Shown here piece by piece: positions 1 to 64,000 of a stretch of DNA of 64,000 nucleotides (within the stretch, counting starts at the first letter, position 1; each line of letters begins with the position of its first letter). The position numbers and the translations under genes are program-made. The DNA lies in the IMG/VR virus record IMGVR_UViG_3300005805_000060, positions 1-64,000 of that record. The stretch is one strand, 5' to 3'. The notes beneath the pieces were generated by a model that saw only the letters and a list, made by a program, of their open reading frames with translations, did not search any database and was not told the DNA's origin. Source of the stretch: a virus (lineage: Duplodnaviria > Caudoviricetes).

Positions 1-374
1 GCCACCTCCCGCAGCCTCTCGATCTGGGCTTCGGCTTTCTCTGCGCGATCGACCAGCTCGGTCAGCCCGGCCAGCAGCGTCTTGCCGTTCATGTCTACAG
101 GCGACCCGTGCAGCTCGCTGGACAACTCACGCAGCCGCGCCTCGGCGTTCCCGCCGTGGCTCCACTGGTCGCCGCAGTTGCACGCAGAGATTTCGCACGA
201 CTTGCGGTATCCCTTCGACCGCAGGGCATGCTCAGCAGTTTCCAACGCCTCCCGCAGCCTCTCGACTTCGGCACTCAGCGTAGCCGTTGCGTGCTGGACA
301 CATTTGGCAGCGTAGGACTCTGGAGTTTCGTTTGGGTGGTTCCATGCAGGCGGCAGCTTGATTGGCTCGGTCAT
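1..374 (-). CDS. Hypothetical cassette-array protein, truncated by window start
   Basis: Manual translation MTEPIKLPPAWNHP...AEVERLREA...AEAQIERLREVA is open to base 1. GGAG SD and ATGA overlap with the stop of 371..751. Confidence 0.7.
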   Translation of the reverse strand, partial: MTEPIKLPPAWNHPNETPESYAAKCVQHATATLSAEVERLREALETAEHALRSKGYRKSCEISACNCGDQWSHGGNAEARLRELSSELHGSPVDMNGKTLLAGLTELVDRAEKAEAQIERLREV

Positions 375-751
375 TTCGTCTCCTTCAGTGCGACTTCATC
401 CAAAACTTTCCACGCCGCCCAGAACGCCGCCGCTTCTTCGTCGTCCATGTCGGTGACATGCTTTCGGCTGGTGTCAACCATCGCACCCAAAGCCGCACGC
501 AGCTTCTCGACCTCGGCTTCTGCTTTCTCGGCGCGCGCCGTGACATCGGCGCCGCCGCTGGCGCAGGCCGCGTACCACCTCTGAAGGGTGGTGAGTTCTT
601 TCAGCAACTCGGCGGTGTTCTGCTCGACGGCGAGGCGGTACTTGGCGAACGCCGCAGCGTCTAACTCAGCGCCGGTAAACTCTTGACCTTTCCATACCCA
701 TGTACCTTTGTCGAATATTTCCATCGGCGGCAGCTTGATCGGCTCGGTCAT
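371..751 (-). CDS. Hypothetical cassette-array protein
   Basis: Starts MTEPIKLPP like the downstream gene, contains AEVEKLR and ends KETK with SD and ATGA coupling. Confidence 0.7.
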   Translation of the reverse strand: MTEPIKLPPMEIFDKGTWVWKGQEFTGAELDAAAFAKYRLAVEQNTAELLKELTTLQRWYAACASGGADVTARAEKAEAEVEKLRAALGAMVDTSRKHVTDMDDEEAAAFWAAWKVLDEVALKETK

Positions 752-987
752 TTCGGCTCCTTGGCGCGGTAGAGTGCAATGGTGTGCGAACCGAACACGG
801 TGTCATGGCGCACAGGCGCAAGGATTTCCATGTTCGGACTCATCCACGCATCCGGCGCGTCCTCCGCCACAATGCATTTTTCGTACTTCGCGGCGAGGGC
901 GTCTATCTGATCCATGGCTTCCTCTCGGCAGTCACTGTTGCGGACAATTGACCAGCACGCCTCAAGCACTTCGGAAATGGGGATCAT
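748..987 (-). CDS. Hypothetical cassette-array protein
   Basis: ATGA-coupled at both ends with AAGGAG SD. Confidence 0.65.
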   Translation of the reverse strand: MIPISEVLEACWSIVRNSDCREEAMDQIDALAAKYEKCIVAEDAPDAWMSPNMEILAPVRHDTVFGSHTIALYRAKEPK

Positions 988-1097
988 GCTTTCTCCTTCA
1001 GCAATCGCAACAAGCGACGGCGCTCTATCCTTCTCTGATGGGCGTTGCCGCTCAGTCCAATCGTATGATTTCCGATTCGTATTGTGCGGTACGTCAC
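984..1097 (-). CDS. Small basic hypothetical protein (37 aa, GTG start)
   Basis: AGGAGAAAGCATC-GTG with GTGA overlap on the stop of the upstream gene; ends KEKA with ATGA coupling. Confidence 0.5.
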   Translation of the reverse strand: MTYRTIRIGNHTIGLSGNAHQRRIERRRLLRLLKEKA

Positions 1098-1336
1098 GAT
1101 GCTTTCTCCTTGGCGAGGGCGGCGCGGAGGGCTTTCTTTGCTGGGTAAATCAACCGCCCCATGTTCTGCGGCTGCACAGTCTCCAACGCCTCCAGCGCCT
1201 GCCCTGCCACCGCCCGCAGCCTCTCGACCTCGGCATGCAACCGGCGCAGTTCGGCGGCGGCATCGCGTCTCGTCCAAGTGGGGCTTCCGTGCATCAGTCG
1301 GTCAGCCAGCAGCAGCGCTTCAGGTTGATCAGTCAT
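1094..1336 (-). CDS. Hypothetical cassette-array protein (MTDQPEALLLADRL...)
   Basis: Start reassigned to the ATG at 1336 (SD GGAG, ATGA overlap); AAAELRRLHAEVERLR motif. Confidence 0.7.
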   Translation of the reverse strand: MTDQPEALLLADRLMHGSPTWTRRDAAAELRRLHAEVERLRAVAGQALEALETVQPQNMGRLIYPAKKALRAALAKEKAS

Positions 1337-1614
1337 TTCGTCTCCTTCACGTCGGGCAGCGGAGTCCAGTGGGTAGAGTGAACAAACAGCGGATCGCATA
1401 TCCATGAATCGCCGTCCTTGCCCCAGAACAGTTTTTCGCCGTCGTACTCGTCATCGCATGCGTGCGGCCGCAACGTCGTCAGCCGCGCCAGTTCGGCCCG
1501 CAGCCTCTCGACCTCGGCCTTCGCGGCGGTGAGTTCGCGCTCAAGCTGGCGGGCGTGATCTCCGCTATAAATGCCCGCCCCTTCTAACGCATCCGTCCTC
1601 GGCGTGTCACTCAT
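1333..1614 (-). CDS. Hypothetical cassette-array protein (MSDTPRTDA...)
   Basis: GGAGGGAG SD before the ATG at 1614; AEVERLR motif; C-terminal THWTPLP-like motif typical of small phage accessory proteins. Confidence 0.7.
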   Translation of the reverse strand: MSDTPRTDALEGAGIYSGDHARQLERELTAAKAEVERLRAELARLTTLRPHACDDEYDGEKLFWGKDGDSWICDPLFVHSTHWTPLPDVKETK

Positions 1615-1647
1615 CTTCTCCCTCCTTCCCAAGATCAATAGTGTGCT

Positions 1648-1678
1648 AGTATACTGCTAATCAAAATTCTGGTCAACC
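1648..1678 (-). promoter_or_regulatory. Sigma70-type early promoter GG-TTGACC-17-TATACT
   Basis: -35 at 1671-1676, -10 at 1648-1653, 17-bp spacer. Confidence 0.8.
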
Positions 1679-1881
1679 GGGGGACCCACGTAGGTCAATT
1701 CTTGCTGAAACACTATCACATGGGTGCGCCGTGCGTGCCCAAACAGGCGGGGCTGATCCAGCAGCACAGTGTGCCATATGCTGCCGTCGTGACCAAGACG
1801 GCTTGCGGTCACTGTTCCATTCACATGATTAACACCTTGATAGATACCAGATACTCGTTGCCCCTGTAGACTGTAACTCAT
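1657..1881 (-). CDS. Hypothetical early protein
   Basis: AGGAG SD before the ATG; 74-aa ORF. Confidence 0.65.
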   Translation of the reverse strand: MSYSLQGQRVSGIYQGVNHVNGTVTASRLGHDGSIWHTVLLDQPRLFGHARRTHVIVFQQELTYVGPPVDQNFD

Positions 1882-1954
1882 GCTCGCTCCTGTCTATCAT
1901 GATACCACAGACACACAGTATAACTGACCCTGAGTACCGTGGTCAAGCGTGCGA

Positions 1955-2299
1955 TCAAGCCTGTACACGTTCACGCACGTCAGTATTTAAGTTGGGGCGC
2001 AGGCGCCGTATCAGTTCGCGCTCTTGTGCATGCGCTTCAGCTTTGCCGCGAATCACAGCCACGATCTCCACTATGAACGCTGCGGGGCCACGCTCGCGCA
2101 TGGCCTCGTACAGGCGCCAGCTCTTGTCCTCGCTGCGACTACGATACACATGTTTGTTGAAGCGAATTTTCACCGAGCGCAGCACAGTGCTCGCAGTCTT
2201 GGCCGTAACTCCGATATAAAAGTCATGCCCTGAGCGTATGCAGTAGATCACATGAGTACGATCGCTGCGCTTTTTGCGGGGTTTTTTCTTAGTGTCCAT
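1955..2299 (-). CDS. Small GIY-YIG family nuclease
   Basis: VIY...YIG motif, conserved R..H, then E and N (ERELIRRLRPNLN). Confidence 0.75.
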   Translation of the reverse strand: MDTKKKPRKKRSDRTHVIYCIRSGHDFYIGVTAKTASTVLRSVKIRFNKHVYRSRSEDKSWRLYEAMRERGPAAFIVEIVAVIRGKAEAHAQERELIRRLRPNLNTDVRERVQA

Positions 2300-2305
2300 G
2301 ATTGT

Positions 2306-2336
2306 ATTATACCAGAATTGGTGATTCTGGTCAACC
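2306..2336 (-). promoter_or_regulatory. Sigma70-type early promoter GG-TTGACC-17-TATAAT
   Basis: -35 at 2329-2334, -10 at 2306-2311; the ATG lies about 7 nt downstream. Confidence 0.85.
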
Positions 2337-2360
2337 AGGCCCGCTAAAAAAATCCTTGTT

Positions 2361-2398
2361 AAATCAATGACTTACAGCGCCTGCTAAGTCATTGATTT
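2361..2398. promoter_or_regulatory. Inverted pair of IHF-consensus boxes (AAATCAATGACTTA-10-TAAGTCATTGATTT)
   Basis: Perfect 14-bp inverted repeat; each arm fits WATCAANNNNTTR; second copy at 34960-35003. Confidence 0.65.
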
Positions 2399-2839
2399 GT
2401 AAGAGATTTTTGTCCACAGGTCGGACTGGGCAAGATCTAGGGCTCGCAGCACCTGATCCTGGGGCAGACCCGACTGCTGATAGCCGTGTAGCACGGTATC
2501 TAGGTACAGTTGATCGGGAGGTGCTAGCTCAGACGCCGAGTTGCGCATGCGGTAGATCAGAGCCTGGTGCTGAGCACCGCACTCGTCGAGTACCGGCACC
2601 CAATCCCGGGTATAATAGACCGGATAGCCCTCTAGACTGTCTAGACTCTGCAGGCACTGGGGAGTGATCAACCACAAGGCACACCATACCAGTTCAACAG
2701 GGTCTGGACGCACGTCGCAATGCATGCTGAACGTCAGGGCATGCTCGTGCAGTGCTGCCCGACCACGAAAGCGTGCATGAGGACAGCGCCAGGCCATCTC
2801 GTCCCAATTGGTGTTCATGCCATAGGCCAGATACAGCAT
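2384..2839 (-). CDS. Gamma-glutamylcyclotransferase (GGCT/AIG2-like)
   Basis: YLAYGMN start, LDSLEGYP and Y.R motifs. Confidence 0.8.
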   Translation of the reverse strand: MLYLAYGMNTNWDEMAWRCPHARFRGRAALHEHALTFSMHCDVRPDPVELVWCALWLITPQCLQSLDSLEGYPVYYTRDWVPVLDECGAQHQALIYRMRNSASELAPPDQLYLDTVLHGYQQSGLPQDQVLRALDLAQSDLWTKISYKSMT

Positions 2840-4224
2840 TAGAGTTTCTCGCCTGCCTCAAAGCCCCGGAACCGCAAGAAGCGCGGAAACCTCAGGCTCC
2901 AGGATCCGTCTTGGTTTTGCGTGACCGCGTCAGCTTCGACTTCAACCACAAAATCGCGAAGCTGATTGCGCCGGGCCCAGAACTCATCGCGATCGCTATC
3001 AGAAAAACCACCGCCAACATTGACATGTATAGTACGTCCATTATCCTCTCCTTCACACACAAAGGCACCCAGGCGTCCCAGGTTGCGTCCGGTGCCTTCT
3101 TCGAACCCAACAATAGTTAGATCGAAGCTTTGCACAGGCTTCCATTTCATCCACGAACTGCTGCGCTTGCACTGATAGGGTGCATCTAGATCCTTGATCA
3201 TGACGCCCTCAAAACCGTTGTCCACGGCATCACGGCTGTAGCGACGCAGCTGATCCTGCCCTGCCGCAGTGTCCAGATCTACTGCAAGTCCATCCATGAC
3301 ACGTAGGCAGTCGGTGGATTGCAGGGTGTCGCGAGCCCGCTCCAGCTGTTCCAAGCGACGGCTCTGCTGCATGTTGTAATGACCTTCTTCAAATGCTGAC
3401 AGAGGTAGGACATCAAAGATGTGATACACCATGTTCACGGTGTTGGCATTGCCCTTGCGATGCGCCTGGCGCATGAGCTTTTGAAAACTTTCTCCCACCA
3501 CTTCACCGTCTAGCACAAAGGGAAAGGTCAAGCCAAACGCACGACGATTGGATTCAATAGCTTCCTGGATATGCGGGAAGTTTTCAAATACCCGGCCATT
3601 ACGGCTGTACAGCGTGGTGCCCGTGGCAGTGACCACAGCCAACACACGCACACCATCCAGCTTGACTTCCAGTCGCTTGCGGCCCTGCATCTTGGCCGGA
3701 TGGCCTTCGCTGTCCTGGGCCAGCTGACAAGTGAACACCGGTATGCGCCAGGCGGTCCGGCCCACTACCTTGTTGATGGTCTTTTCTGACACGCCGCAGC
3801 GAAGATCCTTGATCAGCACACGGCGTGCCATCATGTTCCACTCGTCACTGTCAAACTGCTGACTCAGCACATCAATGGCTTCGCGGGCAGAATTACCAGT
3901 CACCGATCGTGTGCGCAGGCTCTCCAGGAGAGCCCAGAACTGGGGCCATGGATTGCTCTGTTCCGTGATGTCTTGAGTCTCGGGCACCTGTCGAATGTTG
4001 TAGGTCCAGAAAGGATTGTAGGTTGCATAGCAGTTGAACAAAAATGCCTGGGCATCGGCGCTGCCCAGTTTAGCGGCCATCAGGGCTTTCTCCAGCACCC
4101 GTTCTTTGTGCAAGCGGCTGTCGCTGCTTTCTAGCTCGTGAATCCACCCTGCGGCTACTCGGATGCCTCGGAATCTTTCATGTTCGGTGTCCAGGATATT
4201 TACTGTCTTGAGGCGCATACCCAT
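2839..4224 (-). CDS. lig: ATP-dependent DNA ligase (T4 gp30-like)
   Basis: KLDGVR adenylation motif, DGE, EGVMIKD, WMKWKP and C-terminal OB fold SLRFPRF. Confidence 0.95.
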   Translation of the reverse strand: MGMRLKTVNILDTEHERFRGIRVAAGWIHELESSDSRLHKERVLEKALMAAKLGSADAQAFLFNCYATYNPFWTYNIRQVPETQDITEQSNPWPQFWALLESLRTRSVTGNSAREAIDVLSQQFDSDEWNMMARRVLIKDLRCGVSEKTINKVVGRTAWRIPVFTCQLAQDSEGHPAKMQGRKRLEVKLDGVRVLAVVTATGTTLYSRNGRVFENFPHIQEAIESNRRAFGLTFPFVLDGEVVGESFQKLMRQAHRKGNANTVNMVYHIFDVLPLSAFEEGHYNMQQSRRLEQLERARDTLQSTDCLRVMDGLAVDLDTAAGQDQLRRYSRDAVDNGFEGVMIKDLDAPYQCKRSSSWMKWKPVQSFDLTIVGFEEGTGRNLGRLGAFVCEGEDNGRTIHVNVGGGFSDSDRDEFWARRNQLRDFVVEVEADAVTQNQDGSWSLRFPRFLRFRGFEAGEKL

Positions 4225-4439
4225 CAGTTAATTCTCCCTAGCACTTGCCAGATCAGTTCGTCTAGTTCACGTTGGTAACTATGACCCAGTTTACGCTGTT
4301 CGTAGATTTTGGTCAAGCTCTCTGTGACATCAATACTATTGATGTCACACCCTCGGCTTTTCAGCTCGTCAACAAGCTCTTCGGTGTCAAATTCGTCCAA
4401 CGTGACGTCTACTTCGACTTCGACTGTGCGATATACCAT
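4224..4439 (-). CDS. Small acidic hypothetical protein
   Basis: AGGAG SD before the ATG at 4439; stop overlaps the ligase start. Confidence 0.65.
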   Translation of the reverse strand: MVYRTVEVEVDVTLDEFDTEELVDELKSRGCDINSIDVTESLTKIYEQRKLGHSYQRELDELIWQVLGRIN

Positions 4440-4462
4440 GAACACTCCTATTGAATTCAAGC

Positions 4463-4491
4463 ATTGTACACTAGGAGTGTTTTGCAGTCAA
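4463..4491 (-). promoter_or_regulatory. Sigma70-type promoter TTGACT-17-TACAAT
   Basis: -35 at 4486-4491, -10 at 4463-4468. Confidence 0.75.
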
Positions 4492-4511
4492 CCGTTGCTA
4501 AGTTATTGATT

Positions 4512-5330
4512 TTATGTAGATAAATTGGACTGCGTGTAAACGCGAGCTTCGGCCACAGTGTAATTGGCATTACCTAGCTGGGCCTGTGGGGGCTGAGTGG
4601 TGGGTTGATCAGGCACGGCATTATCCCTTCCAATTCCAACACTGTCTAGAGCAGCATCATTGCGGCTCTGGCGTAGGCAACCAATTAGGGCCTGTCCAGC
4701 CTGGGAAGCCGTGTTGGCCACGCTTTCTAGATACTGAGCACTCATTCCAACTTCGGTGTCGGTGCCCTGTTGATCCAGACCCACAATGAACGCAGTCACA
4801 GGAAGCTGAGCCGTGTTGGGCAAGGTTCCCAGATCGATGCTGGCTGCGGCCTGCGCAGTGTCAGACTTGGCCCAGGCCACACTCATGGTGGTCCAGGTAG
4901 TGTTGGCCTCGGTAACTAGCCCGGTCACCGAGTCTGTTCCAATTATCACACCAATCTCATCATCTGCGGCCTGAATCAGTGCTACCAAGGCATCATCATA
5001 ACTGGAGTAAATTCCGGCTGCCGGGCCCAAAGGAATGGTAATAGTGGGTGGAGTACCATAGGTGCTGTCTACCACGCTGACCATCTGTGTGTACAGTAGA
5101 TCTAGATTGGCAGTGACTGGATTTGATATCAAGGTCACTGCTGATTCCAGTGCAGGATTTTCTCTGATGCCCGAAGCCCCGGGCAAGAGATCCGTGATCA
5201 AAAACGTGCGGTTGGGTCCAGTGCCCTGGGCCAAGGGTCCCGAATAAAATGATGCCACCGCGGCAGATATGGGAGTGACCACATTGGCCACAAGATCCAG
5301 TCCTTTAAGAGTTTGTAGGGGCGTGGTCAT
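4512..5330 (-). CDS. Putative virion (baseplate/tail) protein
   Basis: A/T/G/S-rich 272-aa ORF in the operon following PAAR; ATGA coupled. Confidence 0.55.
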   Translation of the reverse strand: MTTPLQTLKGLDLVANVVTPISAAVASFYSGPLAQGTGPNRTFLITDLLPGASGIRENPALESAVTLISNPVTANLDLLYTQMVSVVDSTYGTPPTITIPLGPAAGIYSSYDDALVALIQAADDEIGVIIGTDSVTGLVTEANTTWTTMSVAWAKSDTAQAAASIDLGTLPNTAQLPVTAFIVGLDQQGTDTEVGMSAQYLESVANTASQAGQALIGCLRQSRNDAALDSVGIGRDNAVPDQPTTQPPQAQLGNANYTVAEARVYTQSNLST

Positions 5331-6460
5331 AATATGGCAGCTACCTCTGGTAATCGAACCAAAGCCAAGTTCTTGACTTGACCAAAGGCCACCTGTATAG
5401 CTCGGTTGGCTGCTGCCTGATCCTGGGGCAAAATCTTGGCCAGTTGATCACACCCCTCGGGTACCAGGGAGCCGCTGTTGAGCACAACGGGTATTGTGCT
5501 GTTGACAGATGTACCAGTGTCATATATTAGAATATCGCCTGTGGGAGTGGGCAGGGTGAGACTGGTATAGCTGCGGGGGAATATCAATACAGGATTTAGT
5601 AGATCACACATGGCCTTGATATTGGCGGTGGTCACGTCCAGTATGGTCAACACATCCACGAGATCTGCACCGGTGATGTTGCACAGAGCAGGATAGGCCT
5701 GTTTTTGCAGTCGATCAAATTGGTTTTCAGTGAGACCCCCGGGATTGAACAAGCTCTGCCGATTTTGAGTAATTAGATCCCGTATGTCTTGATTGGTCAA
5801 GCCCTGCTGTTGCAGAGCGGTCTGTACAGCAGGCAAGGTGCCTCCGATCATGTTACCTTGCTCACTGAGCTTGGCCAGCAGAGCCGAGGGCGTGCCAAAG
5901 TCGTCAAAGTCAAACAGGTTACCTAACTCGCGGAGATCCTCACCAAACGCAGGCAATGCAGCATTCACTCGCATGAGATCGCCTGTGATCAGATTGTTCT
6001 GATTGGTGAACGTGGGTCCTAGATAATTGTTGGCATTGACTGCACTTTCTATCACGTTATTGGTCAGACCTATGTACCCCTGAGCAGCCGAAAAGGCCTG
6101 CACAAATACCGCAGCATTACTCATCACAGCGTTGGCAGAACTCATGATATTGGCTATCAAACCCGCATCGCCTATACTAGCTGTGAGATTACTGGGTAGG
6201 CTATCTCCCAGGCAGGGCAGATAGTTGGCCGACACATTGGCTCCTAGAGACTTGAGACTGTCCAAAACTGGTGCACTGATACTGATAGTGCCATTTCCCG
6301 CCGCTTCTGAGATCACAAACAAGAGATTGCCCACTAGTCCGGTGCCCTCATAGCTGGCACGATTGGTAGTAAACTGGGCATTGACCGTGAACGCGGTGTT
6401 GTTATACACACCCACTCCTGCAGTCAAGGCCAGAGGCGTAGTGGTGCTGGTCTGGGCCAT
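5327..6460 (-). CDS. Putative virion (baseplate/tail) protein
   Basis: 377 aa, directly downstream of PAAR. Confidence 0.55.
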   Translation of the reverse strand: MAQTSTTTPLALTAGVGVYNNTAFTVNAQFTTNRASYEGTGLVGNLLFVISEAAGNGTISISAPVLDSLKSLGANVSANYLPCLGDSLPSNLTASIGDAGLIANIMSSANAVMSNAAVFVQAFSAAQGYIGLTNNVIESAVNANNYLGPTFTNQNNLITGDLMRVNAALPAFGEDLRELGNLFDFDDFGTPSALLAKLSEQGNMIGGTLPAVQTALQQQGLTNQDIRDLITQNRQSLFNPGGLTENQFDRLQKQAYPALCNITGADLVDVLTILDVTTANIKAMCDLLNPVLIFPRSYTSLTLPTPTGDILIYDTGTSVNSTIPVVLNSGSLVPEGCDQLAKILPQDQAAANRAIQVAFGQVKNLALVRLPEVAAIL

Positions 6461-6747
6461 TAGTTGACTCTCACGTTGGAACTTCCGGCTGTGCGTGGAT
6501 GACCACAGGTGTCGCAGTCTAATTCTGAACGTATCACAGGTACTCCGCCGGCACGCACGCTGGAACTACCACCCGAAGTCACTGCCGAACAGTGTATGCC
6601 ACAACCGGGTTGTCCGCAACAGGGATGTGGAGTTACCGGCATGCCAGCAATCACCATGGCGCGGCCGTTGACTCTGACAGAGGCAACGCCGGCAGTTACT
6701 ATGCCACCGGCGGTGTTGGGATCTCCTACGCGCTGCGCATTGGGCAT
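6460..6747 (-). CDS. PAAR-repeat spike tip protein (T4 gp5.4-like)
   Basis: RVGD...G...V.VNG, TPHPCC...HC, D.CGH...GSSNVRV pattern. Confidence 0.9.
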   Translation of the reverse strand: MPNAQRVGDPNTAGGIVTAGVASVRVNGRAMVIAGMPVTPHPCCGQPGCGIHCSAVTSGGSSSVRAGGVPVIRSELDCDTCGHPRTAGSSNVRVN

Positions 6748-6748
6748 G

Positions 6749-7048
6749 TTAGCTCATCAATATTTTCTTCTCAGGCACACGCAGACCGGTGGTAGCTTCG
6801 ATGTATTTCACTCGCACTGATTCATCGGTGAGCACATGCATGCTGATACTATGAGTATTTATAGTAACTGGTTCTCGTGCATCTGCGGTGAACAGGCTAG
6901 GAACCAACCCCATGCCCTGAGGTCCAGGGGCTATGCTGACCGGTTGCTCGGCCATGACATGACCTGTGGCCACATCAGTGATCTTGGCCACCAATTCTTC
7001 TCCACTGCCCAATTTGATAGTGTAGATCTCGCCTGCTTTTATAGTCAT
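6749..7048 (-). CDS. Conserved phage hypothetical protein (possible Sm-like fold)
   Basis: TIKLGSGEELVAK N-terminus seen in T4-like phage hypotheticals (from memory). Confidence 0.6.
   Translation of the reverse strand: MTIKAGEIYTIKLGSGEELVAKITDVATGHVMAEQPVSIAPGPQGMGLVPSLFTADAREPVTINTHSISMHVLTDESVRVKYIEATTGLRVPEKKILMS
6856..6863 (-). promoter_or_regulatory. T4-type late promoter TATAAATA upstream of the PAAR operon
   Basis: Exact TATAAATA about 110 nt upstream of the PAAR start. Confidence 0.6.
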
Positions 7049-7275
7049 GCTTGCTCCGTGAGTAGTTGACGCAGTTCAGTAAATCCGCCTACCAGTTTGT
7101 CATCTAGAAAAATCTGGGGCACCGTACGAGCGCCGGGCACTGCTTCCAGCAGTTGTTCGCGGGTGAACCCACGGTTGATGTTGCGTTCTTCAAATTCAAT
7201 TCCTCTACTGCTCAACAGCCGTTTGGCCTGGTCGCAGTAGGGGCATTGGTCTTTCGTGTACATGACAGCTTTCAT
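7045..7275 (-). CDS. grx: Glutaredoxin
   Basis: CPYC, TVPQIF and GGFTEL motifs; AGGAG SD before the ATG at 7275. Confidence 0.95.
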   Translation of the reverse strand: MKAVMYTKDQCPYCDQAKRLLSSRGIEFEERNINRGFTREQLLEAVPGARTVPQIFLDDKLVGGFTELRQLLTEQA

Positions 7276-7374
7276 AAAATCTCCTAAATTTTGATCATGT
7301 GTAACTATTGACAGAGTCAAATGCTTTTTTGTCTGGTGTGAATCGTCAAAAATCAGTCCTGATCCAGACACTGT

Positions 7375-8478
7375 TTAAAGATCAGGAAGTTCGTCATAGT
7401 CAAGAAAATCAGACATAGACCCAATCACGTAATTGGTGCTCTCTGACTCTTGCAGTGCAGTTTGTTTCTTGCTGGTGTCCACGTGCTTGCGAAACCAGGG
7501 GATGGGTGTGGTGCGAGGTGCAGCTTCCAGATACCGAATTCCAATCTCCCGCAGTGCTGCGGCCGCAGTAAAGTCGACAAATTCTCGTAGTATGTTGGCG
7601 TTGAGACCAATCACAGGACCTTTACGGAACAGATAGTCGGCCCAGAGTTTTTCTTCCTGGATCACGTCCTGGTACATGGCATAGACTTCTTGCTCACATT
7701 CATCACGTGCGGCCGCAAATCGTGGATCTTCCTTGACCACTTGATTGATGATCCAGGCTGTCCAGTCTCGATGCAGGATCTCGTCTTGAAGGATAAGGCC
7801 GATGATGTTGCCGTTGCCTATGAATATGCGGTTTTCCACCATGGCCAGGCTGGTAGCGAACGACACCATGAAACGGAACGCTTCTAGAGCATAGCTGGCA
7901 TGTAGTGCTAACCAAATTGCCTTGATATGTTCTTTTTCTGTGACATTGTTGGGATTGAGTTCATGGTGACAGTTCAGTCTGTGCAGGTAATCGTAATGCT
8001 CTCCCACGCTACTTGCCATGCTCACAATCTCTTGGGTGTCATGAATGGTGTTGAACGCATCCTTGGGCACATTGTAGATGTTGCGTATGATGTGACTGTA
8101 GCTGCGGCTGTGGATGTTGGTCTCAAACATTGACCATATCAGCACCAGTGCCTCAAGCTCTGGCAGAGAAATAACAGGTGTAAACACTTGAACAGGACCG
8201 CGACCTTGCAGACTATCCAACGCTGTCTGCCGGAGTAGATTACTGGTGAATATGTGTTTCACAGTGTCACCGGCCTCTTTGAAATCAGAGGCATCTTTGG
8301 TCAGAGAAATTTCCTCTGGAACCCAAAAAAACCCTCTCTGTTCCTGTTCAAATTTGGCAAGTTTATTATACTTTGCTTCTTCAAATCGTTGTATGGTCAC
8401 TGGACCGGCAGGGTCCAAAAACATTGTACGATTGAGGTAATTCGTTGGTTTGCTTAAATCATACTGCGCTTTACTCAT
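7375..8478 (-). CDS. nrdB: Ribonucleotide reductase class Ia beta subunit
   Basis: FWVPEEISL, ETNIHSRSY, LEAFRFMVSF and DEILH diiron motifs. Confidence 0.97.
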   Translation of the reverse strand: MSKAQYDLSKPTNYLNRTMFLDPAGPVTIQRFEEAKYNKLAKFEQEQRGFFWVPEEISLTKDASDFKEAGDTVKHIFTSNLLRQTALDSLQGRGPVQVFTPVISLPELEALVLIWSMFETNIHSRSYSHIIRNIYNVPKDAFNTIHDTQEIVSMASSVGEHYDYLHRLNCHHELNPNNVTEKEHIKAIWLALHASYALEAFRFMVSFATSLAMVENRIFIGNGNIIGLILQDEILHRDWTAWIINQVVKEDPRFAAARDECEQEVYAMYQDVIQEEKLWADYLFRKGPVIGLNANILREFVDFTAAAALREIGIRYLEAAPRTTPIPWFRKHVDTSKKQTALQESESTNYVIGSMSDFLDYDELPDL

Positions 8479-8567
8479 TTAAATTTCTTCCATTTATAAT
8501 CTTTATTGGGAACCCAATCATTCCGACGGTATTTCTCTAAATTCCATATAAGGAGCACAAGTATCCT
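8475..8567 (-). pseudogene. Probable 3' remnant of a deleted gene (or micro-ORF) between nrdA and nrdB
   Basis: Open frame RILVLLIWNLEKYRRNDWVPNKDYKWKKFK* whose TGA overlaps the nrdB ATG; AT-rich. Confidence 0.4.
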
Positions 8568-10887
8568 ACAATTTACATGACGCGCATTCAGACTCGCTAT
8601 CAAAGTCAATGGCTTCTAACATGGCCGGAGACTCTTCAGCAACTGCTTTTGATCCTTGCTTGTCTATAAGTGAGTAGTACATTGACTTTAATCCCCAATG
8701 ATGAGCCAACATCAGATTTTTAGCGATCAATGTAGAAGGTACTTTTCTGTCTGGAAAATGCTTGGGTGAATAGAATGTATTGGTACTGATACTTTGATCA
8801 ACGTATGCTGCCAGTACTGCTGCGGTTTTTAAGTAGCCTGCGCAGTCAGTCTGGTCCCACATCATTTGATACTTGTTTTTAAGTCTCTGATACTCAGGCA
8901 CTACCTGTGTAAAGGAACCTGCTTTTGATTCCTTGGTAGATATCAAACTCATAGGCATTTCAATACCGTTGGTTGAATTAATGACCACTGAACTTGATTC
9001 CACAGGGGCAATTGCCATCAGCGTGGCGTTACGGACTCCGTGTTGTTTCATCTCACTGCGTAGTGTTTCCCAATCAAGTTCAGGCGCAAAGTCTGCAAGT
9101 TCATTAACACCTTGGGCTCGTAGTTCCCACGGAAACGTTCCTTGCCCATAGCGTGTTTTTGCACTGTCTAAACAAGGACCTCGTTCCTTTGCCAACTCCA
9201 CAGTGGCTTCAGTCAAGTAATATGCAATATGTTCCTGCCAACTTTTAACTTCCTGTAGTGCCTCTTTATCTCCGTATTTTAATCCACGCTTGGCATGCCA
9301 ATATGCCAGATTGGTCACTCCAATACCAATTGGTCGAATTTCATCATTGCTCAGTTTGCTTTGTATGCTTAGAAAATCTTGATAGTCTAGAATATTATTC
9401 AGACTGCGTAACAAAATTCTACAGGCACGACGAGTATCTTCTGGATTTCTAAAAGCACCCCAATTTATTGAACCTAGAGTGCAGAGTGAAATTCTACCGT
9501 TGATGTCATCCAGTCTCTTGAACGACTTGTTTGGAAGTACCACTTCAGCACAAAGATTTGACTGATAGATGGGATGTGTTTTTGGATCAAAGGGTCCTTG
9601 ATTCTGAACATTGTCGGTATACATCAAGTAAATCCGACCGGTGTCGGTGCGTTCCTTGAGTATACCACCCTTAAATACTTCTTCTGCGCTGATAACTTTT
9701 TTCCGAAGCCCTGTTTTCTTTTCATACTTTACATACAATTCTTCAAACAACGGCGTGTTAGCATAAAATGCTTCGTACAAATCAGGAACCTCGTTGGGGT
9801 CGAAGAAAGTAATATTCTCTTTGTTCTTGAAACGACGCCAAAACAATGCACTCAGGACCACGGCATAATCAAGATGCCGTACTCGGGTTTCTTCGGTACC
9901 CTGATTGTTTTTCAGCACAATAAGATCATCAAATTGATAGTGCCAAATTGGAAAATACACTGTGCAGCTTGCGTTCCTGATCCCGCCTTGGGAACAACTA
10001 CGTAGATCCCCAAACCATTTTTTCAAGAAAGGAACCATACCGGTGTGCATGATTTCGCCACCGCGTATGGGACTGCCCAATGGACGTAAACGACCAATCT
10101 CAAGGCCAATACCGGCGCGTTTGCTGGCATACTTGGCCATCATTTCGCCCGAAGCAAAGATACTGTCAAGATCGTCATCACTGCGAATGAGAACACAACT
10201 GCTAAACTGCTTGGTGGGAGTGCCCAGGCCAGCCAGCACAGGCGTGGCTAGAGTAAACAGACCATCACTGGCAGCATTGTAGTATTCCTTGATCAGTTTC
10301 ATGCGAGCTGAAAGCGGCTCTTCGCAATGCATCACTGTGGCCGCGGCCACCATGTAGCGTACCTGTGGTGTTTCGTAGATCTTTTTGGTAGCGCGATTGC
10401 GCACCAGATATTTTTCAATCAACTGCTCGATAGCTGCGTAGCTGTAGCTTTCGTCCTTTTCATGGTCAATGATCTCGTCCATGCGATTCCACTCTTCTGG
10501 GGTGTACCAGGTCAAGAGATCCGACGTGTACAGTCCCACTTCCACATTGCGTTTCACGATCTCGTAGAGCGGGGGCACGTCGTATTGACCGTATACATCC
10601 TTGCGCAACATGCTGAGTCGTTGCTTGCCGGCCACGTACTGATAATTGGTGTGACCCAGATCAGGGTTAGACTCAACATCAATAAGATCCACTATGGCTC
10701 TCAGCGTGATGCCATCAATTTCTTCGGTCGTGATGCCATCATAAAAATGCAACTGAGCCTTGATCTCGATCATGCTCTGACTGACATCAGCAATGCCTCT
10801 ACAGATCTTGTCTATCTGAGCCTGCCATTTTTCTAAAGCGAGCGGTTCGCGTCCGCCATCACGTTTGACCACTGTGATACTTTTCAT
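8566..10887 (-). CDS. nrdA: Ribonucleotide reductase class Ia alpha subunit with ATP cone
   Basis: VVKRDG ATP cone, SSCVL, SNLCAE, LCTLGS and C-terminal CxxC; no intein seen. Confidence 0.97.
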   Translation of the reverse strand: MKSITVVKRDGGREPLALEKWQAQIDKICRGIADVSQSMIEIKAQLHFYDGITTEEIDGITLRAIVDLIDVESNPDLGHTNYQYVAGKQRLSMLRKDVYGQYDVPPLYEIVKRNVEVGLYTSDLLTWYTPEEWNRMDEIIDHEKDESYSYAAIEQLIEKYLVRNRATKKIYETPQVRYMVAAATVMHCEEPLSARMKLIKEYYNAASDGLFTLATPVLAGLGTPTKQFSSCVLIRSDDDLDSIFASGEMMAKYASKRAGIGLEIGRLRPLGSPIRGGEIMHTGMVPFLKKWFGDLRSCSQGGIRNASCTVYFPIWHYQFDDLIVLKNNQGTEETRVRHLDYAVVLSALFWRRFKNKENITFFDPNEVPDLYEAFYANTPLFEELYVKYEKKTGLRKKVISAEEVFKGGILKERTDTGRIYLMYTDNVQNQGPFDPKTHPIYQSNLCAEVVLPNKSFKRLDDINGRISLCTLGSINWGAFRNPEDTRRACRILLRSLNNILDYQDFLSIQSKLSNDEIRPIGIGVTNLAYWHAKRGLKYGDKEALQEVKSWQEHIAYYLTEATVELAKERGPCLDSAKTRYGQGTFPWELRAQGVNELADFAPELDWETLRSEMKQHGVRNATLMAIAPVESSSVVINSTNGIEMPMSLISTKESKAGSFTQVVPEYQRLKNKYQMMWDQTDCAGYLKTAAVLAAYVDQSISTNTFYSPKHFPDRKVPSTLIAKNLMLAHHWGLKSMYYSLIDKQGSKAVAEESPAMLEAIDFDSESECASCKL

Positions 10888-10894
10888 GTTGTCC

Positions 10895-11326
10895 TTAACG
10901 AATTTCTTGACGTGCTTGGACCAGTGTGAACTGGTGTCTTAAATTTTTTGGAACGCCTGGGCTGATATTTACGATAGATTCACAGTCCCAATTCAATATG
11001 TATTTTTTTTCTTGTATCAGGACTAAATTGTCGCGATCGGTCTCAATGAGATAGGCGTCCTGAGCATCTGTTCGCTCTAGCAATGCTAGAGTATACATGA
11101 TACCTAGGCCACGTGCAAGATTACACAGGCGAGATTCTTCCAAGAGTTGCCAGGGATTTGGCCAACAATCTCGGTCGTCCCAGTGTAAAGTATAGGAGAT
11201 CCAAGGATATGAAAACCACCAGGCGTTGATGGCCCGGAGGCTTTGATCTAGGTCAAGATGCTGACATCGATGTCTCAAGCGAGCCCAAGAAACCAGGCGA
11301 GTTTGAAAGTCATGAAAATTCATCAA
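10895..11326 (-). CDS. Conserved hypothetical protein
   Basis: 143-aa ORF coupled to the tail protein gene. Confidence 0.65.
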   Translation of the reverse strand: MMNFHDFQTRLVSWARLRHRCQHLDLDQSLRAINAWWFSYPWISYTLHWDDRDCWPNPWQLLEESRLCNLARGLGIMYTLALLERTDAQDAYLIETDRDNLVLIQEKKYILNWDCESIVNISPGVPKNLRHQFTLVQARQEIR

Positions 11327-13143
11327 CCCACTGATGATACGCTATAATAGATTGTGCCGTTATAGGTGGTGCTGGCAGCAGAATACAGTACCGAAACAGT
11401 GTTACCAGCACCTTCGCTTACACTCAAGACCACATCGCAGTTTTCGTTTTCATTGTAGTCATCGGTAAAGACCACTTCCTCACCTGCACTGTCGTTGCCT
11501 GGAGATCCACACACCACTAACTGTCCGGTTCGCACGCCATACGTGGCTGCGGTATCGCGGTAAATGGTATAGTCCATGCGGAAACTGGTGAAGCCACCAG
11601 TACCAGGTGGTTGATCAAGATCAATACTAAAAATAGTCTGATCAACAGCCCCATCCACAATGGCAGCCTGCTGACCGGTCTGCCTGCGGTAGCTGCCCAG
11701 CTGGATATTTTCACCGTTGGTGCTGGCAATACTAGCGGGAATGGTATCGGTCAGCACTGCATACAGTTGGATACGTGGATAGATTGAGGCATAGGCGCTG
11801 GTGCGCTGGAACATGTCTCCCACGCTGATGTTGTTGTCAGCGTTGATCAAAACACAGGGAGCAGCCGGATTGGTCACGCCATTGAAGTGATTGCCAACAT
11901 CGTAGAAAGTGTTGTATCCAGTGGCGTTAAGACTGCAGGTATCAATCACAATACCCTCGGCATAGATATTATCGAAGGTGTTGTGCATGATGCGGAACCC
12001 CGAAGGACCACCATTTACCGGTGCCGAGTCTCCCAGCACAATACCTTTGTGTAAGGTATCAAAAGTGCTGTTGCTGACTGTGATGCCCTGAGTGAAGTTG
12101 TCGGTACTGAACGCATAGGTGGCATTGTGAAATGCGCACTGGTCAAACGTGATGCCCTTGACTGGTAAGCTAGTGGTGCTGGCCACACTGACCAGGCGCA
12201 GATCCTCAATTGATGTATCCAACTGTAGCGTGGTCAAGGCACCATACAAACTCACCTGATTGAACTCACTGTTGTTCACGCGGTCCAATATCAACAAGCT
12301 GTGTCCCAGACTGCTGTCATCGTCATATTCCTGGGTGGCCAGGGCCACACCTTCCAATTCAATAAACTGAGGTGGCGTAGCTCCATTGAGACCAATGTTG
12401 CTGCCAGTCTGTTGTAGGCTGTCACAGGTATTGAACGCATACGTGGGAAGGCCGGTACTTGCCCAATAATTGGTGTCGGTGAGCAGAACTGGCACACCTG
12501 ATATCAGGGCCGGGACCTGAGCAATAGAACGATAGTAATTGATAGCACCACCACCTTCCTCGTTCTTGACCAGGATATCCCGGGGATAGGCCGTGCCTGA
12601 CACCCAAGTGGACACTTGAAAAGACAGTATGCTGGCATCTGATCCATCGCCGTAGATACGAGCATAGGGCGGGATCAAAATGGTATCAGTAATCTTGTAG
12701 GTGCCTGCAGGAAAGTAGAGAGCTCGACGCACTTGAGTGTTGACTTGCACACAGTACAGCTGGAACAGTGCTCGGTTTATGGCCTCGGTGTCATCTGTGA
12801 CCCCATCGCCAGTGGCACCAAAATCCGTGGCCACTACAAAGCTGTCCAGTCTGTTCTGGAGACTCTGAGTCACTGATGTGCCTGGGCTAGCACCGGTCTG
12901 CGCGGTATAACCCGCTGCTTCGCCCTTGTAGGTATAGGCTGTGGTAAAGGCCAAGATGTCCGAGAACTCTGTCAACACCTCGGTGTTGCCCACAACCGGG
13001 GCACCCTCTTCCGTGGCACCATTACCAATGAACAACCTGCGCTGATCAATGGACCAGCCCAGCTCGGCGCCGGCTAGCGGTTGTGGTAGATCTTCTTGCA
13101 GCCCTTTGCGCTGCGTAAGGCGAGATACTTGTACTATGGCCAC
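11323..13143 (-). CDS. Tail spike/fibre with pectate-lyase-like beta-helix
   Basis: N-terminal ELGWSIDQRRLFIGNG head-binding motif, DFGATGDGVTDDTEAINRAL and LYFPAGTY. Confidence 0.8.
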   Translation of the reverse strand: MAIVQVSRLTQRKGLQEDLPQPLAGAELGWSIDQRRLFIGNGATEEGAPVVGNTEVLTEFSDILAFTTAYTYKGEAAGYTAQTGASPGTSVTQSLQNRLDSFVVATDFGATGDGVTDDTEAINRALFQLYCVQVNTQVRRALYFPAGTYKITDTILIPPYARIYGDGSDASILSFQVSTWVSGTAYPRDILVKNEEGGGAINYYRSIAQVPALISGVPVLLTDTNYWASTGLPTYAFNTCDSLQQTGSNIGLNGATPPQFIELEGVALATQEYDDDSSLGHSLLILDRVNNSEFNQVSLYGALTTLQLDTSIEDLRLVSVASTTSLPVKGITFDQCAFHNATYAFSTDNFTQGITVSNSTFDTLHKGIVLGDSAPVNGGPSGFRIMHNTFDNIYAEGIVIDTCSLNATGYNTFYDVGNHFNGVTNPAAPCVLINADNNISVGDMFQRTSAYASIYPRIQLYAVLTDTIPASIASTNGENIQLGSYRRQTGQQAAIVDGAVDQTIFSIDLDQPPGTGGFTSFRMDYTIYRDTAATYGVRTGQLVVCGSPGNDSAGEEVVFTDDYNENENCDVVLSVSEGAGNTVSVLYSAASTTYNGTIYYSVSSVG

Positions 13144-13162
13144 TGTGATATCCTTTAGGCTA

Positions 13163-13879
13163 TCACATATTTAGCACATAGTATTGCTCCACACGTTTCC
13201 ACCATTCCTGACGATAATGCTCAAATTCGTCGCCTTCGATCAGGAATTCTTGATATTCTGGGGGAGAAACGATGTTGTTTTGTGCGTCTAAATCGGGACG
13301 CACACACATCAAGATCACGCCCTTGCGGATCATGGTGCCATAAACAGCATTGTGCGCTTCGGCATAGGCCGCCAACTGCATGAAGTAATCACCGATCCAC
13401 TCGCGTCGCTTGGGTCGATTTGATTGTTTGTAGTCTAAAATAGTTTCGTCGCCCAGATGTATACCCGCGCCGTCGGCGGTGCCTGCATATACCCCGGGAA
13501 AATATAGGGGTATTTCTACTCCCCAAAATTCAGACACGTTTTTTAAACCTTGGTCGATTACAGTACTGGCCATGGCATGACTGGGCCAGGCAAAAGGGTT
13601 GCTGGGACGCAAAGAAAGTTTGCCAGTCCTGACGTAGTGCTCAAGGTATGTGTGCATACGAGTACCACGATTGGCAGCGTCTGTGGTGATCTGCTGGGCT
13701 CGTTCCACGCCCACTCGTTGTCGCCATTCGTTGAGCTTGCGTCGGGCTTCTTCAGGTTTGGTTCGGTCCAGTATGGTGGTGACCGAAACTAGATTCTCTC
13801 CTTCGGGAGTGAGATACACTCGTTTACCGTCTACAGTAACTCGGGGTATGGGTTGGTATCGAAATCTCTCAAAGTACAT
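13163..13879 (-). CDS. PD-(D/E)XK exonuclease (RecB/Cas4-like)
   Basis: SVTTIL, RGTRMH, YAGTAD, DYKQS and QLAAYA motifs; start moved to 13879. Confidence 0.85.
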   Translation of the reverse strand: MYFERFRYQPIPRVTVDGKRVYLTPEGENLVSVTTILDRTKPEEARRKLNEWRQRVGVERAQQITTDAANRGTRMHTYLEHYVRTGKLSLRPSNPFAWPSHAMASTVIDQGLKNVSEFWGVEIPLYFPGVYAGTADGAGIHLGDETILDYKQSNRPKRREWIGDYFMQLAAYAEAHNAVYGTMIRKGVILMCVRPDLDAQNNIVSPPEYQEFLIEGDEFEHYRQEWWKRVEQYYVLNM

Positions 13880-14315
13880 CTGGTGCTCCCAACAATAACA
13901 AATCAACCCCGGCTTCCTGAAACATGCGCCGAGTAAGTTCAAAACTAACAGTCCAGCGCGGATTATCGCACCAGGGAGCGACCACACGACTAATACCAGT
14001 CTGGATTACAATCGCAGCGCATCGGCTGCAAGGCATAAAGGGCCAGGTATAGAGTGTGGTATTGCGTAAACTCTGATTGGCAAACAGGATCGCATTGACT
14101 TCGCCGTGCACGATCATCTCGTATTTGATCGAGCGGTCGTTGTAACGATCTGAAAGATCAGCTACACCACGCGGAAATCCGTTGTACCCTGTGCTGATGA
14201 TGCGACGCTGGTCATCTACTATAACCGCGCCTACCTGTGTGCTGGGATCTTTGCTCCAGGCCGATACATGTTGAGCAAGATCCAAGAACCGTTGGTGCCA
14301 GATGGTGGAATTCAA
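13869..14315 (-). CDS. cd: dCMP deaminase
   Basis: SKDPSTQVGA, GYNGFPRG, HGEVNA and PCSRC zinc motifs. Confidence 0.93.
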   Translation of the reverse strand: MNSTIWHQRFLDLAQHVSAWSKDPSTQVGAVIVDDQRRIISTGYNGFPRGVADLSDRYNDRSIKYEMIVHGEVNAILFANQSLRNTTLYTWPFMPCSRCAAIVIQTGISRVVAPWCDNPRWTVSFELTRRMFQEAGVDLLLLGAPDVL

Positions 14316-14635
14316 ACTGAAAAGCTCTCTCCACAGCCGCAGCGAGCAGTTTCTCGGTCATTCAGAAATACCATACGATTATTCAATCCTTGACGTTGCA
14401 GATCAATCGTGGTACCATCAACTAGGTTCAGTTCACTACCATGCACCCAGGCCCGGATACCGTGACTTTCGTAACCTACCCAGTCTCGTGTCACTGGGGG
14501 AGTTTTGGCCACTTCAAGTGTGTATGAGAATCCTGAACAACCCGAAGAACGTGCTCCAAAAAGTATGCCCACACCTTGCTGTTTCTCTATCTGTTGAGAA
14601 AGGTAATCCGCTGCGAGTTTGGTAAGTGTTATCAT
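14312..14635 (-). CDS. iscA: IscA/HesB-family Fe-S cluster carrier
   Basis: GCSGFSY and CGCGESF motifs. Confidence 0.92.
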   Translation of the reverse strand: MITLTKLAADYLSQQIEKQQGVGILFGARSSGCSGFSYTLEVAKTPPVTRDWVGYESHGIRAWVHGSELNLVDGTTIDLQRQGLNNRMVFLNDRETARCGCGESFSV

Positions 14636-14642
14636 GATTGCT

Positions 14643-14672
14643 ATTATACAGTGACAGCAAGCACTGAGTCAA
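14643..14672 (-). promoter_or_regulatory. Sigma70-type promoter TTGACT-18-TATAAT
   Basis: -10 at 14643-14648, about 8 nt before the iscA ATG. Confidence 0.7.
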
Positions 14673-14680
14673 CCTTGGAT

Positions 14681-15022
14681 CTAGCCTAGAGGATTAGCAC
14701 GTTTGGCCATATTGGCCACAATGTCCTGAGCCCTGTTTACTGGCATTCCAGCGGGTGTCTGTTCACCACCCTTGAACACTATCATGCCTGAACTGGGATC
14801 TAATGGCTCCAAGAGATTGCTGAGAGGAGGTTTTTCTATCAGTTCAGCTAAACTGCCGGGGGTAATTATCACCCCTAACTGATGTGCTAGGTTGATAAAG
14901 GCATCCTGGCTGATCTGTTTTCGAGCTGCTTGGTCATCAGCTCGACCAGCCAGGAACTGTGTCAACCCTATTAGGCGATCAGGGTCAGGCTCGCCCGGCT
15001 GGCTAACCTCAAAAATTTTCAT
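14681..15022 (-). CDS. Hypothetical protein, probable head-internal protein (MKIFEV)
   Basis: N-terminal MKxxE motif shared with neighbours. Confidence 0.6.
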   Translation of the reverse strand: MKIFEVSQPGEPDPDRLIGLTQFLAGRADDQAARKQISQDAFINLAHQLGVIITPGSLAELIEKPPLSNLLEPLDPSSGMIVFKGGEQTPAGMPVNRAQDIVANMAKRANPLG

Positions 15023-15999
15023 CAGCGTCGATCACGACCAAGGGCGCCCGGGGCACCAGCTGCTTCGGGTTCTTCGTCACTGACTTCAGGTGCAGGTGGT
15101 ATTTCAGCCCCGGCTTCAGGTGGCATTTCAGCTCCTGCGACGGGCATGACTGGTTCTGCACCGGCCATGGCTGCATCTAGGGCCGGTGCAGGTTGTGCTT
15201 GACCAGTGACCACACTCAGAGCAGTTTCTAGACTCTGCTTGGCACCTTGCAGACTTTGCACCAGATTGGTCAAGGCCGCTGTGGTATCGGTGTTGAACTG
15301 ATTGGCCTGATCTAGTCCAATCTGATTACGGATGCTGTCCACTAGTGCTGGTAATTCCTTGTACTGCATTTCAGTGGAATCTTCGATCATGCCCTGCATG
15401 CTGTCTACCATGTCCTGAGCAGCCAACACCACTTGAGCCTGTTGTACTTCGCTTTCCTTGAGTGTGCGGAATGCACGACGTAATCGTCCTTCCTGCGTGG
15501 TCTGAGCAGCAGCATTGATCATGGCCTGCTCTTCGGGATTGAGTTTCTGGCCGGGGGTCTGACTCTTCTTGATAGCGGCCTGGACTTTGGGATCTCGAGG
15601 ATTAAATGCAGGCTGTGATGTGCTAGTGCTAGTGCTAGGCTGTGATGTGGTAGTGGTGGGTTTGGCTGCACCCGGTGCTGGTTGTGATGTGCTAGTGGTG
15701 GGTTTGGCTGCACCCGGTGCCGGTTGTGCTGTGGACTGCACAGGCGGGGTCATTTCGGCCAAGTGGCTGTTGAGGGCCTGTTCCATCATGACCAACTTAA
15801 GATATGCCGGTTCGCGCTCGCTACGATGTCGATTCACTGTGTTGCGATGTTCGTGAAGCAAACCACGAACACGCTCTAGCATAGATCTTGTCTGTGTCCG
15901 ATTGAGTCGATCTACTGAGATCTTTTGATCAAAGTAACTCTCAAACACCCGAACAATTGTCTGGGTCTGCTTAGGCAGTGCGAGTTCTTGCAGTTTCAT
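15022..15999 (-). CDS. Probable prohead core/internal protein with low-complexity linker
   Basis: MKLQEL start, TAAATA upstream, QPAPGAAKPT repeats and acidic P/A-rich tail. Confidence 0.6.
   Translation of the reverse strand: MKLQELALPKQTQTIVRVFESYFDQKISVDRLNRTQTRSMLERVRGLLHEHRNTVNRHRSEREPAYLKLVMMEQALNSHLAEMTPPVQSTAQPAPGAAKPTTSTSQPAPGAAKPTTTTSQPSTSTSTSQPAFNPRDPKVQAAIKKSQTPGQKLNPEEQAMINAAAQTTQEGRLRRAFRTLKESEVQQAQVVLAAQDMVDSMQGMIEDSTEMQYKELPALVDSIRNQIGLDQANQFNTDTTAALTNLVQSLQGAKQSLETALSVVTGQAQPAPALDAAMAGAEPVMPVAGAEMPPEAGAEIPPAPEVSDEEPEAAGAPGALGRDRR
15611..15734. repeat. In-frame tandem repeats (42 bp x2 plus shorter GTGCTA units)
   Basis: 15651-15692 and 15693-15734 are nearly identical. Confidence 0.85.
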
Positions 16000-16447
16000 T
16001 GTTGAATCCTCGAAGTTGCAGGTATTTAGCTCGACTCAGGCATTTTTCTAGCTGACAATCTAGCATGTTTTCATACCATTGTTTGTTTTGAATCTTGATT
16101 TCTAGAGTTTCGTCGAACTCGCAGGTACGTGCCTGACGTTGATTTAGCAGCATGACAACGAGATCATTCCTGATGTACGATCTTTGCTGATCAAGATGTT
16201 GTATCTCATGCATGAGATTCAAGATGTTTTTACGATGTGCCACGCACCAGCATAGAGCCACATATCGATTACTTACGGTGATCAAAAGCTCGTTATCTCG
16301 CCATACCTGCGCACAGTGCTTTAGGGGCTTGATGTCGTAGATGCCAAACGCCAAGAGACCACCGTCCGTATGATCTAATATGATATGATCAATATTGCGA
16401 GTTATCTCGCGTTCGGCCCAGCGTTCAAGTTTCTGTTCGCGGGTCAT
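15971..16447 (-). CDS. Hypothetical protein
   Basis: 158-aa ORF in a coupled gene run. Confidence 0.6.
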   Translation of the reverse strand: MTREQKLERWAEREITRNIDHIILDHTDGGLLAFGIYDIKPLKHCAQVWRDNELLITVSNRYVALCWCVAHRKNILNLMHEIQHLDQQRSYIRNDLVVMLLNQRQARTCEFDETLEIKIQNKQWYENMLDCQLEKCLSRAKYLQLRGFNNETARTRTA

Positions 16448-16704
16448 GCTAGAGTTTTAGTGACCAACCAGGCAATGATGCCTGTCATGATCGCCATAAT
16501 GCCCAAACCCCAGGCAATGATTTGATCGTTGCGTTTTTCCACCACTTTCTGCATCATGTCCTGAACGCTTTGCATCAGGGTTTTTACTTCTACAATTTCT
16601 TCTTCGAGATCATTCATTTTGCTCTCAAGGAAACGATAACGCTCGGCACACAATTCTACGTGAGCCTCTAGACTCTTTTTTTCGATGTCAGTGGTGTCGG
16701 TCAT
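16444..16704 (-). CDS. Small coiled-coil protein with C-terminal TM helix (possible holin-like)
   Basis: IIAWGLGIMAIMTGIIAWLV hydrophobic helix; TAAATA upstream. Confidence 0.5.
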   Translation of the reverse strand: MTDTTDIEKKSLEAHVELCAERYRFLESKMNDLEEEIVEVKTLMQSVQDMMQKVVEKRNDQIIAWGLGIMAIMTGIIAWLVTKTLA

Positions 16705-17120
16705 GATTGATTATTTATGGAAGAGAACCAGATATTTTGATCTTGCCCCCGTGTGCTGAGCACTGATTTTAGGGGTATTTTTTCGTCAAGTTGTGTCAGC
16801 ATGGGCACGCCCTCACAATCCTGTAGCAGCAGATCTAGAGACTCCAACTCCCCATACACGGCAGGGTTAGCCACCTCAAAAGTGAATTGCCATTCATGCC
16901 CACGACATTCAACTGCACTTACACTTTCTAGCTGAGTCCTTAGACCAAACACTTGTAGCAGAGTTTCAAAGTTTCGTTGTTTATTACGAGACCGTGACCA
17001 TGAGCCATGATCTTGTATCAAATGATCGCCACTGTCCCGATAGGGCATCTGGGAGGGTCGGAAATTGCCAGTGGTACCAGTATCTGAACAATCAAAAAGA
17101 GTTTTAACCAAAATCTTCAT
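16701..17120 (-). CDS. Hypothetical protein
   Basis: TAAATA 7 nt upstream of the ATG. Confidence 0.6.
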   Translation of the reverse strand: MKILVKTLFDCSDTGTTGNFRPSQMPYRDSGDHLIQDHGSWSRSRNKQRNFETLLQVFGLRTQLESVSAVECRGHEWQFTFEVANPAVYGELESLDLLLQDCEGVPMLTQLDEKIPLKSVLSTRGQDQNIWFSSINNQS

Positions 17121-17136
17121 CTAGTGATATTTAAGT

Positions 17137-17170
17137 CAAAGAAAAACCCCGGGGGTTTATTCCGGGGTTT
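17137..17170 (-). terminator. Rho-independent terminator
   Basis: AAACCCCGG/CCGGGGTTT stem followed by TTCTTT on the minus strand. Confidence 0.8.
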
Positions 17171-17187
17171 CTCTGACACTTTACCTA

Positions 17188-17571
17188 TTAGGACGACAGT
17201 TTAAAACCGCCATCGGTTGCGCTGTCTAATTGAAAGCCCGTATAGGTGACGTTTGCTGCTGCCAGAAACACAGTGGCATTGGCAAATGCACCAATGGGGT
17301 ACACTGCCACCGACAATGCAGTACCATCGACCTGGTACATGGCCACTGTTGAGGTCTGCTGGATGGCCTGGATAACATTGGCCACATACTCACGCACACC
17401 ACCTTCGCCATTGATACTGTTGTTGGCTACTGCGCGGAAGAAGGCCAGCTTGGGACCTTGAGGTTGAACTGGCACGCCGGCCAGTGAGGTGGAGGGTGCT
17501 ACGGGTCCATCACGGGTGTCCAGCGCAAATACTGGTTGGCTGTCACCGTTTACAGGAATCAAATATGCCAT
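17188..17571 (-). CDS. Probable abundant virion protein
   Basis: Own TAAATA promoter, strong AGGAGA SD, own terminator and a beta-rich small protein. Confidence 0.6.
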   Translation of the reverse strand: MAYLIPVNGDSQPVFALDTRDGPVAPSTSLAGVPVQPQGPKLAFFRAVANNSINGEGGVREYVANVIQAIQQTSTVAMYQVDGTALSVAVYPIGAFANATVFLAAANVTYTGFQLDSATDGGFKLSS

Positions 17572-17641
17572 GATTTATCTCCTAATTTATATGGGCTTGA
17601 AGCCCTACTGTTATTTACCAAACTGACAAAAAATCAACCTG

Positions 17642-19522
17642 TTAAGGGTTATTACGAGCTCGATTTTGCACTGTAAAATCAAATCTGTTCACGGCTTTGG
17701 CATACCCTGCAGGGGTAGCAAATACCCAACCCTCGTTGCCGGGCACCTGTAGATCTAGCTGCCGTTGCAGGTCCATCTTGAGATCATGCAGCAACAGGAA
17801 CAGCGTGAATGCAGCGGCCATGCCCTCAGTGTTGCTCCGGGGACTCTGCAGGTATTCTATGATGTTGTTGAATTTCCGAGGGGTAACTTTGGTTTGCAAC
17901 CACTGACCAAATTCGGGCAAGAGATTGTCAAAGCTACCTGACCCAATCTTGTGATTGATAAAATCTATGCACAACTTGGCTAGATCCGTGATCTGCTGGG
18001 TCCGTAGTTCTGCAGGATTAAACAGGGTGTCTATGGCACGACCCTTGCTGCGAGCAATACCTTTGATTTCTCGCACTAGATCTTGGCTGAGTTCAATAGG
18101 CTTGGCTGTGATGGGTTCCATGAGCAGTAGACCAGGTGCCGAGTTAAATTGCACACGGCTCAAGGGCTGACGTGGCTCACCTTGATCTGCATACATGCTG
18201 TGCATGGCCACGCCCACAGTGCTGTCGCCAATGCGTTGTCCCAGACTGCTGCGTGCCGGGATGCGATATTCCACTGTGTTGGGGCGAAACACATAGTTAC
18301 CAGCCTGCAGCGGTGGTGTATCCATGTACAGGAGATCGCCTTTGACATAGCCCCGGAAGTTTTTTGGCAATGCTTGTTCTAGCACGGGCCATAGTGTGCG
18401 ATAGACGTTGATCAGATCCGCTCGATCACCACCACGGGTGCTCTGTATCTGTGCCATCATTTCTGGACTGGTGGCCAGGCCATCATAGGTCTTGGCGTCA
18501 AACCCTGAACCGTCTGTGAGCACAAACTCGCCTGTGGCCGGTTTGCGACCAAATATGATTGCGGGTTTACCGTCCCACTTCACGGTGGCTGTTGAGCTGT
18601 CTTGGGCCACATGGTTCACAATGTCCAGTGCTGTCTTGACTCCGCGACTGCCATCACGAAACACTAGATCTTCTAGATGTTCAATTCCCTTGGCACGGCC
18701 GCCCACAGGCGCAGGTGCTGCCACGGCTTCCTGCAGCTTGGAATGTTCTACCAGGGCTGCCATGCCCTGGTTCACAATGCGGTCTCTCAAGCGAGCTAAA
18801 AAGTTCACATCGTTTTCTTTCAACACCGGTTCCTGGAGTCCTTCGCGTGCCAGATACTCACGGAAGTCGCGCAGTTTGGACTCACGATCGGGATCTTTAG
18901 CCAAGTTGGCATAGATGGTTTCTACGTTCTTGAGATCTTGTCGATCATGCCCCGACCCCAACAGCACCTGAGCCACGTAGTCAGGATCTTGCCCACCGTC
19001 TACCAGCTTGTTGGTAGTGCGACTGAACATGCCGTTGGCGCCGATCTTGAGACCTTGATGTTTGGCCACGCTGCTCATGAGTATGTTGCGGAAAACACCC
19101 TTGTAGGCAGAATTTTCTCCGCCTGCATAAAAAAATGTTCCCCAGTCTAGATTGGGGAAGAACATGAAGTCGGTCTGCACATGGCCCTGGGCCGGGTCAC
19201 CACCAATGGCAGTTCGGAAATGAACTTCTCCGGCCTTGCGCACATATTCTCTGGGGTCCAGTTTGTTTTTCTGTGCCCATGCCGTGAGCCGTGCTGCCAG
19301 TTCTTCCTTGGTGATCTGATTGCTGTCCACAGCCAGGTCAAGATCGCCCGAAGTGGGGGCTCGACCGGTACTGCCCAGCCAACGATCTTGAGGGAACCGG
19401 ATTCCAGTCACAGTCTGTATGAACCGAATCGTGGCCGGCACTGCGGCTCGGTCAATGCGTTGAGTCAAGGGGTTGCCATTGGCACCTTTGAATACGTTGC
19501 CACCTTCGAACAAGTTGATCAT
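17642..19522 (-). CDS. Pol-beta-type nucleotidyltransferase fused to a KxDG (DUF6267-like) domain
   Basis: LGSTG...SGDLDLAV plus VQTDFM in the N-domain; HLEDL...TVKWDGKPA in the C-domain. Confidence 0.7.
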   Translation of the reverse strand: MINLFEGGNVFKGANGNPLTQRIDRAAVPATIRFIQTVTGIRFPQDRWLGSTGRAPTSGDLDLAVDSNQITKEELAARLTAWAQKNKLDPREYVRKAGEVHFRTAIGGDPAQGHVQTDFMFFPNLDWGTFFYAGGENSAYKGVFRNILMSSVAKHQGLKIGANGMFSRTTNKLVDGGQDPDYVAQVLLGSGHDRQDLKNVETIYANLAKDPDRESKLRDFREYLAREGLQEPVLKENDVNFLARLRDRIVNQGMAALVEHSKLQEAVAAPAPVGGRAKGIEHLEDLVFRDGSRGVKTALDIVNHVAQDSSTATVKWDGKPAIIFGRKPATGEFVLTDGSGFDAKTYDGLATSPEMMAQIQSTRGGDRADLINVYRTLWPVLEQALPKNFRGYVKGDLLYMDTPPLQAGNYVFRPNTVEYRIPARSSLGQRIGDSTVGVAMHSMYADQGEPRQPLSRVQFNSAPGLLLMEPITAKPIELSQDLVREIKGIARSKGRAIDTLFNPAELRTQQITDLAKLCIDFINHKIGSGSFDNLLPEFGQWLQTKVTPRKFNNIIEYLQSPRSNTEGMAAAFTLFLLLHDLKMDLQRQLDLQVPGNEGWVFATPAGYAKAVNRFDFTVQNRARNNP

Positions 19523-20280
19523 TTTACTGTGATTCCCTGAGCTTTGAGAGCAGCTATGTGTTGTGAATTGGAATAATTTACTTTTTCGCCATTGATAAAA
19601 TACTGGTTGGTCTTGGGATCCACGGTGATTTTGTCCGCGCCAGGCGCTACATCCGTTGCTGCCTGGTCGCCTTTGAATATGGCCTGGCTGGCGATATAAT
19701 ATAGGCCGGACACAAAATTCGCAAATACTTCAGGGCTGCTGGCTGCTCGATCTGGATTGGCTACCAACTGCCTAGATATATTTTGCACAGTTTGCTTGTT
19801 CTTCATGGTCAGGGCCTGCGCCGCAGGATCAGTCTGACCAATTCGATCTGCTAGATCTTCTGCTTGCTGTAGGGTCTGAATTCGATTATTGGTTAAAGTT
19901 TTGATCAAGCCATCGACCATTCGAGTGACCACTTCCTGGCGCTTGCCCGACGGTAAGTCATTGGCATTTAGAACGCCAAACGCTCCCGGAGTTCCAGGTA
20001 CAGGTTCACGAGCTTGGAGAGCCAGCATTTCTTGATTGAAACTGGCCTGTGTCTGCGCTGCCAGTTGCTTGACCAAGGGGGCCGACATCTGTTGCGCTTG
20101 CATCTGCCGGTCTGCAGGAGTGACACTTTTACCTAAACCCTGATATTGTGAGGGATCTACTCCAAAGACCTTTTGTGTCAGTGCCCCACCCAACGCACGG
20201 CCAAATACTCCGGCTTTGGCTGCAAAACTGCCTGGAACTGCTTCTCTCATTAACGGTTGTGTAACTTCAAATATCTTCAT
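19519..20280 (-). CDS. Hypothetical protein, probable head-internal protein (MKIFEV)
   Basis: Same first six residues as 14681..15022. Confidence 0.6.
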   Translation of the reverse strand: MKIFEVTQPLMREAVPGSFAAKAGVFGRALGGALTQKVFGVDPSQYQGLGKSVTPADRQMQAQQMSAPLVKQLAAQTQASFNQEMLALQAREPVPGTPGAFGVLNANDLPSGKRQEVVTRMVDGLIKTLTNNRIQTLQQAEDLADRIGQTDPAAQALTMKNKQTVQNISRQLVANPDRAASSPEVFANFVSGLYYIASQAIFKGDQAATDVAPGADKITVDPKTNQYFINGEKVNYSNSQHIAALKAQGITVK

Positions 20281-20515
20281 GGGTTCTCCTCACGCTACGA
20301 GCAAACTTGGCAGCATCCTTGCTGCGTATAGCATTGAGCAGTTTGCGGGTGAGATTTTCTGCCTGGTCTGGAGAATACATGGTCTCAATCTGTTCGATCA
20401 AGCGAATCGCGCTGGCAATCACATGAGTGGCGCGAGATTCTATCACTAGATTTGGATCTCGTTCGGCATAGAGCGCGTCAAGTTCATCTAGGATACTGCG
20501 AGTTTTCTTTTGCAT
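20267..20515 (-). CDS. Conserved hypothetical protein
   Basis: 82 aa; TAAATA upstream. Confidence 0.6.
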   Translation of the reverse strand: MQKKTRSILDELDALYAERDPNLVIESRATHVIASAIRLIEQIETMYSPDQAENLTRKLLNAIRSKDAAKFARSVRRTHEDI

Positions 20516-20586
20516 GTCAACAGGCCTTTGGATTATTTAGCCAGACTGGGGTTTGAATAAATATCAAATCAAGCAAGGGATACATA

Positions 20587-21516
20587 ATGACCAGCCAGAT
20601 CAACCCCAACAACATTGACGGTAATTACCCCGTGGCCGGAGTGCCCAATAACACCCAGGGCATGCGGGATAATTTTACCAATACCAAAACCAATTTCCAG
20701 TATGCAGCTGACGAAATATCTGAGCTGCAGGTCCGGGGAGTGTTCAAAGCCGCGCTCACAGGCACCACGCTGGACAACAACATGAGCGACAATCTGATCT
20801 ATGCGGTCAAACTTAGAGACATGAGCTGGACCTACATCCCCATCACGGCCACTTCGGGATCGGTTGCCGTAGACTACAGTGCAGGACAATATCAGAGCCT
20901 TAATCCCACAGGCAACGTGAGCTTGAGTTTCACCAACTGGCCTGTGTCAGGTTCAGCAGGAGACCTGTATTTCAATGTGATCGTAAGCAATGTGGCCTAT
21001 ACCTTGACCTTGCCCGCTGCGGTAAGCCTGGGCATCGTAGGCATACAGGGCATCAGCAGCAACGTGATCACGTTCGCTGCCACAGGCACCTATCAGTTTC
21101 GTTTCCAAACTACTGATGGCGGTACTACTATCATGGTACAAGACATCAATCGTCCCCTACTAGGCAGTCTTGGATCTGCTGTGGGTTACTCCGTAGGAGC
21201 CGGTGGTACTGCCACTCAGGCCACTGACAAGAGCACCGCAGTCACTGTGGATGCTCGCTGTGGTCAGATCACAACCAATAGTGCCACTTTGAACGCCGGG
21301 GTTGAGGTCAGCTTTACACTCAACAACAGTTATATCGCAGCCACCGACGTGGTCTACGTGTGCATTGCTTCGGGAGCCACAGCAGGTGCTTACAATGTTC
21401 AAGTGGATGCTGTGGCTGCGGGCAGTTGCCGTATCAGTATTGGTAACATGAGCGCTGGTAATCTCGGACAAGCCTTGGTCTTGAACTTTGTGGTAATCAA
21501 ATCCGTGGCGTCATGA
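20587..21516 (+). CDS. Putative virion structural protein
   Basis: TAAATA at about 20558 and AGGGA SD; T/S/A/G-rich beta-sandwich-like sequence. Confidence 0.65.
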   Translation: MTSQINPNNIDGNYPVAGVPNNTQGMRDNFTNTKTNFQYAADEISELQVRGVFKAALTGTTLDNNMSDNLIYAVKLRDMSWTYIPITATSGSVAVDYSAGQYQSLNPTGNVSLSFTNWPVSGSAGDLYFNVIVSNVAYTLTLPAAVSLGIVGIQGISSNVITFAATGTYQFRFQTTDGGTTIMVQDINRPLLGSLGSAVGYSVGAGGTATQATDKSTAVTVDARCGQITTNSATLNAGVEVSFTLNNSYIAATDVVYVCIASGATAGAYNVQVDAVAAGSCRISIGNMSAGNLGQALVLNFVVIKSVAS

Positions 21517-22917
21517 TGCTGTTTTGATATTGGCCAGCAGTTGCTTGAGCTTGCTGCTCTGCACTTCGGCAGTGACACGGGCTGTATCTTCCTGTATCTC
21601 GCCGGTGTTAGGGTCTACAGATATGCTAGCAGTGGCCTTGATACGATTCATGATATCGCTGGATCGACTGGTGCCGACCGAGGCTGCCTGTTCACCAAGA
21701 TCGCGGATTCTAAGACTGTCAATGTCAAATTCCAATTCTACCTTTTGACCCACACCTGAACTGGAACGAGTTTTCATCAGTTGCAATTGATACCGACCGC
21801 GCTCTTTCATGGCCCGGCTGGTGAAGATGCCAAACACGTTGTCTGCTGTGTTGATCTTTGAAATACCGCCCGATATGTGGCTGTGATCAAATTCAATTTC
21901 TTCCACGGCTGCACGATTTAACTGTGAAGCTGTGACAAATATGATATTGAGTTCCTTGGCTAGATTGCGTAATTCTTCACTCACATACTTGTCTTTCACA
22001 AACAAGTCATTGGGAGATACCTTGGCGCTCACAGGCATCAGGAGATCTAGATAGTCCACACAAAGAAAGTCGGCTTTTAGTCCAGTCTGGATATGCAATT
22101 CTTTGAGATAGGCTCGAATATCGTTCACAGTGCTCTGTGCAGGCATGTACTTGATCCTGAGCTGTCCGGCTTTCTTTTGCAGCATCTTGACCTTCATCTC
22201 CACAGTGTCAAGTTCACGAAAGATATCCTTGGCTGCGGTATCAGTCATCATGCTATCAATTCGATAGCTACACAAGCCTTCGCTCAGTTCCAGTGTGATA
22301 TACACACCATTGAGTCCGGCCTGACTCCAATTCACTGACAAATTCTGCATGAACAGGCTCTTGCCTGAGCCTGATCCGCCTGCAAAAATCTGTAGCTCAC
22401 CGCGATTGAATCCACCATACAACAAGCGATCTAGGGTAGGCCAACCTGTGCTGTTCTGCCCGTTGTTGCTCTTGAGCGCCATGAGTCGAGCTCGAGGATC
22501 GGCAAAATAATCAGTGCCCATGTCCTTGGTCAGACTGATCTGCACCGCATCCTTGATCAACTTTTCCACGGGATCATATTCGCCCTTTTCCAAGAGATCT
22601 GCTGATTTGAGAATGGCTCGTTCCAGTTCCTGTCGGCGAGTAAATGCTTCAAACTCCTCCATGAACCAGTCAAAGTGACCCTCATTGAGGTCTGCAATGG
22701 ACTCTAGACGTATACCTGTGGCTGCCTGTATCTGTGCTCGGTCCGGTAGAGTCTTGTGACGATCAGAATGCTCTTTGATAAATTCAGCAGCGGGCCTCAG
22801 CGCACGATCAAAGTTCTCGGGATTGTAGATGTTCTGTACCCGGATGTAGCTCTGGGCATCTTCCAGCATCATCTCCAGGAACAGACGCTGCACGTCAATA
22901 TTATAGTCTTTGAGCAA
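21511..22917 (-). CDS. dnaB: Replicative DnaB-family helicase (T4 gp41-like)
   Basis: GGSGSGKS Walker A, ITLELSE, VDYLDLL, TASQLNR and KTR motifs. Confidence 0.95.
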   Translation of the reverse strand: MLKDYNIDVQRLFLEMMLEDAQSYIRVQNIYNPENFDRALRPAAEFIKEHSDRHKTLPDRAQIQAATGIRLESIADLNEGHFDWFMEEFEAFTRRQELERAILKSADLLEKGEYDPVEKLIKDAVQISLTKDMGTDYFADPRARLMALKSNNGQNSTGWPTLDRLLYGGFNRGELQIFAGGSGSGKSLFMQNLSVNWSQAGLNGVYITLELSEGLCSYRIDSMMTDTAAKDIFRELDTVEMKVKMLQKKAGQLRIKYMPAQSTVNDIRAYLKELHIQTGLKADFLCVDYLDLLMPVSAKVSPNDLFVKDKYVSEELRNLAKELNIIFVTASQLNRAAVEEIEFDHSHISGGISKINTADNVFGIFTSRAMKERGRYQLQLMKTRSSSGVGQKVELEFDIDSLRIRDLGEQAASVGTSRSSDIMNRIKATASISVDPNTGEIQEDTARVTAEVQSSKLKQLLANIKTAS

Positions 22918-23875
22918 GTTTCTTCTTCCTTAGTTCAATTTTGACTCTGCTGGTTTCTCGGCTCTGCATGATAGTTAGTAGGGCGCCTAGACGTCCATAA
23001 CGGATCACGGCATCGTTGACATCTTTGATTCCTGATTCCCAGCTGGGCATGCTCACTGCCCAGCCCAGTTCTAGTGCTCGATCTACCAGACGCAGGCCTG
23101 CCTGATCTTGATCAGGCACCACAGTGATTTCACGAGCCAGGGCTCGTATCAATTGAGCTTGTCCATTTGAAATATCGGCGTGTAACACTGCCATGCCATT
23201 GATGCTGAGAGCATCAAACACACCTTCCACGACCAACACATGCTGCCATTGAGGCTGCTGTAGGTCCCAGCCAAACACATAATCTGGTTGTGTTTCACTG
23301 AGGTATTTGGGCCTGCGGCTGTCTAGGAATCGCATGGTATGCCCCACTATCTGACCGTCATGTGTAAATGGTATCAAGACATGTGGTCGGGTGTGCTCGC
23401 TGCACTGTACCATGTAGGGATAATCTAGACGAATCCCGCGACGTTGAAGATAGTTCCACTGTTCAGGAAACTGTTCAGCTGTGACCAGTTGTAGGTTACC
23501 GGGAAGGTCTGTTTCTTCAAATTCTGGAACTTGACTCAAGCGATTCCATATCACTTGGCGTTCTGCAATCAGCCCCTCCATGCTGCGGTGTCGCATGCTG
23601 TCAAGATTGATACGTTCAATCTCTTGCGATGGAACCCCTAGCCAGCCTAGTAGACGCCGGGCCTTGAGACTGAGATTGCGTCCCAAACGGAAACTGGCTG
23701 TGAATCCGCAGTTGAAGCAGTTATACCTCCAGCCATCTGTACTGGGGTTGAATCCACCGCGCTGTCGTCGATCGGCATTTTCCCCGTTGTGTACACAACA
23801 GGGAGCATTGAACGAAATCCAGCCTGATGCTGTGCTTTTGCGTCGGCTTGGCAGATAAGAAACAATGTCAATCAC
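22901..23875 (-). CDS. dnaG: DNA primase (gp61/DnaG-like; Zn finger plus TOPRIM)
   Basis: CCVH...CFNCG zinc site, VVEGVFDA and VPDQDQAG; probable GTG start at 23875. Confidence 0.9.
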   Translation of the reverse strand: MIDIVSYLPSRRKSTASGWISFNAPCCVHNGENADRRQRGGFNPSTDGWRYNCFNCGFTASFRLGRNLSLKARRLLGWLGVPSQEIERINLDSMRHRSMEGLIAERQVIWNRLSQVPEFEETDLPGNLQLVTAEQFPEQWNYLQRRGIRLDYPYMVQCSEHTRPHVLIPFTHDGQIVGHTMRFLDSRRPKYLSETQPDYVFGWDLQQPQWQHVLVVEGVFDALSINGMAVLHADISNGQAQLIRALAREITVVPDQDQAGLRLVDRALELGWAVSMPSWESGIKDVNDAVIRYGRLGALLTIMQSRETSRVKIELRKKKLAQRL

Positions 23876-24615
23876 TCGCCTAGTATAACACAATCTATCT
23901 CAGCAATCAATCGATCACGGATGATTTCGTGGCCTTTTTCATTGGGGTGCCCCCCAGATTTGTAATAGCGCCGATCTTGGTTGTCAGGACGATTCAGGAA
24001 GTAACGACAGAAGTTTTGATCAGGCCAGATCAAAGTGGGAGTTGGCACTGGCGGAATAGATTGGGGTTGGGCCACGTGAAACTGCAACAATGGTATACTG
24101 TTCCTGGCGCTTACCCCGTCAAACAACAGTGCAGCCTGGAGGTGATTATAGTGGCTGAGTTCAGGACATACTGAGTAGGCCATCTGTTGTTTGCACATGG
24201 TACGAAAATGACCGGGCGCAGGACCGTTGTCATTTTCAACCCAGGTGCTGTGTACGAACTTGTTCCAGGGCGGATCGTTTAAAACACGCCGATGCTCGGG
24301 ATTGTAGTGGCTGAATCGATCTGAATCAGTAAGTCCGATCAACACCAAACTGTCCTGATGTTGTTCACGATTCTGCAACCACCAGAGAAATGTCCAGATA
24401 GTGCTCTGCAGACTGCCGCCTGGTATGCCAAAATTTTCCACTGGCACCCCGTAATGCCGCCCTAGTAGGCCCACAAAACAATGAGATTCACGATAATCAC
24501 TATTTTGCGCCCAGGAGCAGTGCGCATCAAACTCTTTTGCAGCAAGCACAGGATCCAACAGCTCGTCGCCATAGATCCAGCTATCGCCAAACGCCACGAT
24601 AGAGTTGAATTTCAT
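23872..24615 (-). CDS. SGNH/GDSL hydrolase-like protein
   Basis: FGDSW block I and GHPNEKGH block V. Confidence 0.75.
   Translation of the reverse strand: MKFNSIVAFGDSWIYGDELLDPVLAAKEFDAHCSWAQNSDYRESHCFVGLLGRHYGVPVENFGIPGGSLQSTIWTFLWWLQNREQHQDSLVLIGLTDSDRFSHYNPEHRRVLNDPPWNKFVHSTWVENDNGPAPGHFRTMCKQQMAYSVCPELSHYNHLQAALLFDGVSARNSIPLLQFHVAQPQSIPPVPTPTLIWPDQNFCRYFLNRPDNQDRRYYKSGGHPNEKGHEIIRDRLIAEIDCVILGE
23882..23910 (-). promoter_or_regulatory. Sigma70-type promoter TTGATT-17-TATACT
   Basis: -10 ends 6 nt before the primase GTG. Confidence 0.6.
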
Positions 24616-25685
24616 CGGTATTGAAGGTCAGTTATGGCACCAGTGGTGATCAGAACCGTGGCACGCTGGCTGCTCTGCTCTTGTATGGGTGTGTATCCTG
24701 ATCCACCTGATGTAAGAGTGATAGTGCCAATACTACCATCTAGGCCCACTGTGGCCACTGCTTTGGCACCGGCACCATTGCCTAGTATCTGTATACGGGG
24801 TGGCGCTATGTACCCTGAGCCTCGGTTGTTGATTGCGATGCCGGTGACCACTCCTTCAGGCGACACCTGGGCAGTGGCTGATGCCCCATAGCCCTGGCTG
24901 CTGTTGAAACAGGCTCGCAACAGGGGATAGAACCCCACCACATTGAAATACTGTGTGCTGGTTTCATCCAAGAAATTCCAGTTTTGTGTGACATCGTACC
25001 ATACCGACTGATAGTCCTGAGCTGCCTGAAATTTCACGGTACCGGTATAGTGATCCATGTCCATCTTGATGGTGGTGAGATTCTGTTGACTCGAATCGAT
25101 ATTGCTGCTGTAGAATTCGGTCATTTGAATCGCGTTCTGGGGCTGTGGATCGAGCGCCCAATCAGGCCAGTTGGTGGGACCTGAGGCCATCTGTTTGCCT
25201 TTGCCGTACACTGTGGGTATGGTCAAGGGAAAACTGGGCACGAACTCAGGCAAAACTGAATCAACAATGTTACAGTCGGCGCGAGCTTGGCTGTTGGCGT
25301 CTACCAGCACGGCCTGCACATAGTTTCCGGCTGCTCTTTGTATGCTGTAACTTGCAGGCTGAGCCACCCAAGACCAAGTTTCTTCAGCTGAAATCACAGC
25401 CTTGGCTCGACCCACCGATGCTGCCAGGATCTCCATGGGCTTTTCGATCAGCAAGCGATCACCGTTCTGGCTGAGCAAGCGGAACACGAATGAACTGCCC
25501 GTGATGTTGACTGGCTTTTGGTCTTGATTTATGAACTCAAACAAGAGCACATTGTCCACGCCCTTGTTAATGGTTAGACTTTTGGCATACACTAGGCTAT
25601 ACCTCATGTTGAAGTATCCACCGCTGGTATCTACAAGTAAAACTCGAGTAATATTTTGGTATATATACGCAGTCGTCGAATACAT
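24612..25685 (-). CDS. Putative baseplate/tail structural protein
   Basis: C-terminal GSGY...P.I.I.GNGAGA repeats typical of myovirus structural proteins; TAAATA upstream. Confidence 0.6.
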   Translation of the reverse strand: MYSTTAYIYQNITRVLLVDTSGGYFNMRYSLVYAKSLTINKGVDNVLLFEFINQDQKPVNITGSSFVFRLLSQNGDRLLIEKPMEILAASVGRAKAVISAEETWSWVAQPASYSIQRAAGNYVQAVLVDANSQARADCNIVDSVLPEFVPSFPLTIPTVYGKGKQMASGPTNWPDWALDPQPQNAIQMTEFYSSNIDSSQQNLTTIKMDMDHYTGTVKFQAAQDYQSVWYDVTQNWNFLDETSTQYFNVVGFYPLLRACFNSSQGYGASATAQVSPEGVVTGIAINNRGSGYIAPPRIQILGNGAGAKAVATVGLDGSIGTITLTSGGSGYTPIQEQSSQRATVLITTGAITDLQYR

Positions 25686-25705
25686 AGGAACCTCAATATA
25701 TATTT

Positions 25706-26083
25706 ATGGGCAATACCTTGTTTGCTAAATTAGCTGAAAAATATCCTTTTATCAGCCTCTGCGTCTATGCTGATGCCGAGTATGTGGGAGTGATCCAGAA
25801 CAGGGATGATGCCGTGACCACCATCTATGATTTTGGTGTCATACAGCAACAAGTGGACAAGATACGGTATCTTGAACTGTCTGCAGTGTGGTGGTGGGAG
25901 AGCAATCGTAGCATACCCATCAATATCTTTCTGCGCAGCGAGTGGGAGCCTTTCCGCTACACTCTGCGCACTTTCAGCAACAAAGATCTAGAAATACTAC
26001 ACGGGCCGGTATGTAGTCTCATGGACATTGTGCGCAAAAAGTCAAAGCGCAAGTCGATCACGCTGGTTCGACGCATTGACTAG
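25706..26083 (+). CDS. Conserved hypothetical protein
   Basis: 125-aa plus-strand ORF filling the gap between two minus-strand genes. Confidence 0.65.
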   Translation: MGNTLFAKLAEKYPFISLCVYADAEYVGVIQNRDDAVTTIYDFGVIQQQVDKIRYLELSAVWWWESNRSIPINIFLRSEWEPFRYTLRTFSNKDLEILHGPVCSLMDIVRKKSKRKSITLVRRID

Positions 26084-26636
26084 ACAGTATGTTCATATGT
26101 AGTGCAACTAATGCCGCATAAGAAATTGAGTGGCTACGCTTGAACACATATCCGCGGCTGTCATCGCCGTCCCACACTGACGCAAACACTTCAGACCAGG
26201 GTCTGCCCTGTAAGTGAGCCTTGCCAGGGCGAATCACGGATATGAATGCAGCCATCCTGGGTATACTGTCGGGTCGCATACGAGTCAGGAGATCGGTATA
26301 GTTGCCCACGTGTACCAGTTGTTGTGCCCAGTCTGGATCGTTCCACAACCGGGTCCAGTCTGGCTGTTGCTGCATCAGCTGTTGATAATGCTCAGGATCG
26401 CGGATCGACTGATAAACTGTCATGTTTAGGATGTCAATCTTGAAATATCCCCTTTGTTCGGCTGTTTCATGATCTATAGCTGCACATCCCAGGAGTGGGT
26501 CCCGGGGTATGTCAGTGACATACACACCAGAATTGTGTCGACGATCGCCCTTCTGGCGGGCCGGAACATGATCAATCAGGCTCAATAGCCGTGTTCGATC
26601 AGGTACGTCGATATCGATGTCTGCACTTTTCACCAT
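26058..26636 (-). CDS. Miniature DnaE (Pol III alpha)-like polymerase core
   Basis: DIDID, HNSGVY, GYFKIDILN, RPG and FKRSHSISYA match DnaE motifs in only 192 aa. Confidence 0.8.
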   Translation of the reverse strand: MVKSADIDIDVPDRTRLLSLIDHVPARQKGDRRHNSGVYVTDIPRDPLLGCAAIDHETAEQRGYFKIDILNMTVYQSIRDPEHYQQLMQQQPDWTRLWNDPDWAQQLVHVGNYTDLLTRMRPDSIPRMAAFISVIRPGKAHLQGRPWSEVFASVWDGDDSRGYVFKRSHSISYAALVALHMNILSSQCVEPA

Positions 26637-27304
26637 CCGGCCCTTTTTAAGGTGTCTTTTACAAACTCTTGATCAGCGAGATAATCTCGAAAACGTTTCT
26701 GCCAGGCATCGGCATCAATCCAGGGCCAGATCATGGTGATTTGATCTGGCTGTAAACGACTCAGCAAGGCCTGTCCTGATTCAGAATTGTAAATCACCCA
26801 GGCACTGAGACGACCTGTAGTGACAGCATGACAAATAGAGTTGGTGCCGCCATAACGCAGACAATCATGTGGAGGTGCAGCATTGTTTTCAGCCCAGTCT
26901 AGACTCCACTCGATGGCCCGGGTCAAGGCATCATCGGCTCGTTCTCGCTTGACGTAGTCCAGCAGAAACTCCTCATACTGGCGGTCCGACGCCCAGAGAT
27001 CAATCTTGCGATTGTTTCGAAGCAGCCATTCCAGAAACTGTGTGGGATTGATCACTCGAGTGGTTACACAATACCTGCCCCACTTCACAAATGCACGGTA
27101 GTAGGGGCTGTCGCAAAAATCTTCGAACGTGCGGGTGCGCGCCGACCCTTGCGTGATCTCGTAGAAGCGTACATATGCCTGCAGACCCAGCTGCACACCG
27201 CGCTCACTGCGATCCAGTCTACGGCGCTTGGGCTCACACATGTGCACTGCGATGGTACTCTCGCGACGGAACTGGCGTTGACAAAATTCACACTGATATG
27301 TCAC
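26630..27304 (-). CDS. Hypothetical protein with N-terminal zinc finger
   Basis: CEFC...HMC motif. Confidence 0.65.
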   Translation of the reverse strand: MTYQCEFCQRQFRRESTIAVHMCEPKRRRLDRSERGVQLGLQAYVRFYEITQGSARTRTFEDFCDSPYYRAFVKWGRYCVTTRVINPTQFLEWLLRNNRKIDLWASDRQYEEFLLDYVKRERADDALTRAIEWSLDWAENNAAPPHDCLRYGGTNSICHAVTTGRLSAWVIYNSESGQALLSRLQPDQITMIWPWIDADAWQKRFRDYLADQEFVKDTLKRAGW

Positions 27305-27744
27305 CGTTGCCCCAGGTGCTCTACATGCTCGTCGATGTCTTTCTGCGTGGTGATAGCCACCAACACATCTAGTTCAGGATCATCTAGATTGGGAAACAGC
27401 TCACTCAACTGTTTACGTATCTTGCTGTCGCCTCCGGCTTTTTTCTTGAGAGCGATCCAGGAGTGTTTGAGTGCTCCCATGTCTGGGCTCACTGTGGTGG
27501 CCAATAGCCATTGCAGCTTCTTGTGCCGAGCAGTATTCACAGCAAAGAACCTGTGATTCAGTCGTTTGTTGGTGCTGAGAAGATAATATTCCTGCAGGTC
27601 TGCGTTGCCTTCCACTGTGCTGCCCCATCGTATCATGAGATAGGGGCTGAACTTCTTCTGCTGGTCGGGTTCCAGTTGATCATAGAAGTCGCGGTTCTTG
27701 CGATCAAACTGCCGCATTTCGTTCTGTATGCTGAGTGGATCCAT
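27301..27744 (-). CDS. Possible clamp-loader small subunit (gp62-like)
   Basis: FSPYLMIRW...N...KLQW...W pattern resembles gp62; replication gene context. Confidence 0.45.
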   Translation of the reverse strand: MDPLSIQNEMRQFDRKNRDFYDQLEPDQQKKFSPYLMIRWGSTVEGNADLQEYYLLSTNKRLNHRFFAVNTARHKKLQWLLATTVSPDMGALKHSWIALKKKAGGDSKIRKQLSELFPNLDDPELDVLVAITTQKDIDEHVEHLGQR

Positions 27745-27745
27745 G

Positions 27746-28246
27746 TTACCAGGCCTTGTTGTAATCGATCACTTCGCAGTTTCTCGAAATGTCCTTGACA
27801 AAGTACACACATTGTGGCACCGATTCATCTTCAATGGGCACTGCCAGCATCTGCCCGTTCTTGAGTTTGGGTGAGTACCATGTAACTTCGTGGTACACAT
27901 CTAAGATCTCAATCTCAGGAAAACTGGGCCGAAAGTCTGTGAGCGGGTTGAACTGGAATGCCCGGAATCCGCGATCATTGATTGATGTCAAGGGCAGCAC
28001 TTCAAGGTCTCCAATGTCAGGTTCTCCGATCAAGATTTGCCAGTCCATGGGCATCTTGACAGTGTGTTCGCCAATCCTTAGTACCAGAGCCGGTGCAGTA
28101 AAACTCTCCAGGAAGATCAGGGGTATGTAGTGATAGTCAGGATTGGCGGGATCAGAGTTGTCTAGAATAGCAAATCTTAGATCGTCTATCTCGTCTGGCA
28201 GCGTGTCGAGCTCGTAGGGTTCATTATCCAAGGTCAGTATTTTCAT
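27746..28246 (-). CDS. Conserved hypothetical protein
   Basis: 166 aa with its own promoter. Confidence 0.7.
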   Translation of the reverse strand: MKILTLDNEPYELDTLPDEIDDLRFAILDNSDPANPDYHYIPLIFLESFTAPALVLRIGEHTVKMPMDWQILIGEPDIGDLEVLPLTSINDRGFRAFQFNPLTDFRPSFPEIEILDVYHEVTWYSPKLKNGQMLAVPIEDESVPQCVYFVKDISRNCEVIDYNKAW

Positions 28247-28252
28247 CTTGTT

Positions 28253-28281
28253 ACTATAGAGTAGATAAGGTAAAAAGTCAA
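28253..28281 (-). promoter_or_regulatory. Sigma70-type promoter TTGACT-17-TATAGT
   Basis: -35 at 28276-28281, -10 at 28253-28258; ATG 6 nt downstream. Confidence 0.7.
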
Positions 28282-29126
28282 GTAGTCATCCAGTCTAGCC
28301 GTTCGTGTGTAAACGGATAGTGTGCGTCTTTGTAATAGGCCTTGCGCTTGGTCAAGTGACGTTTGGCAAATTTACAGGTGCTGGTCACATCCCAGATCTG
28401 CACATAATCTTTGTCTTCAGCTTTGCGAATGCCACGACCGATGCTCTGAATAACACGCACAAAGCTCTTGCCAGGCTCCACCAGCACAAGATTAAAAATA
28501 CGGGGAATGTTAATGCCCACTGCTGCAACACCGTAGGTGGCCACAATGATCTTGTCTGTCGCTTCCGCCACTTGGTCATAGTGATCCTGCCTTTCTAGAG
28601 ACTTGGTAGCGCCGGATATGAATACTGCTCGGTCGCCCAGGCGCTCTACCAAGGCCTGTCCCGCAGCCACACGATCTACCAAGACCAGGGTATTGCCGGT
28701 CTCGTTCACGCGCTGTATCAGCTGAGCCATGGTGTCCAGTCTACCAGATTCTTCCAAGAGGTATTTAAGCTCACTTTGATAGTTCGAGAATTCTACTGGA
28801 TCTACCAGCTGTACCACGTTCACGTGACACTGAGCCAAAACTCCCCGATCTTGCAGTTCGGCAGCGGCCAGGCGATGTATCACGGGGCCCAGGCTCACAT
28901 GTATGGCCTGGAACTCAAAATCTTCCTTGGGTATGGTACCAGTGAGCCCCCAGCGAACAGGCACTTGCGACATCACTCCCGTGAGCAGAGTCTTGAGAGC
29001 ATCGGCTTTGGCCATGTGACAATTGGATACTACTGCACCATTGACAACGTAATTGTGATCCTCTGCCACATGCAGATTGAACACCTCAATTGGTTTTTCA
29101 ATCTCGGTTCTTTTTACCAGCTTCAT
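28278..29126 (-). CDS. uvsW: UvsW helicase piece 3: 35-aa C-intein plus C-extein
   Basis: MKLVKRTEI...VFNLHVAEDHNYVVNGAVVSN then CHMAK..., GLTGT, VGINIP and QSIGRGIR SF2 motifs. Confidence 0.93.
   Translation of the reverse strand: MKLVKRTEIEKPIEVFNLHVAEDHNYVVNGAVVSNCHMAKADALKTLLTGVMSQVPVRWGLTGTIPKEDFEFQAIHVSLGPVIHRLAAAELQDRGVLAQCHVNVVQLVDPVEFSNYQSELKYLLEESGRLDTMAQLIQRVNETGNTLVLVDRVAAGQALVERLGDRAVFISGATKSLERQDHYDQVAEATDKIIVATYGVAAVGINIPRIFNLVLVEPGKSFVRVIQSIGRGIRKAEDKDYVQIWDVTSTCKFAKRHLTKRKAYYKDAHYPFTHERLDWMTT
29022..29126 (-). mobile_element. Split intein IntC (UvsW site 2, canonical short C part)
   Basis: Block F/G similar to DnaE-type IntC; terminal Asn35 and +1 Cys. Confidence 0.9.
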
Positions 29127-30015
29127 ATATTTTCCTTATTTTGCGAGCAGTGCTAGCATCAAATCTGGTATAATCACAAGGCTCCGGATGATTACATAAC
29201 CAGGTCTGATCAACCAAATTGAGTTGAAATCCGTTTAGCTGGGACCAGTCCCTCAATGCTTTTATTTTGGCATCAAATTTTGAACCACAGCATAATTCCT
29301 TGGGCTTTATCTCTGCTACCGTTTTGTTTTCATAGTCAACAAAGTCTACAATATAAACCTTGTTGGCTCCTTCAAATTGATATTCAATCCTGAGTTTTTC
29401 ATAACACGCTGTTGGTACGTGATATTGATACAGTGTCTCCCAACTTGATCTATATCTAATTCCATCCAATGTAGATTGCCAGTGTGTATTTCTGTTATTG
29501 GAATTTGGAGTGAATGTTCCCTCAAGTATTCGGGATTGCATGAGCCGTGATCGGTACTTTTTGTCTTTGTCTGACATAGATTTGCCGTACATTCCATTGC
29601 CTGCTCCTGAGTTTTTTCTGGCAATCGCATCTTTCACCGACTGTGGTCGAGGGCCAAGAGATCCAATGGCCTGACCTTGGGTGCCTGCGTTCCATGATCG
29701 GCCGGTGTTGAGATTTTTTCTAATTTTTGAACCATGCTTAATCTGGCACACTCGCCCCCCAGCTGCTGATAGTAATGATTTGATTTCTTTCTCAGTACAA
29801 GTGCCGGCCAATAATGAATCTATGTTAGATACCCATTGATGAGTTCTTGAATTCATAACACGTTTTTTGAACTTAGTAAAATCATTGCCCGATAACCTGT
29901 GTCCGGTAGATAAGACAAGAAACCCAAGACCAAACTCTATTACCCTTGTTACCTGTCCAAATTCTAATAGACGACTGTTCAAACGTTCAATCCATTGCGC
30001 ATAACTGATTTTCAT
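29098..30015 (-). mobile_element. Free-standing homing endonuclease (TnsA-like PD-(D/E)XK with NUMOD3-like motif)
   Basis: NGMYGK, YRSSWE, YIVDFVD...EIKPK; AT-rich; GAGG SD before the ATG at 30015 (ORF open from 30036). Confidence 0.8.
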
Positions 30016-30028
30016 AAATACCTCTGCT

Positions 30029-30325
30029 TTAGTCAAGCGTATTTATGATTTCGTGCTGATCTGTGAGTTCGTCGGCACGGCACCATCCCAGATTAGTAAA
30101 AAATTTGTGGTTTCCGGTTACTTCAACTTGCATACCATTATCAAATTCTAACCGATACATTCTTTCTGTCAGCGACGTGGTCAAGTTACAATGCTGTTTG
30201 ACTATCACATCTTCCTTAAACTTTTTGGTTTTTTCGCAGTAATTGATTACGCGGTTACCGGCCTGCAGATCACGGATTGGTACATACCCGTCAGGAGTCA
30301 GCACCGGAGTATCACCCGCAAAACA
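30029..30325 (-). mobile_element. Split intein IntN (UvsW site 2, 98 aa)
   Basis: CFAGDTPVLTPDG block A, TGNH block B, W.RADEL, then stop. Confidence 0.92.
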
Positions 30326-31009
30326 TTCATCAACTATGACGCAGACCACATCTTTCAGGAATTCCTGGATGGTGCAATCGGCATCTCCATCGCGGCCGGC
30401 CTTGAGCAGCACATTGAGACTCTGCCAGGTACAAATGGTGTGTTGGCATCCCCACTCCTTGCGATCTCCAAAATACACGCCCACATCTAGACCCATGTTC
30501 ACATAGTCTCGTTCGGTCTGAGTGACCAGACTCTTGTTGGGTACAATCACGATGCTTCGCCCATACGGTGTCACACGATCACTCAAGGCCGCAGTCATGA
30601 TGGTGTTGTGGTGGATCAACCCATTGGCATCTACGTACAAGTGAGGGGCATCAATGGCTATATCAAAACAGTCTTGATTATCCATGTGAGATATCTCTGT
30701 TACTGTTATTTTACCATTGAGGTGATCAACTGTTGATCCAACAGATAAATCTCCTGCAAAAATATCCCTGCCGTATTGTTGGAGGATATGTTGTTTTGCG
30801 ACACGTATGGAATAATCGGTGTCAAAAGTCAGATTAACCATTGGTAAATCAAACTTTTTTATAAGATGACTTACCTTTGCTTCCTTGTTTGGTGTTGGGA
30901 CGGAGATTGCTAGCTCGCCAATATCTAATTCAACATTGTCTGACAGATCAGTTGATTTAAATTCTTCAACGTATGCTGCAAGTTTACCAATCGATAATTT
31001 TACTTTCAT
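30029..31009 (-). CDS. uvsW: UvsW helicase piece 2: long C-intein, 93-aa middle extein, N-intein
   Basis: ...DANGLIHHN|TIMTAAL...VIVDE|CFAGDT...TGNHKFF; ATGA-coupled to the upstream endonuclease. Confidence 0.93.
   Translation of the reverse strand: MKVKLSIGKLAAYVEEFKSTDLSDNVELDIGELAISVPTPNKEAKVSHLIKKFDLPMVNLTFDTDYSIRVAKQHILQQYGRDIFAGDLSVGSTVDHLNGKITVTEISHMDNQDCFDIAIDAPHLYVDANGLIHHNTIMTAALSDRVTPYGRSIVIVPNKSLVTQTERDYVNMGLDVGVYFGDRKEWGCQHTICTWQSLNVLLKAGRDGDADCTIQEFLKDVVCVIVDECFAGDTPVLTPDGYVPIRDLQAGNRVINYCEKTKKFKEDVIVKQHCNLTTSLTERMYRLEFDNGMQVEVTGNHKFFTNLGWCRADELTDQHEIINTLD
30605..31009 (-). mobile_element. Split intein IntC (UvsW site 1, atypical long C part, 135 aa)
   Basis: Contains block B-like His (AKQH), block F (CFDIAI) and terminal HN; +1 Thr. 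Confidence 0.88.
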
Positions 31010-32013
31010 TTGATAAAATCCTTGCATTGTTTCACAGTGTTTTCGGGATCCAGAGTATATTCGTGTTCCCAGATCACCAACACTTGATACCCGTTGTCTT
31101 GCAAATCTTTGACTTTTTTGGCATCATGATCCCAGATGTCGGCCACTGTCTTTTTCCTCACCTGGTGTGATCCAGCATAAAATTTTGGGTTTCCGTGCCA
31201 GTAGTCGCCATAGTATTCTATGATCTTTTTACCATATAAAAAGTCAACACGGTGTACTTTTTTCTTTCCTCGAACGGTTTTTTCATTGGGGCCATAATAG
31301 CCAACTCCTAGATTTTCAAATAGTTCAAGGGATCTTTTGCTGCGATTAGCCACCATTCTCTTGTTACCATCTGAATTTAGCCATCGCTCGATTCGTTGAT
31401 TGAATAGGTCTTCACCAGCGGCCCCATATTTTCTTTTATAAAACTCAATCCCATTGGTGGTTTGGATCTCTCTCACTTTGTTCGCGGCCTCCTCCGGTGT
31501 ATGACCTTGCCTAATCCAATACTCGTGAGATCTAGCGGAGAATCCCCGAGAACCTTTCTTTGATGCCGGGGATCTAGACGATCTCTCTCGTTGAACCATC
31601 AAGACTTTTTCTAAAGCCTGAGTCTCAGAAAACCCTTGGTTGGTCCAAAAGTTGATCGTGTTCGGAAACCCTTTGCTCTTTTCTTGATTGGCCAACATCA
31701 TTGCCAACTGAGTCTGGCTGGCAGTAAACATGCACTCTAGTTTACTTGCTTTCATCAGGTTAGTACCATCTTTAGAACATTTACACATGAGTCGAGCCAA
31801 GAAATTTCCGCGCCATATTCCAAGAGACAATTTGGTTCCGCACTTGTAACAGGTGCGGGTGCCTATTTCTAATCCTGATCTTATGAAATGTCGACTGGCA
31901 TAAACTGGTGCATCCACAAAGTCGATTAGATTCCATTTGTTGATGTTGTTTAGAGTGCATAATCGCAACCAACTTTTTTTAGCAAACTTGGTTGTTATTT
32001 CTTGTAACGTCAT
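31006..32013 (-). mobile_element. Free-standing Vsr-like (EDxHD/DUF559) homing endonuclease
   Basis: VDF...IEYYGDYWHGNP...DAKK...GYQVLVIWE; AGGAG SD; AT-rich. Confidence 0.85.
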
Positions 32014-32107
32014 TACCCTGCTCCTGTTGTAATTTATTTATGATAAATTTACCAAAAGAAGAGTTTTCGTCAATCTCTAGACACAACTCAGTATCCCCTG
32101 CTAGGCA
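31979..32107 (-). mobile_element. Split intein IntN (UvsW site 1, atypical, at most 42 aa)
   Basis: CLAGDTELCLEID block A begins inside the Walker A (GK|T). Confidence 0.85.
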
Positions 32108-32551
32108 CTTGCCCGCGCCGGTGGCAATCTCCTGAAGACTCTGTAGATTGGTCAAGAAGTTGTTGATGACCACAACTTGATAGTCGCGCAGCATTATGGG
32201 CTCGCCGGCCTGGGGATGTCCTTGGGGCCATACCCGATCTGCAAAGCTGCCTTCATGCACTGGTTCTAGGGCAATGCGTGAGCTGTAGGTACGCTGATCA
32301 TCAAGATCAATGTCGTAGTCAAATTCCTCTAGCACAGGCAATATTTCTGGCAAGAGATTGGTGTAACTGCTACCGCCCAACTGAAAAAAGCTCACACATC
32401 CATCCCAACGTCCTAGACGCACTGCTGGCAGATAGCGGGCATATGGCACCTGATACTTGAACTTCTTTACCAGAGCTCGACGAGCATCAAGGTCGAGTCC
32501 TTCAATCTTGCAGTTGACTTCGTCACGAATTACTATAGTGGCTTTTTTCAT
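31979..32551 (-). CDS. uvsW: UvsW helicase piece 1: N-extein plus short N-intein
   Basis: WDG.V.FF, LRDYQ Q-motif, ATGAGK then CLAGDT; stop 42 aa later. Confidence 0.93.
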   Translation of the reverse strand: MKKATIVIRDEVNCKIEGLDLDARRALVKKFKYQVPYARYLPAVRLGRWDGCVSFFQLGGSSYTNLLPEILPVLEEFDYDIDLDDQRTYSSRIALEPVHEGSFADRVWPQGHPQAGEPIMLRDYQVVVINNFLTNLQSLQEIATGAGKCLAGDTELCLEIDENSSFGKFIINKLQQEQGNDVTRNNNQVC

Positions 32552-33420
32552 TGTATGGTCACAGTTTTAACCCATTGGTTTGCGGTAATACTTTGTATTA
32601 TACTAGAGTTATCGCTGCAATCCGAAATCAATTCAGCCACTTTGTACTGCATTGGTTGTGCTTGCCAGCACCGGGGACTAAGCACTCCGCAAGATTGAAA
32701 AAAAGCTTGTCGACTATGCCAATACTCCTCTATCTTTTCCTGTTGGTGCTGTAGATATTCAGGTGTATCATTATAGAAACTGATTACAAAATCTGCACTG
32801 TAGTGGGAAAATGGTAGAAACATGTCTTGCCCAGCATACTGGTCTTGGTCCTTGGCCAGTTCCCAAAGTGTTTTACCAATCTCGCAGTAATTGAGATAGA
32901 CTGATCCAAACTGTCGCCCTACTTCTCCCCAACGCTGGCATAGTTCGGGATCTAGAGTTTCGGTCTTGGGCATGCCCCACCAAGTGCATACCATCCGAGG
33001 ACGAGACAAAGCTAGACTTTCACAACGATGCACCAGCACGTTGAGTCGTGCTAGTGCCTGCTGTACTTGGGGAGTTGCAAGATTCCACCACGCAGTATTC
33101 TGACTGTTCAGTTGTCCGTGGTAGGTTTCAAATATCCAATGCAGGTAGTTAAGCAGGTCCTGATCAAACTGATCAAGGACTGGGCGCTCAATTATGTGCT
33201 GATACGAGTTGATTGTGTCAACACAGAGTCTTAGCTCATGTAAAGCAGACTCCCGTTGACTCTCTCGGCTACCAAACCCATAAAACCGCTGAGGGTCATC
33301 CAAGGGCCAGGAGTGCCGCAGACGCATGCGATCAAGCCATAGTTGGGCCACCGGAGTTGACAGTACCCGGAAACGCAATTCTAGATCGCGATCTTTACCT
33401 AGCTCAAGTACCAGATCCAT
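32548..33420 (-). CDS. Hypothetical protein (paralog of 46770..47675)
   Basis: LNVLVHRCE and YCEIGK motifs shared with the paralog; ATGA-coupled to uvsW piece 1. Confidence 0.65.
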   Translation of the reverse strand: MDLVLELGKDRDLELRFRVLSTPVAQLWLDRMRLRHSWPLDDPQRFYGFGSRESQRESALHELRLCVDTINSYQHIIERPVLDQFDQDLLNYLHWIFETYHGQLNSQNTAWWNLATPQVQQALARLNVLVHRCESLALSRPRMVCTWWGMPKTETLDPELCQRWGEVGRQFGSVYLNYCEIGKTLWELAKDQDQYAGQDMFLPFSHYSADFVISFYNDTPEYLQHQQEKIEEYWHSRQAFFQSCGVLSPRCWQAQPMQYKVAELISDCSDNSSIIQSITANQWVKTVTIQ

Positions 33421-33447
33421 CAAGTATATATGCCACTGCAAACGGCC

Positions 33448-33475
33448 AAAAAAAGAGGCACCCCAAGGTGCCTCT
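33448..33475 (-). terminator. Rho-independent terminator
   Basis: AGAGGCACC/GGTGCCTCT stem followed by a T7 run on the minus strand. Confidence 0.85.
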
Positions 33476-33522
33476 AAAAATCCAGATCGCCTAGGAGCTA
33501 GACTCGGCGATCCGGTGTCAAC

Positions 33523-34545
33523 TTAGTCCCCGCTACGCATACATGTAGTTTCTGCCATGCGCTGCCAGCTGTTGGGGAAGCTCTTGACCAGATCCGCAAT
33601 CTTGATCGCCATGCGCAGGCTCATCTCACGCAGACGTGTCTGGTTGGTGTTCATGAACTCAATGATCGATTCCTGGGTCTCGGTGCTGAAGTCGTAGTCC
33701 GCAAACAGAACACCATCCGACGCGATCTGCCGGATACGCAGGATCTTGTCGCGCATGGTGTCCAGCGTGAGGTCCAGATAGTGACAACGTGATTGCAGTG
33801 CGTCCAGGTGATCCTTGAGCTTCTGGCTCTTCATCCGGTCAAACTTGAGGTTCGTGATAAAGATCACCGAGCCACGAAACTCAAACGCCTCCGGAATGCC
33901 CTCGTTGCGCAGCACCCGGCTCTCACTCAGCCAAGAAATACGACGCTTCTTGCCCGAGTCCAAGGCACCCTTGAGCAGGTTCAGTGCAACGTCGTCCATG
34001 AGAATCGAGTCGCAGTCGTCGAACACGATCAGGCAGTTGGAGTCCGAGTATTTGTACAGGGTCTGGTACAGACCAATCGGGGTAGCTGACCCCTTGACCA
34101 CTTCGGCACGCAGACGCGTGCCCGAGATCTTGTCGAACAGCGTGGCCTTCTCGACCTCTTGCTCGACACCAAAGCTCTTGCCCACACCGGGCGGGCCCGA
34201 CACGATCATGGCGCGGATGTCGCCGCTCACGCAGGCCTTGGTCATGTCCGTCAGGATCTCGAACCGCTCACGAATCCGGCTCATGGCCTCTTCGTCAGTT
34301 TCGATCGTTGCCGGCACTGCGGCACTCACAGTGGGACGGCTCTCACCGTTGCCGATCACCTGGATGTCTTCGATGCTGTCAACTACCACGCGGATCTCGT
34401 CCGCAAAGCCCGGGAATTGCCCTTCGTTTTTTACCGTCACGAAATTGCCTTTCTTGCCCGTCGTGAAGTCCTTGACCAGGGTAAAGGACACGTTCTGCAC
34501 AGGCTGTTTGCGATAGCTGCCGTTCTTGATCACAACTTGGGTCAT
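33523..34545 (-). CDS. AAA+/P-loop ATPase, conserved in T4-like phages
   Basis: GPPGVGKS Walker A, FDDCD Walker B, ITN sensor; AGGAG SD. Confidence 0.85.
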   Translation of the reverse strand: MTQVVIKNGSYRKQPVQNVSFTLVKDFTTGKKGNFVTVKNEGQFPGFADEIRVVVDSIEDIQVIGNGESRPTVSAAVPATIETDEEAMSRIRERFEILTDMTKACVSGDIRAMIVSGPPGVGKSFGVEQEVEKATLFDKISGTRLRAEVVKGSATPIGLYQTLYKYSDSNCLIVFDDCDSILMDDVALNLLKGALDSGKKRRISWLSESRVLRNEGIPEAFEFRGSVIFITNLKFDRMKSQKLKDHLDALQSRCHYLDLTLDTMRDKILRIRQIASDGVLFADYDFSTETQESIIEFMNTNQTRLREMSLRMAIKIADLVKSFPNSWQRMAETTCMRSGD

Positions 34546-34578
34546 TTGCTAGCTCCTGTGTTTTTAGTTTATGTGTCT

Positions 34579-34609
34579 ATTGTACTAGAACAGGAATTAC
34601 TGGTCAACC
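34579..34609 (-). promoter_or_regulatory. Early promoter GG-TTGACC-17-TACAAT
   Basis: -35 at 34602-34607, -10 at 34579-34584. Confidence 0.8.
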
Positions 34610-34878
34610 GTGATCTGCACGGGCACAGTGAGATGCCGTGCAGCTGGGCAGCCCTGCACGAGCACAAAATTGGCTCTGAGTTCCGCTGCATGTTTGCGGA
34701 TAACCCGCTCGACCAGCTCAGAAGCATGTTCGTGCTTGATGTCGCAGATATCGCTAGAGGTCAGGGCAGTGTTGCTGAGTGCCAGGGTGTTGTGCATGTC
34801 GTACGAGAACTTCACGCGCAGCATCTTGAGACGGGGATTTACCACAATCTTGGCAACCACGGGCTTGACTGCTTGCAT
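34597..34878 (-). CDS. Hypothetical early protein
   Basis: AGGAG SD; 93 aa. Confidence 0.65.
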   Translation of the reverse strand: MQAVKPVVAKIVVNPRLKMLRVKFSYDMHNTLALSNTALTSSDICDIKHEHASELVERVIRKHAAELRANFVLVQGCPAARHLTVPVQITVDQ

Positions 34879-34906
34879 GTCTGCTCCTGCTTGTTAGTAT
34901 GCAGCT

Positions 34907-34937
34907 ATTATGCCTGAAATATAGTTTCTGGTCAACC
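34907..34937 (-). promoter_or_regulatory. Early promoter GG-TTGACC-17-CATAAT
   Basis: -35 at 34930-34935, -10 at 34907-34912. Confidence 0.75.
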
Positions 34938-34959
34938 AAGCTTGCTGGAAAAATTTCCA

Positions 34960-35003
34960 GCAAAATCAATGACTTACGTGTCCTGCTAAGTCATTGATTT
35001 TGC
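34960..35003. promoter_or_regulatory. Inverted pair of IHF-consensus boxes (second copy)
   Basis: GCAAAATCAATGACTTA-10-TAAGTCATTGATTTTGC, 17-bp perfect arms. Confidence 0.65.
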
Positions 35004-35007
35004 AGAG

Positions 35008-35217
35008 TTATTTGTTGCCTGGTTCTTTCTGGAACTCAAGGCGCGTCTTTTGGATCTGGAACATGACTACCCCAATTACCAATGCCATACATCCGGCAAA
35101 AATATACACAGGATCAATGTCTGTGACTTGTCCTAAAAAGTGCACGGCCGCTACAAAACACCCAACGTAACCAAAAAACAGCAGAGTGTGCCCTAGTGCA
35201 AGCAGATTGGATTTCAT
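35008..35217 (-). CDS. Small membrane protein (2 TM helices)
   Basis: Two hydrophobic stretches. Confidence 0.55.
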   Translation of the reverse strand: MKSNLLALGHTLLFFGYVGCFVAAVHFLGQVTDIDPVYIFAGCMALVIGVVMFQIQKTRLEFQKEPGNK

Positions 35218-35281
35218 ACTGAGGTCCTTTCAAGGTAGAAGTTATATCTGCTGGATTGCTCCAGCAGTTTACTGTAAAGCG

Positions 35282-35310
35282 AGTGTAACAAAAAACTAGA
35301 TTGCTGTCAA
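35282..35310 (-). promoter_or_regulatory. Sigma70-type promoter TTGACA-17-TACACT
   Basis: -35 at 35305-35310, -10 at 35282-35287. Confidence 0.7.
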
Positions 35311-35314
35311 CCGG

Positions 35315-36118
35315 CTAACGCCACAGGGTCTGTACCAGGGGGTCAGTGATCTCGTGTGGTTTGGGCTGGCCGTGGAACACCAAGACACTGACCCCGGGCT
35401 GTATTTGGGTGCCTGTGCCAGGTGAACGATACTGTCGAGAGCAAAAGTCCATGCCACCGTCTCTGGCTGACCATCGCCAGCTTTGAGCATGGTGGTCGGG
35501 GAAAAACCTCTTGAGGTCAGGATCCAGTGCGTCTTGCAGAAAGTCTTGGTCGCCGTGATATCGCTGTTGCGCCAAGGCCGGAGTGACGCGCATGAACCGA
35601 TCCCAGACTGGGGCATGCAATCCAGTGTTCCACCACATCATGCTGCTGTTCATACGATTGAAACTGCTGCGTTGTAGGTATCGGAAGTCTCTCAGGGCCC
35701 AGAATCGTTGAGTAACATGCTCTAATACCCAGTCCAGGCTGTTGCAGATTACCACATCTAGATCTAGATACAAGAGATCGCCAGCAAAATGTTCGGGGTT
35801 GAACATCTGCATCTTGTACCACCAGCTTTTTTTAGGACCTGAGATGCCAGGCCATTCTTCTAGACAGTGTTTCACATAGTCTGGTGGCACTGAACGGTCA
35901 TGCTCGGTCCACACATGCATGGTCACAGGCACTGTGAAATTGCGTGTGACCATGTTGCGCAGGCGCTCCACATAGATCCAGTCATAGACATTGCCGTGTA
36001 TCACACAGCCCACATCTATACAATCTCTGCCTGGCAGAGAGATCTGTTGTTTTTGTCTACGCCGCAGAGCCTTGGCGGCACGGATCTGTTGCTTGGTCAG
36101 AGAGGTGGATTGTGTCAT
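35315..36118 (-). CDS. GT-A (GT8-like) glycosyltransferase
   Basis: LYLDLDVVI DxD, NSSMMWW, GDQD and FHGQPKP motifs. Confidence 0.8.
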   Translation of the reverse strand: MTQSTSLTKQQIRAAKALRRRQKQQISLPGRDCIDVGCVIHGNVYDWIYVERLRNMVTRNFTVPVTMHVWTEHDRSVPPDYVKHCLEEWPGISGPKKSWWYKMQMFNPEHFAGDLLYLDLDVVICNSLDWVLEHVTQRFWALRDFRYLQRSSFNRMNSSMMWWNTGLHAPVWDRFMRVTPALAQQRYHGDQDFLQDALDPDLKRFFPDHHAQSWRWSARDGGMDFCSRQYRSPGTGTQIQPGVSVLVFHGQPKPHEITDPLVQTLWR

Positions 36119-36132
36119 GATCTAAGAAATCA

Positions 36133-36160
36133 TATTTACTCGAAACATAGCCTATAAATA
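36133..36160. promoter_or_regulatory. Divergent late promoters (TAAATA minus; TATAAATA plus)
   Basis: 36133-36138 faces 36118; 36153-36160 sits 5 nt before the ATG at 36166. Confidence 0.65.
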
Positions 36161-36165
36161 TTTCT

Positions 36166-36945
36166 ATGAAAACTATAGTTCTTGTCACTGGCGGGTACGA
36201 TCCGTTACATTCTGGACACATTGCATATTTTCAAGCTGCAAGTGAGCTGGGAGATCATTTGGTAGTAGGACTCAATTCAGACGAGTGGTTGGCCCGCAAA
36301 AAAGGTCGTGCGTTTATGCCACTAAGCGAGCGTCTGAATGTGGTCAAGAATTTACGCATGGTAGATGAGACCATTACCTATGATGACCGAGATGGTCACA
36401 GTATTGAAGCCATACGCAAGGTGCGTGCACAGTATCCAGACTGTCGCATCGTTTTTGCCAATGGCGGCGACCGCACTCAACAAAACATACCTGAAATGGA
36501 TTGTGGTATCGAGAATCTAGAATTTCAATTCGGGGTAGGCGGTTCGAACAAGGCCAATTCCAGCAGCTGGATTCTAGAAGAGTGGAAAGCGCCCAAGACT
36601 CCCAGGGACTGGGGATATTATCGCGTGCTGCACGAGGCGCCTGGGTGCAAGGTCAAAGAACTCACCGTAAGTCCCGGCTCAAGTCTCAGCATGCAACGCC
36701 ACCGCGACCGAGCTGAGTTTTGGTTAGTAGGAGAGGGAACAGCCACAGTATACACTATTGATTCCAGTACCGATGTTCAACTGAATGGAGTTTTTCGACG
36801 CCATGATTTCTTACATATTGCACCCAATGAATGGCACCAACTGGTCAATGAAGAATCAGATCCTCTCAAGATTGTAGAAATACAATACGGAGACCGCTGC
36901 GAAGAAGAAGATATTGAAAGGGATCAACAGGCGCGTTGGGCATGA
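36166..36945 (+). CDS. Cytidylyl/adenylyltransferase (RfaE-like) fused to mannose-6-phosphate isomerase-type cupin
   Basis: GGYDPLHSGH HxGH, FANGGDR; cupin LSMQRH..R.EFW...H and VEIQYG..CEEEDIER. Confidence 0.88.
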   Translation: MKTIVLVTGGYDPLHSGHIAYFQAASELGDHLVVGLNSDEWLARKKGRAFMPLSERLNVVKNLRMVDETITYDDRDGHSIEAIRKVRAQYPDCRIVFANGGDRTQQNIPEMDCGIENLEFQFGVGGSNKANSSSWILEEWKAPKTPRDWGYYRVLHEAPGCKVKELTVSPGSSLSMQRHRDRAEFWLVGEGTATVYTIDSSTDVQLNGVFRRHDFLHIAPNEWHQLVNEESDPLKIVEIQYGDRCEEEDIERDQQARWA

Positions 36946-37622
36946 ACCAAATCATTCCCGTCTACATTGGATACGACCCTCGTGAAGCCGTGGTATTCCA
37001 CACCTGTGCCAACAGTATCATACGGCACAGCACTAGACCAGTAGCTATCATACCCTTGGCTTTGAACCTCTTGCCCGGCTATCAAGAAACTCATCAAGAC
37101 GGCAGCAATCAGTTTATCTATAGTCGATTCTTGGTACCCTGGCTTGAGCGGTTCTTGGGCTGGGCCATCTACATCGACGGAGATATGGTAGTGCAGTCTG
37201 ATATTTCTGAGCTATGGGATCTACGCGATCATTCCAAAGATGTCATGGTAGTCAAACACGATTACCAGACCCGACGCCAAGAAAAATACCTAGGAAATAC
37301 CAATCAAAACTATCCACGCAAAAACTGGAGCTCTGTGATCTTGTGGAACTGTGCTACTTTCCCCACTCGAGTGCTCACGCCAGAATTTGTGAGCAAGGCA
37401 TCAGGTGAGTATCTGCATCGGTTCAAATGGTTGTCAGATGATCGTATAGGCGAGTTACCGTCTGAATGGAACTGGTTGCCCGACGAATACGGTGCCAACC
37501 CCAACGCTAAACTGTTGCACTGGACCCTAGGTGCCCCTTGTTTCAATGAGTTTAGTGACACTGAACAGGCCGAAGTGTGGTTTAACGAACATAGTCTCAT
37601 GCAGCACTGCGAACAAAAATAA
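36942..37622 (+). CDS. GT8-like glycosyltransferase
   Basis: IGYDPRE, YIDGDM, YPRKNWSS and LHWTLGAP motifs. Confidence 0.8.
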   Translation: MNQIIPVYIGYDPREAVVFHTCANSIIRHSTRPVAIIPLALNLLPGYQETHQDGSNQFIYSRFLVPWLERFLGWAIYIDGDMVVQSDISELWDLRDHSKDVMVVKHDYQTRRQEKYLGNTNQNYPRKNWSSVILWNCATFPTRVLTPEFVSKASGEYLHRFKWLSDDRIGELPSEWNWLPDEYGANPNAKLLHWTLGAPCFNEFSDTEQAEVWFNEHSLMQHCEQK

Positions 37623-37623
37623 C

Positions 37624-38427
37624 ATGTCATCTTGGGTGTTTCTCAGCAAGCATGGTCAGGATCAGTACATCAACATGATGGCCCAAGGTGCTGGTGCAGT
37701 AATAACCAACACCGAGAATTTTGATTTTGATGCCAGCGATCAACCCATTGTGCTACGAGGTATACTCAAGCACCGTATCATGAAACAATGTCAGGCCCGG
37801 GGTCGTACATTCTTTTACATGGATACTGGCTACTTTGGTAATACAGTGAGCAGTCAAAATCCACATGGTTGGAAATTATGGCATCGTATTGTGCCCAATG
37901 ATCTACAGCACAGCGCGATACGTGCAAGACCGGCAGATAGAATACAACACTTTGGAATTTCAATTCCCAAACAACGACAAGGCAGTCGTATTGTGTTGGC
38001 AGCACCTGACGACAAACCTTGCAAGTTCTATGGTATCAATCGAGAGCAGTGGTTGTCCGAAACCATAGCGGCCATAAAGTCCAAGACTGATCGACCTGTA
38101 ATAGTTCGTGAGCGAGTGCGCAGTAGACAGCGGCGTATGATTCAAGATCCCCTGAGTCGTGTGTTGACCCAAGACGTACATGCCTTGGTCACGTTTAACA
38201 GTGCTGCGGCTATTGAATCTATCTTGACAGGAGTACCAGCCTTTGTACTAGCACCAACTCATGCTGCCCAACCTGTGGCCAATCGAGACCTAAATCAAAT
38301 AGACAATCCTTTTTGGCCTGATTCAGATCTCATACACGCATGGCTGTGTCATCTCAGCTATGGTCAGTTTCATGTGCGTGAATTACAAAACGGAACAGCA
38401 TACAACATGTTGTTACAAGATCAATGA
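37624..38427 (+). CDS. Capsule-synthesis-like (GT-B) protein, paralog 1
   Basis: YMDTGYF, VRER and TFNSAAAIESILTGVPAF motifs; start moved to 37624. Confidence 0.6.
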   Translation: MSSWVFLSKHGQDQYINMMAQGAGAVITNTENFDFDASDQPIVLRGILKHRIMKQCQARGRTFFYMDTGYFGNTVSSQNPHGWKLWHRIVPNDLQHSAIRARPADRIQHFGISIPKQRQGSRIVLAAPDDKPCKFYGINREQWLSETIAAIKSKTDRPVIVRERVRSRQRRMIQDPLSRVLTQDVHALVTFNSAAAIESILTGVPAFVLAPTHAAQPVANRDLNQIDNPFWPDSDLIHAWLCHLSYGQFHVRELQNGTAYNMLLQDQ

Positions 38428-39416
38428 AAATACTTACTTGTCTTTATAGTGCTAGCAATGTACATGAATCCATGATCTTGCGAGGCATGCACGAAGGTGC
38501 GAGAATCTATTTTAATCAGCTGCTAGGAAATCCCACCGACAAAGAATTGTACAAGAAACATTCAATTGATCTCAGCCTTCACTATGACATTGATGTACCC
38601 AAGTGTGATGTGGCTATACAATTCGGATCGGTCAAGCCACGAGAAACTGAGTACCATGTGTGCCGACAAAATATTCAAAAGGCTGCTCAACAGATTGTGT
38701 ACGTAGAAACACCGTTTTTAGGACGTGTGATCCGATCTGACGGAGAACACGCATGGTACCGAGTGGGGTTGAACGGATTTCTAAACGGCCAGGATGCTTT
38801 TGATTTAGAGATAGACCATCATCACTGCAACTCAGTATTGAAGTATTTGGGCCTAACATCGTGGCCGGGGTGGCGTGATCCCAGTCAAGGTAATATATTA
38901 TTGATGACTCAGTTACCTGGAGATGCCAGTGTGCGTGCCATGGACATGGCACAATGGACTCTGTACTGCATTAGCCGTATTCGGCAACTGACTGATCGTG
39001 CCATTCGGGTAAGACTGCATCCTGCACTCAGTGCCAAGGGGCGGCAAGAGTTTCTACGAGATCTTGCACCTATATTGATAGAAAACCACAGCAATGTTAC
39101 ATGGTCGTCAGGGCTGGATCAGACTCTCAACGCCGCTCTATCCGATTGTGGAGTCTGTGTAACCTACAGCAGCGGTAGTGCAATTGATGCTATAGTTCGA
39201 GGTATTCCCACTATTGCCATGGACGAAGCCAGCATGGCTTTTCCTGTGAGCAGTCACTTTGTTGAAGATGTTATTGATCCCAAGTTGGCAACCCGCAGCG
39301 AAGTAGAGCAGTGGATACAGATGCTGGCCAACAATCAATTCAATGAACAGCAAATACGATCAGGACAAGTGTGGAGTCGTTTCTGGGACAGGATACAACA
39401 TCAATGCCAACAGTGA
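38424..39416 (+). CDS. Capsule-synthesis-like (GT-B) protein, paralog 2
   Basis: QLPGDAS, RLHP and TYSSGSAIDAIVRGIP motifs. Confidence 0.6.
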   Translation: MKILTCLYSASNVHESMILRGMHEGARIYFNQLLGNPTDKELYKKHSIDLSLHYDIDVPKCDVAIQFGSVKPRETEYHVCRQNIQKAAQQIVYVETPFLGRVIRSDGEHAWYRVGLNGFLNGQDAFDLEIDHHHCNSVLKYLGLTSWPGWRDPSQGNILLMTQLPGDASVRAMDMAQWTLYCISRIRQLTDRAIRVRLHPALSAKGRQEFLRDLAPILIENHSNVTWSSGLDQTLNAALSDCGVCVTYSSGSAIDAIVRGIPTIAMDEASMAFPVSSHFVEDVIDPKLATRSEVEQWIQMLANNQFNEQQIRSGQVWSRFWDRIQHQCQQ

Positions 39417-40354
39417 TAGGTTTTCTAGCTACCTTGCCCCAGAGTTTGGTAGCCAGACCCAGCAAAGATCCAGACAAGTACGCTACCATACCACGGTTTA
39501 TTGAGGGTGTGATTGCCGCCGGAGATTCAGGCATGGTAAGCCAGCACATGCAGTGGCAACCGTGTGATGTTGCTGTGATACTGGGTTGGGCACATCTAGG
39601 CAACAAAAAAACATCACATCTGTTGCTGCGAGATGAGATAGTGCGCAAGCAAAAAGAAACCGGCTGCCGAGTCGTAATTGCAGACAGCAATCTTTTCCTT
39701 TACCGAGATACCACTAATCCTCATTATTATCTGCGCTTCAGCTACGACCATGTGTTTCCAGGTCTGGGAGAATACTGCGACAATCAATCCAATTCTCTGC
39801 GCTGGAAACAGATACAGGGCGATATGGCAGTGGACTTGAAGCCCTGGCGCACTCGTGGGCATCATGTGCTATTGTGTTTGCAGCGAGATGGTGGTTGGAG
39901 CATGAACAATTACCGAGTGCCCGATTGGGCTTTCAATACCATACAGGTACTGAGACAGTCGACCAAGAGACCCATCGTGCTGAGACCACATCCGGGAGAC
40001 AAGAGAGCACCTGAATATGTCAGGGCCGTGCTTGGCCTCTGCCGGAGGGCCGGTCTTGTTGGAATTTCTGTGAGCACACATCGAGATCTCACAGATGACT
40101 TGAGAGATTGCTGGGCCATGGTCAATCACAATTCAAGCCCTGCTGTGGCAGCAGTGATCGAAGGTATACCCACATTTGTCACTGATCCTGTACACAGCCA
40201 AGCAAAAGACGTGACCAACCACGATCTCACTCAAATTGAGTCGCCTAGATTGTTTGAAAGACAGCTTTGGGTGGAGCGTATCAGCCAATTCCATTGGAGC
40301 CATCGAGATCTACAACAAGGGCACTGCTGGCGTCACATGCGACAATATCTATAA
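39404..40354 (+). CDS. Capsule-synthesis-like (GT-B) protein, paralog 3
   Basis: RPHP and NHNSSPAVAAVIEGIP motifs; start moved to 39404. Confidence 0.6.
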   Translation: MPTVIGFLATLPQSLVARPSKDPDKYATIPRFIEGVIAAGDSGMVSQHMQWQPCDVAVILGWAHLGNKKTSHLLLRDEIVRKQKETGCRVVIADSNLFLYRDTTNPHYYLRFSYDHVFPGLGEYCDNQSNSLRWKQIQGDMAVDLKPWRTRGHHVLLCLQRDGGWSMNNYRVPDWAFNTIQVLRQSTKRPIVLRPHPGDKRAPEYVRAVLGLCRRAGLVGISVSTHRDLTDDLRDCWAMVNHNSSPAVAAVIEGIPTFVTDPVHSQAKDVTNHDLTQIESPRLFERQLWVERISQFHWSHRDLQQGHCWRHMRQYL

Positions 40355-41062
40355 AGTCTGGTAAATGTTGTCCAAACGAGTGCTCCAGTAGGCATGTTGC
40401 TCCACTACAGGTCGTACCTGATCTTGAATGTTTGGCAGGTGTTCGTTGCCCAGTACCGGCAGATGTGCCAGAGATTGCACACTGCGGGCATCATAAAAAA
40501 ACACATTCACACAGCTGGAATCAAATCCAAAATAGGTATAACCCTGTGCTTGCCAAAACTCTCGATATTTGGCCAAACTCACACCGTGAAAATGTTGTTT
40601 GTTGTAGATTCCCTTGCCGCGTTGTTGTGTCCAGGGAAAACTGGCCACTGCTGTGTCGCCAAATCTATGGTTGAACTCCAGGCACACAGTACGTGGTCGA
40701 TATCCCCGTGCCATGATCCAAGCAACCACTTCAAAATCAAAACTGTCAATATCTAGGCTGAAGAAATCTAGATCCTGTGGCACACCTGCTAGAGCCTGGT
40801 CTAGACTGTCTGGAGTGATAAACAAGGAGCGGAATTCTACCCCACTGGGTAGGCTTATCCGAGATTGATGCCCGCCATCTACGGCCACCCCTTGCCAGCC
40901 CTGTTCAATTAGATTGCGAGTCATGTTCTGAGTGCCATCGCCCCAGCCTATCTCTAGAAAATAGCGATTGGGTACCTGGATTGCCGTTGTCATGGCTTGA
41001 ATGATACCATCCTCGCCGTGTTGGCTGTAGTACCTGTCTTCGTAAGGCAGTTTATAACTCAC
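40349..41062 (-). CDS. FkbM-like SAM methyltransferase
   Basis: YSQHGEDGI, EIGWGDG and SLDIDSFD motifs. Confidence 0.75.
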   Translation of the reverse strand: MSYKLPYEDRYYSQHGEDGIIQAMTTAIQVPNRYFLEIGWGDGTQNMTRNLIEQGWQGVAVDGGHQSRISLPSGVEFRSLFITPDSLDQALAGVPQDLDFFSLDIDSFDFEVVAWIMARGYRPRTVCLEFNHRFGDTAVASFPWTQQRGKGIYNKQHFHGVSLAKYREFWQAQGYTYFGFDSSCVNVFFYDARSVQSLAHLPVLGNEHLPNIQDQVRPVVEQHAYWSTRLDNIYQTL

Positions 41063-41789
41063 TGGCCACCTGTAGTTTGGTCTTTTGTCCCTTGTGGTGA
41101 TAGAAGTATGGCCACAATACCGTGGCCTTGATAGGTGTACGACGATTTCGATCTAGGTGTAGATTGTTAACGCGAGCACCATGCTGTTGGGCGTATCTCA
41201 CGCATTCGGCCATGACCCATGTGTCATGGCATTTGATGTATCTCGAGCTGTCTCCAATCTCGCGTGTTTCGTAGATTTCGATATATCTCTCACGGAAACG
41301 ATCTGCAAACGGGTGTTGTCGTTGCCAGGCATAAATGCAAGTCTCGGCGTTGTCCAACACTATTTCCTGGCCCTGGTCGGTCAAGCGTGTGGCACGGGCA
41401 TACATGTAGGTCAATACAGCATCACTGGGAGTGATACTGGCCAAGAAGTCGTGAGTCACTGGTTGCTTGGTTTCAGTGTCGGCGTCTAGATAGAACAACC
41501 AGTCATGATCTAGAGTTTCCATGGCCCGTATCCAGGCATAGGCCTTGTAGGCAAATTTGCGTGTGTAGTGTTGCCCACGCCAGTCTAGATAGGCTTGCAA
41601 TCGATCGCCCACAGCTTCATAGAGATCAATGCTGCGTATGTTCGGTGCTTGGATTGGAAGATCAAATCCCTCGGTATACACATAGAGCACACAATCTCGT
41701 GGCCAATACCGCACATAGGTTTCCAACATACGATGACCAATAAGGTCATAGTAGTCACGATTCATGGTGGTAACTGCTGCTGTGCTCAT
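41052..41789 (-). CDS. Glycosyltransferase-like protein
   Basis: KFAYKAY and YLDAD DxD; paralog of 42322..43143. Confidence 0.65.
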   Translation of the reverse strand: MSTAAVTTMNRDYYDLIGHRMLETYVRYWPRDCVLYVYTEGFDLPIQAPNIRSIDLYEAVGDRLQAYLDWRGQHYTRKFAYKAYAWIRAMETLDHDWLFYLDADTETKQPVTHDFLASITPSDAVLTYMYARATRLTDQGQEIVLDNAETCIYAWQRQHPFADRFRERYIEIYETREIGDSSRYIKCHDTWVMAECVRYAQQHGARVNNLHLDRNRRTPIKATVLWPYFYHHKGQKTKLQVASEL

Positions 41790-42325
41790 TGATTGATCCA
41801 GATGGCCTGCCAGCGTTTGGCTCCACGATGCACAGTGATTTCTTGACTAATACCAGCCTTTTCTAGAGCCTCTTGCACACTGAGCATGTCATAATCATCA
41901 AAAACCACAATGCCACTGTCACGAACCATGCTAAAATCATGTAACACAGTTTCTGTGCTGTGTCCACCATCAATATAGGCCAGATCAGCCCGTATGGGAG
42001 TCAAAAAGCTGTCAGTGGTAAACCCACGTGTGAGGTTCCATCGAAACTGAGGATTTTCTCGAGCCACTCGCCGAAACTTGCGTTGAGCCTTGTCATAGTT
42101 GCCCACGCCCTTGCCGTTGATCTCGGCCTGGTGAGTGCTTTCGTTGGCCATGTCAAACAGATCAAAGCCATGATATTCCACATCTGAGTGGTACTGTAAT
42201 GCTTCGTTCACCATGTAGTAGCCGCTACGACCGCTGTGTGTGCCGGTTTCCGCAATCACACGTGGACGATACTGGTGTATCAAAGGACCCAGGGTTTCTA
42301 CAAAAATGTAATTTTTCTTTTTCAT
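41786..42325 (-). CDS. Class I SAM methyltransferase
   Basis: ETGTHSG, GFDLF, YIDGGHS and VFDD motifs; start moved to 42325. Confidence 0.8.
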   Translation of the reverse strand: MKKKNYIFVETLGPLIHQYRPRVIAETGTHSGRSGYYMVNEALQYHSDVEYHGFDLFDMANESTHQAEINGKGVGNYDKAQRKFRRVARENPQFRWNLTRGFTTDSFLTPIRADLAYIDGGHSTETVLHDFSMVRDSGIVVFDDYDMLSVQEALEKAGISQEITVHRGAKRWQAIWINQ

Positions 42326-43143
42326 GTCATGTTCCAGTATTGATGTTGTGTAGCAACCACAAGATCTCGAGCTTTGCTCCGACCCAGGTCCTTGCGAGCA
42401 CCTTTGAGATGATCTAGATAATTGCCCCAGGCTGTGTTGATCAAGGGATGCCCCTCGCCTTTTACAATGCCTGCACTCCAGTTCCATTGACGCCACGTGG
42501 GACAACGAGCGTGAATTTGGCTTCGTACTTGATCAAACACCCAACAATCATTCCATTCGGCCATGTCAAATATGGTACCTTGATCGTAGGCTGCTTGAAA
42601 CTCTCGCACAAACTGCCGAGTGATTGTATCTCGTAAATTTAGAGCATAAAGTCCGCACTCAGTAAACTTGTGCTCACGCCCTAGAAAAGCCACCCCGGTG
42701 TCACTGGGTATCTGTTGCTCCACAAACTCCTGAGTGATAGCACTGTGACACACCATGTCAGCATCCATCCAGTACTGGCGATCTGCCATGGTGTTTTGAG
42801 CATGATAGCATACTGCATAAACTTTGTGACTGAATCGTATGGCGTCCCAACGAAATCCCAGCCCTGGTGCCTTGCCTTTACGATCCACAGGTTCAGTGGC
42901 CACTAGTCCGCGGGCACGAGGATCTGATCCCCATCGCTGTTTGAACTGTACCAGGGCCGGAATTTCACCGTGTAGGTCATGCACATGCAAATTGGGAGCC
43001 TGTTGAGTCACTGTGCAATCTTCTGCATACACATGTAGCTGTATGGTCTGTGGCCAGTTTTTGAGAAAAGTGTCTATCATGCGACTGGCGTACTTGGTAT
43101 ACCCGGCGCCATGAAAAGTGGTTACTACGTCGATTGAACTCAT
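42322..43143 (-). CDS. Glycosyltransferase-like protein
   Basis: RFSHKVYA, WMDAD and DHLKG motifs. Confidence 0.7.
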   Translation of the reverse strand: MSSIDVVTTFHGAGYTKYASRMIDTFLKNWPQTIQLHVYAEDCTVTQQAPNLHVHDLHGEIPALVQFKQRWGSDPRARGLVATEPVDRKGKAPGLGFRWDAIRFSHKVYAVCYHAQNTMADRQYWMDADMVCHSAITQEFVEQQIPSDTGVAFLGREHKFTECGLYALNLRDTITRQFVREFQAAYDQGTIFDMAEWNDCWVFDQVRSQIHARCPTWRQWNWSAGIVKGEGHPLINTAWGNYLDHLKGARKDLGRSKARDLVVATQHQYWNMT

Positions 43144-43158
43144 AACTATATTTACTTT

Positions 43159-44004
43159 ATGCGTTTTGGTCTATTTGATAAACAAGCAGCCGGAAACAGT
43201 GGCCCAGTCTGGCAGGCCATTAGACAGGGACTAGATCAGCTGGGGATGGCCCATGCCAGCCAAGATCTTGATGCCGATGTAGCTGTGATTTGGAGTGTGC
43301 TCTGGGCCGGGAGAATGCGAGCCAATCTTGATGTGTGGTCTCGATTTCGTCAAAGTAGACGACCGGTCATAGTGGCCGAAGTGGGAGCACTTGATCGAGG
43401 GCGTACCTGGAAACTGGGCATCAACGGCACCGGTACTGATGCAATCTGGGGACAAGGTATTGATCCCAACCGATCTAGACAACTGGGCATAGAGACAGCG
43501 GACTGGAGACACCAAGGGCGTGACATTGTGATTTGTTTGCAGAGATCAGACAGCTATCAGTGGCACAATCAACCGCCTGTGCATCAGTGGTTGGATCAAA
43601 CCATACACCGTGTGCGCGAACACAGCACTAGACCCATTGTTGTGAGGTGTCATCCTCGACAACGGGTCAAGCTACCACGCGATGTGGCTGAAAGCGTGTG
43701 TCATCCTGTAGCCAATACCTATGACGGATTTGACTTTGATCAGATTCTTCTCAACGCCTGGGCTGTGATCAACTGGAATTCAGGGCCAGGTGTACAGGCT
43801 GTGTTACAGGGAGTTCCTGCGTTCGTAGGCAGCAGCAGTCTAGCAGCACCCGTGGCCAATCTAGATCTTGCCCAGATAGAAACCCCAGCAAGACCTGACC
43901 GATCTCAGTGGTTGATAGACCTATGTCACACCGAGTGGACTTGCTCTGAAATTGCCACGGGCTACCCCCTGCAAAGGTTGATTAGATCATTTGAGTCGAT
44001 CTAG
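43159..44004 (+). CDS. Capsule-synthesis-like (GT-B) protein, paralog 4
   Basis: RCHP and NWNSGPGVQAVLQGVPAF motifs. Confidence 0.6.
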   Translation: MRFGLFDKQAAGNSGPVWQAIRQGLDQLGMAHASQDLDADVAVIWSVLWAGRMRANLDVWSRFRQSRRPVIVAEVGALDRGRTWKLGINGTGTDAIWGQGIDPNRSRQLGIETADWRHQGRDIVICLQRSDSYQWHNQPPVHQWLDQTIHRVREHSTRPIVVRCHPRQRVKLPRDVAESVCHPVANTYDGFDFDQILLNAWAVINWNSGPGVQAVLQGVPAFVGSSSLAAPVANLDLAQIETPARPDRSQWLIDLCHTEWTCSEIATGYPLQRLIRSFESI

Positions 44005-44955
44005 ATCAGCATCTACCATGTCGCAAATCATCTGTTCAAATGTCACGCGAGGTTCCCAGCCCAGTACAGTTCGAGCACGGCTGTAGTCACCACAAAGACT
44101 GTGCAGTTCTGCTGGGCGCTTGAATCTGGGATCTGATGTCACATACTGACTCCAGTGCGGTAAGCCCACGTGTCGGAACGCCACATCTAGCAGTTCGCGG
44201 ATGCTGTGCTGTGTGCCTGTGGCTATCACGAAGTCGTCGGCCTGAGGTTGTTGCAGCATCATCCACATGGCTTCTACAAAGTCACCGGCAAATCCCCAGT
44301 CTCGGCTAGATTCAAGATTGCCCAGACTGAGGCCGTTGGCCAGGCCCAGTTTGATACGAGCCACTGCATCGGTGATCTTGCGAGTGACAAATTCTCGACC
44401 GCGCAAGGGACTTTCGTGATTGAACAAGATGCCCGAGCAGGCATAGAGTCCATAGCTCTCACGGAAGTTGCGAGTCATCCAGTGGCTGTAGAGTTTGCTT
44501 ACACCGTATGGGCTACGCGGATGAAACGGGGTCAATTCATTCTGTTGTCCACCGGTGCTGTTGCCAAACATCTCGGAAGTGGATGCCTGATAGAAGCGCG
44601 ACTCAGCCGAGTGCTGGCGTATGGCATTGAGTATGTTGAGTGGGCCCATGCAGTTCACTTCGGTAGTGAGCTTGTTGAGATCCCAGCTGATGCCCACGAA
44701 GCTCTGCGCGGCCAGGTTATATACTTCGTTCGGACGAAGACTGCGCATGAGATGATTCATGCAGCCATCATCGGTTATGTCTCCGGTGATCAGTTCTACA
44801 TCATGTTCAATCCCCAACCATTCTAGATTGCCTAGATTGGGGTTGCTGTAACGTTTGACCAGACCATAAACACGATAATCTTTTTCCAAGAGAAACCGAG
44901 CAAGATAAGGTGCATCTTGCCCGGTCATGCCTGTAACAAAAGCTGTGCGTTTCAT
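43987..44955 (-). CDS. gmd: GDP-mannose 4,6-dehydratase
   Basis: TGMTGQD, YNLAAQSFV, FYQASTSEMFG, PRSPYGVSK and FNHESPLRG motifs. Confidence 0.95.
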   Translation of the reverse strand: MKRTAFVTGMTGQDAPYLARFLLEKDYRVYGLVKRYSNPNLGNLEWLGIEHDVELITGDITDDGCMNHLMRSLRPNEVYNLAAQSFVGISWDLNKLTTEVNCMGPLNILNAIRQHSAESRFYQASTSEMFGNSTGGQQNELTPFHPRSPYGVSKLYSHWMTRNFRESYGLYACSGILFNHESPLRGREFVTRKITDAVARIKLGLANGLSLGNLESSRDWGFAGDFVEAMWMMLQQPQADDFVIATGTQHSIRELLDVAFRHVGLPHWSQYVTSDPRFKRPAELHSLCGDYSRARTVLGWEPRVTFEQMICDMVDADLDRLK

Positions 44956-44988
44956 AACATCTCCTCAGAAGTATGTATGCTGTATCTG

Positions 44989-45441
44989 TTAGAGATTGTA
45001 ATCTTCCATGCCAGCCACTTTGAGGCGTATGAGATGCCCCATCATGAAGTTTTTGCTTTCCAGTGCTTTCATGATACCCAACCAGCGATTTCGCAACAAA
45101 GCCACTTCATTTATAATGGTTTCGTGATCCACTACCTCATCCTCTCCATCCACATACTTCTCAGCATCCCTACTGCTGAGCATGCGTGCATATCCTTCCA
45201 GATACTTCTTGAAGTGTCGGCGGCGTATCTTTCTCAGCTGGATATTGAGATAATTGAGCACCGCTTCAATCTCTTGTAGCTGATTGAAGCGCCGCTCGGT
45301 CACCCCCGGCAGTTCCTTGATATTGGTCTCTACATGCCCCGAGATACGACATTCGGTCTTGGCATGTTCTAGTTCGACTTCGTAGTGGGAGATGAAGTCG
45401 GGAATTGCGCCCAGATCAGCTACCACACGGCTATACCACAT
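44989..45441 (-). CDS. uvsY: Recombination mediator UvsY
   Basis: YVDGED motif, helical pattern and position beside uvsX. Confidence 0.7.
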   Translation of the reverse strand: MWYSRVVADLGAIPDFISHYEVELEHAKTECRISGHVETNIKELPGVTERRFNQLQEIEAVLNYLNIQLRKIRRRHFKKYLEGYARMLSSRDAEKYVDGEDEVVDHETIINEVALLRNRWLGIMKALESKNFMMGHLIRLKVAGMEDYNL

Positions 45442-45443
45442 GG

Positions 45444-45698
45444 TCAGTTCCAGTCTGAATCAGAATCGTCCTCTTCAACATATTCTTCATCGTCGTCATC
45501 CCCGCGATCGTTATCAAGGTAACCTTGCAAGGCTCGTTTTAGATCTGCATCACCGGCAAAGGCTGATAACATAATATCAGGATCTGAATCATGATCGATC
45601 ATGACTGCCACCACTGTCTCGGCAGCGTCAGCTCTGTCTGTGGGATTGACGTAGCGTTTGATCTCTCGCCAGATGTCAGCAACTGTGTGTTCGGTCAT
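45444..45698 (-). CDS. Small acidic hypothetical protein
   Basis: ATGA-coupled to uvsX; D/E-rich tail. Confidence 0.65.
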   Translation of the reverse strand: MTEHTVADIWREIKRYVNPTDRADAAETVVAVMIDHDSDPDIMLSAFAGDADLKRALQGYLDNDRGDDDDEEYVEEDDSDSDWN

Positions 45699-46759
45699 TC
45701 ATTTTCCTCTTCAAACTGAGTATCCGTACTTACCTCAGACTTGATATTTTGGAAGTCGGCCATGAGGCGGTCCAGGCAACCTTCTTCGTTGGCTTCCCAG
45801 GCTCTGCGGAACTGTTTGATCTGTGATCCGTCGCTGCCCGTAAACAGCAGTCGGTTGCCGTCCTTTTTCAGTAGGCCCTTCTTCTCTGCCATGTCCACTA
45901 GGCCCGAGTAGGGGTTCATACCAGTCTCATAGGGAATCTTGACCTGTACGCTTTCAAAAGGCTTGGCATAGCGTGTTTTCATGACCTTACAGGCAGCGCG
46001 GATACCCATGACATCAGAGATCTTGTTACCATTTTCATCTTCTTTGAGTTTGAGTTTTTTCATGGCTACCACAATACTGGATGCATAGATGAAGCCTTGA
46101 CCGCCTGAAATTTTGTCGTCGGGATCAAACATGTCCTGGCTGGCATAGGTATGATTGGTACAGACCATGCCCACGTTGTAGCTGCCAAACATGTTTACAC
46201 AATTGCGCACTAGGGCAGTGAGGGCCTTGGGTTTGCGGCCCAGGTCACCTTTCATGTCCCCGGCTTCAAACTGGTTGATATCAGTGGGTGTGAGCAACAT
46301 GCCCAAGCTGTCGATCACGAACAAGACCTTGGGGCGCTCGCCGTCGGCCAAGGTCTTGTAGTCGGACATAAAGGTAGAAATGGTCTTGGCCACATCGTCG
46401 ATCATGGCCATGCTGAGCTTGAGCAGCTTGTTTTCGCTGGTGTCCACACCCAGTGCAGTCAACCAGGCTTCGTCCAGGGCGTTCTCAGAATCAACCAGCA
46501 CAACAAAGATGCCCTGTTCCTGGGCGTTTTTGATGATGTTGCCTGAACAAAAGTAGCTCTTGCCCGCACCCGACTCACCGGCAAACACAGTGACCTTGCC
46601 CAGGGGCACTCCACGATGGAAGTCGCCTGAGATCAAGTAGTTCAGGGTGTAGTTGCCAGTTGAGATCCAGTCTGTGGGATCGTTGAAACCGATGCTTAGT
46701 CCATCGATTGATTTGGTAATTTCTTTTCTAAACCGAGAAACATCAAAAGGTTTGGCCAT
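45695..46759 (-). CDS. uvsX: RecA-like recombinase UvsX
   Basis: AGESGAGKS, DSENA, VIDSLG, TNHTY and SGGQG motifs. Confidence 0.95.
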   Translation of the reverse strand: MAKPFDVSRFRKEITKSIDGLSIGFNDPTDWISTGNYTLNYLISGDFHRGVPLGKVTVFAGESGAGKSYFCSGNIIKNAQEQGIFVVLVDSENALDEAWLTALGVDTSENKLLKLSMAMIDDVAKTISTFMSDYKTLADGERPKVLFVIDSLGMLLTPTDINQFEAGDMKGDLGRKPKALTALVRNCVNMFGSYNVGMVCTNHTYASQDMFDPDDKISGGQGFIYASSIVVAMKKLKLKEDENGNKISDVMGIRAACKVMKTRYAKPFESVQVKIPYETGMNPYSGLVDMAEKKGLLKKDGNRLLFTGSDGSQIKQFRRAWEANEEGCLDRLMADFQNIKSEVSTDTQFEEENE

Positions 46760-46769
46760 AATTTTTCCT

Positions 46770-47675
46770 CTACTGAATTAGAAGTTGCACTGCGTTACCT
46801 GCTTTAGAATTATTGTATAGCATGGTTCTATAATACTTGAGATTTGCTTCAAGATCTACGATATTGGCAATGGGCAATTGAGTGGTCACTGGCCTGATCT
46901 GCTTGTCCTCACACCACTGCAAAAATTCTTTGCTGAATTCTATGGTCTGAGGCCGATCCAGATTGAGCTGGAAAGCAAACTCCAACTGTTCATAGTTATA
47001 GTGATCCTCACAGTCAAGGTTGGTATCCCAATGCTGCCACTTGTTGTAATACTGTCGCCCCACGTAGGTATATGAAAACCCCAAGTTGACTCGGCTGTTG
47101 TTGCTGTGCATCTCGTCCAGGAAAGGATTATCAATCACTTGCCATTTTAGATCAGATTTGAATTCTGTGTCGTCGCGGAAAGTTCCTTCCAGGCGGTGGA
47201 TACCCATGTTCACTTCCTCATAAGGGAAGATGTATCCTATCTTGATCATGGCCTCGGCCAGTGGTATGACACGTATGTCATCGGGATAGAGATCATGCAG
47301 TTTCCACCCCAGCTGTGAGATCGCGTGATCTGTGCAAAATCGAAGTTGATCTATAGAAACTGCGCGTTTCTGCGACAACACCCAGTTGGCATGCATGCTG
47401 TTTAGTTTTTTTTGATCGAGATACTCCAGCAAGTCGTTGCATTGATCAAACCTTACACCACAGAGGTTGTACATCACAGAATTCGTTGTGCAAAGAGAAT
47501 TGTGTAATTGGCTTGTCAACCTATCCACAGAGGATGCCACACGACCGTGATCGCTGAATCGATTGGTCTGCAAATGATTGGCCTGTTGAACAAAGTATTC
47601 AATCAGCTGATGATTATAAACGACCTCAAAATCTATCGAGTCGTTTGAATTTTGCCAGGTCAGAGTTAGTTTCAT
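46770..47675 (-). CDS. Hypothetical protein (paralog of 32548..33420)
   Basis: VNMGIHRLE and YTYVGR motifs. Confidence 0.65.
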   Translation of the reverse strand: MKLTLTWQNSNDSIDFEVVYNHQLIEYFVQQANHLQTNRFSDHGRVASSVDRLTSQLHNSLCTTNSVMYNLCGVRFDQCNDLLEYLDQKKLNSMHANWVLSQKRAVSIDQLRFCTDHAISQLGWKLHDLYPDDIRVIPLAEAMIKIGYIFPYEEVNMGIHRLEGTFRDDTEFKSDLKWQVIDNPFLDEMHSNNSRVNLGFSYTYVGRQYYNKWQHWDTNLDCEDHYNYEQLEFAFQLNLDRPQTIEFSKEFLQWCEDKQIRPVTTQLPIANIVDLEANLKYYRTMLYNNSKAGNAVQLLIQ

Positions 47676-47682
47676 GATAAGT

Positions 47683-47709
47683 GGGGACGGGCTAAATCAA
47701 CCCGCCCCC
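47683..47709 (-). terminator. GC-rich hairpin after gp32 (weak U tract)
   Basis: GGGGACGGG/CCCGCCCCC inverted repeat between the gp32 stop and the next ATG. Confidence 0.45.
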
Positions 47710-47721
47710 GACCATACTTGA

Positions 47722-48720
47722 TTACTGCTTCTGCTGCCGTGACCGAATCATGGCCAGGATGTCCTGAGCGCTTTGACCACCAGTCGAGGCGGGTTTTTTC
47801 ACAGGCTCGGCAGCAATCACAGGCTCATCGACATCAAGAACCGCATCCTCTACGTCGGGACTGGATGCTGCCTTGGATTTGATCATGGCAGGCTCGATAG
47901 TTCCAGAGTCTTGATCACTTCCGGAACTACCGGGAGCTGCTACACCAGCCGGACGATAATACTGACCCCAACGTTCAGTGTCGTAGGGCTTGCCGTCTAC
48001 ACTGGCTTCGAACATCTCCTTGATCACTCGCAATTCCACTTCAGTGGGCTTCTTGGGAAGGAATGTGCTGAGATCAAACAAACCATGCTTTTCAATGGCC
48101 GCTTGCTCCTCGGCTGTGAGAGCAGATTCCTTGCGGCTCCACTTGCTGGTGTTGTAGTCAGCGAATCCACCCTTCATGGTCTTGGCGATCGTGAAGTCCA
48201 GACCGCGCATGATATCAGTGGGCAGCTCTTCCAGCTCGGGATCCATCAGGGCGCCCTTGATGATCTGGAAAATCTGTGGTCCAATGATAAAGCGTCGGAT
48301 GGGATTTTCTGGAGTCTTGTCTTCGTTGAGAGGGTCTTTGCGTACAAAGCCCTGGAAGATATAGCTGCGTTTCTTCCAGTATTTGCGACCCATGTCTTCC
48401 AGATTCTTGTCCTTGAACCAGGTACGCACTTCTGCCAGGATCGGACAAGCATCGCCCCACATTTCCACGCAGGGCACTTGTACCATGACCTGTTTGCTTT
48501 CAGCTTCGCCCTTGACGCCTGCGAAGGGCAAACGAATCATGGCGCGTTCTGCCCAGAAAAATGTGTTCTTGCTGTTGCCGTCGGGTAGAAAGCGCAATGT
48601 AGATGACTGGCCTTCTTCCATGTTCCAGTGTGCGTAGATTGAATTGTCGCCACCGGCACTGTTACCACCTTTTGTTTCTGCTGCCTGAAGTCTTGCTCGG
48701 ATTTCTGCTAGGGATGCCAT
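47722..48720 (-). CDS. ssb: Single-stranded DNA-binding protein (T4 gp32-like)
   Basis: LRFLPDG, PC.E.WG..CPI, Y.KKRSY, IIGPQIF, G.DF.I.K and YNTSKW motifs; acidic tail. Confidence 0.88.
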   Translation of the reverse strand: MASLAEIRARLQAAETKGGNSAGGDNSIYAHWNMEEGQSSTLRFLPDGNSKNTFFWAERAMIRLPFAGVKGEAESKQVMVQVPCVEMWGDACPILAEVRTWFKDKNLEDMGRKYWKKRSYIFQGFVRKDPLNEDKTPENPIRRFIIGPQIFQIIKGALMDPELEELPTDIMRGLDFTIAKTMKGGFADYNTSKWSRKESALTAEEQAAIEKHGLFDLSTFLPKKPTEVELRVIKEMFEASVDGKPYDTERWGQYYRPAGVAAPGSSGSDQDSGTIEPAMIKSKAASSPDVEDAVLDVDEPVIAAEPVKKPASTGGQSAQDILAMIRSRQQKQ

Positions 48721-48817
48721 AGTTGTTTTCTCCTTTGAAAGTTGCCTATGTTTGTTGCCTATCTAAACGGATTTAGACGTTGCCTGTGACACAAAAACAA
48801 AGGCGCATCACTGTTAC

Positions 48818-48846
48818 AGTATATGCGCCTTGCGTTGCAGTGTCAA
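48818..48846 (-). promoter_or_regulatory. Promoter TTGACA-17-TATACT for gp32
   Basis: -35 at 48841-48846, -10 at 48818-48823. Confidence 0.85.
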
Positions 48847-48857
48847 TGTTATTTAGT

Positions 48858-50564
48858 CTAGTTTGACAAAGCCAGTCGTTTTATTTTTGCCAGATCTTCC
48901 ATGAAGCTGTCTGTTACTGCGCCGCGGTGGTCCATGGCATCAGTTGAGTCCTCGTTGGGGGCTTCAAAAGTGGCCAGATTGTCACCTTCGGACATGTCAT
49001 TGTCTTGCTGCGGAAACCATCGAGAAATATCAGGGTCAGAATCATCCACTGCTACCAACCGGTATGGAGCAATATACCAGCCGCGGCCGTCCTGGTCCTC
49101 AATTCGCACTCGACGGTCTTCGGGATCACCCCTCATCACAAATATCTCGCCACGGTCGCCATCTTCCTTGTCGCGGACATATGCACCACTGTAAAGGTCT
49201 GATTCATCCTCGTTGTACTCGTCATCGTAATCATTTTCTGCCACCTGTTTGGTATCCTGCTGTCCTGGCGCCGGCTGTTGTGTGGAATCCAATGGCAAAA
49301 TCTGTTCAGGTTGTTCAGGTTGTGCGGGTTGTGCGGGTTGTGCTGGCTGTTCAGACAAGTCAATACCCAATTCGCTAGCGCGACCTCGGATAACATCTCG
49401 GGCATCGGCATCGGGATCTCGGTCGGCCAATGCAGACAGGCGATCAAACAGTTCATCATCGCCAAACAGATCATAAAGTTGTTCAGTGGCGTTGGTGGCA
49501 TCTGGACCCACGGGCAGTTCTTGACTCATGAGTTCTTCGAGTTTTTTCTTGTTTTCGGGCGTGTCCGGAATAGACCAAGTTCCCTCGGCCAAGTCATTGA
49601 TCCAACTCTCAAAAATTTCAGCTTCTTTCATGTTGGTTCCTTGTATGCGAGCCAGGAGAGGAAGTGCTTCTTCGATTCGTTGATCTAGAGATTGCTCCAC
49701 AAACAAGGTCTTGAGATCTTCTACCAGGGCATCACTCTGAGCCGATTCATCAGCAGTCCAGGTTTCAAAATAGGCATGATATCCTCGAGCATGAGCCAGT
49801 GCTCGCAGATTCTCTCGGAGATTTTGATAGTATACATCGGCACTATTGACCACTTCTTGAGTGATTCCCTCTAGAACACGACCTTGGCTGGCTCTGCGGA
49901 AACGACTCAGTAGCTTGGCTTCTTGTATTAGGTTGGCAATATGCGAACCTCGGATGTCATAAGGACGACCACCTTGGCGCACATGTTCCAGCATAGCTCG
50001 GCCGCCTGCAAGACTCACGAAAGGCAAACGGAAACGTTCCTGATCCGCAGTTTCGATAAACAAAGCCGCAACGTGCCGATGTCGAGCATCGCCTTCGCCT
50101 AGAGGTCGACTGTGTCGTATCATGAGTCGGGCTTCAGTGGGCTTGCCCATGTAACTGACCTGGCGTGTACCGTAATAACTTTCAAACAGTCCCTCTCGGA
50201 TGGCTGCCATGCCTGCCATGGTGTGCCTGAGTTGATTGATGTTGCGTGGACTGAACGTATGGAAATCGTGTCGTGTAGAGAACTGTTTAAGTTGTTGCAG
50301 GAATCTGAACCACTCGTCTTTGTCCTGTTCCTCCATGCCTTTACCAAGATTGTCACCAAAGAAAAGCATGAGTTCACGATCATCAGTTATCACAGCTACC
50401 GCGGTACCATAATTGGTACCTGAACTGCTGACCCAGTCAAAGCTCATGACTCGTGCCTCAGCAGGTTGACTGGGTTTGCCCTGTTGATCAGTAGTTTCGG
50501 GGTCAAACCCTCGGGTAACCAGGAGATCGTAAAGATTTTGCGGTATATTTTGTTCTTTGGCCAT
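48858..50564 (-). CDS. Large acidic protein, probable head-internal/core protein
   Basis: TAAATA 7 nt before the ATG; QPAQPA repeats; many hydrophobic-X-E sites. Confidence 0.6.
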   Translation of the reverse strand: MAKEQNIPQNLYDLLVTRGFDPETTDQQGKPSQPAEARVMSFDWVSSSGTNYGTAVAVITDDRELMLFFGDNLGKGMEEQDKDEWFRFLQQLKQFSTRHDFHTFSPRNINQLRHTMAGMAAIREGLFESYYGTRQVSYMGKPTEARLMIRHSRPLGEGDARHRHVAALFIETADQERFRLPFVSLAGGRAMLEHVRQGGRPYDIRGSHIANLIQEAKLLSRFRRASQGRVLEGITQEVVNSADVYYQNLRENLRALAHARGYHAYFETWTADESAQSDALVEDLKTLFVEQSLDQRIEEALPLLARIQGTNMKEAEIFESWINDLAEGTWSIPDTPENKKKLEELMSQELPVGPDATNATEQLYDLFGDDELFDRLSALADRDPDADARDVIRGRASELGIDLSEQPAQPAQPAQPEQPEQILPLDSTQQPAPGQQDTKQVAENDYDDEYNEDESDLYSGAYVRDKEDGDRGEIFVMRGDPEDRRVRIEDQDGRGWYIAPYRLVAVDDSDPDISRWFPQQDNDMSEGDNLATFEAPNEDSTDAMDHRGAVTDSFMEDLAKIKRLALSN

Positions 50565-50574
50565 AGTTTTCTAT

Positions 50575-52856
<2,282 letters not shown>

Positions 52857-52860
52857 ACCG

Positions 52861-52890
52861 TATTTATACAAATGCAAATTCGTCATACAA
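52861..52890 (-). promoter_or_regulatory. Late promoter TATAAATA overlapped by a copy of the intein-less terL insertion site
   Basis: TTG TAT GAC GAA TTT GCA TTT GTA (52890-52867) reads LY-DEFAFV and overlaps TATAAATA (52868-52861). Confidence 0.75.
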
Positions 52891-53002
52891 TTATTTTTAA
52901 AGGATTATATAATCTTTTATATAATTCTTTAAGAGATATATCTTCTTCTATCAAGGTTTTTTTATTCCTGATTTTTACAGTGGTGGTCTCACCATCTAAA
53001 CA
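52883..53002 (-). mobile_element. Atypical split intein IntN (TerL, 39 aa)
   Basis: CLDGETTTVKI...ISLKELYKRL, as in AceL/GOS-TerL-type short IntN. Confidence 0.9.
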
Positions 53003-53524
53003 ATAGAGCAAGGATATACTCATACCCCGGCCTGTGGTCTCTGTTGTGGTCTGGCTCACTATGCGGCTACCGTTATCAAATTCCAGGCTGCCCTTGTTGT
53101 AACTGGTGGCGCCGGCCCGGATATGATCGGGACAAAACTCATAGGCATAGCGTATGCGTTGCATGATTTCTTGGGCACCGGTATACTTGTGCGCGGCGAT
53201 CAAGATGGTGCTGTCAGGCACAAACATGGCATACCAGAGCAGGTAACCTGCAGCTGATGTTGACTTACCACTCTGTCTGGGCATGAGACTGATGCTGTAG
53301 CGATAGCCGTGATAGGTATTGATCAGACGTTTTTGGTATTCATATGGGTGATACAGCATGCGGCCACGTGTGGGATGCTGTATCATGAAAAAATTGTCCA
53401 TGAAGTACATGGGACCTGTCACGGGGTCCGCACACTTTATGAACTCCTCTACCTCTTGATCAGTGAAGTGTTCTCGTCGATGCGGACTTTTGACTAGAGC
53501 TGTTTCTAATTGATTGCGGACCAT
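52883..53524 (-). CDS. terL: Terminase large subunit piece 1: ATPase N-extein plus 39-aa N-intein
   Basis: YQ, PRQSGKS Walker A, GRGMSISLLY|CLDGET... Confidence 0.93.
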   Translation of the reverse strand: MVRNQLETALVKSPHRREHFTDQEVEEFIKCADPVTGPMYFMDNFFMIQHPTRGRMLYHPYEYQKRLINTYHGYRYSISLMPRQSGKSTSAAGYLLWYAMFVPDSTILIAAHKYTGAQEIMQRIRYAYEFCPDHIRAGATSYNKGSLEFDNGSRIVSQTTTETTGRGMSISLLYCLDGETTTVKIRNKKTLIEEDISLKELYKRLYNPLKIIV

Positions 53525-53531
53525 GCAGTAT

Positions 53532-54626
53532 TTACATCACTTTGCCCTGATACCACAACAGGTTGTTTTGAAGTCGAGCATCATCGGGATGAAACTCCAG
53601 GGCCCGAGCACCCAGTTCCAAGGACTTTTCGCGCAGGCCTAGATACCAGGCAGCCATGGCCCCAAGATCGTAAGGTTCATGCCCCCAACAATCCGCATCA
53701 TTGATATAAGTGGTACCGCGTACAGTGATCTCCAGCAGCTTGGATATGGCATAGTACACCGTGGTCCAGTCTCTCACATTGCGATAGGTGCGTGCCATGT
53801 CCAACCAGGGTTCTCGAGTCCAAGGACATTCTTGTGCAGCTTTTTGTGCCCAGACTTGTGCTTCATCATTGTTGCCCAGCGACGAATAACAACGAGAGAT
53901 GAAACGCATGCTGGCGCATCTTTCCTCGCGCCACCAACAGCTGGGCAACTCAAGATGACGCTTGAGTTCGTCGATTGATTCTTGATAACGGCGTTGGAAC
54001 ATGAGTTCGCGACCATAGTAGTGACTCATACGGTCGTTGCTGGGATCTTCTTTCACGGCCTTGGCCAAGAGTCCCATGTACTGGCCACGACTCTTGGTAG
54101 GATCGGCCCTGTGATGCAATATAATTTCAGGTACTACCACTCGTCGTTCTTCACGGTTTTCCCAAAGGTACAGGGTTTCGTGGCAAGGGTGGTGCCAGAT
54201 GTAACCACGACGATGATGCATTTTGTCGGCAAAAAATCGAGTACCTGGAACAGTGTCGGTGCTCCAGTTCCAGATATAATCGTAGGAAATTCGATCTATG
54301 TTACCGTCATGCTCGGCCCAGACTCGCTGTAGGGCTTCAGACCAGCCTGGTTGTAGGTACTCGTCAAGGTCAATGCTGAGACAGAAATCAATATCGTCGG
54401 GAACTAGATTTAGAGCGGTGTTACGAGGAGCATCAAATCTCCAGGGTCGTTGCGTGATATGGTACACCTGTGCACCCAGTTGTTCCAGGCGTTCAACAGT
54501 ACCGTCGGTGCTGCCAGTATCACAGACCAAGACCAAATCTGCACCTTGACAGTGTTCCATGAACCGATCCACATGCTTGATCTCGTTCAAGGCTATGGTA
54601 TAGACACAGGTACGGGCGGGTTTCAT
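53532..54626 (-). CDS. GT2 glycosyltransferase with TPR repeats
   Basis: VYTIALNE, CDTGSTDGT, WRFDAPRN, DLDE and helical TPR-like C-terminus. Confidence 0.88.
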   Translation of the reverse strand: MKPARTCVYTIALNEIKHVDRFMEHCQGADLVLVCDTGSTDGTVERLEQLGAQVYHITQRPWRFDAPRNTALNLVPDDIDFCLSIDLDEYLQPGWSEALQRVWAEHDGNIDRISYDYIWNWSTDTVPGTRFFADKMHHRRGYIWHHPCHETLYLWENREERRVVVPEIILHHRADPTKSRGQYMGLLAKAVKEDPSNDRMSHYYGRELMFQRRYQESIDELKRHLELPSCWWREERCASMRFISRCYSSLGNNDEAQVWAQKAAQECPWTREPWLDMARTYRNVRDWTTVYYAISKLLEITVRGTTYINDADCWGHEPYDLGAMAAWYLGLREKSLELGARALEFHPDDARLQNNLLWYQGKVM

Positions 54627-57600
54627 AGTCGGATATTCTTTACAGTGAAGTTTTGATTATGAGGACGTGGGCAGTTTTCGCAGAATTTCAGTCCACGTCG
54701 TCCACTTCGGCGCTGTAGTTGGTGCATGATTTTCTGATGCTGAGCACCAAACCACAAATCATACAGGCAAGAATCTTGCACACGACCAAGATTGTAGTTG
54801 CCCACCATGTCATCACAACACAGTGTCACTTCGCCTCGATGATTGATTATGAACCGATCCAGCGGTTCGTTACAGGTCATGTCCTGTTTTTCAGCCAAGA
54901 TATCTGTGATGTTTTTCATTGGACCATAATGTGTAAGTCCATGCAGGCTGTTTCCAAATCGAGCTTCGGTCTCATGGAACCAACTACGGATCTGGTCCTG
55001 TCGATGTTTGCGAGCAGGTTCATCAGCATAGATGCTGAAAAAGATCCAAGTCATCTTGCCATCCAAGCGACGTGCCAGTTCCTCAGTCATAAAATCGCCG
55101 TTGCTGTGCATGAAGATAGCACGGAAAGGATACTGTGCTGCTAAGTCTACGATTTCCGGCAGGCGCGGATCCATGGTAGGCTCGTTGTAGAAACTCAAGC
55201 ATAGCTCCTTGCGGAATCCCATGCTACGGGCATCATCAAATATCTGTTTGATAGTGTCCATGGGCAACAGATTATCCTCAAACCAAGGCGCCATGCTCTC
55301 TCGATCAGGATTGCTGTTACGGATACAAGTTCCACAGGTGCGATTGCAGTTGGAACTGGTCTCTATGCTTAGGACTTCAGGCAACGGAATTGGACAGGAT
55401 TCTTCGTAGTAGGCAAGGTTGTATTCCAAACGTTCATCATTGGGATTTTTTTCTATAGCTTGACGGCCCAGGGCCAATGCCTGATCATAAAATTTTAGGT
55501 GATAGGCTGATTGAGCTGCTGCGTCATAGAGTGCATGTCCCCATGCTGCGGGATCATAGGTGAAACCGTCTCTGGGTGTGGTTATTTTCAGTCCTTGCTG
55601 TGCCAGAAAATAGCAACGTTCCCAGTCTTGTCGTGCGTAGTAATAGAGAGCCCAGGCATGATATGTTTCACGCTCACTGCTGTGATTGGTCGAAATCTGA
55701 TACCAATGATTGGCTTCCGACAAATCTGCCGCAGCTTCGTAGGCCTGTGCCAAGCTACGCGCCACATAGCTTTTGACTATTTCACCTTCGTCGCAGACTT
55801 CGTAGGCCTTTTTTCTTTGTTCAATACATTCACTGAGTTGGTTTTGTGCTGCCAGTTCGTTGCTGTAGAACTGGTAGGTTCGCCAGTGCCGATCGCCCTC
55901 CTTGATCTTTTGCTCCAGGAGATTGACATAGCTACTGCGACTCTTGTCAAGATCTTGATATTCGTCAAGATAGAACTCCGGCATCCAGATCGCGTGCTCG
56001 GGCACTTCCCAGCGTAGAGTCTCGTGTACTGCACCAGTCCAGGTACAGCCATGGCGTGCATGTACCTTGCTATGCCACTGCCAGGCGCGGCCGTTGTTGC
56101 GATATCTATGATTGGCCACAGTGGTACCAGCTTCCCAACACTGCTCAATTTGCTGGCGCCATCCCGGTAAGAGACGCTCATCTAGATCTTGCCAGATGCA
56201 GACATCAATATCCGGGGGCAAGAGATTGAGACTGGTTTCACGAGCCACATCAAATCGCCAGGGCAGTACAGATATTGGTATCATGTTGACTCCACACTGC
56301 ACCAGTTTTTCTCGTGTGCCATCTGTACTACCAGTGTCACATACCAGACGATAATCGGCTTCACTGTTACTGGCGGCCCAGTCCGCTACATTCTCACTTT
56401 CATTCTTGCAGATAGTGTAAATGGCTATGCGTAATCGAGCAAACTCGGCACGAAACTGCTCATCTCGACTGAGCAGATAAACCCCAATCTCCTCATCAAT
56501 ATGGCCAGACACAATGTCACGGCCAAATGTGGCTCGTACTTCTTGATCACTCCAGTCATCTTTGACATGACGCTCGTAAGGGTTGCCTTCGAATTCATTC
56601 TGGGGCATGCGCACTACAGGAATACTGATGATCATGCACTGGTGGTGAGTCAGAACCGAATTGACCAAATCCTGCGCTTCAGATTGAGTCATGTGTTCTA
56701 GGATGTCACCGGCAAACACCATGTCATACCACTTCGGCAAGTTGCCATAATCGACTTCGCGTGCATCACTGGAGAATATCTCGTTGTATTTTTGTGTCAG
56801 CTGATATCGTTCAATATAAGGAGTCCAGACTTCTATAGCGTCCCAATTGGCCGCGGGAAACAACCCACCAAAATAGTTGTAATAAGTTCCTGCGCCTGCT
56901 CCAATATCCAGCACATGACGAACCTGTATACGGTCCGCTATACGTCGACACTGCTGCTGTATCCATGTTTTGCCACGTTCGCTACTGGTTGGCATAATGA
57001 TCCTTGATCGATAAGGCCTGCATATTTCAGCAAGATTACTGTTAGATTTATCAAGATTTTCAGGAGTTGCTGCAGAAAGATAATCACGCCAGATGGTTTC
57101 CCATAAGTGCATGGTGTAACTGTTCTGCAACTGATCTAGATCTTGACGATTGTTCTCAAGAACCCAGGTCTCTTGAAAGTCAAAGGGCATGAAACTGCTA
57201 CGTGGTTCCAGCCGCACATCTGGCCAATCGTGACTGCTGTAAATCTCATGGGGCAGACAAACACCGTGCCAGGCCCAGGGACGATCCTGCAGATTGCGTC
57301 CAGTTTCCTCTAACCACTGGGAGACAAACGGATGTCCAGGGCGGGTCAGAATCACAGCGTTGGTTATGCTGGTACCATCACGGTTCTCCACGCCCAATAC
57401 ACAGGATTCGTTCCAGAGATCACCAAAACTCTTGAGGCTGATCACATCAATGTCTAGATAAGCACCGCCCTGCTCTTGCAAGATTTGCAGACGCAGCACA
57501 TCGGCCTTGTACTGATAACTGTCAAGCGGAACTCCGACAAATTCTTGAGGAGGATCTACATGTACCAGTTCCACTTGCGTGGCTATTTCATCCCACCAAT

Positions 57601-57739
57601 CGTTGTTGACTGGTGCCTGAGAATAGTAGAGGCGCACCGGAACCTGATGCACCTTAAGGGCTGATTTTACTGCCAGGTAATGTATGTACTGAAATTCAGT
57701 AAAGCCAAAAAAGATAAAATGTATGACTCGAGGTATCAT
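54623..57739 (-). CDS. Multidomain fusion: GT32-like GT, SAM methyltransferase, GT2, TPR, radical SAM/SPASM
   Basis: IPRVIHFI..GGAYLDIDV; VLDIGAGAG; IYTICKNE..DTGSTDGT; CNRTCGTC; TLCCDD..CENC; start moved to 57739. Confidence 0.85.
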   Translation of the reverse strand: MIPRVIHFIFFGFTEFQYIHYLAVKSALKVHQVPVRLYYSQAPVNNDWWDEIATQVELVHVDPPQEFVGVPLDSYQYKADVLRLQILQEQGGAYLDIDVISLKSFGDLWNESCVLGVENRDGTSITNAVILTRPGHPFVSQWLEETGRNLQDRPWAWHGVCLPHEIYSSHDWPDVRLEPRSSFMPFDFQETWVLENNRQDLDQLQNSYTMHLWETIWRDYLSAATPENLDKSNSNLAEICRPYRSRIIMPTSSERGKTWIQQQCRRIADRIQVRHVLDIGAGAGTYYNYFGGLFPAANWDAIEVWTPYIERYQLTQKYNEIFSSDAREVDYGNLPKWYDMVFAGDILEHMTQSEAQDLVNSVLTHHQCMIISIPVVRMPQNEFEGNPYERHVKDDWSDQEVRATFGRDIVSGHIDEEIGVYLLSRDEQFRAEFARLRIAIYTICKNESENVADWAASNSEADYRLVCDTGSTDGTREKLVQCGVNMIPISVLPWRFDVARETSLNLLPPDIDVCIWQDLDERLLPGWRQQIEQCWEAGTTVANHRYRNNGRAWQWHSKVHARHGCTWTGAVHETLRWEVPEHAIWMPEFYLDEYQDLDKSRSSYVNLLEQKIKEGDRHWRTYQFYSNELAAQNQLSECIEQRKKAYEVCDEGEIVKSYVARSLAQAYEAAADLSEANHWYQISTNHSSERETYHAWALYYYARQDWERCYFLAQQGLKITTPRDGFTYDPAAWGHALYDAAAQSAYHLKFYDQALALGRQAIEKNPNDERLEYNLAYYEESCPIPLPEVLSIETSSNCNRTCGTCIRNSNPDRESMAPWFEDNLLPMDTIKQIFDDARSMGFRKELCLSFYNEPTMDPRLPEIVDLAAQYPFRAIFMHSNGDFMTEELARRLDGKMTWIFFSIYADEPARKHRQDQIRSWFHETEARFGNSLHGLTHYGPMKNITDILAEKQDMTCNEPLDRFIINHRGEVTLCCDDMVGNYNLGRVQDSCLYDLWFGAQHQKIMHQLQRRSGRRGLKFCENCPRPHNQNFTVKNIRL

Positions 57740-58365
57740 ACCTGTTGCGCCCACCACAATGGTCGCCAGGCTTCGTCCACTGACAGTACTGGCAATGTGT
57801 TGATGTCTGATCGCACATAGAAGGCATTGACTCCGCGGCTCTCACAATAGACCAGATCATATCCCAATCGTGTGGCCTGTTGAGTGAGACTCAACAGGCT
57901 GGCACCAAACTGTTTTTGCCAAGGCTGCCAGCAGTAGTTGTCATTACGAGGCATGACATATTCATCACTGGCAGCAAAACTGCCGTTGTATTCCATGACA
58001 CACACACGAGGTCGAAACGCAGCACCAATCGCTTCACGTAGATGCCAGTCATTACCGTCCACGTCCACACTGAGCACATCAAACTGAGTTGGCACGCCCA
58101 GCGCACGGAACTGGCTTACTATGTTGTCTACCGTCAGTATCTGTCGAGAAAACTCACAACGGTGAGGACGATATTGCAATTCCTCAAAATCAAACCAGTA
58201 CACAAGCCAACCAAGATCGGCCAAGAGCCTGGTGTTGTTTTCTAGGCCGTTGCCGGCTCCAAATTCCACAGCAGTACGATATTCGGTGCCTATCTGTCCC
58301 AATATATAGGCAAGGATACCATCCTCACCGTTTTGGCTGTATATCTTGGCTTCGTGTTCTCTCAT
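57736..58365 (-). CDS. FkbM-like SAM methyltransferase
   Basis: YSQNGEDGI, EFGAGNG and SVDVDGND; paralog of 40349..41062. Confidence 0.78.
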   Translation of the reverse strand: MREHEAKIYSQNGEDGILAYILGQIGTEYRTAVEFGAGNGLENNTRLLADLGWLVYWFDFEELQYRPHRCEFSRQILTVDNIVSQFRALGVPTQFDVLSVDVDGNDWHLREAIGAAFRPRVCVMEYNGSFAASDEYVMPRNDNYCWQPWQKQFGASLLSLTQQATRLGYDLVYCESRGVNAFYVRSDINTLPVLSVDEAWRPLWWAQQV

Positions 58366-58471
58366 GTGGCTACCTGGGTATCATGCTAATAGTGTTGCAA
58401 GCATGATGTTATTTACACACCCTGATGCTGCCAGGAAACGAAACCGTGCCTAGCCCAACTCAACCAATTTT

Positions 58472-58972
58472 TTATTTTCTCACTTCCTTGGTTGTATCAG
58501 GCCACCATTCGGGATCTGGATCTAATCGATTTTTATACAGTTGTTTGATGCGACGTTCGTATTCGTCCTTGCTACCTTCCACGCGGCCCGATACCACGTC
58601 CAACACATAGTTCAAGGTCACTGCATTGGCACTGAGAGTGGCGCAACGTGCGGTCACTTCATTTTTCAACAGATCCAACAGGATGCTTTCTGATGATTCT
58701 GCCAGGACTCTCACAAACTTCTTGGGCACATGCAGATCTATGGTGCTGTACACAAAATCATAGTGTGGAGCCGGACAGCAGTGCAAGATGTACTCGTCCA
58801 TGACTTCAATGCGCTTGAAGCCGTCCCGATCGTACCAAACCGCACGCTCTGCTGTGAGCTCGGCGGGGGCACCTAGTTTTTTGGTCAGTTGTCGAACAAA
58901 ATCTCTGGGTTCATGGTTGTTCCACTGTGCCAGTAGATTTTGGCTTTCAAGCAAGATGTCATGTATCAGCAT
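58472..58972 (-). CDS. Hypothetical protein (MLIHDILLE start)
   Basis: TAAATA 5 nt before the ATG at 58972. Confidence 0.6.
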   Translation of the reverse strand: MLIHDILLESQNLLAQWNNHEPRDFVRQLTKKLGAPAELTAERAVWYDRDGFKRIEVMDEYILHCCPAPHYDFVYSTIDLHVPKKFVRVLAESSESILLDLLKNEVTARCATLSANAVTLNYVLDVVSGRVEGSKDEYERRIKQLYKNRLDPDPEWWPDTTKEVRK

Positions 58973-59594
58973 GGGTGTATTTATGTTCAATCCAAAAGCC
59001 CAGTCGGTCGCCGGCTGGACTGTCATACCATGTGGTGAATGGAGGCTGTGGCCCAGCGGCATCACACCATACAGGGTAGATCACATCACTGTCATGATTG
59101 CAAAAATCGTCGTTGTAGCGCAGATGCAGTTCGATCACGGTGGATCCTATGTATTCCACATTGAGCCATTGTGTGGTCACTGCCAACTCACGCACAAATT
59201 CAGGCAAGGGATAAGACTCAAAAATACGTTGCCAGCGACTAAACCTGTCCAGTCTAGTGGCATCATCTCGGAAGCCTTCCACGGCCAGAATCTGAACACC
59301 ATAGTTGTAGTCCACACTCACATGACGGCCTTGCAAAATTTCACTCCAGAAAAACCCATCAGGCACAGCATCAGGATTGGCCACACGCAGGTGTTGTAGG
59401 CTGGCACCACGGCCCATCATTCGGATGTTGGTTATGGGTCGCACTATGTAGGTGTCATCTCGAGGCACTGGAACTCCAGCCGGTCCAGCGACCATGCCCT
59501 GCTTGCGGGCCACAATCAGTTTGTCGTAGATCCAGAGCCAGTCAGTGGGACACTTGGACCATACGTCCAAATCGCTGATGAATTGGGCAGACAT
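58959..59594 (-). CDS. ATP-grasp-like phage protein
   Basis: YIVRPITN..MMGRGA, FWSE..GRHVSVDY and IELHLR pattern. Confidence 0.55.
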   Translation of the reverse strand: MSAQFISDLDVWSKCPTDWLWIYDKLIVARKQGMVAGPAGVPVPRDDTYIVRPITNIRMMGRGASLQHLRVANPDAVPDGFFWSEILQGRHVSVDYNYGVQILAVEGFRDDATRLDRFSRWQRIFESYPLPEFVRELAVTTQWLNVEYIGSTVIELHLRYNDDFCNHDSDVIYPVWCDAAGPQPPFTTWYDSPAGDRLGFWIEHKYTHADT

Positions 59595-59640
59595 GTGTGA
59601 CTGTATTTACATGGTCACCAGGTACACAACAGGTTTTGTA

Positions 59641-60273
59641 TTAAACCTGCACGACCGTGACTATGACCGAGGGTACCAGAGGACCAGGGCCTTCACTGGG
59701 CAGTGCTACAATGTCAATTCCGGCAAAACTGCTCCACCAAGCCAACTTCACATGGTCACCGGCTTGCAAGGGCTCAACATAGTTCCAACCAACAATCACT
59801 TTGGTATTGTTGCCCGTAAACGTCACAGCACCACCGGAGTCAGGCACCGTGACACCATTTTTTTCCAGCCATACTTCCATGTTGTGTGTGCCACCGCCCA
59901 CTTGTATGAATTGTGTGCTGAATTGGATATCATAAACACCGGTAAAATCCACAGTGATCTCGTCACTATTGACAATGCTCACATGATTATTGCTGGAGGT
60001 CGTGTTCAACTGCATGTAGTTGACGTTGCCGGTGTCGTTGTTTTGATTGGTAGTGTCGTAGAATGAACCATAAAATTTTGTTGCATTAGCATTGGCCAAG
60101 AGAACAAGATCACCGTTGTTGTCGCCCACAAAAAGATTAAGTGCATTTTGTTCTACTACCAATTCAGCAGGTCTGGCATTGCCATCATATTGGACCACAG
60201 TGACCTGTGCGTTGTCCTTCATGGCCGCGCGACTGATACCGGTGATATCCGAGTAAGGCGGCGGGATGGCCAT
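59641..60273 (-). CDS. Putative virion protein with C1q/BclA-like beta domain
   Basis: YGSFYD...GVYDIQFSTQ..WLEKNG pattern. Confidence 0.55.
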   Translation of the reverse strand: MAIPPPYSDITGISRAAMKDNAQVTVVQYDGNARPAELVVEQNALNLFVGDNNGDLVLLANANATKFYGSFYDTTNQNNDTGNVNYMQLNTTSSNNHVSIVNSDEITVDFTGVYDIQFSTQFIQVGGGTHNMEVWLEKNGVTVPDSGGAVTFTGNNTKVIVGWNYVEPLQAGDHVKLAWWSSFAGIDIVALPSEGPGPLVPSVIVTVVQV

Positions 60274-60662
60274 TATCTAGGATACCCCGAAAATGGTTTT
60301 ATGGGGCTGGTCTTGTTCACTGTGTTCATTTCCTCGCTGCGCATGTCCCCATGATTGAGGTCACGATATTCAGCACCCGCGGCTCGATAGGCCAACTTGA
60401 GCATGTCCTGTTCTTCCTGGGTATAGGGGTGTGCAGTTTTTCCCTTTCCTACCCAACTGGTTTGATCCATTTCCGGCGGTGTCTTACCATCGGTAGCTGC
60501 CACTGCCATCATCACGCGATTCAGAGTGTAATCAGAATTCCAATTGGACGTGCCGCCGGCATCACGACCAGTGTCACTGAAAACATTGAGTCCCCGTGTG
60601 GCCATCTGACGGCGTGCGCCTAATACGCCACGGTCTTCCTTGATAAAGTCACGGGCTCTCAT
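60273..60662 (-). CDS. Hypothetical protein, probable head-internal protein (MRARDFIKE)
   Basis: N-terminal motif ending in E, like a capsid-targeting sequence. Confidence 0.55.
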   Translation of the reverse strand: MRARDFIKEDRGVLGARRQMATRGLNVFSDTGRDAGGTSNWNSDYTLNRVMMAVAATDGKTPPEMDQTSWVGKGKTAHPYTQEEQDMLKLAYRAAGAEYRDLNHGDMRSEEMNTVNKTSPIKPFSGYPR

Positions 60663-60670
60663 GTTGGGTA

Positions 60671-60958
60671 TCAGCTGCCTGCGCCAATTACACCAGCAGT
60701 GGCCGAGCTTGCTGTGCCCAATTCAAGAGCCGTCACGTTGGCAGTGGTTTCAATGGTAACATGGTTTCCTGCACCAGAATAAAGATCATAACTGCCAGCA
60801 GGATAACCAATGGGTTGACTGTATAGGTTACCCACGGCATTGGCCGAGCCAAGTGCCACTGCATAGACCTGATAGGTAAAAGGGCCATCACAATTGACTC
60901 GCAATTTATCAGTATAAACTGTGGCATTGGCCAAGGTGTAATATACGTTTGCAGCCAT
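60671..60958 (-). CDS. Small putative virion protein
   Basis: 95 aa, beta-rich, A/G/T-rich. Confidence 0.55.
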   Translation of the reverse strand: MAANVYYTLANATVYTDKLRVNCDGPFTYQVYAVALGSANAVGNLYSQPIGYPAGSYDLYSGAGNHVTIETTANVTALELGTASSATAGVIGAGS

Positions 60959-61158
60959 TATGTTTGATCCTTGTTGTTGGGTCCGCGATAGGGTTGATAC
61001 AATCGCCTGGTTTGATCTAATACCCCAGGAATATCTACCGCTGCGGTTCGCGGAGTAGGTTGCACCGGCACTGTGCGATGTAGATCCTTCGGCGGTTGAT
61101 TGTGTATGTTAGAGTATATTTTGTCCACTGACATGATTACCAGGCCCTGCATGACCAA
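60958..61158 (-). CDS. Small hypothetical protein
   Basis: Short ORF in a coupled run. Confidence 0.45.
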   Translation of the reverse strand: MVMQGLVIMSVDKIYSNIHNQPPKDLHRTVPVQPTPRTAAVDIPGVLDQTRRLYQPYRGPNNKDQT

Positions 61159-62132
61159 TAGCGGGCTTTATGTCTCGGTCCTGGGTTTGCACAATTATGC
61201 CGAGCTCGAAAATTTTTTCTTCTCTTGGGATTTGACTTCTTGATTTTCATGGTCTTGTCACCAAAGTTAACCTTGACCACATTGCCCTTGGGTCCTCGCA
61301 CATAGACCTTGCTCTTTTTGACATCACCTTGCATGGGTTTGCCCAAGGGTACTTCACGACCTTGATACTTGGCTTCGTCCATCATGGGTTCGTCGTCGTA
61401 CTGTTCAGCGTCCAGTTGATTGGCATAGTCATGGTCGTTGTCTTCTTCATGGTCGCGCATGTCCAGGAACAGCTCGCTGATGGCTTCAATTTTGTCTGAA
61501 TCAATTCCTTCGCGTTGCAGGAACTTGTCCACCATGGCCAGGAACATGTCGTCGTCAATATCACGCGGGATGTTGTGACGTTCCTGGAACTCGTAGTAGA
61601 GATCGTTGACCCAGTTCTTGGCGGCACCTTCTTGTACTGCGGGCATGGCTGCTGGTGGCATACCAGCCAACTCTTGTAGGCGTCGTAGGTCATCCAAGCC
61701 TTCCGCCATGCCTTGCTTTTTCAATTCAATGCTGGTTATATTCTTTAGTCCTTGCTGTTTGGCTAATTCTCTAGCATGGCCTAGACTCTTGGCTGTAATA
61801 GTGCTTCCGAGCCGTTCAGAACCATCAGTGTCTTGAATATACACTTTGTATTCCTGCTGTTTTTTACCCTCCGCCATGCCTTCCTCAAACTCTTCGGCAC
61901 TGGGCGGGCTGATCTCACGGCGATAGGGATCTGCTGTTTCCAGCATGCCGTAGCTTTCCAAGATCCGCATCATGTGTTCATCAGCTGCCAAGACCACACT
62001 GTCTTCTGTGACATCTACGATGTGACTTTCTACCAGGCATTCCTCACGGATGTTGATGGCAAAGTCGTCGCCCACAGCCGGGCTGTTGACCCAGGCTGCG
62101 CTTTCTTGCATGTAGTCTTGTAGTTGTTTCAT
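61137..62132 (-). CDS. Modular head-internal polyprotein with C-terminal DUF6321-like domain
   Basis: MKQLQDYMQE start, two GMAEG sites and C-terminal KVNFGD...RARHNC...YWSCRAW. Confidence 0.65.
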   Translation of the reverse strand: MKQLQDYMQESAAWVNSPAVGDDFAINIREECLVESHIVDVTEDSVVLAADEHMMRILESYGMLETADPYRREISPPSAEEFEEGMAEGKKQQEYKVYIQDTDGSERLGSTITAKSLGHARELAKQQGLKNITSIELKKQGMAEGLDDLRRLQELAGMPPAAMPAVQEGAAKNWVNDLYYEFQERHNIPRDIDDDMFLAMVDKFLQREGIDSDKIEAISELFLDMRDHEEDNDHDYANQLDAEQYDDEPMMDEAKYQGREVPLGKPMQGDVKKSKVYVRGPKGNVVKVNFGDKTMKIKKSNPKRRKNFRARHNCANPGPRHKARYWSCRAW

Positions 62133-62135
62133 GAG

Positions 62136-64000
62136 TTAGGCCTTGTATTGCTGCCAGAGTCGACGCATGTTCAAGATGCTCTCTTCCACTTTCTCGTCGT
62201 CCTTGTCGTCGGCTGCTTTTTTCATAGGCTCTGTCTTGTCGCCGTCCTTGTCAATGTCTAGAAAGTCAGGCTTGGCTTCCTGGATGCCGGCCAGGCTCTG
62301 CATGCGTTGGATACTTTCGTATGCGCTGTCTTCGCCAGAGTGGCTGGTTTCGTGCAGAGAATCGTGTGCTGCTTGATGTACTATGTCGCTGTTCTCTTGC
62401 TCAAATTCAGCCAACTCGTCATCAGACAAGGGAGTACCATCAGTATACTCGGCTCGGGATAGGTATGCATCTACCAGGTCAGGATAGTCCCGGGTGTCAA
62501 CTCCGTCCACTTCCAAGGATGTTACATCAACCATCTTGCCACGGAACGGAATCCCGTCCTGATCATCTTCGGATACACGCACCGCTGTTACAGGCACTGT
62601 GGTCTGTCCTGCACCGGCCACATCAGTCTTGGGCTTGTTGAGTCCACCCGAGTATTGCAGCGCATCATCTGACTGTGCAGTATTGGTAGGCCAGTCAGGT
62701 TGATTTTCATCTACCATTTTGGAGTGCATGCAAGGTGTAGTTCCGCAACCACAGTCGCTACCCTGGCTGTCGCCACCAATACCGGCATTGCGTAGCAGTT
62801 CCTTGAGACGTCCAGCATCTTCATCTGTGGCAGTCACAGTGACTGAATCGCCACCTTCGGTGCTGCTGTTGATGTTCACGCTCATGCTTTCTGAGATCAT
62901 CTGTTCCAGTTCACGGTTCAGGCTGTCGTAGATACCTCTACCAAACTGCATGCCACCCTTCTTGGGTGCCGCAGCCGGCGCAGTAGCGACCGAACCTGAC
63001 GTGGTAGTTTCTTCCACGTCCTCGGCACCTTTCTTTTTCTTGGGCAGGCCTTTTTCCTTGGTGGTTGCGAACTTGTGCAATTCACCCTTGCTCATCTTGG
63101 CCATCTCTCGTGATGCACCGCGCAGTTCTGACTTGGGCAGATCACCTTTTTTGGCTGCGTATGCAATACCTGCTGCTGCACGCTGAGACTTGCTGACTGC
63201 TTTTTCAGCCACTGGCTCTACGCTGTCTTTCTGTGCCTTCATGTAGTCACGGGCAGTGTCAAGATAGTCCACGGCCATGGTGATCTTTTTCTGTACCCAC
63301 TCAGGCAAGTTCTCGTCAGCATCAAGAATACTACGAAGTTCAGCCGCAGCCTCTTTGGCAGTGCTCAGCTGATCGTGCGCCATGTCGCCTTCTTGATCGT
63401 ATTCACCTTGATCTACAGGATCGATGTCAGTTTCAGCAATGGCACCTTTTTTCAACAGTTTGCTCGTGAAGCCGGGGCCCTTGGCGCCAATGCTACGACC
63501 AGTGCCTTTGGGTCGACCACGCTTGCGCGGTGCGTCTGTGGCTGACTTGGTCTTGCTGCGGGGTGAGTCCTCATCATCCTCGTCGTCAGTTTCTTGGCGT
63601 GCGCCGCCATAGGCACGACCTGCCACAAAGCGAGTTGATGCCTTCTGTTCTTCTTCGCCGCGCTCACGACGTTCGGCTTCTCGGCGATCGCGCAGGTCAT
63701 CGATCTTGCCTTCTTCCATTTCTTTCTTGGCTAGATTTTTACCGGCTCCAACTCTAGTAACTTTGTTATCAAAATTTGGGTCCATTTGTCTATGAGATGG
63801 TTGCTGTTCAACGCCGCCCGGCAATGAATCTGTTCTTGTAGGCACAACACCACCGCCACCGCGAGTGGGTTTTGCCGATTGAGAACCAAATTTGTCATAT
63901 TTTGAAGCTGTAGCAGATTGCCGTTGATCCGCTCTATTTTTCCTCACTGTGGCAGCAAGCTCATCACGTTCCCCTTGATTTGCCGGCGGACGATATCCTC
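62136..64000 (-). CDS. Modular head-internal polyprotein (5' end beyond window)
   Basis: Frame open to 64000; AT-hook RKRGRPK, DUF3008-like AVSKSQR...TKEKGLP and KPDFLDIDKDGD EF-hand-like motif. Confidence 0.65.
   Translation of the reverse strand, partial: GYRPPANQGERDELAATVRKNRADQRQSATASKYDKFGSQSAKPTRGGGGVVPTRTDSLPGGVEQQPSHRQMDPNFDNKVTRVGAGKNLAKKEMEEGKIDDLRDRREAERRERGEEEQKASTRFVAGRAYGGARQETDDEDDEDSPRSKTKSATDAPRKRGRPKGTGRSIGAKGPGFTSKLLKKGAIAETDIDPVDQGEYDQEGDMAHDQLSTAKEAAAELRSILDADENLPEWVQKKITMAVDYLDTARDYMKAQKDSVEPVAEKAVSKSQRAAAGIAYAAKKGDLPKSELRGASREMAKMSKGELHKFATTKEKGLPKKKKGAEDVEETTTSGSVATAPAAAPKKGGMQFGRGIYDSLNRELEQMISESMSVNINSSTEGGDSVTVTATDEDAGRLKELLRNAGIGGDSQGSDCGCGTTPCMHSKMVDENQPDWPTNTAQSDDALQYSGGLNKPKTDVAGAGQTTVPVTAVRVSEDDQDGIPFRGKMVDVTSLEVDGVDTRDYPDLVDAYLSRAEYTDGTPLSDDELAEFEQENSDIVHQAAHDSLHETSHSGEDSAYESIQRMQSLAGIQEAKPDFLDIDKDGDKTEPMKKAADDKDDEKVEESILNMRRLWQQYKA

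What the first reader, a model, noticed from the sequence alone, without database searches (positions are those of the whole stretch)
28278..32551. Three-piece UvsW helicase that needs two protein trans-splicing reactions
UvsW is encoded by three separate ORFs: N-extein(148 aa)-IntN1; IntC1-middle extein(93 aa)-IntN2; and IntC2-C-extein(247 aa). The breaks fall in Walker A (GK|T) and Walker B (DE|CH). Joining the exteins gives a 488-aa SF2 helicase with intact motifs, close to T4 UvsW size. Each gap holds a free-standing endonuclease gene. Singly fractured phage genes (split intein plus intervening endonuclease) are known. I do not recall a described natural gene with two such fractures and a middle subunit carrying an IntC at one end and an IntN at the other; novelty needs a literature check.
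Basis: partly seen in the sequence, partly recalled or inferred. Interest (0 to 1): 0.95.

Follow-up and report, generated by a model that had tools for sequence, protein, structure and literature searches.

The report
Three-piece phage UvsW, two split inteins
A large uncultured lake phage encodes its UvsW repair helicase as three separate proteins that two different self-splicing protein elements (split inteins) must most likely stitch together; every part is of a known kind, but I found no published natural gene that needs two such joins.

Summary
On the minus strand lie five genes: N-extein (148 aa)+IntN1, nuclease gene 1, IntC1+middle extein (93 aa)+IntN2, nuclease gene 2, and IntC2+C-extein (247 aa). 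Joining the exteins gives 488 aa, colinear with an intact 487-aa relative (76% identity, no gap at either joint).

Intein 2, in DE|CH, passes curated intein models on both halves. It is the element that splits uvsW once in Salmonella phage S16 and Proteus phage PM2.

Intein 1, in GK|T, fails the curated models. It is still an intein: its profile hits the VidaL intein (E 8.5e-7), its model matches only intein folds, and a complex model passes (0.86 against 0.00). It is atypically split: IntN about 40 aa, IntC about 135-141 aa.

The three-piece layout recurs in four diverged lineages, with all catalytic residues kept. Relatives with no fracture or one fracture exist. Contigs from four lake runs bridge every junction.

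No splicing experiment exists. Searchable literature gave no natural three-piece case. Dassa 2009 offers a partial precedent (DnaE-1). This scan noted three-piece gp41 and ClpC genes on other DNA.

Verdict: real, a new variant of a known kind, moderately high interest.

The parts
32108..32551 (-). UvsW N-extein, 148 aa, ending in Walker A ..ATGAGK
   Evidence: It is 69% identical to residues 1-150 of the intact L010 UvsW. PHROG 16259 and PHROG 16 'DNA helicase'.
31982..32107 (-). IntN1, 42 aa (CLAGDTEL...), the short N-half of an atypically split intein. Stop codon at 31979-31981. The tail overlaps the start of nuclease gene 1.
   Evidence: Cys1 and the block A motif are kept in five lineages. 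In the complex model, N-piece residues 145-174 pack on IntC1. No curated HMM hit and no PDB sequence hit.
31006..32013 (-). Free-standing nuclease gene 1 (335 aa), probably of the Vsr-like / I-Bth0305I-type homing endonuclease family. It lies in a different frame from both flanking ORFs and overlaps both.
   Evidence: Pfam MTES_1575 E 0.003 and DUF559 E 0.04, both below the cut-off. PHROG 13076 'endonuclease' 1.7e-4. The top Foldseek hits of a low-confidence model are Vsr (1vsr) and I-Bth0305I (3r3p), prob 1.0 but E 0.04-0.08. 53-56% identical copies sit at the same place in L007, L008, L011 and L012. An AGGAG ribosome site precedes the ATG.
30605..31027 (-). IntC1, 141 aa from ATG 31027 (135 aa from ATG 31009, which overlaps the stop of nuclease gene 1 as ATGA). 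This long C-half carries block B (VAKQH), block F and block G, and ends ..LIHHN before Thr+1.
   Evidence: H80, C120, D122 and H139-H140-N141-T142 are invariant in 13 sequences. Profile against PDB: VidaL 8.5e-7, with all nine hits inteins. AF2 model pLDDT 80.8. Foldseek: at least the top 50 listed PDB matches are inteins or HINT domains.
30326..30604 (-). UvsW middle extein, 93 aa (TIMTAALS ... VCVIVDE), running from just after Walker A to motif II.
   Evidence: 79% identical to L010 residues 148-246. Pfam ResIII.
30032..30325 (-). IntN2, 98 aa (CFAGDT ... TGNH ...), the N-half of a canonically split intein. Stop codon at 30029-30031.
   Evidence: PF14890 42.7 bits against a cut-off of 35.8. 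TIGR01445 45.4 bits against 24.5. 53% identical to the IntN of S16 and PM2 uvsW.
29098..30015 (-). Free-standing nuclease gene 2 (305 aa from ATG 30015; the ORF is open from TTG 30036).
   Evidence: PHROG 15427 'endonuclease' 2.8e-25 and PHROG 22417 4.7e-36. Pfam TnsA-like N, weak. The relatives' copies carry NUMOD3. 33-34% identical (E 1e-33) to the ORF that sits between the uvsW halves of S16 and PM2. A GAGG ribosome site precedes ATG 30015.
29022..29126 (-). IntC2, 35 aa, ending ..GAVVSN before Cys+1.
   Evidence: TIGR01443 23.6 bits against a cut-off of 15.6. Conserved in L007, L011 and L012, and 51% identical to the S16/PM2 IntC. An AAGGA ribosome site precedes the ATG.
28281..29021 (-). 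UvsW C-extein, 247 aa (CHMAK...), covering the rest of motif II and the helicase C-terminal domain. Stop codon at 28278-28280.
   Evidence: Pfam Helicase_C 1.6e-8. PHROG 9690 2.1e-52. 78% identical to L010 residues 239-486.
32035..32042 (-). CATAAATA box, resembling a T4 late promoter, 22 nt before the ATG of nuclease gene 1. It lies inside the IntN1 tail coding sequence.
   Evidence: 9 matches in the window against 2.4 expected; a related box is kept in the relatives.
30040..30047 (-). CATAAATA box 25 nt before the ATG (30015) of nuclease gene 2.
   Evidence: The same octamer lies at -32/-33 in L011 and L012.

Best explanation
The uvsW gene of this jumbo-type lake phage has been invaded twice by intein plus homing-endonuclease cassettes. 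It is now expressed as three polypeptides from one probably co-transcribed gene string. Piece 1 is N-extein-IntN1, piece 2 is IntC1-middle extein-IntN2, and piece 3 is IntC2-C-extein.

IntN1 has a core of about 26 aa. It docks on the 135-141-aa IntC1 to complete a HINT fold. That fold joins GK to T and so rebuilds Walker A; it uses Cys1, a block B His, the terminal His-Asn and Thr+1. IntN2 (98 aa) and IntC2 (35 aa) form a second, canonically split intein. It joins DE to CH and so rebuilds motif II; it uses Cys1, TGNH, the terminal Asn and Cys+1.

The two inteins are unrelated in sequence and split at different points of the fold. This should keep them orthogonal, so that only the correct 488-aa helicase forms. 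The nuclease genes between the halves are the selfish drivers that spread each cassette.

Shown here: the anatomy, the homology, conservation of the catalytic residues, the HINT fold of IntC1, and the recurrence of the layout. Inferred: that both trans-splicing reactions occur, that they are orthogonal, and that the nucleases are active and site-specific.
For: - **Anatomy and colinearity.** The spliced product is colinear with an intact relative. The UvsW family assignment rests on T4 UvsW 2oca at E 3e-26.
- **Intein 2.** It scores above the curated cut-offs of PF14890, TIGR01445 and TIGR01443.
- **Intein 1.** Its profile hits the VidaL intein at 8.5e-7, and only inteins appear among the hits. 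The AF2 model has pLDDT 80.8, and its Foldseek neighbours are inteins at prob 1.0. The IntN1+IntC1 complex scored 0.86 against a best control of 0.00. That mark was reached by 58 of 80 solved complexes and 2 of 110 mismatched pairs. The runs agree in at least 80% of contacts and the partner pLDDT is at least 68. Contacts place Cys149-Leu150 next to IntC1 residues 79-81, 118-123 and 139-142, which are blocks B, F and G and Thr+1. Split inteins are well represented among solved structures, so this pass shows likeness to them rather than proof of binding.
- **Conservation.** The three-piece layout occurs in the window, L007, L011 and L012 at 50-83% identity. Every ORF is open and every catalytic residue is kept. 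IntC1 has 46 invariant columns in A3, including H80 and HHN|T.
- **Allele series.** Relatives with 0, 1 and 2 fractures exist.
- **Mobile origin of the cassettes.** The intein-2 halves are 51-54% identical to those of S16/PM2, whereas the exteins are only 24-28% identical. Nuclease gene 2 is homologous to the S16/PM2 intervening ORF. Intein and nuclease DNA is 37-44% GC against 49-53% in the exteins.
- **Expression signals.** Ribosome sites or ATGA coupling precede each ORF, and no terminator lies inside the string.
- **Assembly.** Independent contigs bridge all junctions.
- **Copy number.** No second uvsW copy lies in the 88-kb record.
Against: - There is no experimental evidence of splicing, and no RNA or protein data.
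- Intein 1 is not recognised by any curated intein HMM, and IntN1 alone has no detectable sequence relative.
- Intein 1 has Ala where block B usually has Thr. In the alignment, VidaL also has Ala at that position, and PMC13014065 reports VidaL as fast-splicing.
- Intein 2 has Ser rather than His before the terminal Asn, whereas S16 and PM2 keep His.
- Only about 25% of the genome is held, so an intact uvsW elsewhere cannot be excluded.
- The complex score may reflect the model's memory of solved split inteins.
Confidence: 0.8

Rival explanations
1. The three pieces assemble into a working helicase without covalent joining. The intein halves act only as docking clasps, as the split NrdA of phage Aeh1 assembles without splicing.
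For: Non-spliced assembly of a nuclease-fractured phage gene is documented (PMC3045599, listed). Earlier notes of this scan describe dead-intein clasps on other uvsW genes (unchecked). Intein 2 lacks the penultimate His.
Against: Both breaks fall inside the ATP-binding motifs (GK|T and DE|CH). There, 140-180 extra residues would sit in the active site unless removed. All nucleophiles and the terminal Asn of both inteins are invariant across four to thirteen diverged sequences, which a mere clasp would not require.
Confidence: 0.08
2. The fractured uvsW is a decaying or non-functional gene. One or both inteins no longer splice, and the function is dispensable or supplied by another helicase in the unsequenced three quarters of the genome.
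For: Only 25% of the genome is held. Intein 1 escapes the curated HMMs. There are no expression data (one search lists no RNA holder, which is no evidence either way).
Against: All ORFs are intact in four lineages that have diverged to 50-80% identity. The exteins are 64-80% conserved and all helicase motifs are kept. Nine further clusters keep the site-1 fracture with a full downstream helicase.
Confidence: 0.07
3. The arrangement is an assembly artefact or a chimera of several uvsW alleles from the metagenome.
For: It is a metagenomic contig at low depth, about 6-8x.
Against: Unitigs from several runs are 100% identical and bridge each junction, with no alternative joints. The same five-gene order appears in independent assemblies from other samples (L011 from SRR7903765 and L012 from SRR29243433). 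The IMG/VR contig L007 shows the same three-piece order without nuclease gene 2.
Confidence: 0.02

Closest known systems
Fractured genes (Dassa, London, Stoddard, Schueler-Furman, Pietrokovski 2009, PMC2677866)
   Same: An essential phage DNA-metabolism gene is broken in two adjacent same-strand ORFs that end and begin with split-intein halves. A free-standing homing endonuclease gene, often Vsr-like, lies between them and overlaps them. An allele without the endonuclease is known (gp41-7), like site 2 of L007. An atypically split terminase intein with a 122-aa IntC is described there.
   Different: Each published locus has one fracture. Here one gene has two, with two unrelated inteins and two unrelated nucleases, and a middle polypeptide of the form IntC-extein-IntN. 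UvsW is not among the eight host types they list. [quoted passage not shown] That may be a truncated view of something similar, but it is not described as a second split.
Singly fractured uvsW of Salmonella phage S16 (gp114 / gp114.1 / gp115) and Proteus phage PM2 (gp180-182)
   Same: The insertion point is the same (DE|CH). The IntN (53%) and IntC (51%) are homologous, and so is the intervening ORF (33-34%, E 1e-33).
   Different: Those genes have only this one fracture and a contiguous Walker A. Their exteins are only 24-28% identical. Their intein keeps His before the terminal Asn. The records annotate the pieces merely as 'DNA helicase' and 'hypothetical protein'.
Atypically split inteins with short IntN: VidaL (PDB 6vgv), AceL-TerL, GOS-TerL, PolB16 (reviewed in PMC13014065)
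   Same: Intein 1 has a short IntN and a long IntC that carries block B. VidaL is its best PDB relative by profile (E 8.5e-7) and is among its structural neighbours. Both are Cys1-dependent, and both have Ala at the block B 'T' position in the alignment.
   Different: The host protein and insertion site differ from those of the TerL and PolB inteins. IntN1 is 39-42 aa, slightly above the published 15-37 aa range, and about 16 tail residues are not placed in the complex model. Sequence identity to VidaL is low. I could not establish VidaL's natural host gene.
Engineered tandem protein trans-splicing / three-piece ligation with orthogonal split inteins (for example PMC7210297, PMC7090010, PMC11271493)
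   Same: Three polypeptides are joined by two orthogonal split inteins, and the middle one carries an IntC at its N-end and an IntN at its C-end.
   Different: Those are laboratory designs. This would be a natural, evolved counterpart.
Aeh1 nrdA-a / mobE / nrdA-b 'gene in pieces' (PMC3045599)
   Same: A phage gene is split by a free-standing homing endonuclease yet still gives a working enzyme.
   Different: Aeh1 NrdA has no intein, and its pieces assemble non-covalently.

Membership tests
Intein (HINT splicing domain): intein 2 (IntN2 + IntC2) | Curated N- and C-terminal splicing-region models score above their cut-offs | tested here: met
   PF14890 42.7 bits against 35.8. TIGR01445 45.4 against 24.5, and TIGR01443 23.6 against 15.6.
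Intein (HINT splicing domain): intein 2 (IntN2 + IntC2) | Catalytic residues: Cys/Ser1, block B TxxH, terminal Asn, and Cys/Ser/Thr at +1 | tested here: met
   C1 (CFAGDT), TGNH and ..VSN|C are kept in four lineages. The penultimate residue is Ser, not the usual His.
Intein (HINT splicing domain): intein 1 (IntN1 + IntC1) | Curated intein HMMs | tested here: not met
   No Pfam or NCBIfam intein model hits the N piece, IntN1 or IntC1, even at E 10.
Intein (HINT splicing domain): intein 1 (IntN1 + IntC1) | HINT fold and homology to solved inteins | tested here: met
   The profile of five IntC1 sequences hits only inteins: VidaL 8.5e-7, Pho RadA 3e-4, gp41-1 0.013. The Foldseek neighbours of the AF2 model are inteins at prob 1.0.
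Intein (HINT splicing domain): intein 1 (IntN1 + IntC1) | Catalytic residues: Cys1, block B His, terminal His-Asn, and a +1 nucleophile | tested here: met
   GK|CL.G.T; VAxxH with H80 invariant; HHN|T invariant in 13 sequences. The block B Thr is replaced by Ala.
Intein (HINT splicing domain): intein 1 (IntN1 + IntC1) | The two halves complement each other into one fold | tested here: met
   The complex model scored 0.86 against a best control of 0.00. That mark was reached by 58 of 80 solved complexes and 2 of 110 mismatched pairs. Contacts agree in at least 80% across runs and the partner pLDDT is at least 68. This is a model only and may reflect likeness to solved split inteins.
Intein (either) | Protein splicing activity | not testable with these tools
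   This needs expression of the pieces and detection of the ligated product.
Fractured gene sensu Dassa 2009 | Adjacent same-strand ORFs carry the split-intein halves, with a free-standing endonuclease gene between them | tested here: met
   Both fractures show this. The nuclease nature of gene 2 is supported by PHROG 15427 at 2.8e-25. For gene 1 the support is only weak.
UvsW (T4-type SF2 helicase) | Full-length colinear similarity to T4 UvsW, with motif I, motif II and the helicase C domain | tested here: met
   The intact relative L010 aligns to 2oca residues 27-476 at E 3e-26. The window's spliced product is 76% identical to L010. Helicase_C and ResIII are present.
Vsr-like / I-Bth0305I (EDxHD) homing endonucleases: nuclease gene 1 | Vsr-type catalytic domain | tested here: inconclusive
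   Pfam MTES_1575 and DUF559 score below their cut-offs. The whole-protein model has pLDDT 63. The top four Foldseek hits are Vsr and I-Bth0305I, but at E 0.04-0.08. No PDB sequence hit.
Atypically split inteins (short IntN) | The split lies near the N-end: IntN of a few tens of residues, and an IntC that carries block B | tested here: met
   IntN1 is 39-42 aa and IntC1 135-141 aa, with block B in IntC1. The published natural range is 15-37 aa (PMC13014065).

The most novel reading that the evidence does not exclude
This is a natural, evolved case of obligate tandem protein trans-splicing. One enzyme is built from three gene products by two orthogonal split inteins with different split topologies, through a middle subunit of the form IntC-extein-IntN. 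The arrangement is conserved across several phage lineages and, so far as I could find, not yet described in the literature. If so, nature has already solved the orthogonality and ordering problem that protein engineers address with designed intein pairs. This phage runs three split inteins at once (two in UvsW and one in TerL), so it would supply a co-evolved orthogonal set.
Probability: 0.5. Interest if true: 0.7.

Novelty: new variant of a known kind. Interest (0 to 1): 0.6.

Why it matters
Split inteins are major tools in protein engineering. Joining three pieces needs two pairs that do not cross-react, and such pairs are currently chosen or engineered in the laboratory. A natural gene that depends on two simultaneous trans-splicing reactions offers a pair shaped by selection to work side by side in one cell: one with a short, nearly peptide-sized IntN and one canonical.

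It also shows how far selfish intein/endonuclease cassettes can fragment an essential phage gene without killing it. The allele series (0, 1 and 2 fractures, and a fracture that has lost its nuclease) lays out the steps of that process in one gene family. The P-loop of UvsW turns out to be an intein hot spot with at least three intein types.

Tried and rejected
- **Phage collection, DNA search.** Megablast of the region against the phage collection gave no match.
- **BLAST extension into IntC1.** The apparent extension of the 121Q and PM2 helicase matches into IntC1 is a low-similarity artefact, not evidence that those residues are extein.
- **Curated intein HMMs on intein 1.** None hit.
- **PDB sequence searches.** IntN1 gave none. 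Both nucleases gave nothing meaningful.
- **NCBIfam on the nucleases.** No hit.
- **RNA evidence.** No RNA holder is listed among the sequencing runs, so nothing can be said about expression.
- **Literature.** Searches covered 'split intein' + UvsW (0 papers), natural three-piece or two-split-intein wording and 'T4Lh'. They found only engineered tandem trans-splicing and no natural case. Subscription journals are not covered.
- **Sigma-70 promoter scan.** Not above chance.
- **Complex prediction.** The tool was unreachable six times before the job ran.
- **Nuclease gene 1 structure.** The whole-protein model is of low confidence, so its fold matches are only a weak pointer.

Full report
**Setting.** The window is the first 64 kb of an 88,460-base IMG/VR virus record that CheckV rates 25% complete. 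It is therefore a fragment of a large, roughly 350-kb phage. The DNA occurs in lake-water metagenomes. The closest cultured relatives of the helicase exteins are the UvsW-like helicases of jumbo coliphages of the 121Q/PBECO4 type.

**Observation.** All parts lie on the minus strand:

| Part | Coordinates | Size and features |
|---|---|---|
| N-extein | 32108-32551 | 148 aa, ends ..ATGAGK |
| IntN1 | 31982-32107 | 42 aa, begins CLAGDTEL |
| Nuclease gene 1 | 31006-32013 | 335 aa |
| IntC1 | 30605-31027 | 141 aa, ends ..LIHHN |
| Middle extein | 30326-30604 | 93 aa, TIMTAALS...VIVDE |
| IntN2 | 30032-30325 | 98 aa, CFAGDT...TGNH |
| Nuclease gene 2 | 29098-30015 | 305 aa from the ATG that its relatives use |
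| IntC2 | 29022-29126 | 35 aa, ends ..AVVSN |
| C-extein | 28281-29021 | 247 aa, begins CHMAK |

The joined exteins give 488 aa. They align with an intact 487-aa gene of a related viral contig (L010) at 76% identity, with no gap at either joint. That intact protein matches T4 UvsW (2oca) over residues 27-476 at E 3e-26, so the family name is justified. No other uvsW copy lies in the 88-kb record.

**Assembly.** Logan contigs of four runs from one lake study are identical to the window and bridge each of the four ORF junctions, without alternative joints or loose ends. These runs may include the source sample. The stronger argument is that the same order of genes is found in independent assemblies (next section).

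- *No fracture:* L010 has a contiguous gene with GKT and DEVH.
- *One fracture at site 1:* L008 has N-extein+IntN1, nuclease gene 1, then IntC1 fused to the whole remaining helicase with DEAH. Nine protein clusters of about 473 aa have the same form.
- *One fracture at site 2:* Salmonella phage S16 (gp114 / gp114.1 / gp115) and Proteus phage PM2 (gp180-182). Several representatives of about 313-348 aa in the census also have a contiguous GKT and a tail of the right length.
- *Two split inteins and two nuclease genes:* the window, L011 (SRR7903765) and L012 (SRR29243433).
- *Two split inteins but no nuclease gene at site 2:* L007. This parallels the endonuclease-less gp41-7 allele of Dassa et al..

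Across the four three-piece lineages the pieces are 50-83% identical. All ORFs are open, and Cys1, the block B His, the terminal Asn and the +1 nucleophile of both inteins are unchanged.

**Intein 2** is an ordinary, canonically split intein. Its halves exceed the curated cut-offs of PF14890, TIGR01445 and TIGR01443. They are 51-54% identical to those in S16/PM2, while the surrounding exteins are only 24-28% identical. Nuclease gene 2 is homologous to the ORF between the S16/PM2 halves (E 1e-33). The cassette has therefore moved horizontally between distant uvsW genes into the same DE|CH site, where the Cys of the DECH motif serves as the +1 nucleophile. One departure is Ser, not His, before the terminal Asn, in all four lineages.

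**Intein 1** is the less obvious one.
- No curated intein model recognises either half, and IntN1 alone finds nothing.
- A profile of five IntC1 sequences hits nine PDB sequences, all inteins. The best is VidaL (E 8.5e-7), an atypically split intein.
- An AlphaFold2 model of IntC1 (pLDDT 80.8) has inteins as its structural neighbours at probability 1.0.
- Block B (VAKQH) lies in IntC1, so the split falls near the N-end of the fold.
- A complex model of N-piece residues 139-190 with middle-piece residues 1-152 scored 0.86 against a best control of 0.00. That mark was reached by 58 of 80 solved complexes and 2 of 110 mismatched pairs. The runs agree in at least 80% of contacts, and the partner pLDDT is at least 68.
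- In that model, residues 145-174 of the N piece pack on IntC1. Cys149-Leu150 lie beside residues 79-81 (block B), 118-123 (block F) and 139-142 (HHN and Thr+1).
- Split inteins are well represented among solved structures. The pass therefore shows that this pair looks like a split intein, not that it binds.
- The last 16 or so residues of IntN1 are not placed. Their DNA carries the ribosome site, a late-promoter-like box and the first codons of nuclease gene 1, which may explain their conservation.

**Nuclease genes.** Gene 2 matches PHROG 15427 'endonuclease' at 2.8e-25, and its relatives carry NUMOD3. Gene 1 has only sub-threshold Pfam matches to Vsr-type restriction-endonuclease-like families. 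Its model is of low confidence, and the top four fold matches are Vsr and the homing endonuclease I-Bth0305I at weak E-values. This fits the Vsr-like family that Dassa et al. found in fractured genes, but membership is inconclusive. Intein and nuclease DNA is 37-44% GC against 49-53% in the exteins, as expected for invaders.

**Expression.** Each ORF has a Shine-Dalgarno-like site or an ATGA overlap with its predecessor. The likely IntC1 start at 31009 overlaps the stop of nuclease gene 1. No terminator-like site lies within the string on the coding strand.

**Mechanism proposed.** Three polypeptides are made. IntN1 and IntC1 rebuild Walker A, and IntN2 and IntC2 rebuild motif II. Because both breaks lie in the ATP site, removal of the inteins is needed for activity. 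The two inteins are unrelated and split at different positions of the fold, which should prevent cross-pairing. This last point is an inference. Splicing itself is untested.

**Comparison with what is known.**
- All components are known kinds: fractured genes (PMC2677866), atypically split inteins (PMC13014065 and references therein), and the S16-type uvsW fracture (present in GenBank, annotated only as helicase pieces).
- What I did not find described is a natural gene with two fractures and a middle IntC-extein-IntN subunit.
- Engineered tandem trans-splicing is the functional analogue (PMC7210297, PMC7090010).
- Earlier unchecked notes of this scan report three-piece gp41 and ClpC genes in other phages. 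The phenomenon may therefore be recurrent in large freshwater phages rather than unique.

**Verdict.** I class it as a new variant of a known kind, with interest 0.6. It has clear value as a natural orthogonal intein pair and as a worked example of stepwise gene fracturing, but it is not a new mechanism and has no experimental proof.

Noticed in passing
window 50575-53524 (-): The large terminase gene of the same phage is also fractured. The N piece (52883-53524) ends ..SLLY|CLDGET with a 39-aa IntN. An intervening ORF (51921-52886) carries a Vsr-like motif and is weakly similar to nuclease gene 1 (E 0.001). The C piece (50575-51993) begins with an IntC of about 123 aa ending ..ITKN|CDEFAF. 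This is the layout of the published atypically split terminase inteins (Dassa 2009; AceL-TerL, GOS-TerL). The phage would thus run three split inteins at once.
   Followed up: partly
window 32035-32042, 30040-30047, 52861-52868 (all -): The octamer YATAAATA, which resembles a T4 late promoter, occurs 9 times in the window against 2.4 expected; none of 100 shuffles reaches 9. Three of the nine sit at the 5' ends of the three intervening nuclease genes. CATAAATA is kept before nuclease gene 2 in L011 and L012, and a related box is kept before nuclease gene 1 in all five lineages.
   Followed up: partly
proteins P0016-P0165: Census of UvsW N-domain relatives. Of 73 representatives in which Walker A is visible, 41 have a contiguous GK[TS]. 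Another 22 have GK|C: 8 end 22-41 aa later, so they are split, and 14 continue. Ten have GK followed by A/E-QPLYSK, a different intein type beginning with Ala. The UvsW P-loop is thus an intein hot spot with at least three intein types.
   Followed up: partly
L013 (Vibrio phage vB_VmeM-32, KU160494.1 66410-66715): An IntC1-like sequence (39% identity, E 5e-14) lies in an unannotated stretch between a fractured uvsX (seg-like endonuclease plus a HintC piece) and the primase gene. It is probably another unannotated split-intein fracture in a cultured phage.
   Followed up: no
L007 5013-6887: In this relative the IntN2 ORF and the IntC2 ORF are in the same frame, only 9 nt apart and separated by a stop, with no nuclease gene between them. 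IntN2 carries a 14-aa extra tail. This looks like a fracture that has lost its endonuclease but stayed split.
   Followed up: partly
window 32548-33441 (-) and 27746-28246 (-): The genes flanking the uvsW string are conserved in the same order in L007, L008 and L010: a 297-aa ORF upstream that overlaps the uvsW start by 4 nt, and a 166-aa ORF downstream. Neither was assigned a family here.
   Followed up: no

Follow-up and report, generated by a model that had tools for sequence, protein, structure and literature searches.

The T4-type uvsW helicase gene of this virus is probably a fractured gene, in which a split intein is cut in the loop between strands β2 and β3 (the S1 position). A helix on the N-terminal intein fragment (IntN1) would pack onto the C-terminal fragment (IntC1), and the DNA that encodes this helix would also carry the expression signals of an endonuclease gene. 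From conservation, about 27 aa is the probable length of the functional IntN in nature.

Organization of the fractured uvsW locus

The window, by which we mean the whole 64 kb stretch of DNA that was analysed, encodes on its minus strand, in order, a UvsW N-extein fused to IntN1, an endonuclease gene, and IntC1 followed by Thr+1, as seen from the ORF translations (Table 1). All UvsW site-1 features listed in a preliminary description of this DNA were found at their positions. The ORF at 31979..32551 ends in ATGAGK followed by CLAGDTELCLEIDENSSFGKFIINKLQQEQGNDVTRNNNQVC and the stop codon. Its N-extein retrieved homologues, some of which contain the PF21241 (UvsW_N) domain, and aligned with full-length UvsW-like proteins.

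Table 1. Features of the uvsW region, in their order on the minus strand.
Feature	Position	Strand	Evidence
UvsW-like helicase N-extein, 148 aa, C-terminal Walker-A ATGAGK	32108..32551	-	translation
IntN1, 42 aa, Cys1 codon 32107-32105	32107-31982	-	translation
IntN1 core, codons 1-13 (CLAGDTELCLEID), block A, strands β1-β2	32069..32107	-	alignment, P0003 model
IntN1 codons 14-27 (ENSSFGKFIINKLQ), conserved amphipathic helix inserted in β2-β3 loop	32027..32068	-	conservation, AlphaFold helix in P0003
CATAAATA, T4-type late-promoter-like motif, codons I22-I23-N24-K25	32035..32042	-	motif scan
IntN1 codons 28-42 (QEQGNDVTRNNNQVC), tail; variable or absent in relatives	31982..32026	-	length variation
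AGGAG, putative RBS of endonuclease 1, codons Q28-E29	32021..32025	-	sequence, 7 nt upstream of ATG at 32013
Free-standing homing-endonuclease-like gene 1, 335 aa	31006..32013	-	weak PF18741/DUF559, PHROG matches
IntC1, 135 aa, HINT fold from β3 + α1 (KVKLS-IGKLAAYVEEF); block B AKQH, terminal HHN	30605..31009	-	AlphaFold model, pLDDT 75
Middle extein (T+1 IMTAAL ... VIVDE), helicase motifs I to II	30326..30604	-	translation, ResIII match, alignment
IntN2, 98 aa, conventionally split second intein at DE/xH box	30032..30325	-	Intein_splicing 6.5e-11, NpuDnaB intein 3.5e-6
CATAAATA of endonuclease 2, 25 nt upstream (ATAAATA 30046-30040)	30047-30040	-	motif scan
Endonuclease-like gene 2	29098..30015	-	phrog_15427 'endonuclease' 2.7e-25
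IntC2 (35 aa, 29022-29126) + helicase C-extein (CHMAKAD...)	28278..29126	-	translation, Helicase_C 1.6e-8, alignment

The layout is common to five related loci, with the same arrangement in L001–L004, and N-fragments that carry an IntN at this Walker-A position formed 65 clusters. A profile search with IntC1 yielded 278 proteins at E ≤ 0.001; among the best 150 profile matches, 55 representative clusters were clearly IntC-first. This recurrence in related loci, clusters and profile matches shows that the arrangement is not due to chance. In the phage GenBank collection, a DNA search gave no match and a protein search only two distant ones. A homologue search that used IntC1 by itself and proteins of near length gave no match; its true relatives consist of IntC plus extein and are longer.

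Endonuclease gene 1 lies between the intein halves in the five loci and starts within the IntN tail, its ATG falling in codons 32–33. It matches phrog_22677 (1.6e-14) and phrog_13076, annotated as 'endonuclease' (1.7e-4), and its C-terminus has weak matches to PF18741 and DUF559, both below cutoff. For the Vsr-like or GIY-YIG endonuclease expected in the fractured genes of Dassa 2009, the sub-threshold PF18741/DUF559 matches and the phrog_13076 match are the only indications.

Position of the split

IntC1 runs from MKVKLSIGKLAAY to LIHHN, with T+1 (TIMTAAL) directly after it. Its start codon and the stop codon of the endonuclease gene overlap (ATGA), and four relatives begin at the same residue; those four do not share the alternative ATG that lies upstream at 31027. 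Block B of IntC1 reads AKQH, with Ala in place of the usual Thr.

The AlphaFold model of IntC1 aligned to about 45 solved inteins (VIA-align, Z of 9–12). Residues 1–3 of the model pair with chain residues 11–16 of NpuDnaE, SspDnaB, gp41-1, RecA, RadA and others, and 132 of its 135 residues were aligned to the RadA intein. Since the model superimposes from intein residue 11–16 onward, IntC1 keeps strand β3 and helix α1, and the break falls in the β2–β3 loop, as early as the preliminary description had suggested. That description had also placed the split near the engineered S1 position, and IntC1 residue 1 indeed corresponds to DnaB residue 12–13. The KLSIGKLA segment that opens IntC1 is the β3/α1 element; alignment to HINT structures, the check proposed at the time, located it inside the HINT fold. 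With the S2-split Cat intein, on the other hand, IntC (6dsl_B) matched only residues 20–135 of the model. Cat IntC has no counterpart of IntC1 residues 1–19, and IntC1 therefore has an extra β3 and α1. In contiguous relatives at the same site, the first residues of IntC1 align directly before an I-x-I-G-x-L element, and the model of one such relative, P0003, has a HINT fold with Z of 14–18 to solved inteins. By structural and family alignment, the break is located after β2 and before β3/α1, with α1 on IntC, as in an S1 split. Canonical α1 does not appear to lie on IntN, as it would in an S2 split; some doubt attaches to this assignment, which uses alignment ranges rather than residue-level superposition.

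The IntC1 family profile matches VidaL with an E value of 7e-10. HMMER alignments to VidaL and gp41-1 placed β3/α1 of those inteins opposite IntC1 residues ~25–35, not 2–18, which conflicts with the structural superposition. The latter is favoured by P0149 (MFEENVITIGELRDL), a VidaL-like protein whose site is a RecA/UvsX-type P-loop with Ser+1 instead of UvsW. In view of P0149, the N-terminal part of these phmmer and hmmsearch alignments was judged unreliable. When the intein-1 family was compared by hhalign with the N-halves of the canonical intein 2, block B alone was aligned, and α1 was not assignable.

A conserved helix in IntN1

In the AlphaFold model of P0003, which is the nearest contiguous relative, the residues equivalent to the IntN1 core form strand β2 (156–161) and align from residue 1 of solved inteins. 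They are followed by a helix (166–175), β3 (181–185) and α1 (186–197). The helix at 166–175 was predicted with confidence (block pLDDT 90 and 78). Its counterpart in IntN1 contains the motif F18-x-x-F21-h-h-N-K-h, as does every one of the 65 natural IntN variants at the UvsW site. These variants range from 25 to 60 aa; their lengths vary beyond NKL, and the shortest stop directly past the helix. A relative hosted by UvsX/RecA (L014) has DDFYQYLKS at the helix. When the 42-aa IntN was searched against the PDB with phmmer, the only hit was a chance-level match to the N-terminus of RNA polymerase alpha (FGKFVVEPLERG, E 1.3).

In the preliminary description, the functional IntN was taken to be perhaps only the ~13 aa of the core; on such a reading, residues 14–42 would be a passenger peptide dictated solely by endonuclease signals. 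This is unlikely in our view, even though residues 1–13 and IntC1 together complete the HINT fold and S1 fragments of 11–16 aa function in other inteins (PMC13014065): none of the 65 natural variants is shorter than 25 aa, and every one retains the motif at residues 17–27. The tail is constrained at the nucleotide level and holds CATAAATA, AGGAG and ATG, but split relatives that have no homing endonuclease gene (HEG) keep the motif with other codons and without the promoter motif. One of these, L012, has a 27-aa IntN that ends in EFAKFVNKKLN, in which the helix is encoded by AAG TTC GTT AAC AAG AAA CTC and ATAAATA is absent; in another, L010, the IntN ends in SDFKEFLNKTRGNYEN and stops at residue 30. 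The endonuclease-free contiguous relatives P0003, P0004 and P0014 likewise keep FGKF. Others (P0005, P0112, P0018 and P0038) have no helix segment, and because some distant contiguous relatives do without it, the fold does not need the helix in cis. The tail does overlap the endonuclease signals, as had been described, but residues 14–27 are not merely regulatory DNA, the protein motif being conserved in relatives without the HEG. Because the conserved helix comes after the first strands, the functional IntN is probably ~27 aa, not 13. Codons 28–42 appear to be set by the RBS and by the overlap with the endonuclease N-terminus, and their residues look dispensable for the protein.

Less probable again is an S2-type split as in AceL and GOS TerL, in which FGKFIINKL (residues 18–26) would be the canonical α1 and IGKLAAYVEEF of IntC1 an extra, duplicated element. 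The distance of FGKFIINKL from Cys1 is presumably that of α1 in mini-inteins such as Npu DnaE, and SFGKF is similar to SIGKL; the ENSS stretch that precedes FGKF is polar, however, and unlike a β3 strand. The HMMER alignments to gp41-1 and VidaL, which leave IntC1 residues 2–18 unused, agree with such a duplication, whereas the S2-type CatC chain lacks a counterpart of just this region and the P0003 model has a strand–helix pair (181–197) beyond the FGKF helix. Furthermore, the 164-aa P0003 intein aligns with the RadA intein over 145 residues (Z = 18.1) and with VidaL, its best small structural match, over 142 of 145 (Z = 18.0). The ~19 residues that are therefore left over equal the helix plus loop in size, although this is an arithmetic argument, as the fold search gives alignment ranges and not residue pairs. 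Lastly, FGKF is absent from some relatives but the I-x-I-G-x-L element from none: P0005, P0112 and P0018 all keep β3/α1 despite having no helix segment.

Cys1, H74 of IntC1 (in AKQH), the terminal HHN and T+1 are all present and are invariant in the five loci. The residue set is thus complete for a class 1 intein with a HINT fold, and splicing is predicted from the sequence and the model. A decaying remnant that no longer splices, its three UvsW pieces inactive or assembling without covalent ligation, is a very improbable reading of the locus. The Ala in block B and the non-covalent assembly known for a fractured phage gene product, Aeh1 NrdA (PMC3045599), would fit it, but five loci that have diverged to 54–61% identity all have Cys1, the His residues of block B and of the penultimate position, the terminal Asn and Thr+1. 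Moreover, dozens of intact variants occur in metagenomes, and with the break inside the P-loop, ATP binding by a protein left unligated is unlikely.

Endonuclease signals within the IntN1 codons

ATAAATA occurs 10 times in the 64 kb window, against 4.4 expected, and nine of these copies sit 6–25 nt upstream of an ATG, those of both endonuclease genes included; at endonuclease 1 the distance is 22 nt. The AGGAG sequence is kept in three of the five loci; the remaining two have GGGG or GGTGG instead. Across the five loci, DNA identity reaches 87% in codons 14–27 and 85% in codons 28–35, compared to 61% in codons 1–13 and 61–68% in the flanks and endonuclease body. Co-conversion or recent transfer was rejected as the cause of this conserved island, since identity is no more than 61–68% on either side of it and in the endonuclease body. 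Each invariant residue of codons 14–35 is encoded by a single codon across the five loci, whereas extein residues use two to four, an argument that is weakened by the AT-rich codon bias. A hairpin was predicted (z = −2.2) in which AGGAG pairs with codons 16–18, its 5′ arm lying in the DNA of codons 14–27; a search for covariation found compensatory changes in 0 of 15 pairs.

These sequence features support an overlap of the intein-helix codons with the putative late promoter, RBS and start codon of the endonuclease gene. As CATAAATA, AGGAG and ATG all lie inside IntN codons, the endonuclease is probably expressed from a late transcript of its own, and the hairpin may mask its RBS in read-through uvsW mRNA.

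Comparison with known inteins and fractured genes

The S1/S2 scheme and the IntN lengths of known inteins have been described (PMC13014065, PMC10189870). The published set of natural short-IntN inteins is small, with two S1 and two S2 examples and IntN lengths of 15–37 aa (PMC13014065). The preliminary description had the split earlier than in known atypical inteins (25–37 aa IntN), which does not hold, as VidaL (16 aa) and PolB16 OarG (15 aa) were already published (PMC13014065, PMC10189870). The S1 split position itself is already known from these two natural inteins, and the claim of a natural 13-aa IntN surpassing all known inteins does not stand. Nor does IntN1 have the ~15–16 aa of VidaL and PolB16: 42 aa are encoded, and residues 1–27 are conserved.

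VidaL (PDB 6vgv), a natural S1 split from phage-type metagenomic DNA, shares the cut in the β2–β3 loop and the location of α1 in IntC, but is only ~21–23% identical. It is cut at the start of the β2–β3 linker, leaving ~9 leader residues on IntC, whereas the UvsW intein is cut at the linker end, so that IntN, with its 27 conserved aa, retains the linker helix and IntC begins one residue before β3; this comparison takes VidaL beyond its first 20 residues and apart from its native locus. The UvsW intein also differs from VidaL in having an extra hairpin after α1, as does RadA. PolB16 OarG (PDB 8cpn; Z = 13.9 in the structural alignment) is likewise a natural S1 split, cut directly past β2 (PMC10189870, PMC13014065), but is cysteine-less (Ser1/Ser+1), is hosted by PolB and lacks the helix extension. 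The engineered S1 split of Ssp DnaB M86 has the same structural cut position; it is artificial, and its 11-aa IntN has no helix. AceL TerL and GOS TerL, natural S2 splits from phage or metagenome sources (GOS TerL from the fractured-gene data set), resemble the UvsW intein in IntN length (25 and 37 aa, near the conserved 27), but carry the canonical α1 on IntN (PMC13014065), while the UvsW intein has α1 on IntC and an additional helix on IntN.

Fractured genes with promoter-containing hairpins have been described (Dassa 2009; PMC2677866). As there, a free-standing endonuclease ORF sits between the two intein halves and has their orientation, a candidate late-promoter element upstream of this ORF lies in a hairpin that may mask the RBS, and some relatives have lost the endonuclease (L002 at site 2, L010 and L012). 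UvsW is not among the hosts in that study (0 occurrences in PMC2677866), and its inteins are conventionally split, the terminase ones excepted.

Model and implications

We propose that a class 1 intein interrupts the Walker-A loop of UvsW between GAGK and T and that the free-standing endonuclease gene would have split it. The break is in the β2–β3 loop, and IntC1 therefore holds β3, α1 and everything beyond. IntN1 residues 1–13 would supply the β1–β2 core with Cys1, residues ~17–27 (FGKFIINKL) would be a family-specific amphipathic helix inserted in the loop, and residues 28–42 may have arisen as a by-product of the endonuclease RBS and of the start codon that overlaps them. Once translated, the IntN core would pair with β3 of IntC1, completing the HINT fold. 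The hydrophobic face of the helix (F18, F21, I22 and L26) would pack onto IntC1, adding binding energy; conservation and pLDDT are what point to such docking. Trans-splicing would then join GAGK to TIMTAAL and restore the P-loop.

We more tentatively suggest that the family might represent a third natural split mode, neither S1 (directly past β2, as in VidaL and PolB16) nor S2 (past α1, as in the TerL inteins), in which the cut follows a dedicated amphipathic "clasp" helix in the β2–β3 loop. This would yield a high-affinity IntN of 25–28 aa, and a stretch of ~40 nt, serving both intein and invader, would also act as late promoter and as one arm of an RBS-masking hairpin.

Short IntN fragments are wanted for semisynthetic protein labelling. 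Should the conserved helix of IntN serve in docking, the natural 25–28-aa forms (for example, CLSGDTDIEILIDEKSDFYKFLINKIKK) may pair easy synthesis with an affinity above that of 11–16-aa peptides. Phage inteins that are cut in the S1 loop make up a large family, still untapped, and this locus is one of its members. The locus would also be a clear case of a single stretch of DNA under two constraints, that of an intein helix and that of the expression signals of an endonuclease.

Structure of the UvsW locus

Translation of the minus-strand ORFs bore out the preliminary description of the locus, including its coordinates (table). The IntC1 start residue is identical in four related loci, and the residue following IntC1 (+1) is Thr. 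Downstream of IntC1, the same protein contains helicase motifs followed by a conventionally split intein 2: IntN2 and IntC2, the latter joined to the C-extein, lie on either side of another endonuclease gene. Every evolutionary state of intein 2 was found among relatives: split with endonuclease (the window and locus L003), split without it, the halves being only 9 nt apart (L002), absent (L001 and L004), contiguous (protein P0004), and, in P0005 (798 aa), joined through IntN2 to the endonuclease as an in-frame fusion.

Features of the UvsW locus and ATAAATA sites in the window
Feature	Position	Strand	Description
UvsW-type helicase N-fragment ORF	31979..32551	minus	ends in Walker-A ATGAGK, then CLAGDTELCLEIDENSSFGKFIINKLQQEQGNDVTRNNNQVC and stop
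IntN1	Cys1 codon 32107-32105	minus	42 aa; CLAGDTELCLEIDENSSFGKFIINKLQQEQGNDVTRNNNQVC
Endonuclease-like ORF 1	32013..31006	minus	335 aa; starts inside IntN1 tail; stop overlaps next ORF start (31009) as ATGA
IntC1	31009 to 30605	minus	135 aa; starts MKVKLSIGKLAAYVEEF..., ends LIHHN, then TIMTAAL
CATAAATA	32042-32035	minus	in conserved island; codons ATC ATA AAT A
AGGAG	32025-32021	minus	in conserved island
Endonuclease 1 ATG	32013	minus	in conserved island
CATAAATA within FIINKL codons	32035-32042		IntN1 tail
CATAAATA within HEIINTLD codons	30040-30047		IntN2 tail
Intein 2 with C-extein	28278-30325		DE|xH box
ATAAATA sites	6862, 16718, 20557, 25707, 30014, 30046, 32041, 36154, 52867, 58984		

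Position of the split in the HINT fold

The AlphaFold model of IntC1, generated from a five-sequence alignment (pLDDT 75), consists of a helix at residues 7–18 followed by a β-rich body, and aligned structurally with solved inteins at Z 9–12. In about 45 solved entries, model residues 1–3 paired with chain residues 11–16 (12 in NpuDnaE, 12–13 in SspDnaB and RecA, 11 in gp41-1, and 14 in RadA, where 132 of 135 residues were aligned). In the S2-split Cat intein, the counterpart of IntC1 (6dsl_B) aligned with model residues 20–135 only; IntC1 therefore has ≈19 residues, comprising β3 and α1, that are absent from an S2-type IntC. Thus, the KLSIGKLA segment lies within the HINT fold and the break falls in the β2–β3 loop, the S1 position, as had been proposed.

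Natural atypical splits are known at two positions, directly after β2 (S1; IntN of 16 aa in VidaL and 15 aa in PolB16) or after α1 (S2; 25 aa in AceL TerL and 37 aa in GOS TerL), giving a natural IntN span of 15–37 aa in a 2026 paper (PMC13014065; PMC10189870). The suggestion that intein 1 is split earlier than any known natural intein relied on an outdated benchmark of 25–37 aa, VidaL and PolB16 having already been published, and a natural S1 split as such is not new. VidaL itself matched the intein-1 family profile (E 7e-10), and the match list included a VidaL-like protein (P0149) that begins MFEENVITIGELRDL, at a RecA-type P-loop site with Ser+1. VidaL also has a longer β2–β3 linker, but is cut near the linker start, whereas the intein-1 family is cut at its end, thus keeping the linker helix on IntN.

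A conserved, predicted helix in IntN

Among the 120 N-fragment homologues listed, 65 clusters have an IntN at GxGK|C. Their lengths range from 25 to 60 aa, save for one 19-aa entry (...AFG), which ends inside the motif and which we take to be cut off. That motif, F18-x-x-F21-[LIVM]-[LIV]-N-K-[LIM], was otherwise kept in full in all 65, and the shortest variants end just past it (e.g., ...FADFVLNKK and ...FYKFLINKIKK). It is also kept in two split relatives without an endonuclease gene: L012, with a 27-aa IntN ending in EFAKFVNKKLN and stop (helix codons AAG TTC GTT AAC AAG AAA CTC; ATAAATA absent), and L010, ending in ...SDFKEFLNKTRGNYEN and stop. A RecA/UvsX-hosted relative has DDFYQYLKS. By sequence comparison, the motif is under selection at the protein level, which runs counter to the proposal of a functional IntN of ~13 aa. 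Residues 28–42 are variable or missing in relatives, and the natural functional IntN, for which splicing is predicted, most likely comprises residues 1 to ~27. (The genes on the L010 contig, Logan SRR28113954, 703-2635, require TAG = Gln; TAG occurs in frame in the N-fragment gene as well as in the IntC-extein gene, indicating a stop-codon-recoded phage.)

A profile search with IntC1 against 1.84 billion representative proteins yielded 278 relatives. The best 150 comprised 55 that were clearly IntC-first, starting within a few residues of the IntC1 start point, 20 contiguous inteins, and 75 with partial alignments only. The nearest contiguous relative, P0003, at the same UvsW site, has CLRGDTLITINVDEDTYFGKFVTNKLSTYPKH-IKITIGLLAEY between block A and the β3 region. 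An F-x-x-F/Y-h segment occurs there in other contiguous proteins (P0004, P0014, P0006, P0011 and P0020), and is missing from P0005, P0112 and P0018, contiguous inteins at the UvsW site; the I-x-I-G-x-L element was present in every contiguous UvsW-site relative compared. This makes the segment a β2–β3 loop insertion that, on these alignments, distant relatives can do without. In the AlphaFold model of P0003 (pLDDT 79), β2 (156–161) is followed by a helix (166–175, YFGKFVTNKL; block pLDDT 90 and 78), β3 (181–185) and α1 (186–197). The 164-aa P0003 intein aligned with the RadA intein over 145 residues (Z 18.1) and with 142 of the 145 VidaL residues (Z 18.0). The 19 P0003 residues unaligned to RadA would equal the helix and loop, as estimated from the counts, residue pairs not being reported.

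Overlap with putative endonuclease expression signals

Across codons 14–35, the five loci with an endonuclease encode each invariant residue by a single codon, even six-fold Leu (TTA) and four-fold Val (GTT) and Thr (ACA), while extein and block-A residues use 2–4 codons. Mean pairwise DNA identity was 87% for IntN codons 14–27 and 85% for codons 28–35, compared to 65% for the extein, 61% for IntN codons 1–13, 64–69% for the endonuclease gene and 66% for IntC1. A co-conversion tract as the source of this island was rejected, since the flanks and endonuclease gene are only 61–69% identical.

The window contains 10 copies of ATAAATA (4.4 expected), nine of them 6–25 nt upstream of an ATG, including one before the second endonuclease gene. 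This placement fits a T4-type late promoter and suggests that the copies mark putative late promoters of a T4-like phage. A predicted hairpin pairs the RBS with codons 16–18 (z -2.2); covariation was sought in related loci and none was found. Promoter-containing hairpins have been described for fractured genes (PMC2677866).

Both IntN tails contain I-I-N, encoded by ATC ATA AAT A (CATAAATA) 22–25 nt upstream of an endonuclease ATG; IIN is retained in intein-2 relatives even without the endonuclease (L002, P0003). By eye, the GKFIIN DNA (32035-32053) matches the rejoined GK|TIMT junction at 11 of 18 bases, a resemblance not kept in endonuclease-less relatives such as L012 (FAKFVN). A likeness of LEIDENSSFGKFIINKLQ (window 32050-32068; IntN1 residues 10–33) to the N-terminus of bacterial RNA polymerase α, IEISEDAKFGKFVVEPLERG (PDB 8x6f), was discarded as chance level (E 1.3).

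The single-codon use, the island of 85–87% identity, and the succession of ATAAATA, AGGAG and ATG support the earlier suggestion that the IntN1 tail overlaps a putative promoter and RBS. The tail is not merely regulatory DNA, as the helix motif is kept without the endonuclease. Intein 1 is thus read, with fair confidence, as a split intein cut in the S1 loop, with a conserved helix on its IntN; this helix is a putative docking element, and its codons would be reused as putative expression signals for the endonuclease.

Follow-up and report, generated by a model that had tools for sequence, protein, structure and literature searches.

Introduction

Homing endonucleases must be restrained from harming their own carrier. 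To our knowledge, I-TevI, the GIY-YIG enzyme encoded by the group I td intron of phage T4, is the only one for which autorepression through a look-alike of its homing site has been proven. The I-TevI operator shares 15 of 20 bases with the homing site and overlaps the late promoter of the endonuclease gene (Edgell et al. 2004, reviewed in PMC2988022); the enzyme binds the two sites equally tightly and cuts the operator about 100-fold less efficiently (PMC2988022). In mobE of phage Aeh1 and in other T4-type endonuclease controls, the late promoter lies inside a hairpin that hides the ribosome-binding site.

Free-standing endonuclease genes also lie within genes that they split. Dassa et al. (2009; PMC2677866), in the passages retrieved, describe such fractured genes, among them a terminase locus from Lake Gatun whose C-terminal intein half (IntC) has 122 residues. 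The same passages report an RNA hairpin upstream of the endonuclease start in 15 of 16 loci, two conserved 5' motifs, and a TATAAATA box upstream of fractured-gene endonucleases; likeness of these 5' regions to the host-gene target is not mentioned in them. The only characterized Vsr-like (EDxHD) homing endonuclease, I-Bth0305I, is intron-encoded in recA and recognizes the motif TTxG-N6-CxAA; its specificity resides mostly in the dimer of nuclease domains, and its N-terminal contacts are largely non-specific (PMC3239194).

Here, we describe a comparative analysis of a fractured terminase gene in which a short copy of the coding sequence that follows the intein insertion point abuts the putative late promoter of the intervening endonuclease gene. 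We present evidence that this copy is kept by selection in related loci, and we weigh the roles that it may have.

Results

A split terminase gene with an intervening endonuclease

The window, by which we mean the whole 64-kb stretch of viral DNA analyzed here, carries a large terminase gene (terL) that is split at its Walker B motif. All of the relevant genes of this locus lie on the minus strand, and its parts are as follows.

53003..53524, minus strand: terL N-extein, ending in SISLLY (open reading frame; Terminase_6N and PHROG terminase matches; junction read)
53524..52883, minus strand: reading frame of the N-extein plus IntN (N-extein ending in SISLLY, 39 intein codons, TGA)
52883..53002, minus strand: IntN, 39 codons (CLDGETT...LKIIV) and the TGA stop (list of reading frames; sequence reading)
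52884..52886, minus strand: upstream ATG overlapping the IntN TGA as ATGA (reading frame 51921..52886)
51921..52856, minus strand: gene of a free-standing homing endonuclease of 311 aa (reading frame; relatives)
51625..51954, minus strand: IntC, 110 codons to HFITKN (reading frame; weak Intein_splicing match)
50575..51624, minus strand: terL C-extein from the +1 Cys (reading frame; Terminase_6N/6C matches)
51604..51621, minus strand: real C-extein half-site, GAT GAA TTT GCG TTC GTG (sequence reading; degenerate 17-mer match)

Two terminase reading frames on one strand jointly restore one protein: in Pfam and PHROG comparisons the first piece matches Terminase_6N, and the third matches the remainder of 6N, 6C and, weakly, an intein. 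The frame ending at 50575 begins with the 110 intein codons and continues with the rest of the terminase. IntN begins with Cys (LLY/CLDGE) and IntC ends with Asn, followed by the +1 Cys (ITKN/CDEF); the exteins read CTC TAT / TGC GAT GAA TTT GCG TTC GTG, with the N junction at 53003/53002 and the C junction at 51625/51624. The real half-site, directly after the +1 Cys, comprises the Walker B DE and the codons that follow. Intein-less relatives (L088, L120) read ...ILY-C-DE... without interruption, and the split intein of the window is homologous to the contiguous mini-intein of another relative (L181). With 39 residues containing block A only in IntN, and 110 residues in IntC, the break has the form of the atypical terminase split inteins, and an IntN as short as that of the window is present in all relatives. 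Read from its sequence, the window locus is a fractured gene: a predicted split intein with an intervening free-standing endonuclease gene.

The endonuclease gene has a GC content of 31-40% versus about 50% in the surrounding DNA, and its 3' end is overlapped by the start of IntC. At its 5' side, the IntN frame ends in ATT GTA TGA, with the stop at 52885..52883. The ATG at 52884..52886 is in the same frame as the endonuclease ATG and would add 10 residues. Most relatives have such an A/G-TG-A overlap (ATG or GTG over the IntN TGA), and the extension that would begin there is in frame where the spacer between promoter box and endonuclease ATG is 4 nt and out of frame wherever it is 5 nt. Coupled low-level translation of the endonuclease from terL mRNA through this overlap is possible.

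An 18-nt copy of the C-extein start lies against the endonuclease gene

The DNA between the end of IntN and the endonuclease ATG contains three elements.

52867..52884, minus strand: 18-nt copy of the C-extein start (GAC GAA TTT GCA TTT GTA; DEFAFV codons), candidate operator
52885..52890, minus strand: TTG TAT ("LY"), outside the conserved element
52861..52868, minus strand: TATAAATA, putative T4-type late-promoter box, its first two bases common to the copy

The copy straddles the IntN stop, and its source, at 51621..51604, is the run of six codons that follows the +1 Cys in the terL C-extein. It is identical to the real half-site at 14 of 18 bases, and every difference falls at a third position, in agreement with the initial annotation, which had called the differences synonymous. 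One base out of the IntN frame, the DNA reads TTG TAT GAC GAA TTT GCA TTT GTA and then TAA. As had also been noted at the outset, and as is borne out on the minus strand, the copy runs into TATAAATA (52868..52861), which is followed by the four bases CGGT and the endonuclease ATG at 52856.

The initial annotation had further taken TTG TAT as part of the copy, which would then have represented the whole intein-less junction minus the Cys codon. This larger claim had to be given up: only the C-extein half is conserved in relatives, and the six "LY" positions vary freely across 33 related versions. The three bases before GAY are NGT in about half of the loci and TGT, a Cys codon, in four, which indicates that TAT in the window occupies the place of the Cys codon and not that of the N-extein Tyr. 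What is copied is therefore confined to the C-extein side of the rejoined junction. What stood of the original observation is the DEFAFV copy, placed against the box and the ATG.

A degenerate 17-mer for DEFAFV has two exact matches in the 64-kb window, the real site and the copy. The expectation is about 5e-4 such matches per window and, for DNA no more than 100 nt from the endonuclease start, about 1e-6, which excludes chance for the DEFAFV part. A chance resemblance in AT-rich spacer DNA, for which only the "LY" extension, unique to the window, looks suited, is further refuted for the DEFAFV part by the recurrence of the match in at least 33 diverged loci, and we give that explanation practically no credence.

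The promoter box

TATAAATA is rare in the window, with three sites versus 0.75 expected. Four real-sized reading frames, however, have NATAAATA upstream, with their ATG 4-7 nt beyond it. Among the ATGs of unrelated genes with a NATAAATA box 4-7 nt upstream are those at 36153-36168 (+), 58985 (-) and 16719 (-), the first belonging to a cytidylyltransferase-cupin gene at 36166. The 4-5 nt spacing between box and ATG is seen again at other genes of related phages, and NATAAATA boxes close to the ATGs of other genes are present in L011, L020, L021, L026, L030 and L045. Judged from its motif and position, TATAAATA at the endonuclease gene is probably an active late promoter. Nothing notable in the way of a sigma-70 promoter or a terminator was found at the site.

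Transcripts of T4 late promoters start about 6 nt after the box. The mRNAs here would thus be leaderless or nearly so, which would explain the absence of a regulatory hairpin, and the late mRNAs of this phage group may in general be leaderless. No Shine-Dalgarno sequence is evident by eye between the NATAAATA box and the ATG. A generic extended late promoter was considered as the identity of the copy and rejected, for the sequence upstream of eleven other TATAAATA sites, located in the window and in the loci fetched, is unrelated.

The copy drifts in relatives as its coding target does

Searches with the endonuclease protein and its alignments yielded about 60 viral and metagenome contigs, and at least 33 distinct related versions of the region carry the copy. 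Their endonucleases are 45-71% identical to that of the window over the aligned N-terminal region, and up to 73% identical by tblastn. The element common to them is T, then GAY-RAR-TTY-GCN-TTY-GTA, in which the final TA forms the first two bases of the box; 19 versions have 4 nt between box and ATG, and 14 have 5 nt. The initial annotation had named absence of the mimic from homologous loci as evidence that would count against it, and this check did not refute the reading: in every related version with a TATAAATA-type box before the endonuclease gene, the copy adjoins the box and is under strong purifying selection.

The mean pairwise identity is 0.94 at the 12 non-wobble positions of the copy and 0.63 at the positions that correspond to third positions in the terL phase; it is 0.42 in the IntN tail just upstream and 0.35 in the spacer before the ATG. 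A parsimony count of changes was made on a tree built from the N-terminal region of the endonucleases. In the copy, 28 changes fall at positions 3, 6, 9, 12 and 15 and 11 at the other twelve (binomial p = 6e-8), a substitution rate about six times greater at terL third codon positions. The pattern is close to that of the real site, with 48 changes at third positions versus 7 elsewhere. Two-fold degenerate positions of the copy show transitions only, with one exception, and all four bases occur at its four-fold position. In relatives, copy and real site agree at 11-17 of 18 bases.

This selection is not a coding constraint, since the copy is untranslated in at least 21 loci, where the IntN TGA overlaps its first base pair, and since its phase relative to both IntN and the endonuclease ATG differs between loci. 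Translation of the copy was accordingly rejected as a general explanation, even though the IntN frame runs through it in four loci. In the frame of the upstream ATG/GTG extension, the variable positions would become second codon positions, and for a +1 shift at the TGA a slippery codon is not conserved. Ongoing gene conversion from the adjacent real site was also rejected, the identity of copies to their own locus's target being no higher than that of permuted pairs (p = 0.73, third positions).

The copy might instead be a functionless relic of a junction: terL target DNA that the free-standing endonuclease gene brought along, or gave rise to, on entering an uninterrupted mini-intein. Between the mini-intein of L181, which is contiguous and 146 aa long, and the fractured intein of L005, homology stops just short of the copy, which places the copy at the left end of the insertion; alleles of one terL type exist side by side with an empty site, a contiguous intein or a fractured one, and the four loci in which IntN simply runs through the copy fit a relic as well. 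A neutral relic, however, would decay like its flanks, whereas non-wobble identity is 94% in the copy and 35-42% in the flanks, among endonucleases that are about 45-73% identical, and the changes avoid 12 of 17 positions. As an account of why the copy is maintained, a relic is therefore unlikely; as an account of its origin it is plausible, and it is compatible with a later function. The same division applies to the alternative offered in the initial annotation, that the copy is the site that the endonuclease cut to invade the intein: the position of the copy coincides with the left edge of the insertion, but its maintenance is left unexplained. Pre-existing target-like sequence in contiguous inteins may have been the invasion site; the matches in the L181 linker and, as an in-frame DEF, in L195 are weak and not positionally equivalent.

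The alleles of this terL type, with the junction ...SFSILY / CDETAFV, are found in public viromes in three states: empty, with the Cys retained (L088, L120), with a contiguous 146-aa mini-intein (L181/L192), and fractured (L005/L121). The search for Thr-for-Phe alleles returned mostly unrelated protein, the useful sequences being L088, L120, L121 and L181.

A small hairpin is a very unlikely function of the copy

The copy could also act as RNA or single-stranded DNA, with a hairpin of a 6-bp stem and a 4-nt loop at the IntN stop tuning termination-reinitiation or access to the endonuclease start. RNAalifold places six pairs inside the copy, and nearly all of the variation, including a recurrent G to A at position 4, preserves them as G-U or A-U pairs; the stop-start overlap A/G-TG-A is frequent; and hairpins with TATAAATA are a published pattern (Dassa et al. 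2009, PMC2677866, in the passages retrieved) that is found again in the gp41 loci fetched. The stem is nevertheless marginal, with a mean of -1.7 kcal/mol and a value of 0.0 in 9 of 34 versions, against -1.6 for the real coding site, and conservation in the 4-nt loop equals that in the stem. In the window, the fold is no better than that of shuffled sequences (z = -1.06) and leaves the start codon free; neither a stable nor a conserved hairpin lies over the endonuclease start. Identity to the terL target is also left unexplained by a hairpin, and we consider it very unlikely that structure accounts for the copy.

The copy travels with the box and the N-terminal module

The copy remains with the box where the ATG is far off, at 27 nt (L005) or 35 nt (L283). 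It is absent from three lineages that lack the box: L008/L032, in which the endonuclease reading frame is intact, L047, and Salicola phage SCTP-2. In derivatives from which the endonuclease gene has been deleted (L203/204, L219, L239 and, re-fused, L255/256), the box is gone, as is some or all of the copy. A large set of relatives, with an HNH C-terminal domain and a different IntC, ending SHQ/C, keep the same N-terminal module and the copy.

These linkages also bear on another possibility, that the copy is bound by the endonuclease for a purpose other than autorepression, as a tether between donor and recipient, as a site that recruits or activates late transcription, or as a nick site that stimulates recombination. 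The evidence of target-like selection applies equally to such a site, as does the linkage of the copy to the N-terminal module; I-Bth0305I is a stable dimer that contacts about 60 bp (PMC3239194), and one enzyme could hold two sites. Against this, the copy consistently adjoins or overlaps the box and is lost together with it, which indicates a promoter-linked role, a cut or nick in the phage's own genome would be costly, and no precedent was found in the literature searched. We hold these roles to be improbable as the main function; tethering of donor to recipient DNA during homing is a further possibility that could accompany an operator.

Several observations concern the history of the cassette. 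The Vsr-like domain pairs with an IntC ending ITKN/C and the HNH domain with one ending SHQ/C, with a C-terminal Gln (L048, L024, L026, L030, L031, L057, L060 and L062 compared with the window); the two types are interleaved on the tree of the N-terminal domain, which indicates repeated exchange of the cassette's right half. In the set that has lost the endonuclease (L203/L204, L219, L239, L255/L256, L194), deletions extend from inside the copy to the 3' end of the endonuclease gene and leave the intein still split, except that in L255/L256 the IntN stop TGA is now TCA and the intein is thereby contiguous again. The endonuclease of L286, a 318-kb contig, begins with an additional fused domain of about 125 aa; its ATG follows a truncated copy, the box is gone, and the real site reads CDEMAFV. 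In Salicola phage SCTP-2 (L069; MF360958.1, genes 224-225) and L047, the endonuclease and IntC-C-extein stand alone after divergently transcribed genes, which implies that N-extein-IntN must lie elsewhere in the genome as an unlinked split terminase; gene 224 of SCTP-2, annotated as terminase large subunit, holds a further intein. A single terL in L001 (2344-7784) is interrupted three times: near the P-loop by a contiguous intein bearing a LAGLIDADG-type motif, at the site of this analysis by the fractured intein, and once more by another fractured intein, whose endonuclease, of 343 aa, is a different one and has neither box nor target copy.

Among 13 fractured gp41 loci, matches above those of shuffled sequences were obtained only in L320, with L327 at the same place, and in L312. 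The DNA from a CATAAATA-like box to the ATG of a GIY-YIG endonuclease includes, in both L320 and L327, a conserved stretch that resembles the gp41 N-extein (SATQTT codons; 14/18 in L320, 12/18 in L327). The match in L312 is an 18-mer, flanked by two box-like motifs, that agrees with the C-extein at 14/18 (shuffle p ~0.003). These stretches may, by sequence likeness, be further target copies. Wider searches, with gp41 endonuclease relatives and for the Vsr-like domain in other host genes, returned the same families only.

The endonuclease has a predicted Vsr-type nuclease domain

Two parts of the protein can be distinguished.

52437..52856, minus strand: N-terminal module, about aa 1-140, ending in GRNGY (alignment; presumed DNA-binding part)
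51921..52286, minus strand: C-terminal nuclease domain, Vsr-like fold (AF2 model and structural matches)

The endonuclease has no match among Pfam families or PDB sequences. In the AF2 model, the C-terminal 121 residues (pLDDT 91, pTM 0.80) are most similar to Vsr (Z 7.6, rmsd 3.4 A, 103 residues aligned; a second Vsr structure, Z 7.2) and, third, to the catalytic domain of I-Bth0305I (3r3p; Z 6.7, rmsd 3.6 A, 87 aligned). These Z values are middling, and Foldseek against 1vsr gives a probability of 0.96 but E = 0.03. Columns of D, E, H and D are invariant in 14 endonuclease homologues. On the strength of the model, the C-terminal domain is assigned a Vsr-type nuclease fold.

The N-terminal module is common to the Vsr-like and HNH versions. 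Its region is modeled as an extended array of short hairpin-helix modules (pLDDT 87.6, pTM 0.49), and comparison of its fold with the PDB gave no significant match; the top structural rows, tandem zinc-finger arrays at E ~1, were not counted as evidence.

Discussion

A candidate operator for autorepression

An untranslated copy exists that is conserved far above its flanks, drifts as its target does, and goes together with the box and with the N-terminal module of the endonuclease. Such keeping and drifting, exactly as in the coding target, is expected of a site read by a protein that tolerates the synonymous variation of that target, and the fixed place against the promoter box fits promoter occlusion. 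On the pattern of sequence and by analogy with I-TevI, we think it somewhat probable that the copy is an operator through which the endonuclease represses its own late promoter. The enzyme would recognize the terL Walker B coding sequence of intein-less phages through its conserved N-terminal module. The same module would bind the copy of the C-extein half of the homing site, directly against a -10-type late-promoter box, and would thereby occlude the promoter and limit the enzyme's own synthesis late in infection. The copy differs from the target on the N-extein side only, and productive cutting would be avoided there because the sequence needed by the nuclease domain beside it is replaced by IntN codons. 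Both the binding of the copy by the protein and repression by that binding are what we infer from sequence. The parallel with I-TevI drawn in the initial annotation is thus retained as the best-fitting explanation, by analogy, for a kept copy of half of the junction in place of the whole.

Several observations run against the operator. The real half-site is intact beside IntC in the phage's own genome, with no known protection from self-cleavage. Specificity in I-Bth0305I lies mostly in the nuclease dimer, which is a misfit with an N-terminal module that reads the site. L008/L032 do without copy and box. The G to A at position 4 of the copy is found in seven versions, by two independent changes, and never in real targets. 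Covariation of copy and target at non-wobble positions is mixed: Thr codons are present in both in L005, where, however, the endonuclease is frameshifted, the change is in the copy only in L010, and in the target only in L031, L038 and L045. In L005, the most divergent locus, the frameshift splits the endonuclease into two reading frames (4001-4917) and may reflect decay or an assembly error. The transitions seen in the copy would, through G-U pairs, keep the weak hairpin as well. Finally, TATAAATA, taken as a promoter from its motif and position, has no more than three sites in the window.

Implications

If the operator is real, autorepression through a look-alike of the homing site has arisen in a second, unrelated enzyme lineage and in a split intein instead of an intron, and so evolves repeatedly. 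The comparative signal is unusually clean, in that an untranslated 18-mer evolves as if it still encoded a Walker B motif. Its drift directly predicts the bases that the enzyme reads, and the copy and the intein-less junction are a ready pair of substrates.

A tentative extension, which we hold to be possible and doubtful, is that copies of the target site at promoters are a general device by which free-standing, gene-fracturing endonucleases control themselves, with the allowed substitutions, since such copies escape translation, reading out a DNA-recognition profile. If so, the enzyme described here would ignore exactly the synonymous positions of its coding target, and the specificities and homing sites of uncultured endonucleases could be predicted by comparative sequence alone.

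The data set, which includes empty, contiguous, fractured, endonuclease-deleted and re-fused alleles, also bears on the origin and loss of the atypical split inteins of terminases, whose relatives serve as tools for protein ligation.

Comparison with known systems

The fractured terminase architecture, the enzyme family and the promoter box are already published (Dassa et al. 2009). In the literature searched, including the passages retrieved from that paper, no fractured-gene endonuclease was found to be described as having a copy of its target at its promoter. As far as those passages go, the terminase locus described there and that of the window have the same order (N-extein-IntN, Vsr-like endonuclease gene, IntC-C-extein), the same TATAAATA upstream of the endonuclease, and the same atypical break with a long IntC (122 versus 110 residues); the published loci have hairpins, whereas the window has no convincing one.

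Like I-Bth0305I, the window endonuclease appears, from its model, to combine a C-terminal Vsr-like nuclease fold with a multi-module N-terminal region that presumably contacts DNA, and both targets contain a pseudo-palindrome, which in the window is ACGART-N4-ATTYGT inside the half-site. The two enzymes have no match at the sequence level, however, the I-Bth0305I motif TTxG-N6-CxAA was not seen by eye in the terL site, and no operator has been described for I-Bth0305I. With the mobE-type systems the window shares a gene-splitting endonuclease that would be expressed only from late transcripts starting at TATAAATA. Control in those systems is exerted on translation through RNA structure, whereas in the window it would be exerted through a copy of the DNA target, and RNA structure is negligible.

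The closest functional parallel is I-TevI, for which binding and repression have been shown, whereas the window is known here from its sequence. The I-TevI enzyme is a GIY-YIG protein of a group I intron, and that of the window is free-standing, Vsr-like (HNH in relatives) and associated with a split intein, and hence an analogue and not a relative. The binding domain of I-TevI is C-terminal, while the presumed DNA-binding module here is N-terminal and unrelated in sequence. In the window the copy lies just upstream of the box, with 2 nt in common, and the ATG follows after 4-5 nt, which leaves no room for a regulatory hairpin of the I-TevI kind. In both systems, a look-alike of part of the homing site is found at the endonuclease gene's own TATAAATA-type late promoter, and in both the likeness is to the part of the site contacted by the DNA-binding module (presumably so in the window) and not to the cut site. 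The proposed outcome is likewise the same, the self-limitation of a potentially toxic nuclease.
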